IMG/VR virus record: IMGVR_UViG_3300023108_000130
Coordinates: 1-25,647 of that record
Direction: 5' to 3' (one strand)
Length of the DNA: 25,647 nt
From: a virus
Lineage: Duplodnaviria > Caudoviricetes
The position numbers and the translations under genes are program-made. Of this stretch, positions 1 through 25,647 are shown piece by piece; the first letter of the stretch is position 1; the number at the start of each line of letters is the position of its first letter. The notes beneath the pieces are model-generated. The model saw only the letters and a list, made by a program, of their open reading frames with translations. It had not been told where the DNA came from and ran no database searches.

Positions 1-542
1 AAGCATCCTGGTGGTAGTTGTTTGATTTCATTCCATGGTGTACCACCGGTTGGATCATAGCCCCATTTCATAGTATTAGAATGGAATAGTTCGTTACGTG
101 TAACTGGGCCAAAAGCTTTTAGTACATCTGGTTCGGATGCCATTGCTTCTACGTCTGTACGATAATATAAAGGCTTAATACCAAGGTGATCAGTGACACC
201 GAATAGTCTATTATCGACGATGGTTACATAAGTAAAGAATCCGTCGAATCTATTAAACTCGCGGATTCCTTTTATCCAAAATGTTTGCCATGCACATTCG
301 ATATCATTTGCAAAGCCAAGTTCTTCGTAGTTGAATATCTCACCGACGAATAGAGATTTATTCTGTGGCTGTATAGCTACCTTTGGATCCAGATTAACGA
401 ATGGTAAGCTATAATGCCCGAACTGAATAGCGTTATTGAATACCTCATAACCTTTAAAGCCAGGTAAACCTCGATAAGAGATATCCTCTAATAATTCTTC
501 GACATTCACATCTGTGTATGCTGCTGCAATGAATCCACACAT
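1..542 (-). CDS. Asparagine synthetase B-like glutamine amidotransferase (class II Ntn GATase N-terminal domain), runs off window edge
   Basis: Not in the ORF track. Manual translation from ATG at 542 gives MCGFIAAAYTDVNVEELLEDISYRGLPG...GHYSLPFVNLD...QPQ...FVGEIFNYEEL...FDGFFTYV...TDHLGIKPLYY...ASEPDVL...IKQLPPGC. It has the N-terminal Cys nucleophile and the RG, GEIFNY, DG.F, D..GIKPLYY, ASE and LPPG motifs of AsnB. Confidence 0.88.
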   Translation of the reverse strand, partial: MCGFIAAAYTDVNVEELLEDISYRGLPGFKGYEVFNNAIQFGHYSLPFVNLDPKVAIQPQNKSLFVGEIFNYEELGFANDIECAWQTFWIKGIREFNRFDGFFTYVTIVDNRLFGVTDHLGIKPLYYRTDVEAMASEPDVLKAFGPVTRNELFHSNTMKWGYDPTGGTPWNEIKQLPPGC

Positions 543-543
543 A

Positions 544-1284
544 TTATACTCCTATCAGTCTGCTCAAAGCAAATCTATCGTTCGCGAAACAATGTAAACT
601 AGTTGAGCTGAAATGTAAATACCCTACTTCAGCATCTATGCCACTTTTATCGATCATCCACTGTGTAAGTCTATTTGCGAAGTAAAGGTCGTTGTGCAAG
701 TGCCTTACGACGTCACACGAGCGCATATGATACGAACAGTGTAGTTGTCCACCACGTTCCATAAAGTGCCAACCAAAGGAACATGGCACTCGTTCACCTT
801 GGTTGGCTGCGATTATATCTTCAGGGAACCACATAGGGACATAGCATTGTCTGGTTGTGGGATCTTTTCTTAGTAGCTCTACACCATCACCCAGATTACC
901 AGTCTTAAACCGGATACCATCCATAGTCGGTGCCCACATCCGCTCGGGGTATGAATGGGAGAATGCTGCTTGATTCTCTGAAAGATATTTGTCGGTATCT
1001 TTTAACCACATTGTATGGGATGGCGGTGGATTAAGTGGTTCACCGCCTGTACGTTCATCGAAGTGTACATCTGCCCAAGGCTGTGATGCACCAAGTTCAT
1101 CAGAAGCTTTTCGTGCATCTGTGTACATTGGTGCAACCAGGTCAGCGTGGAGAATCTCTAGGAACTTAGGTGGCTCTTTGGTACCTTGCCACGAACCAGT
1201 CTGGATTTCATATCCTTGACGATAAAGTACTTCACGAAGCTTTGTCAGACCCTCTGCTAGTGTTCTGCCGCTTACTCTGTTCAT
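544..1284 (-). CDS. Thymidylate synthase-superfamily enzyme, dCMP hydroxymethylase-like (probable dCMP-modifying)
   Basis: Catalytic PC (RVPCS) and MRSCDVVRHLHND motif. The eighth residue after RSxD is Asp, as in T4 gp42 (RSNDVVFGFRND), rather than Asn as in ThyA (RSCDVFLGLPFN). ATG at 1284 is preferred over GTG at 1290. Confidence 0.8.
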   Translation of the reverse strand: MNRVSGRTLAEGLTKLREVLYRQGYEIQTGSWQGTKEPPKFLEILHADLVAPMYTDARKASDELGASQPWADVHFDERTGGEPLNPPPSHTMWLKDTDKYLSENQAAFSHSYPERMWAPTMDGIRFKTGNLGDGVELLRKDPTTRQCYVPMWFPEDIIAANQGERVPCSFGWHFMERGGQLHCSYHMRSCDVVRHLHNDLYFANRLTQWMIDKSGIDAEVGYLHFSSTSLHCFANDRFALSRLIGV

Positions 1285-1714
1285 TATCACTTACTCTCTT
1301 TCTCAAGTCAGTAGTCGAGAATCTATGATCCCGTTTATTATAATAAATCTCTATGCCACGTGCAGAGCATATAGCACGACCAGTGAACTTACCGTTCTTG
1401 TACTCTTCGCCAATAATACGAACATCTAAATTAAATAGCTGAAGGATGTCTTCCAGATCCTGTTCAGTCTGATAAGGTATAATCTCATCGACATACTTAA
1501 CACCTTGCAGCTGGGTCCATCTTTCAACTAAAGTCTGTACCGGTTTATTCTTCTCTATTCTATCATAGCTAGGGTCAACTTGTAAACAACAAATTAGCCA
1601 GTCGCATTGAGTTTTTGCCTCTCGAAGCATTGCAATGTGACCAGCATGTAATAGATCAAATGTAGAGGCTGTTATGCCTATAATTGTTTTAGTCTCTTCC
1701 AAGTATCTTCCCAT
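1232..1714 (-). CDS. Cytidylyltransferase (TagD/glycerol-3-phosphate cytidylyltransferase-like, HxGH family)
   Basis: TFDLLHAGH (HxGH), KPVQTLVER, KYVDEIIPY and R...FSTT motifs. Overlaps both neighbours; the start is uncertain. Confidence 0.88.
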   Translation of the reverse strand: MGRYLEETKTIIGITASTFDLLHAGHIAMLREAKTQCDWLICCLQVDPSYDRIEKNKPVQTLVERWTQLQGVKYVDEIIPYQTEQDLEDILQLFNLDVRIIGEEYKNGKFTGRAICSARGIEIYYNKRDHRFSTTDLRKRVSDNEQSKRQNTSRGSDKAS

Positions 1715-2370
1715 CCTTTAACTTGATGAACTACTCCGCCTCCTCTGGCCACTGCCAGAGACAATGTGTAGTCATTCCCGTTGGGTTCCATTTTATCGCC
1801 GTAGAAAGTAACCAAATTAGCCTCAAAGTCTTGTATAATTTGCGACTTATCCCTTCCCCTCCACATAATATCAATCCCCGTTTCGCCCGCCACACTAACA
1901 TTTAGACCCGGATATTTCCCAGAAAGAAATTCAACCATCGATTCTCTTTCCCCTTTATGTTCATCCCATTGTTTGTATAGAAATCTTTCTTCTAGGGTTG
2001 TCGGCCTACCAGGAATAGTAAAGTTAACCATCCCGGATCTTTTTTCTATGTGTCCACCTTTTTTAATATGAAACCTTGATTCACTTAAAATACGATTTAA
2101 ATCTATATCCAGTTCGTCCAAACATCCCATGGGCTCAGCCCGGATAAGATCATCTCCTTCCCATACTTCATTACCATTACAGTTATAGGATCTAACTGCT
2201 AAGTTGTATAGGTCTGATCCTAGTTGTTCTACACTAGCATCCTTATCTGATCCTGTCGCAAAATAAACCCTATTATTTGTAGCGAACTCCATAAACCATT
2301 TCTTGAAGGCTGGATCCATTCTTTGTCTGGATGGGGTAAGAGTTCCGTCTATATCAAAAATATAATGCAT
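1678..2370 (-). CDS. HAD-IIB phosphomannomutase-like phosphomutase/phosphatase
   Basis: FDIDGTLTPSRQ (DxDGT), TGSD, IEKRSGMVNF and FYGDKMEPNGNDY, matching eukaryotic-type PMM motifs. Confidence 0.85.
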   Translation of the reverse strand: MHYIFDIDGTLTPSRQRMDPAFKKWFMEFATNNRVYFATGSDKDASVEQLGSDLYNLAVRSYNCNGNEVWEGDDLIRAEPMGCLDELDIDLNRILSESRFHIKKGGHIEKRSGMVNFTIPGRPTTLEERFLYKQWDEHKGERESMVEFLSGKYPGLNVSVAGETGIDIMWRGRDKSQIIQDFEANLVTFYGDKMEPNGNDYTLSLAVARGGGVVHQVKGWEDTWKRLKQL

Positions 2371-2828
2371 TAGCCATTTAGATATTTGCCATAATCAAAT
2401 ATCTTCCCTTCTAAGTTCTTTAAAACGTGATCAGCTGGAATGTAATCTAATATCTCGTAATACACTACGTCTCCTTCCTGCAAAGTGTTATGCCATAAGG
2501 AAGGATGGGGCGAAAACTTCCAAGCCACTATATGATCGATCTTTCCCTCGTTAATGCATTTTTGTATGTAAGGAGAGATATGTATCTGATCAAACCTATT
2601 TACATGTTTAAAATCACAGTGCCCGAAGAACTTATGCACTGTATCATACTCATATCCTTCGTGGATCTCATGACCAGAAGCTTCGATTGAACATTGGTGA
2701 TGCTCCGGGAATTCAAAGTCCCACTGACGTTCTTTCCATTCTGCGTCCTCATCACGCTCATCCTCTTCAACCAGCTTATTACGGCGGTCAATAAATTCTT
2801 TTGTGACTTTACCCTTAAATTTCATCAT
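2370..2828 (-). CDS. Hypothetical protein (weak PD-(D/E)xK-like signature)
   Basis: 152-aa ORF coupled to both neighbours. YEYD...CDFK could be a nuclease motif, but support is weak. Confidence 0.65.
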   Translation of the reverse strand: MMKFKGKVTKEFIDRRNKLVEEDERDEDAEWKERQWDFEFPEHHQCSIEASGHEIHEGYEYDTVHKFFGHCDFKHVNRFDQIHISPYIQKCINEGKIDHIVAWKFSPHPSLWHNTLQEGDVVYYEILDYIPADHVLKNLEGKIFDYGKYLNG

Positions 2829-3168
2829 CCATATAACCTACTGTTTCACGTTCAATATCATTATGATTAAATTCTGCCCAGTATAACTCATAAGCTACAC
2901 CTGACTCGATGCATTCGAATTGGTGGTAAAGACCAGGCTTGACCTTATGGTAGTCGCCTTCTTTTAGGATAGTAACATCCACCAGATCATAATCTCGTTG
3001 CCAAGTTCGGATTAACATCTCACCGGACTCTACATAGAATCCATTCCATTTATATCGATGTAAGTGCTTAGAGCAAACACCTCCAGCTTCCATCTCGATA
3101 CGATGAAACTCTAAAGCGCCATTGGCTTCAATTAGTTCTGTCGTGCCCCATACTTTTCCTGCTTTCAT
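2815..3168 (-). CDS. Cupin-domain protein (sugar isomerase/mannose-6-phosphate isomerase-like)
   Basis: KVWG, CSKHLHRYKWNGFYVESG and VKPGLYHQF cupin motifs. GGAG SD sits before ATG 3168. Confidence 0.8.
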   Translation of the reverse strand: MKAGKVWGTTELIEANGALEFHRIEMEAGGVCSKHLHRYKWNGFYVESGEMLIRTWQRDYDLVDVTILKEGDYHKVKPGLYHQFECIESGVAYELYWAEFNHNDIERETVGYMDDEI

Positions 3169-3251
3169 TTGGTCATCTCCGTCCATGCTATGATTGCAAA
3201 TCCAATAATAATTAAGGCTAGAATAGCCACCGCTGTAAATACTTCATCCAT
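3165..3251 (-). CDS. 28-aa single-pass membrane peptide
   Basis: Manual translation MDEVFTAVAILALIIIGFAIIAWTEMTK. The start overlaps the end of the oxygenase gene and the stop overlaps the cupin ATG (ATGA). Confidence 0.65.
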   Translation of the reverse strand: MDEVFTAVAILALIIIGFAIIAWTEMTK

Positions 3252-3852
3252 TGATAAATGTCCACCATCCAGTTAAAATTTCTTTTTCTTGTGTTTCACT
3301 AACAATACCGCGATGAGTGTGTGTCCATGGTGCAGGCCAGATTACCGTTCTACCTTTAACTGCTTTTACTTTCATATCTTGGTATAAAAATTCGGTGCCG
3401 CCTTCAAAAGTGTTATCGGGATCCTCGACCGTATTAAGATATGTCATAAAAACCAAGTGTCGTGCACCCCCGAATTCATTACCAGTCTGTTCCATATGCC
3501 ACATCTTAAAGCCTTCACCAGGCTTATACCACTGGTAGTTCATAAATTCTTTAATACCATATTGGTTTACGTTATTTGACCACTCATATTTTTCATGATA
3601 CTTCGATAAACAAGGTCCCAAAACCTCGGTGATATAAGAATCCGATAGGCTAGGAGGCCAATCGTAAGAACTCATATCCGTGGATACTTTTTTATCGTAG
3701 TCGTTTGTCGATGGAATAACAACACCGTTGGCATCACTTTGAGATACGGCACCTTTATAATGATACTTGGGGTTGCCGTGAAAATAAATCTGGAATTCTT
3801 CGATTAATTCATCCGACATGGAATTATCATAAACTTCAATAAAGTTAGTCAT
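3244..3852 (-). CDS. 2OG-Fe(II) oxygenase (prolyl-4-hydroxylase-like, marine T4-type)
   Basis: YKPGEGFKMWHME (HxE), RHLVFMTYLN, GGTEF and WPAPWTHTHRG motifs. Confidence 0.9.
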   Translation of the reverse strand: MTNFIEVYDNSMSDELIEEFQIYFHGNPKYHYKGAVSQSDANGVVIPSTNDYDKKVSTDMSSYDWPPSLSDSYITEVLGPCLSKYHEKYEWSNNVNQYGIKEFMNYQWYKPGEGFKMWHMEQTGNEFGGARHLVFMTYLNTVEDPDNTFEGGTEFLYQDMKVKAVKGRTVIWPAPWTHTHRGIVSETQEKEILTGWWTFING

Positions 3853-4004
3853 AATTTATTCTCCGATAGTTCTCTAATACGAATATGAGCATTGTTTAAT
3901 TGCTCTTGTAGTTCTTTCACATTCTGTTTTAGGATCTCGATTGTATTAGCCTGCGATACAATGATCTTCCTATTCTTTTCGGCTTCCATTTCATCAGGTA
4001 GCAT
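3849..4004 (-). CDS. 51-aa coiled-coil small protein
   Basis: Manual translation MLPDEMEAEKNRKIIVSQANTIEILKQNVKELQEQLNNAHIRIRELSENKL. GGAG SD upstream; ATGA overlap with the oxygenase start. Confidence 0.7.
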   Translation of the reverse strand: MLPDEMEAEKNRKIIVSQANTIEILKQNVKELQEQLNNAHIRIRELSENKL

Positions 4005-4935
4005 TAAAGACTCCATTTCTATAAACATATTCTAGTGCGTTGTTGGCCTCTTTTTCCATTGGACGATTCTCATACCAATTACCGGTATCATGGTCAAACT
4101 GCTTACATAATTGTTCGATTTCTTTAGCAGTAATGGGATAGCCTTTAGAAACTGCTTGTCCTGCAACGGCTATCATTATCTGATACATTTTAGCGTACCA
4201 GCCAGTATTACTTATAGTAACATAATCGGCTGCAAGCTTCTTAGGCCAGAATGGACAATCATTATAACCGGACCAAGAGTATTGAGTATTTTCCAGTGAA
4301 TTCTTTCGGTGATCCATAATCTGTCGCTGCCACTCGTCAGGTAATCGGTCTAAGAAATTCTCTGCACGTTCCTTTAAGGAATAAGGATGTTTACCGCAAA
4401 GATCATCAACAGGTATGGGATCGCCAGTATTAGTAAAAATAAAGTTGTAAGCACCAGCATACGTTGCAGGGACGTAATACATTCTAGATAGATCTTTAGT
4501 TTGCTTATCTCCGATGCTTTCCAGCTCGGTGTTAAGTGCGTACCAGAAATGTTTGATTCTAGATTGTTCAACCTCCGAATCAAGTCTGAAGACAAGACGG
4601 AACTTCGGAAAATTCTCCTTACTGCTAGCGGTACTATAACACACAAAATCCCAATTACCAAAACGGCTAACAAGTTCATCCTTTAGATTTCCTTTAAATT
4701 CATGATCATCAACGTCAATAGCAGCCCAACCTGCCCAAGCCAATACGTTCTTATTGGCTCTAGTAGTATCCGGTGAGTAAGTAGCTGGTGATATAAGTTC
4801 AGCATCCTCTTTTCCATTTAATGGCCTTTCAGATAATTTATATAACATTTTAGTAAGCTGATCCCAAGTATTTAGGTCAACACGTTTATCAGTTTTATTG
4901 TCGAATCTGCTTTTGAATATAGTCAAAGAATACAT
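3994..4935 (-). CDS. Archaeo-eukaryotic primase (AEP/Prim-Pol)-like protein with helical C-terminal domain
   Basis: hhhDxDD motif (AAIDVDD), YSTASS...PKFRLVF and D...KDLSRMYYVP, typical of Prim-Pol/VirE-N-like AEPs. Coupled to the gp43 stop (TAATG). Confidence 0.72.
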   Translation of the reverse strand: MYSLTIFKSRFDNKTDKRVDLNTWDQLTKMLYKLSERPLNGKEDAELISPATYSPDTTRANKNVLAWAGWAAIDVDDHEFKGNLKDELVSRFGNWDFVCYSTASSKENFPKFRLVFRLDSEVEQSRIKHFWYALNTELESIGDKQTKDLSRMYYVPATYAGAYNFIFTNTGDPIPVDDLCGKHPYSLKERAENFLDRLPDEWQRQIMDHRKNSLENTQYSWSGYNDCPFWPKKLAADYVTISNTGWYAKMYQIMIAVAGQAVSKGYPITAKEIEQLCKQFDHDTGNWYENRPMEKEANNALEYVYRNGVFNAT

Positions 4936-7406
4936 TATACAAAGAACGCGTCCAGAGTAGCTCTGGGTTCGGTCTCCCAGTTGATTGTGTCCAAGATAGG
5001 TTGCAACGGATCTATGAAACCTTTCTCAAACATTTTACCATAATCTACGAAGGAATGTAACCCCAATTCTTTAGGTAAACCCTCCGGAAATGCAATAATA
5101 TTCTCTTTAATTGGATTCGGTTGTTTTAGATATAAGAACTTAATCTTGGAACCATTCTGTATAGATTCATACCGATTGGTTAATCCGCCTTTAGCCAAAT
5201 AGTGGTTATATAGAAGTGAACCACGGACATGGATTGGAGTACCCTTCGTATAGATATCGTGCTTATTACCAGCCCACTTTTTAATCTCAGTCACACCACG
5301 AGGGAATGCAGCGGCTTCTGGTGGTAGCGAGAAGAACTCCCGCTTGAACTCGGCAATGTATTTCTGAACCTCGGATTCGGTAGAACCCATGATGAGTTTA
5401 AATACGTGCTTAAACTTTTCACGCATGATCTCTGGGGTCGAAGACTTAATAGCCTCAATCCCCATAATCTTAATCTTGGGTTCCGAATACTGAACGCCTT
5501 CAGAGTTATGTACGTTTAGGATATAACGTTTCTTAGCTTGCCATATGCCGCGATCTGCAATAACCTCACGCTCCATAACCATTCGATTCTGATACGCATT
5601 CGTCTGTTCGAATAGATCCTGCATAGACCGTTCAAACATTGGATTAAAATGTTCTTCACAAATCTTAGATAGGAACTGGACTGGATCTTTAGGATTAAAC
5701 TTTTCTACTAGACCGGAGAAGTTAACATAGACCGAATCCGTATCGATTGCAATAACATAATCTTTATCTGTACCAAGGAGTTTGTTTAGTTCTGCATTCA
5801 CCGCCGACTCGCACCACTTAATGACCTTTTGACCAGTAAGGGTAATGCCTTCAGCAATACGCAGATCGAAGTATCGATACCACTTGTTGCCAAGTGCACC
5901 GAACAAACTATTGAGCAAAATCTTAATAGCCATTTGTCGGTTCTGACACCGAACAATCTCACGTTCAAGCTCTACTGATTTATTTTTCTGGTAAGCTTTT
6001 TGTGCAGCCAGCATCTGATTCTTTACGGTCTTACGTTCGGCATAATAGTCCACAATAATTTTAGGCATGATGCCTTCGAAGTCTTTGCGGTAATGACTAT
6101 TGTTAGCAGCTTTTGCATAATCACCATTAACATCCATTTCCATATTACTTACTATAGTTTCTGGTGACATATTCCACTGAGCAATAATGTTAGGATATAG
6201 GGAGTTAAGGTCAAAGCTAACCACCCACTCGTGCATACCAATCTGTGGTTCTTTCACGTACCCGCCCGCGAACGCGACGGTCTGTTTAGCCAGATCCTCA
6301 CGTGGTTTCATGGATGGAACCGCAATCTGCTTTTTATTCAGTTCCCGATATACAATAGAATCCCATATAGATGTAGTACCCATAACGTCAGTAAAGTTAA
6401 CACCGGCTTTGTATGCCAGGGTAAATGCCAAACCCATCAGGCCAGTCTTATCGTTAATGCGTTCTACCAGTTCAACGTCTTTTATGTTATAGTCGATATA
6501 GAGCTGGTGGTTTTCTTTATACAAATTTCTAAGGTTACCATACTCTTCATATGATAACTTACGTTCGCCCAGAACCACACTGGAGATATGGTTAAGACTA
6601 TAGCTTTCCTGTGGGCCGTATGCATAGCCAAACTTCTTAAACAGATCGAAGTAATCCATTTGACTAATGCCAACAATCATATATGAATCCTGGTTCATAT
6701 TTTTGAATTGTACCTGCTTTAGCCGTGGCTCTGCATTCCAAGGAGATAGACGCTTAGCCGCTTCTATTGTGCCAATACGGAGAATACGATTAATAATATA
6801 AGGCATATCGAAGAAGCGGATGTTCCACCCAGTGATTACATCCGGATAGTCTTTTTGCCAATACTTCAAAAATTTAATTAGTAATTCCTCTTCGGAATCA
6901 CATTTATGATACTGGATAAGCAAATGTTTATGAGGTGATTGTTCTACGTCATACTCGCCACACGCCCAGACGTGGTAAACATTAGACCGGCTGGATTTAA
7001 TTGTAATAGCAGTAATAGGATGAAGTGCTTCTTCAGGTGTGGGGAACCCATCTTCGGAGTGAACCTCGATATCAATATTGACCACATTGATCTGGGACTC
7101 GTCAAACTTTATTTCGTCTGGAAACTTTTCTGCAATAAACTGCATCACCGCACGATCCATACCACAGTACGGCTTACTGCCAGGAACCTCGTGCTGCTTT
7201 ACATATTCACGTAAATCTTTAGGGGAGTTAAGAATCTTTTCTTTTACATTGTGTCCGTGAATAGACTTCCATCCGGTTTCTTCTTCACAGTATTCGAACA
7301 TGGTTGGTTCAAAATTATATTTGTGGCTGACTGGTTTACCACTATCATTGTAGCCACGATATACGACGCGATTCATATACGTGTCGACTGATGTATAAAA
7401 ACTCAT
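4935..7406 (-). CDS. gp43: Family B DNA polymerase (T4 gp43)
   Basis: Exonuclease motifs [12 protein letters not shown] and YNIKD; polymerase motifs [23 protein letters not shown] and KKRY; C-terminal clamp-binding TLDAFF. Confidence 0.98.
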
Positions 7407-7429
7407 GCATTTCTCCTATTGATCGGAGT

Positions 7430-7463
7430 ATTATAATATAAAAAAAGGGATTTGAAAACCCCT
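7430..7463 (-). promoter_or_regulatory. Sigma70-like early promoter for gp43, overlapping a weak terminator-like hairpin
   Basis: GGGG-TTTTCA-17 nt-TATAAT on the minus strand. AGGGG/TCCCT stem is followed by a U-tract. Confidence 0.7.
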
Positions 7464-7686
7464 AGTATAAATAAAGTTCGTCGATTTCTTCGTCATCGAG
7501 GAAGTGACATTCTGATAGATATTCGCGAATATTTTCAGTAGATCCTGAAAGGGTCATACAGGGATTACCTCCACCTGGACCAATGGCGATGAATGATTCG
7601 ATTTTCAGATTGTATTTTTCGAGGGCCTCTAGGTAATCACCAAGTGGACAGTCGTGTGCGATATCAATTTCGAATGTTTTTGTCAT
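7462..7686 (-). CDS. Hypothetical early protein (acidic, GPGGGNP loop)
   Basis: 74-aa ORF with strong AAGGAG SD and its own promoter. Confidence 0.8.
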   Translation of the reverse strand: MTKTFEIDIAHDCPLGDYLEALEKYNLKIESFIAIGPGGGNPCMTLSGSTENIREYLSECHFLDDEEIDELYLY

Positions 7687-7711
7687 AGGTATCTCCTTTG
7701 TTTGTGATACC

Positions 7712-7751
7712 TTTATATCGTAAAAAAAGGGAGCTGTAAACCCCCTTTTTT
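7712..7751 (-). promoter_or_regulatory. T4-type early promoter embedded in an intrinsic terminator hairpin
   Basis: GTTTACA-17 nt-TATAAA. AAAAAAGGGGG/CTCCCTTTTTT stem with the -35 element in the loop. Confidence 0.75.
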
Positions 7752-7764
7752 CATTTTATTTGAA

Positions 7765-7998
7765 TTATTTTTTCTCTGAAACGAAGCTATACATTTCTTT
7801 AGCTTTGGACATTAGCTCATCCATAGAATACATTTTATTGGCTTCTTGCCATTGCTCCATAGTGACCTTACCGGCCTCAAACATTTTCTCAGCGAACTCG
7901 CGATTCATATGATATTGTTGATCCATGTAATCTTTTGCAAGTTGTAGCATTTCAGAACGAATCTCAAAGGGGTTTTTATTTGCCATAGTATTACTCAT
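7765..7998 (-). CDS. Hypothetical protein (KNPFEIR motif)
   Basis: Helical 77-aa ORF with ATGA coupling to the upstream gene. Confidence 0.8.
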   Translation of the reverse strand: MSNTMANKNPFEIRSEMLQLAKDYMDQQYHMNREFAEKMFEAGKVTMEQWQEANKMYSMDELMSKAKEMYSFVSEKK

Positions 7999-8207
7999 TT
8001 TATTACCTTTGCCATAGCTTCACCAGCTGCATTTGCAAATGCGTTGGTTTGTTTCATAGCATTTTTTGTAAATTCCGTTTGAACCTTAATGAACTCGTAT
8101 AGTGGCTCACTCATTGATTCATCTTTAACCCAAGTATCAACCCAAGTCTTTTTTGCATTTTGGATTGCATCAATCCATACGTTTGTAAGATAGTCTGTTG
8201 AGAACAT
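7995..8207 (-). CDS. Hypothetical amphipathic helical protein (phasin-like composition)
   Basis: AGGAG SD before ATG 8207 (MFSTDYL...). The product assignment is speculative. Confidence 0.72.
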   Translation of the reverse strand: MFSTDYLTNVWIDAIQNAKKTWVDTWVKDESMSEPLYEFIKVQTEFTKNAMKQTNAFANAAGEAMAKVIK

Positions 8208-8236
8208 TTTTCTCTCCTGTGTCTGTGTTGTGATCG

Positions 8237-8257
8237 AAGGGGCCATTACAGCCCCTT
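8237..8257 (-). promoter_or_regulatory. Intergenic stem-loop (processing/stability hairpin or weak terminator)
   Basis: AAGGGGC-7 nt-GCCCCTT inverted repeat with no U-tract on the minus strand. Confidence 0.5.
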
Positions 8258-8273
8258 TGCTAAGATTCTTCTA

Positions 8274-8456
8274 TTAGCCTTTCAGCTTTGCAATCTGCAT
8301 CATACAATTTTTTGCTAGGTCATGTTGACCTTGACTTGCAAAATGAGTAGCTGCTCTGCTATATCCAACAACTTCAGTCCATCTTAAAAATCCGGCCCAA
8401 AGTTTTTGGAAGTATGAACGATGATCGATAGTGACTGTATCTACTAAAAAAGCCAT
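8274..8456 (-). CDS. Small hypothetical protein (GYSRAA...G...A motif), coupled to DUF1127 gene
   Basis: 60-aa ORF with TAATG coupling. From memory it resembles small proteins of marine alphaproteobacteria; not verified. Confidence 0.75.
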   Translation of the reverse strand: MAFLVDTVTIDHRSYFQKLWAGFLRWTEVVGYSRAATHFASQGQHDLAKNCMMQIAKLKG

Positions 8457-8680
8457 TAGACAAATCCTTTTAAGTTAGGGTTAAAAGGAGAGATAAGATG
8501 TGATTGTTTCATATCTACATCCTGTCTAGCTATAGAATAGATATCGCCTCTTGCAATACCAATATCATTCAATTCTGCATCAGTTAGCTTACGCAATTCA
8601 TGTTCTGTTTGTCTGATTGCTTTAGCCATTTGATAGTTATTAATTAGCTTCTTGAAGAAGTTGTTTAGTGTCTGTGTCAT
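8456..8680 (-). CDS. DUF1127 (YjiS-like) small protein
   Basis: RQTEHELRKLTDAELNDIGIARGDI matches the DUF1127 consensus R.L..LsD..L.DIGl.R.dI. GAGGA SD lies inside the hsp20 3' end. Confidence 0.9.
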   Translation of the reverse strand: MTQTLNNFFKKLINNYQMAKAIRQTEHELRKLTDAELNDIGIARGDIYSIARQDVDMKQSHLISPFNPNLKGFV

Positions 8681-9104
8681 TTGTTAGTTCCTCGTAATGA
8701 CCAATTTCGATTTTACGAGGACGCATTTCTTCTGGGACTTCATATTTCAAATCAATTGACAATACACCGTCTTTAAGATCTGCTCCATGCACTTTTACGT
8801 GCTCAGACAGCCTGAAGGTGCGTTTGAACTTCTTAGTGGAAATACCACGGTGAATGTACTCGCGACCTTTTGATTCGTGTTCCCCCATCACAGTCAAGGT
8901 ACGATCCTTGAACTCAATATTTAACTCATCTTTGTTAAATCCGGCCACAGCCAATTCAATAAGATATTCGGTTTCACCGGTCTTAAGAATATTGTGGGGT
9001 GGATAGTGGTCTTGAGCATGTTTTGCAGTAAACTCAAGTTCATTAAATAAATGGTCAAACCCAACAAAAGATGAACGTGGGAATAGTGTTTGTAAGCCTG
9101 TCAT
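8640..9104 (-). CDS. hsp20: Small heat-shock protein (Hsp20/IbpA-like)
   Basis: VGFD, YPPHNI, IELAVAGF, YIHRGIS...F.RTFRL, ADLKDGVLSIDL and PRKIEI motifs. AAGGAG SD before ATG 9104. Confidence 0.95.
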   Translation of the reverse strand: MTGLQTLFPRSSFVGFDHLFNELEFTAKHAQDHYPPHNILKTGETEYLIELAVAGFNKDELNIEFKDRTLTVMGEHESKGREYIHRGISTKKFKRTFRLSEHVKVHGADLKDGVLSIDLKYEVPEEMRPRKIEIGHYEELTNDTDTKQLLQEAN

Positions 9105-9160
9105 AGTTATCTCCTTTTTACAAGCAAGAAAGTTATTGAGCCGGTCTTCCGCACTCAACA
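9102..9160 (-). promoter_or_regulatory. ROSE-like RNA thermometer in hsp20 5' UTR
   Basis: Two hairpins. The 3' hairpin UCUU-G-CUU pairs with AAGGAGA (the SD) with a bulged G, giving the U(U/C)GCU ROSE signature. Confidence 0.75.
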
Positions 9161-9166
9161 TTATTT

Positions 9167-9196
9167 ATCATATCATAGTTATTACTTTACGTAAAC
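9167..9196 (-). promoter_or_regulatory. Early-type promoter for hsp20 operon
   Basis: GTTTACG-17 nt-TATGAT with TGn extended -10. The predicted start (~9160) coincides with the first ROSE hairpin. Confidence 0.7.
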
Positions 9197-9203
9197 CCTG
9201 CTA

Positions 9204-9611
9204 TTACTTATTACCAATATTATATTTGGGACATAATTCCCATTGGTCTTTCTCTTTATAAGGCAGGATCTTAATTAGTCGTAATGGTGCGCAATCTAGA
9301 TTTACAGCTCCTTGGATCTCTACTAGACCCCAGTCACTCATTAGTGTGGCAATTGTATTACGACGTTGAATATCCGATAGCTCTAGATTGGCCTTTTTAC
9401 CATCCAACATAAACAGTTCTTTAAAGTGTACTATAAAATAGCGACCTTGTTTATGTAGGATGTGACATGATTGAAATAGCTTTTTATCTTTACGTGAAGC
9501 CACGCCAATCCGTGTAAGTGTTTCGCGAACCTTTAGAAAGTCATCTGGTTCGTTTAAGGTTACTTCCAACATATCTGTTGGAGCCCATTGAATAAAATTA
9601 TCTTCTTCCAC
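9204..9611 (-). CDS. regA: Translational repressor RegA
   Basis: DDFLKVRETLTRIGVASRKDKKLFQSCHILHKQGRYFIVHFKELF. Confidence 0.97.
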   Translation of the reverse strand: MEEDNFIQWAPTDMLEVTLNEPDDFLKVRETLTRIGVASRKDKKLFQSCHILHKQGRYFIVHFKELFMLDGKKANLELSDIQRRNTIATLMSDWGLVEIQGAVNLDCAPLRLIKILPYKEKDQWELCPKYNIGNK

Positions 9612-9975
9612 CTTTATTCACCTTCTGTTTTATTATAGTTATTTGTTCAGGTGATAGGAGGGGAAGGACTTGTTTAGCTTTTTCATTACTATACCCATAA
9701 TATTCTTTAACCACCTCAATATCACTCTCAGTTTCTGGTTTATTCCATTTCGAAAATCGTTTACGCTTTCTGATGGTATTTATAAGAAAATGATATTGAA
9801 GCTTTTTATCAAGATGATGATACTGATTCATGATGTTAGCAAGTTGAATCGTATCGTAGAAATAGCTTAAGGACCGGTTGATCGTAAAGCTATTGTAACC
9901 TTTCTCAGTTATATCGTCAACCATAATATCTTTCTTGGTATGGCTGACACTATTTACATAATCAAATGGATTCAT
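9598..9975 (-). CDS. gp62: Clamp loader small subunit
   Basis: Y.SF.INRSLS, QYHFLINTIRKRKRFSKW and VKEYYGYSNEKA motifs; directly upstream of regA. Confidence 0.93.
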   Translation of the reverse strand: MNPFDYVNSVSHTKKDIMVDDITEKGYNSFTINRSLSYFYDTIQLANIMNQYHHLDKKLQYHFLINTIRKRKRFSKWNKPETESDIEVVKEYYGYSNEKAKQVLPLLSPEQITIIKQKVNKGGRR

Positions 9976-10265
9976 TATATACCTTGTTCAATCCCGCTGT
10001 CTTGCCATGCCCATTCAAGTGATTCGGATATCAGTTTTGATAGCTCGTCAGCAGTGTAGTCTTGAGTGTTAGTCTTTTTATTAATGTGTTTATCATTCAC
10101 ATATAATTGTGGAACCGTCTTATGGCCTCTTTCTTTTACAAACTCTAAAGCCTTAGCATTTTCCTTAATATTAATAGTAACATACGTATAACCAGTTTTA
10201 TCTAGCATACCTTTCATAATATCGCAGAACGGGCAAGCCGGCTGAGTGTAAAGAATAATGCTCAT
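9975..10265 (-). CDS. Glutaredoxin (NrdH/NrdC-like)
   Basis: CPFC active site and TVPQ cis-Pro motif. Confidence 0.9.
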   Translation of the reverse strand: MSIILYTQPACPFCDIMKGMLDKTGYTYVTINIKENAKALEFVKERGHKTVPQLYVNDKHINKKTNTQDYTADELSKLISESLEWAWQDSGIEQGI

Positions 10266-10274
10266 ATGTTTCTC

Positions 10275-10376
10275 CTATTGTAATAGACCAATTAAAAAGC
10301 TATGAAGCAGCTTAAACATAGCGGCATTATCATACACCAATAGCCATAATACAATTATACCAAATACTAATCTCAT
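10275..10376 (-). CDS. 33-aa hydrophobic membrane peptide
   Basis: Manual translation MRLVFGIIVLWLLVYDNAAMFKLLHSFLIGLLQ. ATGA overlap with the gp44 stop; its own stop overlaps the glutaredoxin SD. Confidence 0.6.
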   Translation of the reverse strand: MRLVFGIIVLWLLVYDNAAMFKLLHSFLIGLLQ

Positions 10377-11308
10377 TTGAAATCCACCTGTGCCATTATC
10401 TCAGTTAAGCATGCAACTGTATTTAGCTCTTTATCAGCAACGAAAGCATCCTTATATTGATAATCAGCAAGAATTAATACCAGCTGTGGAATACTTTTAC
10501 CTTCAATATATTCAAAGGCTGTGTCATATAGCTTACGGAATATGGCAGAAGTATCTACGTCCATATTATTTGTAACCCACTGACGCATCTTTTTAAAGTC
10601 TTTGCCTTTAAGGTGCTGTATTAGAGTAGTAACATTAGAGTTATTATTACTAGAAACATCAGCACTAATTGCTCCGGTGACGGCCCGTCGTTGCGCTTCA
10701 TTAAGTGTTCGTCTCCAATCAGGTGCATACTTAGAAACCATATCAGCCACTGCTTGCGGGGTATGTTCTACGCCTTCGCCTTCTAGTACTTGCATTAGAC
10801 GCTTAAAGAACTGTGATGCCACTTCCGGCATATCTTTCTTAGCCGTATTGAATTCATACACACCGCATCGAGAGTGTAGTGGTTCAATGATACGATTCTT
10901 GAAATTACAAGTTAGAATAAATCGACAATTGTCTGAGAACTCTTCGATGAACCCACGAAGAGCTGGTTGGGTGGATTGTGGATTAAGGTAATCGGCTTCG
11001 TCTAGAATGACTACCTTATATCCACCTTGTAGTGATACAGTACTGGCAAACTGTTTAATCTTACCACGTAATGTATCGATGTTACCCTCTTCCGATCCAT
11101 TGATCAGAATATAATCCAACCCAAGCTCATTACACATTGCCTTTGCCACGGTAGTCTTACCAAGACCAGGAGTACCGGAGAAGATCATGTTCTGGATCTC
11201 ACCAGTCTCTACCATTTTTTGGAATGTATCTTTTAGAGCTTTGGGAAGGATTGTTTCGGATATTGTTTTAGGTCTGTACTTTTCACACCAAAGAAAATCT
11301 TTGCTCAT
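10373..11308 (-). CDS. gp44: Clamp loader AAA+ ATPase subunit
   Basis: LWCEKYRP, Walker A GTPGLGKTT, Walker B ILDEAD and the SRC motif. Confidence 0.97.
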   Translation of the reverse strand: MSKDFLWCEKYRPKTISETILPKALKDTFQKMVETGEIQNMIFSGTPGLGKTTVAKAMCNELGLDYILINGSEEGNIDTLRGKIKQFASTVSLQGGYKVVILDEADYLNPQSTQPALRGFIEEFSDNCRFILTCNFKNRIIEPLHSRCGVYEFNTAKKDMPEVASQFFKRLMQVLEGEGVEHTPQAVADMVSKYAPDWRRTLNEAQRRAVTGAISADVSSNNNSNVTTLIQHLKGKDFKKMRQWVTNNMDVDTSAIFRKLYDTAFEYIEGKSIPQLVLILADYQYKDAFVADKELNTVACLTEIMAQVDFK

Positions 11309-11327
11309 AATATTATAATATCCTAAA

Positions 11328-11549
11328 TTATTCTTGTGTTGCTGCTAAATCCTGTTGGAATGTTTCACACATTTGAATAAGCTGCACACATTGATCACGA
11401 AGTTGTCCAAGAGTAGAAAGCTCTTCGCCTTTTACTGCGCCACGTTGGACCATAGTATCAACCACAGCAACTGATGAACGACACACACGGTTTGCTAGGT
11501 CATATACTGGTGCGTGCGATTCTAGATCCAGTTGTTTATCATCACTCAT
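11328..11549 (-). CDS. Hypothetical protein between gp45 and gp44
   Basis: GGAG SD before ATG 11549 (MSDDKQ...); conserved-looking QRGAVKGEELSTLGQLRDQ segment. Confidence 0.78.
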   Translation of the reverse strand: MSDDKQLDLESHAPVYDLANRVCRSSVAVVDTMVQRGAVKGEELSTLGQLRDQCVQLIQMCETFQQDLAATQE

Positions 11550-11550
11550 T

Positions 11551-12225
11551 TTATTCTCCATATTTTGATGACTTTTCCAAAGCTACCCAGTAAGTCAGAT
11601 TACCATCCTTACCTGAGAATTCGGAAATAAGTTCGTTTGATATTTTAACCTGATAATCACTATTGATCATCTTGAGGTTACTAATATTTATAATGAATTT
11701 AAAGCTTTCTGATTTATATCCTCCATCCACTAATACAGAATAACTATTAGAAGTTGCATTCTCGAGATCTACAACCGAGATCTTAATAGCACCACCATCA
11801 GGTTCAACAACCATATGATCGTGTCCAAATGCTGCAGCTGATTGCTTGAGTGCAGCAAGTGTTTGTTGTGGTAGATCAAACCATACGTCCTCACTAGGTA
11901 GGACGATTGATTTCAAAGGTGTGGTAAGCATCTCTGGATCAGAGTAATAATACGTAACCATTGCCCGACCAGCATTACCACCAATGTTCATAAAGTTTTC
12001 TTTAAACATTACATTCGGTGTATCTACTAAGTTAATGACACGCAAGAACTCTGAAAGGTCGTAGATACCGACTTGTGTATCAAATTGTTCAGGTACTACC
12101 GCTTCCGCCAAAACGTTTCTGGCCTCAGACATGGTAGTGATCTTATTTCCAGGCTTGATAACAATGTTACCATTGATCTGGGAGAAGTTCGATAGCACCT
12201 TGATTGTTTCAGCACTTATTTCCAT
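11551..12225 (-). CDS. gp45: Sliding clamp
   Basis: LSNFSQIN, GIYDLSEFL, YYYSDP and YWVALE motifs; synteny. Confidence 0.95.
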   Translation of the reverse strand: MEISAETIKVLSNFSQINGNIVIKPGNKITTMSEARNVLAEAVVPEQFDTQVGIYDLSEFLRVINLVDTPNVMFKENFMNIGGNAGRAMVTYYYSDPEMLTTPLKSIVLPSEDVWFDLPQQTLAALKQSAAAFGHDHMVVEPDGGAIKISVVDLENATSNSYSVLVDGGYKSESFKFIINISNLKMINSDYQVKISNELISEFSGKDGNLTYWVALEKSSKYGE

Positions 12226-12237
12226 TATTTAATCCTA

Positions 12238-13938
12238 CTAAAGTTTTTCTCTTTTAAACTCCAAACGGTTGGCAAATTTACCGTCTAGCATTTCACCCTT
12301 GTGACTGATAATGAATACGTTTGTATCATCATCCAGCGTGTGTACGATCTTCATTAGATTGTCTATGCCTTCATAGTCCAATGACGAATCGAACGTTTCA
12401 TCTAGTATCAACAGATTAGTCGATACCGAGTTTTTCATCTTAGCGATCTGTCTCCAAGTAAATAAAAGGGATAGGTCGATCCGCTGCTTTTCACCCTCAG
12501 AGAAAGAATCGTATGAGAATGAATCACGGTGGCGCGACCTAATAGTCTCGGAGAATGATTCGTCTAAGTTGAAATGAATAAAGAAATCTAGTATCTGTAA
12601 GTAGCGATTAATAAACTGATTGATCACTGGCAAGTATTGCTTAATGATCTTGGTTTTGATACCAGTATCCTTTAACATTTCTAATATAACTGTATTATAC
12701 GACAAAGTTTCGTTGATGTACATCCTATTTTCAAATAAATCTGCTTTTTCTTGCTTTAAATTATCTAGGTCTGCACTGGCTTTGGCTACATCACCATCAT
12801 TGCCGCGTATTTTTGATATGGCAGCGGTGAGAGTGTTAATCTGTCCTTGCAACCGTACGATTTCTCGATTGTTGCCAGATATAAGTGCGGTTTTGGTTCG
12901 GATCTCATTTGAGGTGTCGTTAAGCCGTTCAAGAGTTGATTCCACAGTAGCCGACTGCTCAGCGACATCGTCCAAAGCTTTCTGTATCTCTGATGCTTTG
13001 GATCTGGCGGTGGAGAGTTTCTCCGATCGAAGGTCTGCGTTAATATCTTGGGAACATGTGGGGCATGTAACATTTTCCTCGTAAAACTTCGAGTCCTTGA
13101 CAAGCTGTTTGATTTTTTGATTAAACTCCGCTCCGTAGTGGAGGAGCGTCTGCTTCTTATCGTTGTTCTTTTTGAGACCTTCTTCAAGCCCCTCGGAGAG
13201 CTTTTCGATTTCATCCGATGTAGTGGCATTCTCTTGCTGTAGGTTTGTAATTGAGTCCTCGGCAAGGAAGATTTCGTTTTCTTTTTCTTCAATCTGGTCA
13301 TCGCTTAATGCTTGCACCTCCTTTATATACTTGGACTGCAGCTCTATCTTTTCCTTCTTCAGTTCCAAGTCATAGTCTAATTGACGAAGTTCCTCTTTTA
13401 TTAATGAATTCTTTTCCTTTAAGATCTGATTCATTTTAGAGAATATATTAATGTCCAGAAGATCCTCGATAACATCCCGGCGGTGTTGTGCAGGGAGCTG
13501 CATGAAAGGAACAAAGGAGGATGATCCGAGCACAACAATCTGGTGAAAGCTTTTATGGTTTAGCTTTAGAATGTTTTGTTCGAGGATCCTCTGGTACTCT
13601 TTAGCATGTGACGACTGATTCAGAAGCTGGTCATCTTTCCATATCTCGAACTTCTGTGGCTTAATACCACGAACGACTTTATATCTAGATCCAGCAACAT
13701 CGAATCTTACTTCGACCATGCAATCTTTATTATTAATAGTATTAACAAGCTGTGGCTTATTAATGTTACGGTGCGGTTTACCAAACAATGCGAATGCAAG
13801 AGCATCCAACATAGTTGACTTACCAGCGCCATTATGACCAACTACTAGTGTGGTCTTAAACTTATCGAAATCAATTTCAGTCCAATTATTACCCGTAGAC
13901 AGAAAGTTACGGAAACGGATATTTCTAAATATAATCAT
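12238..13938 (-). CDS. gp46: Recombination endonuclease ATPase subunit (Rad50/SbcC-like)
   Basis: Walker A GHNGAGKST, zinc hook CPTC, signature FSEGEKQR, LILDE and ISH motifs. Confidence 0.97.
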   Translation of the reverse strand: MIIFRNIRFRNFLSTGNNWTEIDFDKFKTTLVVGHNGAGKSTMLDALAFALFGKPHRNINKPQLVNTINNKDCMVEVRFDVAGSRYKVVRGIKPQKFEIWKDDQLLNQSSHAKEYQRILEQNILKLNHKSFHQIVVLGSSSFVPFMQLPAQHRRDVIEDLLDINIFSKMNQILKEKNSLIKEELRQLDYDLELKKEKIELQSKYIKEVQALSDDQIEEKENEIFLAEDSITNLQQENATTSDEIEKLSEGLEEGLKKNNDKKQTLLHYGAEFNQKIKQLVKDSKFYEENVTCPTCSQDINADLRSEKLSTARSKASEIQKALDDVAEQSATVESTLERLNDTSNEIRTKTALISGNNREIVRLQGQINTLTAAISKIRGNDGDVAKASADLDNLKQEKADLFENRMYINETLSYNTVILEMLKDTGIKTKIIKQYLPVINQFINRYLQILDFFIHFNLDESFSETIRSRHRDSFSYDSFSEGEKQRIDLSLLFTWRQIAKMKNSVSTNLLILDETFDSSLDYEGIDNLMKIVHTLDDDTNVFIISHKGEMLDGKFANRLEFKREKL

Positions 13939-14996
13939 GCAATTTCCAGAGACTGTGCCTCAATCATCAAGTTGTTCATATCAGTTTTAATACGATCTTT
14001 ATCCAGCTCCGTATCTACGGTATCGACATAGCTATTCATAAGCGATGATGTATCCTCGAGAGATATGCTTTCATCCTCAATATTACTACCGATAAACTCG
14101 CTAAACGTTTCTTGGATCTTAAGTTCGTGAATCTTTACATTCTGTATTCTATCAACAAATCGGTCGAATGTAAACTGATTTTCTTTATTTTCTACAACTA
14201 TTTTTACAAACTTACCCTCAAGCTGCTTTACATCATAATCTAGATAATCATAATTAGAGTCGTCATAGCGGATGCGATGGAACAGAGTATGAGGATTGCG
14301 GACAGGAGTGAGAGTTCGTGTCTCCGTATCCAAGATATGAAAGAATTTTTTATCATGTGCATCGCTCCAAAAGAATTCTAGTTGTGAGCCAAGATATGTA
14401 ATATTATCTCGTTGGGACCTACAGTGGAAGTGTCCTGATAGTACCATTTCAAATCGTTTGAATAGATCCGGATTCATACCGTGCTTATTCTCTAACCCCC
14501 GCATCATTTCGAAGCCAGTAAGCTCTAAGTGACCGCCAAGGATATCCGCTTTACAATTACTAATAAACTCCAAAGATTCCTTTTCATTCTCCGAACAGAT
14601 CCACGGTAGTAATGCCATTTTCAGTCCATCATAGTCCATAACGGTGGGCTTATGTACGATGTGGACCTCGTTCATATAGTGACCGAGTAGTTCTTTAAGA
14701 GAGTTTAGTTCGTTCGTATTTTTGTAGTAAGTGTCATGGTTACCACAAATAATGTCCATCGTTATTCCGTGTTCCCGGAGCGGTTTAAGGAAATGAGAAC
14801 GGTTGCGGTTAAGAGCGCGGAAGTTAATAAATTTCCGGTTATCATAGTAGTCACCAAGGTGAACGATATGGCGAATACCATGTTCCACCAAATAAGGAAA
14901 GAATACATCAGAATAAAATTTCTCTGCATTATCGAGAAATACGTCAGAACTATTGCGAATACCACAGTGAGTGTCATTTAATATTGCCAGCTTCAT
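13935..14996 (-). CDS. gp47: Recombination endonuclease nuclease subunit (Mre11/SbcD-like)
   Basis: DTH, GDYYD, GNHD, GHLE and SGHFH metallophosphoesterase motifs. Confidence 0.97.
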   Translation of the reverse strand: MKLAILNDTHCGIRNSSDVFLDNAEKFYSDVFFPYLVEHGIRHIVHLGDYYDNRKFINFRALNRNRSHFLKPLREHGITMDIICGNHDTYYKNTNELNSLKELLGHYMNEVHIVHKPTVMDYDGLKMALLPWICSENEKESLEFISNCKADILGGHLELTGFEMMRGLENKHGMNPDLFKRFEMVLSGHFHCRSQRDNITYLGSQLEFFWSDAHDKKFFHILDTETRTLTPVRNPHTLFHRIRYDDSNYDYLDYDVKQLEGKFVKIVVENKENQFTFDRFVDRIQNVKIHELKIQETFSEFIGSNIEDESISLEDTSSLMNSYVDTVDTELDKDRIKTDMNNLMIEAQSLEIA

Positions 14997-15592
14997 TAAT
15001 CATCTTCCATAAACCGTGATAGATCAGAATCAACCTTAAAGATTCGTTTTTTACGTTTTTCCTCCAAAGCATAAGTTTTGAAATCTTGGTCTTTTTCTTT
15101 AACCTTATCGATGCGATTCTTTAACTGGTCAATAAAGTTATTCACTATATCGTTAGCAACATCCTCTTGACCATTTAGAGCGTATTCATTTAAGGTGGAT
15201 TGTGAAAGATATTTCATTTTAATATCTTGTTGTTTTTTCTCATTAGCAATCCGACGTAGGAATGCGTACCAAGAAATCTGAGTAAAATAAGCAAAGGCAT
15301 TCGGATTACCAGTACGTGTAGCTACTTCTGGATCGTAGTTCTCAATAGCCTTTAGACAATTCTCTACGGCATCCATTACCATTTCTTCACGATATGTATA
15401 GCCGATAAAATTAGACTTATGGGATAGACCCTCAGCAATACGTAGAAAGCACCGTGCAATATAATCTGGTACCTTAGGAGGTGGATCATCTGTAGCCTGG
15501 CATTCGCGCACGTGAACACAGTAGTCAACAACGGCTTGAGAAAATTCTTTATTGTTTACATAATGGGGATTTTTCTTCTTAGCTTTACTCAT
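14996..15592 (-). CDS. gp55: Sigma factor for late transcription
   Basis: HYVNNKEF, IAEGLSHKSNF.GYTYREEMV.D and NAFAYFTQI motifs. Start 15592 chosen because the promoter start site falls near 15613. Confidence 0.95.
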   Translation of the reverse strand: MSKAKKKNPHYVNNKEFSQAVVDYCVHVRECQATDDPPPKVPDYIARCFLRIAEGLSHKSNFIGYTYREEMVMDAVENCLKAIENYDPEVATRTGNPNAFAYFTQISWYAFLRRIANEKKQQDIKMKYLSQSTLNEYALNGQEDVANDIVNNFIDQLKNRIDKVKEKDQDFKTYALEEKRKKRIFKVDSDLSRFMEDD

Positions 15593-15619
15593 AATAAAAT
15601 TCCTGTTAATGTTCATACT

Positions 15620-15649
15620 ATTCTATCATAGAAATAATTTGGTGTAAAC
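15620..15649 (-). promoter_or_regulatory. Early-type promoter for gp55-47-46 operon
   Basis: GTTTACA-17 nt-TAGAAT with TGn extension and an upstream A-tract. Confidence 0.75.
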
Positions 15650-15661
15650 CACTTTTTTTTA

Positions 15662-15700
15662 CATTTAGGGGATTTACAAATTTAAAAAAGCCGATATAAT
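15662..15700 (+). promoter_or_regulatory. Orphan early-type promoter facing antisense to the uvsW operon
   Basis: CATTTAGGGGATTTACA-16 nt-TATAAT; near-identical to 18731-18750. Confidence 0.6.
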
Positions 15701-15736
15701 AAATCTAAGGATTTTCGGGAAGGATTAGATACATCG

Positions 15737-16153
15737 TTAATGTAATTTATTTTTATCCCGGTTAAACTCTATTACGTTCGAAAGATCACTATCTGCGGCT
15801 TCCTCCACCATCGATTTTAATCTATCGAAATATTCGTCGACTTTTTCTTGTACCTCTTCAGGTGTTAGATTAGAAGTCTCTACAGCTTCAATAAAGTGTT
15901 TAAGCATTTTATCACTGGGAATAATCTCGGCAAGAACATGGTCGAAATTTAATGAAAGGAATCCGTCAGTGTCATCCTGCATAGTTACCCAAGGACTGAA
16001 GTTATAATATCTCATACCTCTATGGTCGTCATCATAGGCTTTTAATATCATTGCCTTTCGGACAATCATCTCTTCGTCTTCTGCCGGCCACTGGACCACT
16101 TCGCAAATAATCTCATCGCCATTTGATAGTTTAAATTGTCTAAAATCAGTCAT
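15737..16153 (-). CDS. Conserved-type T4-like hypothetical protein between uvsW and gp55
   Basis: FKLSNGDEIIC...F.PW pattern and position as in marine T4-like phages. Confidence 0.8.
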   Translation of the reverse strand: MTDFRQFKLSNGDEIICEVVQWPAEDEEMIVRKAMILKAYDDDHRGMRYYNFSPWVTMQDDTDGFLSLNFDHVLAEIIPSDKMLKHFIEAVETSNLTPEEVQEKVDEYFDRLKSMVEEAADSDLSNVIEFNRDKNKLH

Positions 16154-17636
16154 TAATATCAACCTTTATCACTTTAAATTTAAACTCTTCTTTTTCATAG
16201 ATCCTTACACGTTCACCGGAATGTAATAGTGTATAGTTCTCTCTAGACTTCCAATGTAGGTCGTCGGCAATGTCAAAGAGCTTGGTTTCTCTTCCATCAT
16301 CAGATTGGCGTAAGCCTCTACCAATACTTTGTAACACTTTAATCTGCGACTTACTCGGGCTGGCAAATATAATATTGTGAAGATTCCTAATATTAATACC
16401 TGTACTGAAAGTCCCAAGCGATGCAACGATTATAGCATCCTTTTGTTTTTCAACAATCTTTCTGATAGATTCTCTATCGCTTGTAGCAACTTCACCGGAA
16501 ACGAAAAATATCTTTCGTCCCTCTGCTGCCTTATTATTTATCATCTCAAATAAAGGCTTTCCATGAGCGTCCACACGATTAAATAGGACGAGAGTATTTC
16601 CTTTAGCATCCAAAGCGAGATTGCGAATGAGCCTATTACGAGCAGCATTTCCAATAATGAAGTCGATCTCTTCCTGATATGTCTTCTTTCCAAAATTGCT
16701 CCTTACCTCTTCGCTGTACTGCAGTAAGAGAACCTTAATATCCAGTGGGGCTAATGTCTCTTCATCCTGCAGCTTTTTAGTAGTGGTTACTTTATAGACT
16801 GGACCAAACAATCCTTCTAAGACTAGCTTATGTGTTTGTGTACCGTCTAACGTACCTGTTGTACCAAATCTATATTTGGCTTCGGTGGCTTTATTCATAA
16901 TAGCCGATAATGACTTTGACTTAAAGCCGTGGCACTCATCGCCAATTACCATACCGAACTGTTCGAACCATTTCTTAGGGTATTTATAAATGCTCTGCCA
17001 CGTCGATATGATTACCCGCTTATTGGTGTTCTTATCCTTACCGGAATAGATTCTATGACACGCGTTTTCTACTAGCATCCCATATGATTCGAAGTCTGAA
17101 TACATTTGTTCGACCAGGGAGGTGGTTGGTACGATAATTAATATCTTACCTTTTTCCTCCAACATGCTCATATAATACTTCATTATTAGATATATAATAT
17201 ACGATTTACCCGAACCCGTAGGAGACAACAAAATTGCGCGCGAAGATTTTAATGCTACCTTTACTGCTTCTTCTTGGTAGTTGCGGGGTGGAAAGGGTAA
17301 TTGAGTCTGAACCTCGTTGTCAATCCATAAGTCCCACTCGGGAATTTTGTACGTTTCGCCGGGTGTACTATACAAAGGATTCTCAATTTTGGCGTAACTG
17401 TAGTTACGTTCAGCACAGAATTTATGAATTTGGATATATAGACCAGCAGAAATCTCCTGAGTACTGTGATTGAATAATCTAATCTTACCATCCCAAACTC
17501 TATTCTTGTATGCTGGCATAAACTTATACCCTGGTACATAGAAGCTAAAGTACTCCGAAAGTTCCTTAGCAATACCAGGTTCACAGTCTACATGCAGCAT
17601 GCTGTAGTTCAAGAGTCTAAGATTTAAATCAGCCAT
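16146..17636 (-). CDS. uvsW: SF2 DNA/RNA-DNA helicase UvsW
   Basis: PRNYQ, SPTGSGKS, DECH, TGT and QSIGRGLR motifs. Confidence 0.97.
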   Translation of the reverse strand: MADLNLRLLNYSMLHVDCEPGIAKELSEYFSFYVPGYKFMPAYKNRVWDGKIRLFNHSTQEISAGLYIQIHKFCAERNYSYAKIENPLYSTPGETYKIPEWDLWIDNEVQTQLPFPPRNYQEEAVKVALKSSRAILLSPTGSGKSYIIYLIMKYYMSMLEEKGKILIIVPTTSLVEQMYSDFESYGMLVENACHRIYSGKDKNTNKRVIISTWQSIYKYPKKWFEQFGMVIGDECHGFKSKSLSAIMNKATEAKYRFGTTGTLDGTQTHKLVLEGLFGPVYKVTTTKKLQDEETLAPLDIKVLLLQYSEEVRSNFGKKTYQEEIDFIIGNAARNRLIRNLALDAKGNTLVLFNRVDAHGKPLFEMINNKAAEGRKIFFVSGEVATSDRESIRKIVEKQKDAIIVASLGTFSTGINIRNLHNIIFASPSKSQIKVLQSIGRGLRQSDDGRETKLFDIADDLHWKSRENYTLLHSGERVRIYEKEEFKFKVIKVDIND

Positions 17637-18079
17637 TAACCACCTGCTTCAAATTGTTTCCATCTAATAATATTACCAATAGTCTGATGCCGCCACTTCA
17701 GCGCATCCACTATCTCTGTTAGTGTTTCTACTACCGTTTTGTAATATTGGATTTTTTCTTCTGACCGTTGTATGTCGGGATCGGAGTCGTAATAATATTC
17801 CATTTCACCTTTTAGTATTTTTAGACCATTGAATGGATCATAATCCCAGCCTTTAGCTTCTATAGTTTCCCGATCCATCTTTCCATTATAATATAACCAT
17901 TTGTCCTTCAGCAGCACTTTTTGAGCGGCCTCCGAGCGTTTTAACTGCAGTTTTGCTAAAGATAGGTGTTGCAAGTACTTGGCGTGCAGCTTCGGTGTAT
18001 CTCTAGAAACCTCTGCCAATTTATTGTTATCGATTGTGCAGTCTTCCTGCCATTGCTCTACAATGCTTTGTAGATCCAT
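17636..18079 (-). CDS. uvsY: Recombination mediator UvsY
   Basis: PKLHAKYL, KWLYYNGK and I.N.I.W..FEAG motifs; synteny with uvsW. Confidence 0.92.
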   Translation of the reverse strand: MDLQSIVEQWQEDCTIDNNKLAEVSRDTPKLHAKYLQHLSLAKLQLKRSEAAQKVLLKDKWLYYNGKMDRETIEAKGWDYDPFNGLKILKGEMEYYYDSDPDIQRSEEKIQYYKTVVETLTEIVDALKWRHQTIGNIIRWKQFEAGG

Positions 18080-18108
18080 AATATAAACTCCATATTGTAT
18101 AGTACTAT

Positions 18109-18657
18109 TTAGCTCAGTTCAAAAGTGGAGAATCTAAACGTTGCAGGGAACGTGATAAAGGTGTTATCACTCAACGTAGATTCCAAGGTCATATCCCCCA
18201 AGTTGGTTGGTAGACAATCTATATATTTAATTTTTCTTACCGTGTTGTTATGGCTTGATAGGATTGACAATGTGATATCCGAATACGACGGAGGTAGGTT
18301 TGCATTCCTCTGTGTTGGTGGACGCTCGTTAATCTCTACCAGTCTATTCATCCAGTTGTACATCTCGGTATATGAATTTAAGTTCTCATCCACAATAATC
18401 ATACAGGTTAGCTCTGAATAGATTAGTTTATCACCTGTAAACGGTACCGATCCGATTCTTTTGTATGGTACCTCAATTGGGTTAAGACTAAGATTAGGGT
18501 GCAGCACAGTCTGTGCAAAGAACTCTAGGTTAGGAAAGTTCTTACGGTCAATTGTAAGCCTAAACGACGTAGGCTGCAGATAGTTGATATTGTTTAACCC
18601 TGACACACTAGAGACGTTACTCACATCTACGGATATAGAGGGATTCAAAGTGGGCAT
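18109..18657 (-). CDS. gp3: Tail completion and sheath stabilizer
   Basis: NYLQPTSF, GDKLIY..L...IVDENL..Y.EMYNW and SDITL.IL.S.N motifs. Confidence 0.92.
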   Translation of the reverse strand: MPTLNPSISVDVSNVSSVSGLNNINYLQPTSFRLTIDRKNFPNLEFFAQTVLHPNLSLNPIEVPYKRIGSVPFTGDKLIYSELTCMIIVDENLNSYTEMYNWMNRLVEINERPPTQRNANLPPSYSDITLSILSSHNNTVRKIKYIDCLPTNLGDMTLESTLSDNTFITFPATFRFSTFELS

Positions 18658-18679
18658 ATCGAGCTTCCTTGTTTAATCT

Positions 18680-18696
18680 ATTCTATCATATTTATA
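18680..18696 (-). promoter_or_regulatory. gp55 late promoter (TATAAATA) overlapping an extended -10 (TGA-TAGAAT) for gp3-uvsY-uvsW
   Basis: TATAAATA at 18689-18696 and TAGAAT at 18680-18685, both on the minus strand. Confidence 0.7.
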
Positions 18697-18730
18697 TGAG
18701 AAAAAAAATCGAAAAAAATGAAAAAAAATG

Positions 18731-18770
18731 CATTTAGGGGGTTTACAAATGATTCGAAATACATTATATT
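18731..18770 (+). promoter_or_regulatory. T4-type early promoter with A-tract UP element
   Basis: GGGGGTTTACA-17 nt-TATATT preceded by phased A-tracts. Leader AACAAAGGAGATACC is shared with the 7686 gene. Confidence 0.8.
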
Positions 18771-18795
18771 AATAGTATAACAAAGGAGATACCAA

Positions 18796-19002
18796 ATGCT
18801 ACTACCTAATGGATCAGCTATCAAACTAGACGTTATCGAAGCTTTCAACAAAGCGACTACTAATCCAGAAAACATCAACAATTCTGGTGGTCTAAATTGG
18901 AACTTCGTAGATGCTGATATCTGTATGGATCTTAACGGCATCTACTCTTTCGAATACCTAAACGAGTGCTTGGAAGTTTTGGTAGATAACTATTTTTCGT
19001 AA
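18796..19002 (+). CDS. Hypothetical early protein (NWNFVDAD motif)
   Basis: 68 aa, AAGGAG SD, directly after the early promoter. Confidence 0.82.
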   Translation: MLLPNGSAIKLDVIEAFNKATTNPENINNSGGLNWNFVDADICMDLNGIYSFEYLNECLEVLVDNYFS

Positions 19003-19012
19003 GGAGGAATAA

Positions 19013-19189
19013 ATGGAAGGACTCGTAATTTTCGTAGGATTTATAATTGGTGGTGCTTGTGCTACAATCGTTTCACAAATGCTAACTGACGTTAAATCTG
19101 TATCACAAGAACTTGGTATAGTAGCTTGGGGGTTTGCTGGCGGAATTGTTGGTGTTGTTCTAGCAGACTTACTACTACAAACTCTATAA
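19013..19189 (+). CDS. 58-aa two-TM Gly-rich membrane protein
   Basis: Manual translation MEGLVIFVGFIIGGACATIVSQMLTDVKSVSQELGIVAWGFAGGIVGVVLADLLLQTL. Strong AAGGAGG SD. Confidence 0.8.
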   Translation: MEGLVIFVGFIIGGACATIVSQMLTDVKSVSQELGIVAWGFAGGIVGVVLADLLLQTL

Positions 19190-19345
19190 CTTTTTTCCTC
19201 AGCGTCCTTGCTGAGAGAACCGGACTTAAACGCATAACACTAGTTAGTATAGAGTGGACCAGTTTCAGTCAAATTAGAGCGGCAACGTCAATAAGGCCGT
19301 GCGAGGAGACTGGAGATACTGGGGGCGTTGAGGAAAGGAGTTATA
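19185..19345 (+). ncRNA. Structured intergenic RNA / putative cis-regulatory switch
   Basis: 23-bp G-U-rich closing stem 19185-19207/19323-19345 covers the downstream SD, with inner stems and a competing local hairpin. Confidence 0.6.
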
Positions 19346-19347
19346 TT

Positions 19348-19557
19348 ATGGTTAGAACTGTACACTATGTAGGAATGGATCAAGCTACCTACCAACGGGC
19401 TCGTAGAGTTTGGGGTGGTCCTGCTTACTACCACAAATGGATGGACGACCGGGTCTGGACCGAGGTTGGTGATAGCGACGTTGTAGTCGTTGGTGATCCT
19501 AAGTATAGTCCATATGTTTGGGATGCTTCTGCTGTTCCAGCAGAATACACTGACTAA
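19348..19557 (+). CDS. 69-aa hypothetical protein
   Basis: AAGGAG SD before ATG 19348 (MVRTVHYVGMD...). The upstream extension in the ORF track is the structured RNA. Confidence 0.78.
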   Translation: MVRTVHYVGMDQATYQRARRVWGGPAYYHKWMDDRVWTEVGDSDVVVVGDPKYSPYVWDASAVPAEYTD

Positions 19558-19580
19558 AAAAAGGAGCGCCGAAGCGCTCC
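19556..19580 (-). terminator. Rho-independent terminator for gp23
   Basis: GGAGCGC-UUCG-GCGCUCC followed by U7 on the minus strand. Confidence 0.9.
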
Positions 19581-19598
19581 AGTCTGGGAGATAGAATT

Positions 19599-19624
19599 GG
19601 AGGGGTTGATTCCCCTCCTTTTTT
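19599..19624 (+). terminator. Rho-independent terminator for plus-strand cassette
   Basis: GGAGGGG-6 nt-CCCCTCC followed by T6. Confidence 0.88.
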
Positions 19625-19630
19625 AATATC

Positions 19631-20965
19631 TTATGTAAGGATGTTATCCACACGGAAGATACGGTAGTACTGGTTCTCGCGGTTAGTTGCAAGACCGTCA
19701 CGACCTGACATATTGCCTGTGTCAACGAATGGGTTTGATACCATGCCATAGCGAGTTTTGAACCCGATACGTGGCTGGAAGTCATTCTCGCCAACTGCAC
19801 GTACCATTGTTAGTGGTACATATGGGCAATAGAATACACCGGCGTCATATGGGTTAGTACCCTTATAGCCTACGTTGATGTAATCTGTTGTTGCATATGG
19901 GTCGATGTATACGCGGATACGACCGTTCATAACACCTGCGAATGTGTTACCTGTGTCATCTACGTTTAGGTTAGTTGAAAGAGCAGGAGCGTAATCCAAC
20001 ATGCCTGAAGCTGCTAGTGCACTTGCAACATCTGATGAACAGATGATGAAGTTACCTTTACCGCGGCGTGTTTCTTTTGCGATTACGTTCGCTTCACGAT
20101 CAAGCTGTACACCTAGACCTTTGAACTTCTCTGCTGACCAACGGCCGTCTGCGTCTGATGATAGATCGAAGATACCTTTTGTTGTTACGTTAGCTTGAAG
20201 TGCACCGATTTTAGCTTGTGCGTTAACTGTGCGAACAACTTCACGGTTGATCTCTGCCAAGATTTCTGTTGACAAGATGTTTGCCAATTCTGTCTCAGCG
20301 TCTAGACCGTGGATTGCTTTCAAGTCTTGCGCAAGCTCAAGTGTGTACTCTGCTTTCAATGCGCGTGACTTCGCTGTCACAGTTGCTTTTTCGATTGTGA
20401 AGCCCATTTCTGCAAATGACTCACCAGTGTTACCTAGTGCTTCCGCTTCTGCAGTATCATATGCGTCACCTGTTACAGGAACGTATGTGCCACCTGAGTC
20501 AGCGATTGAGCTGTCTGTATCGGTGTCTGTTGCACCTGCAAGACCTGATGGTCCGCGTGAGCCGTTACCTGTTGCAGATGAATCACCTGAATAGTTGACT
20601 TCTGCTTCGTTGAACAGTGCTTCTGTACCTTGTGCGATACCAGCTTTTTCTGTTTTGTATAGTGACTTCATTGCGAAGATCAAGCCTGTTGGGCCTGACA
20701 TCGGCTGAACGCCACAAATGTCGTATGCCATTAGGTTTGGCATAGAACGACGTACTAGTGAGATAAGAACTGGGTTCCAGTTAGCAGCAGCTGATGTGCT
20801 GTTTGCTGGTGTTTCCATCAGATCTTGTTGCTCTGCTAGTGCCTTTTCTGTGTTCTCCAGAACGGCTGCAGTAACTGCACGCTTGTGAGCGTCTTTGATT
20901 GTACCTGCAGATTCTTCGTTCAATACTGGAGACCATTTCTCTACGAGACGATCATAAGTTTCCAT
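19631..20965 (-). CDS. gp23: Major capsid protein
   Basis: PVLISLVRR, GVQPMSGPTGLIFAM, KSRALKAEYTLELAQDLKAIHGLDAE and YCPYVPL motifs. Confidence 0.99.
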   Translation of the reverse strand: METYDRLVEKWSPVLNEESAGTIKDAHKRAVTAAVLENTEKALAEQQDLMETPANSTSAAANWNPVLISLVRRSMPNLMAYDICGVQPMSGPTGLIFAMKSLYKTEKAGIAQGTEALFNEAEVNYSGDSSATGNGSRGPSGLAGATDTDTDSSIADSGGTYVPVTGDAYDTAEAEALGNTGESFAEMGFTIEKATVTAKSRALKAEYTLELAQDLKAIHGLDAETELANILSTEILAEINREVVRTVNAQAKIGALQANVTTKGIFDLSSDADGRWSAEKFKGLGVQLDREANVIAKETRRGKGNFIICSSDVASALAASGMLDYAPALSTNLNVDDTGNTFAGVMNGRIRVYIDPYATTDYINVGYKGTNPYDAGVFYCPYVPLTMVRAVGENDFQPRIGFKTRYGMVSNPFVDTGNMSGRDGLATNRENQYYRIFRVDNILT

Positions 20966-20980
20966 AATTGGATCTCCTAA

Positions 20981-21919
20981 TTACTTAATTGTTTTTCTTA
21001 GTGCATTAACGTATTTTGCCATTGATTCTGATACTTCGACAGTTTCATCACCATCTTCTTCTGTTTCTTCTTCAATGACGGAACTTGCGGTTTTCTGACC
21101 GAAATATGATTCTTTCAGTGTAGCAACTTTCTGTGCGAAATCTTCTTCGCTTTCAAAAGAAACTGACTCTGCAAGGCTCGATAGTTTTTCGACCTGAGTT
21201 TCTGCTAGATCTTTTGACGCTTCACGAATAATCGCTTGACGCTTATAAGATTGTAGCTCTTCCTGTAGTTCCATAGTTTGTGATACTGCATCATTGAACT
21301 TTTCTTCAAGTTCGTCGTGTGCAGTAGCAAGTTCATCAACGAGGTCAACTTTACCTTCAGGAACTTCAATGTAAGACTCTTCGAAAGCTGTTTTTAGCTT
21401 TTCCATGAATCCTTCTGCGATCTCTGCACGTAGTCCAGATTGAATCGCTACTTTGTTTTCTTCCATCCAGTTCTCAACCACGTAGTTGAGGTAGCTATCA
21501 ACTTTTTCGACTAGATCGGCTTTGACTGTTGAAACTTCTTCATCAAGCGATTGCTTGTATTCTGCTTCTAGTCTGTCGATCTCTTCGGCAAGTTTTGTTT
21601 TAACCGCTGCTTCAAAGATTACGGCTGTTTTGGCTTTAAAGTCATCTGACAATGTCGCCTCAGATTCCACCAGAGCATTTAGGTCTTCACTAAAATCTCC
21701 ATCAAAATCTACATCTTCTGCCTTCATACCTGCTGGTGCAGCCACTTTTTGCATTGGTTCGCTGTTGCTCTTATCACCTTTACGGGCTTTGGCTTTTGGG
21801 CCTTTACCTTCTGCAGCATCTACAGATGCTACTGATTGAGCTTCAGCATTTTTTGGATCATGAGCTTCTTCGATTTCCTCGTCGAGCTCAACTTCTTGAT
21901 CTTTTACTTGATCAGTCAT
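20981..21919 (-). CDS. gp22: Prohead core scaffold protein
   Basis: Acidic coiled coil with IFEAAV, VDSYLNYVVENW and LKESYF motifs; lies between gp21 and gp23. Confidence 0.95.
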   Translation of the reverse strand: MTDQVKDQEVELDEEIEEAHDPKNAEAQSVASVDAAEGKGPKAKARKGDKSNSEPMQKVAAPAGMKAEDVDFDGDFSEDLNALVESEATLSDDFKAKTAVIFEAAVKTKLAEEIDRLEAEYKQSLDEEVSTVKADLVEKVDSYLNYVVENWMEENKVAIQSGLRAEIAEGFMEKLKTAFEESYIEVPEGKVDLVDELATAHDELEEKFNDAVSQTMELQEELQSYKRQAIIREASKDLAETQVEKLSSLAESVSFESEEDFAQKVATLKESYFGQKTASSVIEEETEEDGDETVEVSESMAKYVNALRKTIK

Positions 21920-21929
21920 GTTAGACTCC

Positions 21930-22592
21930 TTAATATTGCTGTGTTTTCAGTAACGAGAGGAAATTCTTATACTCACGAACCTGCGTTTCATATAGATCCG
22001 CACGCGGAGCACGTTTAATTTCAGTCTCTATTTTTTCAATATCCCGAGCTTCAATGATGCCATTATTCCAGACCCAGTCAACACCTTCCATTATTCCATT
22101 AACAAAAGCATTCGGTGCAGAAGGATCTTGTACGATATCAACCGTATTAAGCATAAAGTCATCTTTGACGTACATAGTTCCGTTACGTTGCTCGAGGCTA
22201 CCCATTCCACGAGTTGAGACACCTAGTTGAACACCGCCTTCAAGCAAACCTTTTACGATATTGCCCATTGGAGTATCCAAGATACGCGCCTTTCCCATAA
22301 CATTATTACCATCCATTTTTAGTTCAGTAATCTTATGGGATACTTTATCCAAGTTAACAGTTGGGCCATCAGGGTGGTTTAATTCCCCTACCGCTCTGTC
22401 CTTGGAAACCTGTTCTGTGACATATTTATCTATAGCCTTTTCCATAATGGCTTTAGGATAGATACGTCCGTTTCGATTCTTAGATTCTGCCATAGCGAAG
22501 ATACCCTCGATGACGTGAGTCTTCGATCCATCCTCTTTTGCTTCGACGACACATTGGACGTCGGTTTCTGTATATTCAGTAATTAGCTTCAT
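21930..22592 (-). CDS. gp21: Prohead core protease
   Basis: MKLITE, NRNGRIYP, GELNHP, GVSTRGMGS and DIVQDPSAP motifs. Confidence 0.97.
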   Translation of the reverse strand: MKLITEYTETDVQCVVEAKEDGSKTHVIEGIFAMAESKNRNGRIYPKAIMEKAIDKYVTEQVSKDRAVGELNHPDGPTVNLDKVSHKITELKMDGNNVMGKARILDTPMGNIVKGLLEGGVQLGVSTRGMGSLEQRNGTMYVKDDFMLNTVDIVQDPSAPNAFVNGIMEGVDWVWNNGIIEARDIEKIETEIKRAPRADLYETQVREYKNFLSLLKTQQY

Positions 22593-22621
22593 CTAACAAT
22601 CCTATTAATTATTATTGGTAT

Positions 22622-22629
22622 TATTTATA
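22622..22629 (-). promoter_or_regulatory. gp55 late promoter for gp21-22-23
   Basis: Intergenic TATAAATA on the minus strand. Confidence 0.8.
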
Positions 22630-22658
22630 ATAAAATAAATTCTAATATTTTGATATGA

Positions 22659-22952
22659 TCAATCTTCTTCTTCGATCGGTAAATCAGTTTCTACCTCTTC
22701 AGATTCTTCCTCCGCCTCTACTTCAGCTGCGGCAGCTTCAAGCTCTTCGTCGGAGATATCATCAAACTCATCATTCTCAATAGCTTCGTCCTCGGCTTCT
22801 GCACCATTAAAGATCTGATCGGCTAAACTGATCTTTTCTTGTTCTAGTGCATCCGAAACTTTAGTATCCATCAAATCACTAAAAGTGACACTGGCTTTAC
22901 TAAAGTCCTGATTCTGAACTTGGTCGATAAAATCATCAATATTAATTTCCAT
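22659..22952 (-). CDS. gp67: Acidic prohead core protein (gp67-like)
   Basis: Highly acidic small protein immediately after the portal gene. Confidence 0.7.
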   Translation of the reverse strand: MEINIDDFIDQVQNQDFSKASVTFSDLMDTKVSDALEQEKISLADQIFNGAEAEDEAIENDEFDDISDEELEAAAAEVEAEEESEEVETDLPIEEED

Positions 22953-22954
22953 TA

Positions 22955-24499
22955 CTAACTCCTACTTTTTAAATGGATAATAGACTCTTGCTGTTGCTGA
23001 TCATCCTGATTGGGGATCTCGCCAGCTTTTTCTTCGTCGTCTATTTGCTTTTTCATATCTTCAATCGCATCATCATCTAGGTATAGAACATTTTTCATAA
23101 CCCACTCTTTAGAGAAATACTCACCAACGTACTGTTGCATATTATCTAGGGTCTGTAGTTTATTCTGTAATATCTCTGCATCTTTTAGTTCAGTGAAATG
23201 GTTATCACGAACATAATCAATGTGTATATCCTGTTTCCAGTTATCCCAATCTTCCTCGGTAATAATAGCCTTCATAATCAATTGCTTTTTCAGAATCTCT
23301 GTAAACAACATTGAGAACCGACGTCTTAGTCTATCGACAAATTTTTGGAACTTTAGTTCGTCACGTGTAATCTCTGTGGCTCTTCCTAGATTAAACTGTG
23401 CCTCTGGTTCCAGTCTATTGATTGGAACGTTCAACGATCTATATAGCTTTTTCTGAAAGTAAAGAATATCGTCGATCTGACCTAGATTTTCGCCGCCAGG
23501 AAGTGTGGTAATCTCTGTACCACGACCACCTTCACGACGTGGTAACCAGAAGTCTTCAAGCATTGACATATGCTTACGATCGTCTCTGATATTACCAGTG
23601 TTGGCATCGTATACTAGTTTATTACGGTAACGAGCCATAATATCTTTCATATATGTCTCTGCTTTACCACGTGGTAGGTTACCAACATCAATATAGAAAA
23701 TTCTACGCTCTGGTGCTCTAGCCAGTCTGTAAATGACTAGCGAGTCTTCCATCATACGCAATTGGTTAATAGGCTTTAGTGCTTTATGTAGGTATGAAAC
23801 TACTTTCTTTCTAGTTTCATCTAAAAGTCCAGAGGTTACGTATGACACTGAGTCGTTACTTAGTCTAATACCTTGGGCTTGCTGTCCTGGCTTTTCTTGG
23901 TAAATATAAAATTCGTTTACATTCTCGACAAGTGTCGCACCAGTAACAGGATCTTTTTTCTTTTTAACTTCTTTGACCTTACGGATCTTAGAGGCATCGA
24001 TTGGTCTAATCTCTTGAATACCTGCCTTTAGATTCTTTTCATCTACTACTAAGTGGTGATAGATTCTACCATCTACGTACCAACGTCTAAAGATATCGTG
24101 ACCCAGGTCAGTAAACTTTAGCATAGAACAAATGCTATCAAACTCTTCGTTTATTACCTTTTTAAGCTGGTCACTTAGTCCTTCGACATCATCTAAGATT
24201 AGTGAAACCGGTGAACCTTCGTTATTAGTAATAGATTCATTAACAATATCCTCGATTGCTGCATCAACCTCTGGATGAATTGCTACTGCACGATATTGCC
24301 TAATATTTTGGTGATTATCTTTTGAATGATCACCTTCTCCTAGGTTAACATATGTTCCATAATGTGAGCCTGAAGCCGTAACGTATCCTGCACCGTCATC
24401 ATCTGTCGGTGGAACAATTGATTGCAACTTCTCAGCCGATGTATCTTTAGCTCTTTTAATCTCAAAGCCGAATAATCTTAATCCAGTACTCTCAGCCAT
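22955..24499 (-). CDS. gp20: Portal vertex protein
   Basis: WYVDGRIY, NQLRMMEDSLVIYRLARAPERRIFYIDVGNLP and EDFWLPRREGGRGTEITTLPGG motifs. Confidence 0.99.
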   Translation of the reverse strand: MAESTGLRLFGFEIKRAKDTSAEKLQSIVPPTDDDGAGYVTASGSHYGTYVNLGEGDHSKDNHQNIRQYRAVAIHPEVDAAIEDIVNESITNNEGSPVSLILDDVEGLSDQLKKVINEEFDSICSMLKFTDLGHDIFRRWYVDGRIYHHLVVDEKNLKAGIQEIRPIDASKIRKVKEVKKKKDPVTGATLVENVNEFYIYQEKPGQQAQGIRLSNDSVSYVTSGLLDETRKKVVSYLHKALKPINQLRMMEDSLVIYRLARAPERRIFYIDVGNLPRGKAETYMKDIMARYRNKLVYDANTGNIRDDRKHMSMLEDFWLPRREGGRGTEITTLPGGENLGQIDDILYFQKKLYRSLNVPINRLEPEAQFNLGRATEITRDELKFQKFVDRLRRRFSMLFTEILKKQLIMKAIITEEDWDNWKQDIHIDYVRDNHFTELKDAEILQNKLQTLDNMQQYVGEYFSKEWVMKNVLYLDDDAIEDMKKQIDDEEKAGEIPNQDDQQQQESIIHLKSRS

Positions 24500-24523
24500 A
24501 TTTTATCCTAATATTAAAGTGGC

Positions 24524-24560
24524 GAGAGGCCGTTTCCAGCCTCTCTTTACTATATTTATA
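24524..24560 (-). promoter_or_regulatory. Late promoter for gp20 followed by 5' UTR GAAA-tetraloop hairpin
   Basis: TATAAATA at 24553-24560; GAGAGGCUG-GAAA-CGGCCUCUC at 24524-24545. Confidence 0.75.
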
Positions 24561-24563
24561 TAC

Positions 24564-25091
24564 TTAAGAAGTAGTCGCTGATTCCCAGTATTGTACTTGG
24601 AATTCCACTGTGAATCGTTCGATCTCATCTGTTGCCTGATAGGTAACATCGATCGGACTAATCGCAGTTGGGAAACAACCTCTAAAGTTATATGTTTTTA
24701 GTGTTGAACCATCTTTGTCCAATTGCTCAACAACTAAGTCAGCTTCATAATCCACAGGATTTGTTAGACCAGTATTTGCACTGTGTGCATTCATACCGTT
24801 CATCCAACGCTCCAAAGAATTACGGATGCTGAAGTCAGTATCGTTAATGATAGTTGGTGTCCATACATCGAATGTACGATCACCAGCCATTTTTAATTGA
24901 CGACCACGGAAAGGAACAATAATTGTACCCATTGTCGACGCTGGTAACTGAGCTGCCTCACATAGGAATGAGGATAGTTCTACGTCACCGTTTGCATAAC
25001 CTGGGAAGTTGATAGTTGCCTTAAATAAATTAGGGCGTGCACCACCACCGCGAAGTTTTGCTTTAAAATCATCTACGCCTAAAACTGCCAT
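24564..25091 (-). CDS. gp19: Tail tube protein
   Basis: GGARPNLF, PFRGRQLK.AGDRTF..W and F.VEFQVQYW motifs. Confidence 0.97.
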   Translation of the reverse strand: MAVLGVDDFKAKLRGGGARPNLFKATINFPGYANGDVELSSFLCEAAQLPASTMGTIIVPFRGRQLKMAGDRTFDVWTPTIINDTDFSIRNSLERWMNGMNAHSANTGLTNPVDYEADLVVEQLDKDGSTLKTYNFRGCFPTAISPIDVTYQATDEIERFTVEFQVQYWESATTS

Positions 25092-25102
25092 CTTTTATCT
25101 CC

Positions 25103-25647
25103 TTATACCTGTAGTCCAGCGACTTCTTCGAAGTCGACACCAGATCTAACAGCAACAAAGTTTAGAGTGATGTAGTTGATTGAACGTGCTGGCTTGATGA
25201 AGATGTTAGCAACGAACTCGTTTCTATCAATGATAGCTGGAGTGTTGTTTGTCTCATCACATACCACACGGAAGTCTGTAATACCACGACGTCCTTTGAT
25301 CTCTCTTAGGAACGGTTCTACGATATTCACAAACTCTGCTCTTGTAAACTCATCGTTTAATTCGAACAATGTGTTGCGTGCTGCCAGAGCGATTGCTCTT
25401 TCTACGACATTAAATAGACGACGTACATTAATACGATCGAATGCACTTGGTCTATTCATATGTGTTTTATCACCATAAAGCAAAATACCTTGTCCTGGTA
25501 GATTTGCGATTGGGTTAATACCTGCTTTGTACAACGTATCTCTTTGAGCTTTAGTTGGTGTATAAGCAAGTGATGTAACACCCAAATATGCACCACGACG
25601 TGAACCTGCTGGAGAGAACCATGGAGCTGCATTTGCGTCTGAAGCTG
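25103..25647 (-). CDS. gp18: Tail sheath protein, C-terminal part (5' end beyond window)
   Basis: PWFSPAG.RRG, SAFDRINVRRLF, VVCDETNNT and IKPARSINYITLNF motifs. The frame is open to the window edge. Confidence 0.97.
   Translation of the reverse strand, partial: ASDANAAPWFSPAGSRRGAYLGVTSLAYTPTKAQRDTLYKAGINPIANLPGQGILLYGDKTHMNRPSAFDRINVRRLFNVVERAIALAARNTLFELNDEFTRAEFVNIVEPFLREIKGRRGITDFRVVCDETNNTPAIIDRNEFVANIFIKPARSINYITLNFVAVRSGVDFEEVAGLQV

Follow-up and report, generated by a model that had tools for sequence, protein, structure and literature searches.

A thymidylate synthase homolog coupled to an AsnB-like enzyme forms a probable cytosine modification cassette in a T4-like phage

The window analyzed here is a stretch of 25,647 nucleotides (positions 1–25,647) of IMGVR_UViG_3300023108_000130, an uncultured T4-like phage, and all coordinates are window positions (Table 1). 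Sequence beyond its left edge was taken from L001, a 99.95%-identical contig. The original prediction had placed six genes in a single gap-free run, encoding a 2OG-Fe(II) oxygenase, a cupin, a PMM-like enzyme, a cytidylyltransferase (CTase), a thymidylate synthase (TS) homolog and an AsnB-like enzyme. All six ORFs lie where it put them, in the order it gave and on the minus strand, and each matches the family claimed for it above the Pfam cut-off. As their starts and stops overlap or lie no more than 1 nt apart, the run is indeed gap-free. While the genes are real, two further ORFs of 152 aa and 28 aa had been omitted, and the run consists of two modules. The 152-aa protein, present in 13/67 TS loci, gave no family match in profile searches and nothing in the ESM Atlas. 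The label "isomerase" does not suit the cupin, which matches Cupin_2 and the PHROG "cysteine dioxygenase" and stays below the cut-off for WbuC.

Past the window, L001 carries the rest of AsnB, a dCMP deaminase, a UDP-glucose-dehydrogenase-like (UGDH) gene and UvsX. These are followed by an APS-kinase-like gene, a second cytidylyltransferase-like gene, gp40, gp41 and ThyX and, at the far end, by a PRA-PH pyrophosphohydrolase, a 122-aa protein, an epimerase and a cell-wall-hydrolase-like gene. Eight L001 proteins were scanned against Pfam, and the other labels come from clusters and from Pfam matches of distant members; gp40 and SleB are presumed identities, given by recognition. The transferase and kinase expected beyond the left edge are not seen in L001: no glycosyltransferase was recognized in the 10 kb beyond TS, and a dNMP kinase was found in neither the window nor L001.

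Table 1 Features of the locus and its continuation in contig L001.
Feature	Position	Strand	Basis or remark
TS-fold, dCMP-type enzyme, cassette core	544..1290	-	Pfam PF00303 Thymidylat_synt, alignment, residue tallies, model
AsnB-like enzyme, 5' 180 codons, cassette core	1..542	-	GATase_7; cut by window edge; continues L001:3587-4879
dCMP deaminase, third core gene, outside window	L001:4872-5303		
TagD/RfaE-like HxGH nucleotidyltransferase (CTase), resident neighbor, outside cassette	1232..1714	-	CTP_transf_like; HAGH
PMM-like HAD-IIB enzyme, resident neighbor	1678..2370	-	PMM; DIDGT
152-aa protein, no known family, patchy	2370..2828	-	absent from the original prediction
Small cupin, resident neighbor	2815..3168/3186 (117 aa from ATG 3168)	-	Cupin_2
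28-aa hydrophobic ORF between 2OG gene and cupin, bridging both	3165..3251	-	sequence
2OG-Fe(II) oxygenase, HME..HTHRG, strain-level extra gene	3244..3852	-	2OG-FeII_Oxy_3
Primase-like gene and gp43 DNA polymerase	3994..7406	-	left flank of slot reaching UvsX-gp40-gp41

Three genes, for the TS homolog, the 430-aa AsnB-like enzyme and the dCMP deaminase, make up a cassette that is gained or lost as one block. Among TS loci with 2.5 kb of downstream sequence, AsnB follows in 60/61 and the deaminase in 61/61; L045 carries TS and the deaminase but no AsnB. In 78 locus rows where CTase is followed by UGDH, either all three cassette genes are present (25 rows, 15 distinct CTase sequences) or none is (53 rows, 40 distinct sequences); the CTase-UGDH gap measures 2.4–4.3 kb in the positive rows versus 5–71 nt in 51/53 negative ones. 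At least three gains or losses of the cassette are placed on the UvsX tree (67 rows). The TS and AsnB pair recurs in the unrelated phages L091, L095, L096, L100, L105, L123, L124, L128 and L131, with AsnB identities of about 33–45%, near pyrophosphohydrolase, kinase, dUTPase, deaminase or polymerase genes. L388 holds a different TS cassette in the same gp43-to-UvsX slot. The coupling of a dCMP-type TS homolog to an AsnB-like enzyme in this slot is supported. The pair is common: 538 IMG/VR stretches encode a relative (found by one clade motif), and AsnB-like proteins give thousands of matches. Among the paper listings and passages covered, none describes the pair.

Beside the cassette lies a resident run of its own, made up of the cupin, PMM, CTase and UGDH-like genes. 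Since CTase and UGDH occur without the cassette in 53 loci, the cupin, PMM and CTase are resident neighbors. Within 3.2 kb upstream of TS (n = 41 loci) there is a CTase in 22, a cupin in 17, a PMM in 13 and a 2OG gene in 1. TS is present in 7/80 loci anchored on CTase and 6/38 anchored on PMM, and cupin accompanies CTase in 42/80 of the former, most of them cassette-free. In the wider TS clade, 80 loci yield one cupin and zero matches to PMM, CTase or UGDH. CTase homologs occur in 126 cultured phage records; the one here has the HxGH motif and falls below both equivalog cut-offs (67 bits vs 165 for TagD, 74 vs 181 for RfaE).

In one reading, which builds on the original prediction, PMM, cupin and CTase (and the UGDH-like protein) make an NDP-sugar or CDP-polyol that is attached to the modified cytosine, and AsnB amidates a uronic acid. 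We regard this as highly improbable. The genes are tightly adjacent in this phage, a UGDH-like gene lies just downstream in 23/61 cassette loci and a compact AsnB stands among glycosyltransferases in S-SCSM1, but the sugar run is intact in the 53 cassette-free loci, in 13 loci that carry the cassette all four sugar genes are missing from the stretch between primase and UvsX, no glycosyltransferase is recognized in L001 and the S-SCSM1 AsnB falls outside the clade described below. That the cupin, PMM, CTase and 2OG oxygenase supply a sugar or polyol donor is not supported: the prediction had itself made its pathway depend on linkage in relatives, and there these four genes are unlinked. Annotations of the pathway should leave the sugar genes out.

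The 2OG gene is an addition at the level of the strain. Its cluster has two members in 67 loci, L001 and L010, each almost identical to the window, and it is absent from L002, L004, L005 and L006, whose TS is 96% identical. On that count it was rejected as an oxidant converting hmC to carboxy-C, and the UGDH-like protein was rejected in the same role on its distribution over 23/61 cassette loci and the 53 cassette-free ones. Because the APS-kinase-like gene is found in 8/67 loci and also in cassette-negative loci, it was rejected as the pathway kinase.

The TS homolog is 248 aa long from GTG 1290 or 246 aa from ATG 1284. Its Arg167, Cys170, Ser171 and Asp193 align with E. coli positions 143, 146, 147 and 169, and Arg196-His197 and Asp201 with 172-173 and 177; E. 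coli numbers are used from here on. Glu166 of the phage protein, adjacent to Arg167, is invariant among close relatives only. Both Asp177 and Asp169 are found in 66/66 close relatives and in 79/80 of the clade, Arg143 is found in 66/66 close relatives, and the folate-pocket Gly173 is replaced by His. Asp at 177 marks dCMP use (PMC8670742; PMC13326640), and the protein combines it with the TS fold and the catalytic Cys146. Canonical ThyA was rejected, Asn177, His147 and Leu143 being replaced by Asp, Ser/Thr and Arg, as was a 5-hydroxy-dCMP synthase, the D169N change being absent. T4-like hydroxymethylases and MilA carry Asp or Glu at 143 (PMC13326640); with Arg in 66/66, this residue speaks against a T4-type dCMP hydroxymethylase. 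The combination of Arg143 and His173 is unusual. The model (pLDDT 77.5) finds the TS family in Foldseek, with the HY126 enzyme on top (9IQC/9IQU, TM 0.64–0.65, 14–16% identity) and MilA at TM 0.63, and the ESM Atlas returns TS clusters only. As a ThyX is encoded separately, 5 kb farther along, this TS is not needed for dTMP.

The AsnB-like enzyme, 430 aa vs ~550 aa for asparagine synthetase B, consists of an Ntn domain with Cys1 and a PP-loop synthetase domain, the ATP-pyrophosphatase part bearing SGGLDS. Its model (pLDDT 92) has E. coli AsnB as best fold match (TM 0.78). In AsnB, the DVTTIRAS segment binds aspartate, and Arg49 and Asn74 bind glutamine. The clade retains Cys1, SGGxDS, Asp351 and Lys449, and in 26/26 members the aspartate-binding DVTTIRAS is replaced by D[LM/Y]GSxxPQ and Glu348 by Asp. 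An AsnB-like enzyme is thus present as predicted, but "glutamine-dependent" is doubtful, the Arg49 and Asn74 equivalents being Ser and Val in this protein and lost in its subclade (Arg49 is kept in 15/26 and Asn74 in 12/26 members of the clade). These 26 rows appear to form their own clade among the compared sequences (SH-aLRT 99) in a quick, long-branched tree, which leaves CmoY orthology unsupported. Cultured phages gave no close AsnB at 1e-5 (best 23–29% identity at E up to 10), and the best cellular members in 5/64 parts of the genome collection reach 23–27% identity.

The database names "asparagine synthase" and "thymidylate synthase" would fit genes that tune nucleotide and nitrogen pools, by asparagine synthesis and dTMP supply, with no DNA modification. 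This explanation is very unlikely in view of Asp177, the separate ThyX, the lost aspartate-binding segment and the score of the scanned AsnB part, far below the AsnB equivalog cut-offs. On present evidence the genes are not dTMP/asparagine "auxiliary metabolic genes". Alternatively, TS may modify dCMP and AsnB have a side job such as re-amination of a deaminated modified nucleotide, nitrogen supply, or amidation of a virion protein or other metabolite. Of 80 loci selected by pattern in the TS clade, 4 have AsnB within 5 kb and 62 have a degenerate second TS instead; AsnB is therefore not needed by the clade. Deaminase and UDG-like genes accompany the cassette, and in L097-type phages AsnB and a kinase stand behind capsid genes with no TS in the available sequence; five AsnB-clade records with a kinase neighbor have no TS match, in records 15–51% complete and with a narrow profile. 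The direct TS-AsnB coupling in 60/61 loci, with a 1-nt gap in this phage, and the loss of AsnB together with TS in 53/53 argue against a side job, and the 4 clade loci with AsnB lack the second TS, as would be the case for alternative second steps. We consider the side job quite unlikely.

A modified cytosine involving both TS and AsnB is the likely outcome, probably one of undescribed kind, as had been predicted. That TS, AsnB and deaminase make an amide-bearing cytosine nucleotide for DNA is our tentative choice, a little short of probable. The PRA-PH/MazG-type pyrophosphohydrolase would convert dCTP to dCMP. Cys146 of TS would then attack C6 of dCMP, the preference for which is suggested by Asp177, and a C5 substituent would be added. 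We predict that Arg143, given this role by its column position, and Arg172-His173 bind a carboxylate on the substituent, which would most simply be a carboxymethyl-type group. The AsnB-like enzyme, with its AsnB fold and ATP site, may adenylate this carboxylate with ATP, and ammonia or an amine would replace AMP to give a carboxamide such as 5-carbamoylmethyl-dC. The deaminase might divert some dCMP to dUMP for ThyX, as in T4. A kinase, for which no candidate gene was found in the window or L001, would complete the triphosphate, and the phage polymerase would copy the modified nucleotide into DNA, possibly as a shield against restriction. No known example of a TS-fold enzyme adding a carboxylate was found, and no CmoA-like donor synthase was recognized in the loci.

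TS might instead make 5-hydroxymethyl-dCMP, whose hydroxyl the AsnB-like enzyme activates with ATP for replacement by ammonia or an amine, yielding a 5-aminomethyl-type cytosine. A TS, PRA-PH and dCMP deaminase core adjoins a 5hmC carbamoyltransferase in MetaGPA (PMC8670742), and amines displace a phosphorylated 5-hydroxymethyl group in thymidine hypermodification (PMC8989533). Asp169 is kept, and folate chemistry is the default of the TS family. We nevertheless find this route unlikely, as position 143 is Arg rather than the hydroxymethylase Asp/Glu, the folate pocket has His in place of Gly173, and the AsnB-family enzymes among the fold matches act on carboxylates.

Restriction-site statistics are consistent with a modified cytosine. 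In a codon-shuffled test on core genes, C-containing 6-mer palindromes are avoided in cassette-negative loci and not in positive ones (O/E 0.86 in 26 vs 1.01 in 25, p 0.005; 25/26 positive loci kept, L001 left out for too few core genes), a weak signal that ignores kinship and host and is driven much by TCGA (1.06 in positive vs 0.64 in negative loci). AT-only palindromes are alike (0.88 vs 0.82, p 0.23); the signal is reversed or absent for GCGC, GGCC, CCGG and CTAG, and TTAA also differs. On C-modified contigs of MetaGPA, Asn_synthase is not significantly enriched (6 vs 255, p 0.059, corrected 1) and GATase_7 is depleted.

In its most specific form, which is somewhat unlikely as a whole, the carboxamide reading holds that the group put on dCMP by the widespread phage TS clade with Arg143, His173 and Asp177 has two carbons and a carboxyl, rather than being the one-carbon unit of folate. 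The virus-specific AsnB of marine T4-like phages would then amidate it, so that cytosine is replaced by 5-carbamoylmethylcytosine, the DNA counterpart of tRNA ncm5U, and Muddy-, Zuko- and CT-type phages would complete this intermediate by means of a second TS-like subunit. To our knowledge, the C5 groups known from pre-replicative cytosine modification in phages are methyl, hydroxymethyl and hydroxyl. If true, the TS-fold and amidotransferase pair would provide a nitrogen-bearing base and probably new TS chemistry.

In T4, the TS-fold gene presumably lies between the polymerase and UvsX-gp40-gp41. The T4 hydroxymethyl-dC pathway (gp56, gp42, gp1 and cd, then alpha/beta-glucosyltransferase) shares with this locus that interval, a TS-fold enzyme with Asp177, and a pyrophosphohydrolase and dCMP deaminase near TS; here, in contrast, TS has Arg143 and His173, an AsnB-like gene follows it and no glucosyltransferase is recognized. 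The 5-hydroxy-dCMP synthases of RB69, DLP3, HY126 and RL38JI, which precede arabinose or galactose transfer (PMC13326640), resemble our enzyme in the HY126 top fold match and in nearby NDP-sugar genes, but D169N is absent here, the sugar genes are unlinked and MilA reaches about the same TM. Of what marks the glycosylated-cytosine systems of T4, RB69 and RL38JI, no DNA glycosyltransferase was recognized within 10 kb, in the minor part of the genome covered, and the NDP-sugar genes there are unlinked. The 5-carbamoyloxymethyl-C system of MetaGPA also combines TS (Asp177), PRA-PH, dCMP deaminase and one N-transfer enzyme, but the latter is a carbamoyltransferase on 5hmC (PMC8670742), and none was seen in the proteins scanned here.

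On our best reading, the pathway would be akin to CmoX/CmoY but pre-replicative. CmoY, an asparagine-synthetase homolog, amidates 5-carboxymethyl-C in DNA of the Synechococcus phage S-B43, the product of CmoA/CmoX/CmoY being 5-carboxymethyl-C glycine amide, and a GATase-bearing CmoY cluster is predicted to use ammonia (PMC12783734). There too an asparagine-synthetase homolog adjoins a cytosine-C5 modifying enzyme, whereas the C5 step of CmoX is post-replicative and uses a DNA-methyltransferase fold and Cx-SAM, instead of a TS fold on dCMP. SpCmoY has 271 aa, lacks the Ntn domain and reaches only E 0.012 to this AsnB family. The CmoX-like/GATase-AsnB/CmoA-like trio of phage TurkishDelight includes an AsnB of equally compact build (466 aa; 26% identical over 383 columns); its gp124 probably corresponds to the A0A7T0Q3R0 cluster of that paper. 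Both proteins fall outside the present AsnB clade in the quick, long-branched tree. No CmoX (SPPC, Arg350) or CmoA was found beside the ligase in the window or L001. In C5-methyltransferase-like genes beside the TS clade or AsnB, 7/8 have Lys where a CmoX-like protein has Arg, the column of the N374K carboxymethyltransferase change.

The TS clade itself extends to phages Muddy, Zuko, Gordonia CT, Serbin, PMBT14 and CPD4 (RxPC, RSxDxxxH..D, 29–43% identity), on whose DNA bases no paper was found. Since it thus includes cultured phages such as mycobacteriophage Muddy, the product can be read from virion DNA. Their cassettes share with ours kinase, pyrophosphohydrolase, deaminase and polymerase genes, and differ in having a degenerate second TS-like gene in place of AsnB.

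The window is a fragment of a T4-like phage in which gp43 is followed by a minus-strand run of genes with junctions that overlap or lie 1 nt apart, running to a thymidylate synthase (TS) homolog and an AsnB-like gene that the window edge cuts. L001, an IMG/VR locus with 99.95% identity to the window over 4128 nt, reaches 10 kb past the TS and supplies the complete AsnB of 430 aa. The six gene labels of the original prediction were correct at family level, although two ORFs had been left out and the label "isomerase" was unsupported. A transferase and a kinase had also been expected past the left edge, but neither a glycosyltransferase nor a dNMP kinase could be recognised in the 10 kb of L001 past the TS. 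The 122-aa protein of L001 has no Pfam match; we take it to be NmAD. The G+C content of the TS gene is 45.5%, while its neighbours have 37-41%. At window positions 7765-8680, ahead of an Hsp20-like gene, are four short ORFs, some of them helical and Ala/Lys-rich. They are presumably phasin- and DUF1127-like and may hint at an alphaproteobacterial host.

Features of the window, its continuation in L001 and other retrieved loci (L numbers)
Feature	Position	Strand	Remark
gp43	4935-7406	minus	
Primase-like gene	3994-4935	minus	next after gp43
59-aa ORF		minus	between primase-like gene and 2OG-Fe(II) oxygenase
2OG-Fe(II) oxygenase	3244-3852	minus	
28-aa hydrophobic ORF		minus	between 2OG gene and cupin
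Cupin, 152-aa unknown, phosphomutase (PMM)-like HAD, HxGH nucleotidyltransferase		minus	in transcription order
TS homolog	544-1290	minus	
AsnB-like gene, start	1-542	minus	cut by window edge
dCMP deaminase, 289-aa UDP-glucose-dehydrogenase (UGDH)-like, UvsX, APS-kinase-like, cytidylyltransferase-like	L001, beyond AsnB		
gp40, gp41, ThyX, PRA-PH pyrophosphohydrolase, 122-aa protein, epimerase, cell-wall-hydrolase-like	L001, further on		
Degenerate TS-like gene	L068:5114-6007 (Muddy gp47); L069:5874-6935 (Zuko gp75); L070-L074; 62/80 loci of L218-L297		before TS
Amino-methyltransferase-like gene	L057:2954-3865 and 19 other TS loci; L096, L105, L124, L128, L296		

The TS, AsnB and deaminase genes travel as one cassette. 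Among 67 TS-side loci (TS callable in 66), the 61 with 2.5 kb downstream of the TS carry AsnB in 60, the deaminase in 61 and the UGDH-like gene in 23. Upstream, the 41 loci with 3.2 kb hold the HxGH cytidylyltransferase (CTase) in 22, cupin in 17, PMM in 13, the 152-aa protein in 12 and the 2OG gene in 1. Conversely, the TS is present in 7/80 CTase-anchored and 6/38 PMM-anchored loci, nearly all close kin of this phage. In 78 rows where the CTase precedes the UGDH-like gene (some contigs counted twice; 15 and 40 distinct CTase sequences with and without the cassette), all three cassette genes fill a gap of 2.4-4.3 kb in 25. In the remaining 53, which have no cassette gene, the CTase and the UGDH-like gene are separated by 5-71 nt (51 rows) or 1194 nt (two rows); in one locus, L350, the insert is an epimerase. 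Mapped onto a UvsX tree of 67 rows, the distribution of the cassette takes five changes, of which well-supported branches force at least three, and 13 cassette-positive rows lack all four sugar genes. The primase-to-UvsX slot of another locus, L388 (6447-11976), holds a different TS with a UDG-like gene, a PLP-enzyme and three unassigned genes. From this second TS set and the all-or-none presence of the cassette, we therefore read the slot as host to exchangeable TS cassettes within a resident cupin-PMM-CTase-UGDH-like run.

Many marine T4-like phages (L344-L449, 53 loci) keep that run (window 1232-3168) in their primase-to-UvsX interval, with no transferase recognised in it, and some loci (L015-L017) add KDO8P-synthase-like and CMP-KDO-synthetase-like genes. 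Our guess is that it serves virion or surface glycans. Since the run is intact in cassette-free loci and the cassette occurs without sugar genes, we reject the sugar part of the pathway first proposed, in which cytosine receives a sugar or polyol, and regard that model as very improbable.

Aligned to E. coli ThyA, whose numbering is used, the TS keeps Cys146, Arg166, Asp169 and His207 and departs at Asp177, Ser/Thr147, Arg143 and Arg-His at 172-173, each in 66/66 close relatives. Arg143, Asp169, His173 and Asp177 are invariant in 14 TS sequences down to 22% identity. Eighty motif-selected loci, for which Arg143 belonged to the selecting pattern, have Asp169 in 79, Asp177 in 79 and His173 in 73. 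Published work (PMC13326640, PMC8670742) takes Asp177 as the sign of dCMP use and links Leu143 to methylation, Asp/Glu143 to hydroxymethylation and D169N to 5-hydroxylation; by its residues the TS matches none of these three product signatures. The TS model (pLDDT 77.5, residues 87-129 poor) matches HY126 dCMP hydroxylase (TM 0.64), MilA (0.63) and ThyA (0.55-0.6) about equally.

The closest cultured carriers of TS relatives are Muddy, Zuko, Gordonia CT phages, Serbin, PMBT14 and CPD4, where the TS neighbours are a kinase, a pyrophosphohydrolase, PolA, mostly a deaminase, and a hypothetical gene. This last gene aligns as a degenerate TS that keeps Cys, Arg and Asp at columns 146, 166 and 177, with weak TS-family profile matches (E 0.1-1), and it is possibly a heterodimer partner or a second step. 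Across 80 clade loci the second TS occurs in 62 and AsnB in four, all four without the second TS; the selecting pattern favours sequences of siphovirus type and would miss a second TS that is more distant, as may be the case in L236/L239. As the carriers named above are in culture, their DNA is open to analysis. That AsnB plays a side role appears rather unlikely.

The AsnB model (pLDDT 92) matches AsnB (TM 0.78), beta-lactam synthetase and TsnB9, and retrieval anchored on AsnB turned up unrelated phages (33-45% identity) in which a TS lies nearby. A quick tree of 46 rows unites 26 AsnB proteins in one clade (SH-aLRT 99); outside it, 15 longer AsnBs, SpCmoY, TurkishDelight gp124 and the proteins of Motura and S-SCSM1 sit on long branches with unsure outer placements. 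All 26 keep Cys1, Arg30, Gly75, Asp98, PP-loop Ser234 and Asp238, Asp351, Glu352 and Lys449, and in all the DVTTIRAS segment is replaced, Glu348 is Asp and Asp384 is His. This phage has Ser for Arg49 and Val for Asn74, retained in 15/26 and 12/26. With the residue roles that we assume, AsnB reads as an adenylating, amide-forming enzyme with a substrate other than aspartate and an uncertain nitrogen donor. No close relatives were found in cultured phages or in a scan that covered 5 of the 64 parts of the genome collection. A second AsnB-anchored group in large phages (L097, L099, L113, L121, L125) pairs AsnB with a P-loop kinase directly behind genes of the capsid region, and no TS was found in these five partial records. 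In L123 and L128 near-identical AsnBs adjoin TS proteins of two different subtypes, which suggests that one partner of the pair was exchanged.

C5-methyltransferase-like genes adjoin the TS clade or clade AsnB in eight loci (L105, L129, L229, L236, L239, L260, L295, L296); none is present in this phage (window and L001). In seven of the eight, Lys takes the position that Arg has in the CmoX-like protein, which is where Arg350 or engineered N374K admits carboxy-SAM; in several, Asp replaces Glu of the ENV motif. They may be natural carboxymethyltransferases of the N374K type, or may act on C that is already modified, and by analogy from other phages they hint at a carboxylate. An amino-methyltransferase-like protein (DPTxGTGT, GSPY/GTPY/NPPY; N-terminal CxCxxC in most) accompanies TS and AsnB in phages that are distant from one another; in L105 it forms a fusion with the C5 enzyme, and its gene is absent near this phage's cassette. 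Compact GATase-bearing AsnBs occur elsewhere too: in TurkishDelight beside CmoX-like and CmoA-like genes, among glycosyltransferases in S-SCSM1 and with 7-deazaguanine genes in Motura. In this last Achromobacter phage (L153:5395-8699) AsnB stands between QueC and transglycosylase, with 7-amido-7-deazaguanine or a related base as candidate product.

Four genes (gp43, primase, UvsX, gp41) from loci hand-picked on the tree, 25 with the cassette and 26 without it, were compared with synonymous shuffles. Median O/E for C-containing 6-mer palindromes was 1.01 versus 0.86 (p 0.005, kinship and host ignored), for AT-only 6-mers 0.88 versus 0.82 (p 0.23) and for TCGA 1.06 versus 0.64; GCGC and CTAG run in the opposite direction to the C-palindrome trend, and TTAA also differs. 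The comparison leans towards relaxed restriction pressure in cassette-positive phages. Against a modification, MetaGPA shows no significant Asn_synthase enrichment on C-modified contigs (6 vs 255, p 0.059, all AsnBs pooled). We consider it improbable that the cassette modifies no DNA.

The analysis shows which genes the cassette contains, that they are coupled and inherited together or not at all, and what folds and residues their products have; the chemistry we infer. AsnB-type enzymes require a carboxylate. CmoY of phage S-B43, which amidates 5-carboxymethylcytosine (PMC12783734), is the sole AsnB-type case in phage DNA known to be characterised. Arg143 of the TS would sit where T4 positions water for the exocyclic carbon, and a carboxylate there would suit it. 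With these three points and the Lys-type methyltransferase neighbours, we therefore favour, at a little short of even confidence, a carboxamide on a C5 side chain of cytosine: TS would put on a side chain bearing a carboxylate, which AsnB would turn into the carboxamide. A 5-aminomethyl product made from hmC is unlikely.

No description of the TS and AsnB pair was found in the literature searched; one paper mentions unnamed amidotransferases beside thymidine-modification genes (PMC8989533). The cassette is real and probably a variant of phage base modification with a predicted product, undescribed as far as searched. New here are the sharp boundary at which it is inserted into or deleted from the sugar run, the observation that AsnB and the second TS do not co-occur, methyltransferase neighbours of the Lys type, and glutamine-site residues missing from AsnB. 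The first step of the cassette resembles the T4 pre-replicative pathway and its second resembles CmoY, and it differs from each known family tested in a defining feature.

Follow-up and report, generated by a model that had tools for sequence, protein, structure and literature searches.

A small-gene cassette and its RNA element

The window, by which we mean the whole stretch of DNA analysed here, comprises 25,647 nt (positions 1-25,647 of IMG/VR record IMGVR_UViG_3300023108_000130; Duplodnaviria, Caudoviricetes) of a T4-like phage whose capsid, portal, polymerase and other core genes lie on the minus strand. A cassette on the plus strand is bordered on one side by a tail-tube-family gene on the opposite strand (18109-18657) and on the other by the T4-like major capsid gene (19631-20965, minus strand), for which the nearest cultured capsids are those of phage C48C1 (66.7%) and Pelagibacter phage HTVC008M (61.1%). 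The cassette consists, in order, of a promoter-like site (18742-18770), a 68-aa open reading frame (ORF) without a family (18796-19002), a hydrophobic 58-aa ORF (19013-19189), the RNA element, a 69-aa ORF (19348-19557) and a terminator-like hairpin that ends it (19599-19618), all on the plus strand; another terminator-like hairpin (19563-19580) is oriented towards the minus-strand capsid gene. The promoter-like site, a candidate sigma-70-like early promoter with 10 of 12 consensus matches, is a consensus match only, three such sites having been found against 2.5 expected in shuffles. The 69-aa ORF encodes a conserved phage protein with a small alpha/beta fold and no known family.

The element is enclosed by a closing stem, P1, in which 19185-19207 pairs with 19323-19345 over 23 bp, four of them G-U pairs. 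This stem had been proposed in a preliminary description of the locus and is borne out by both sequence and folding; the copy belongs to the 21-bp length class of the family described below. The 181-nt segment folds at -59.2 kcal/mol (z -4.23), a value equalled by none of 200 shuffles. As also proposed, the upstream stop codon (TAA, 19187-19189), which belongs to the 58-aa ORF, lies in the 5' arm at the foot of the stem, and the Shine-Dalgarno sequence (SD) AAGGAG (19335-19340) is buried in the 3' arm, with an unpaired probability of at most 0.01 in the uncut fold. The interior stems named at that stage were found as well, but a side hairpin with a palindromic loop had been overlooked: the family alignment places P2, an asymmetric internal loop and the P3 hairpin at 19209-19234, with the palindromic tetramer CCGG, a predicted self-kissing site, at 19220-19223 in the P3 loop. 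There follow an optional arm, P4 (19238-19256), and the P5 arm (19259-19322), in which 19259-19270 pairs with 19308-19322 around a 3-nt bulge and which carries an internal loop and the P6 hairpin (19279-19300) with its conserved 12-nt loop (19284-19295).

A local hairpin (19198-19203 with 19210-19215) had been put forward as a second state that frees the SD. The hairpin itself does form, being present in transcript prefixes that end at 19220-19330 and displaced from 19335 on, when the 3' arm appears, but it does not free the SD. Forcing it carries a cost of 8.8 kcal/mol and leaves the lower stem paired, SD included, because the partner of the SD (19190-19195) lies outside the hairpin. It is also unconserved: 65.6% of cells are paired in 30 aligned copies, and 179 of 500 shuffles score as high.

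Open frames cross the element on both strands of the window (19126-19557, plus; 19288-19800, minus). These look incidental, and insertions in relatives would break them.

A family of folded RNAs in uncultured marine T4-like phages

Pattern scans of viral and metagenome contigs yielded 140 distinct phage RNAs of about 88-224 nt; many of these come from related phage populations, and the counts given below are not of independent events. Two loci were left out, one in which the contig end cuts the element (L108) and one that is overlong (L059), and two broader stem patterns returned 0 and 1 loci, the first being mis-spaced and neither bounding the family. Among five large records, four hold exactly one copy and the fifth holds the related type B described below.

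An alignment of 30 copies with a short P4, out of the 59 elements then in hand, is paired in 98.1% of its cells, as high as in none of 500 shuffles and compared with 37-43% in slid controls, and it contains double changes at 18 of 47 pairs, 11 of them in P1. P1 is 22 bp long in 117 of the 140 elements and 21 bp in the other 23, the length of about 22 bp expected of an RNase III helix, and it joins the P2-internal loop-P3 hairpin without a linker. The strand is marked by 329 G-U against 21 A-C juxtapositions in P1 and by a sense strand that folds more stably than the antisense in 140/140 elements. We agree with the preliminary description that the structure is under selection at the RNA level and has no Rfam match, and covariation among relatives is now seen.

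The arms vary far more than the stem. P4 is absent in 34 elements, a hairpin in 64, a large domain in 41 and unclassified in one, and P6 is present in 117 and missing in 23. All five P6 pairs are invariant in the 30-copy alignment, and a double change occurs at one pair in 3 of 121 copies; support for P6 is thinner than for the other stems, the first search pattern having fixed it. Minimal forms of 87-104 nt retain P1, the side hairpin and a short third stem. Different interiors stand on the same kind of stem in L026, L046, L122 and the second copies in L093 and L097.

Several side observations concern these arms and interiors. The large P4 domain (L008, L053, L058, L073 and others) has, in 39 of the 140 elements, two loops that look like T-loops. 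The P6 loop (19284-19295) is the reverse complement of a sigma-70 -35 box and its flanks, like the early promoters of these phages, a resemblance that may be due to chance; an antisense sigma-70 promoter in P6 was rejected, the minus strand reading TTGACA or TTGACG but no -10 box following. Type B (L026:5-194, plus, and L046:2395-2487, plus, in G005; two true loci) has the same closing-stem foot and a GGCC-containing loop and also precedes a 69-aa gene, and its junction and third arm differ from those of the main type. Type C (L122, minus strand upstream of the element; L415-L417) is an RNA of 122 nt; its 23-bp stem foot is similar, its interior consists of several hairpins unrelated to those of the main type, and it has no Rfam match.

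The P3 loop, which the second search pattern left unconstrained, holds a self-complementary tetramer at one register in all 132 stem-bearing elements (129 Watson-Crick, 3 wobble), compared with 2 of 12 stemless chance matches (15 matches less 3 truncated elements). The 140 elements have 21 distinct loops, all 21 palindromic at that register and at most 3 of the 21 at seven other registers, and seven tetramers occur: GGCC, GAUC, CCGG, GUAC, GCGC, UCGG and GGCU. An exception is the first element of L152, a degenerate tandem variant with only a weak, all-wobble tetramer. No covarying partner of the tetramer was found inside the element among the 140, and pairing of the P3 loop with the P6 loop in a pseudoknot was rejected, as the tetramer varies while P6 stays constant. 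Where tandem copies occur in one genome they bear different tetramers in both readable cases (L093 and L097). The adjacent loop positions covary as a palindrome. Neighbouring bases of a single chain are unable to pair with each other, and the straightforward explanation is that two copies pair. The wobble tetramers favour pairing of RNA over a DNA site, and judging from these patterns a dimer through the palindrome is quite likely.

Over the element, in the window as in relatives, no Rfam 15 family matches at gathering score, the best being a single match at E 0.97; near the element only tRNA and tmRNA reach the threshold. YrlA, one of the families compared, likewise gave no match at gathering score. 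To our knowledge, Rfam 15 includes models of riboswitches, ribozymes, 6S, manA, OLE, GOLLD, ROOL and pRNA. In 6S RNA an open central bubble separates the closing and terminal stems; the 5' side of the element is instead a covarying hairpin and its 3' linker is 0-4 nt. In cultured phages, neither the cassette nor a short family member has a DNA match, and model R1 detected no copy in phage C48C1, whose capsid (66.7%) makes it the nearest cultured relative. GTDB genomes gave four pattern matches, none of them a full element. We found no description of the RNA in the literature, including by a search with four short motifs, and no match in supplements 3-6 of Fremin et al. 2023 (PMC10690425); part of the family may be among the 8,495 unnamed candidates of that study. 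Uncultured marine T4-like phages carry a folded non-coding RNA family that is a member of no family tested.

The palindromic loop invites comparison with RNAs that associate through loops. In OLE RNA, the L9.3 loop alternates among GGCC, GAUC and AGCU, and cryo-EM shows it in an intermolecular kiss, according to the sections of Kretsch et al. 2025 (PMC12286853) that deal with it; the family is alike in that the tetramer covaries between palindromes (GGCC, GAUC) at adjacent positions. GOLLD and ROOL, in the same source, share with the family that they are phage RNAs of unknown function and frequently lie close to tRNA islands, but many GOLLD RNAs exceed 800 nt, compared with about 90-220 nt here, and those RNAs make five or more contacts per chain, compared with one predicted contact. 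The family also differs from all three in its RNase III-type closing stem and in having no Rfam match. By analogy, the element would work like a small OLE-type self-kissing RNA set on an RNase III stem, with the dimer as a prediction. The phi29 prohead RNA resembles the family as a phage RNA with a junction and with loops that pair between molecules over four bases (PMC7357161, in its account of the loops). That RNA has two complementary, non-palindromic loops and a packaging role, whereas members of the family have a single palindromic loop and are situated in early cassettes of T4-like phages, which sets them apart from the pRNAs.

The closing stem and the genomic setting

We scored P1 with a table of E. 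coli in vivo RNase III pair counts (Table S4 of PMC6212723). The central register, with a cut after base pair 12, scores best in 80 of 87 distinct stems, a result matched in 2 of 1000 permutations of the order and direction of the pairs, so that with this in vivo table the pair preferences are found around one register; the stems are relatives, and the test amounts to roughly one independent family. At 17 of 22 positions, the pair most common in the phages is among the top two of the E. coli table. A core-only matrix gave a weaker signal (58 of 87 stems; 14 of 1000 permutations), and an older RNase III consensus, in the form quoted in PMC4357697, none that is significant (35 of 500). Two short variants pass the permutation test (1 and 5 of 1000), four related stems with other interiors are not significant (101-421 of 1000), and one invariant U-G pair occupies a position at which the E. 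coli table has U-G once in 85. In the window the predicted cuts fall behind 19198 and 19333, and the resulting 135-nt RNA (19199-19333) retains its fold in folding calculations. A double cut by RNase III at the stem centre is somewhat probable from these pair preferences, which follow rules from E. coli and are applied to a host that is probably alphaproteobacterial. The host is so taken on the strength of a two-piece alphaproteobacterial tmRNA that is phage-encoded in relatives with the element or a variant (L087; G003 80001-100000, L398; G005 100001-120000, L408). T7 R1.1 is, like P1, a two-turn helix between early genes with pair preferences in a central register, as treated in parts of PMC8708148 and PMC6212723. 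The stem of the family encloses a folded, covarying RNA of 45-180 nt, whereas RNase III sites of the R1.1 type enclose a small loop.

In four metatranscriptomes the window element is barely covered and relatives reach a depth of 3-4 in three of the four runs, counting contigs only; cassette parts without RNA cover are not informative on expression. Three low-depth contigs in two runs span the predicted 3' cut, and uncut RNA or DNA is therefore present. RNase P processes tRNAs, and copies that lie 3-5 nt before tRNAs could get their 3' end from tRNA processing. After the predicted cut, the SD would sit in a weak, A-U-rich duplex of -8.9 kcal/mol, compared with -8.2 kcal/mol for an anti-SD motif. 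In copies with the SD in the arm, the cut would loosen the SD helix and a ribosome at the upstream stop could open it; such cut-dependent loosening, by which the next gene would be tied to processing and to ribosomes that terminate there, would concern about a third of copies, as a side effect and not as a ligand switch.

The first feature downstream of the 140 elements is the 69-aa gene in 35, another ORF in 39, a tRNA in 12 (in each case at most 12 nt away), the next promoter in 8, a convergent terminator in 4 and a tandem copy in 2, with 3 truncated and 37 unclassified. By a looser recount, 21 of 133 elements have a promoter no more than 25 nt downstream, compared with a rate of 1.2% in shuffles, and 10 of 139 have one directly upstream. 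The SD is within the P1 3' arm in 48/140, and AGGAG adjoins the 5' edge of the element in 49/140. At L307 and L363 the element alone fills the gene slot between two early promoters. This is the setting of a gene-like RNA, not of a leader.

The 69-aa family is nevertheless the commonest downstream neighbour, the first downstream gene by profile in 39 of 130 cases, which is more than a fully independent RNA needs, and the 69-aa protein may therefore be a partner of the RNA. Of 162 loci of the 69-aa gene, 80 were kept, and in these model R1 detected 25 complete copies and 2 that are cut. Upstream DNA is sufficient at 75 gene loci: directly before the gene, 24 of them have this type, one has a related type and the remaining 50 have no element of either kind. 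The 91%-complete genome G003 has the RNA and no 69-aa gene in the 180 of 183 kb read. The protein has no match in Pfam, PHROG or Atlas and one weak, partial match in cultured phages. Its model (pLDDT 85) matches one uncharacterised phage structure, finds nothing in the PDB at E 0.001 and shows none of the known toxin or RNA-binding folds. A distant homologue, at an hhalign probability of 91, stands behind the element in 6 of 18 loci.

Two other features of T4-type phages can be compared with the element. Species 1 and 2 of T4 (rnaC and rnaD; NC_000866) are small stable RNAs of 119-139 nt in a tRNA cluster, but they lack a 22-bp closing stem and a fold like that of the element, model R1 gives no match there, and there is no homology of sequence or fold. 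The PeSL units of T4-type phages occur, in the parts of PMC2839356 and PMC4122927 that describe them, in similarly shuffled early-promoter cassettes with small unknown genes. A PeSL is a DNA unit of promoter plus terminator (PMC2839356, in the same description), whereas the element fills a gene slot between promoters and folds as a complex RNA; it does not contain a promoter and terminator, nor does it occur in many copies per genome.

A proposed self-dimerising phage RNA and competing explanations

Comparison of sequences establishes the fold and its strand, a closing stem of fixed length, the palindromic loop, arms (P4 and P5/P6) that can be swapped, movement among cassettes and the independence from any one neighbouring gene. 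Our best reading, which we hold with moderate confidence, is of an early phage RNA that is probably released by RNase III, probably dimerises with itself and would act in trans as a two-armed decoy; a small RNA released by RNase III had been one of the options in the preliminary description, and it fared better than the riboswitch or timer that headed them. The RNA would be transcribed early from host-type promoters by the host polymerase and excised from its transcript by host RNase III at the centre of P1. Once released, it would pair loop-to-loop with a second copy via the palindrome, and the dimer would present the variable arm in duplicate to decoy a host factor. That the RNA is expressed as a discrete molecule is very likely. 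The decoy step is the weakest part of the mechanism: a role in trans as a putative decoy is tentative, and for the P6 loop it is weakened by the 23 elements that lack P6.

Possibly, though we would not press it, the RNA is a modular scaffold, in which a constant release stem and a self-kissing hairpin would carry swapped arms (none, a hairpin, a large domain, P6 or unrelated cargo) as two-armed decoys in counter-defence or host takeover, the palindromes keeping paralogues apart in a set of dimeric RNAs. On this view, the palindromic loops of neighbouring motifs would point to a larger group of dimeric RNAs in the same phages. RNA homodimers that occur in nature and are supported by evolutionary evidence are rare, to go by the relevant sections of PMC12286853 and PMC7357161. 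Known phage examples are large and of unknown function, and minimal members here are about 90 nt. If the reading is correct, abundant marine T4-like phages treat RNA genes as swappable early cargo beside tRNAs and tmRNA. The family would offer a tractable model for why phages make self-pairing RNAs, with natural deletion and swap variants and sharp predictions as to cut sites, dimer and palindrome partner choice.

Much of the same evidence could be read in cis. If P1 were a processing site at which RNase III splits early polycistronic transcripts and so sets the stability or translation of the neighbours, the interior being a passenger or folding aid, then the RNase III fit of the stem, the unrelated interiors on the same stem foot (L026, L046, L122), the copies with the SD in the arm and the precedent of T7 R1.1 (PMC8708148, in the part on that site) would all be accounted for. 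A passenger would not, however, retain a covarying palindrome or a near-invariant P6, and elements alone between promoters or before terminators have nothing to process, which makes this reading rather unlikely. That the RNA is instead the partner of the 69-aa protein, antitoxin-like or in an RNA-protein particle, would fit the frequency of that gene as first neighbour, behind several loop types, and the distant homologue behind some copies; given the gene loci that lack the element directly upstream, the genome in which the RNA is present but the part read contains no such gene, and a protein model without a known toxin or RNA-binding fold, we regard it as quite improbable. As for the two-state riboswitch or folding timer governing the 69-aa gene, the buried SD of the window copy and the hairpin in short prefixes speak for it, but that hairpin is unconserved and leaves the SD paired. 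A riboswitch should also have a conserved alternative fold that exposes the SD and a constant place before functionally related genes, and neither was found: the SD is outside the arm in 92/140, two thirds of the gene loci (50/75) have no element directly upstream, and many copies stand before tRNAs, terminators or promoters with no gene to control. We consider this earlier proposal highly improbable.

Other explanations differ from the preferred one in what becomes of the RNA or the DNA. An uncut rod of long dsRNA, made of two kiss-joined P1-P2-P3 stacks, might titrate RNase III or a dsRNA-sensing defence protein; P1 and P2 could stack, having no linker between them, the 87-104-nt variants are little beyond P1, the kissing hairpin and a short third stem, and there are the contigs that span the predicted cut. 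Those contigs have a depth of 3-4 and are possibly DNA, and P1 resembles substrates that are cleaved, not only bound, so that a rod is unlikely. Conserved unpaired bases, optional peripheral arms and the position beside tRNAs would suit a ribozyme of a new class, active as a dimer and cutting itself or its neighbours, but this is very improbable in view of a most conserved domain that can be deleted with pairing kept and the absence of any Rfam ribozyme match even below threshold. Finally, patchy presence, varied neighbours inside early-promoter cassettes and AGGAG at the 5' edge could point to a mobile or recombination cassette at the DNA level, like PeSL, or to a MITE with terminal inverted repeats. 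The strand-specific G-U pairs of P1, arms that covary instead of staying identical, the single copy per genome in 4/4 positive large records and the lack of a promoter inside the element make such a cassette extremely improbable.

We also note three further motifs in these phages. A two-hairpin motif lies directly downstream of it at L169, L276, L280, L308, L314 and L343; its stems covary, and its internal loop contains GAUC in four forms and GGCC in one (6 distinct forms in 7 loci). A multi-hairpin motif beside tRNAs (L091, L093, L114, L120, L147, L152 and others) has a terminal hairpin loop with CUGCAG, occurs in 12 distinct forms in 23 loci and, where scanned, matches nothing in Rfam. A G-rich hairpin motif (L095, L169, L211), found in 3 distinct forms in 6 loci, lies directly upstream of the element.
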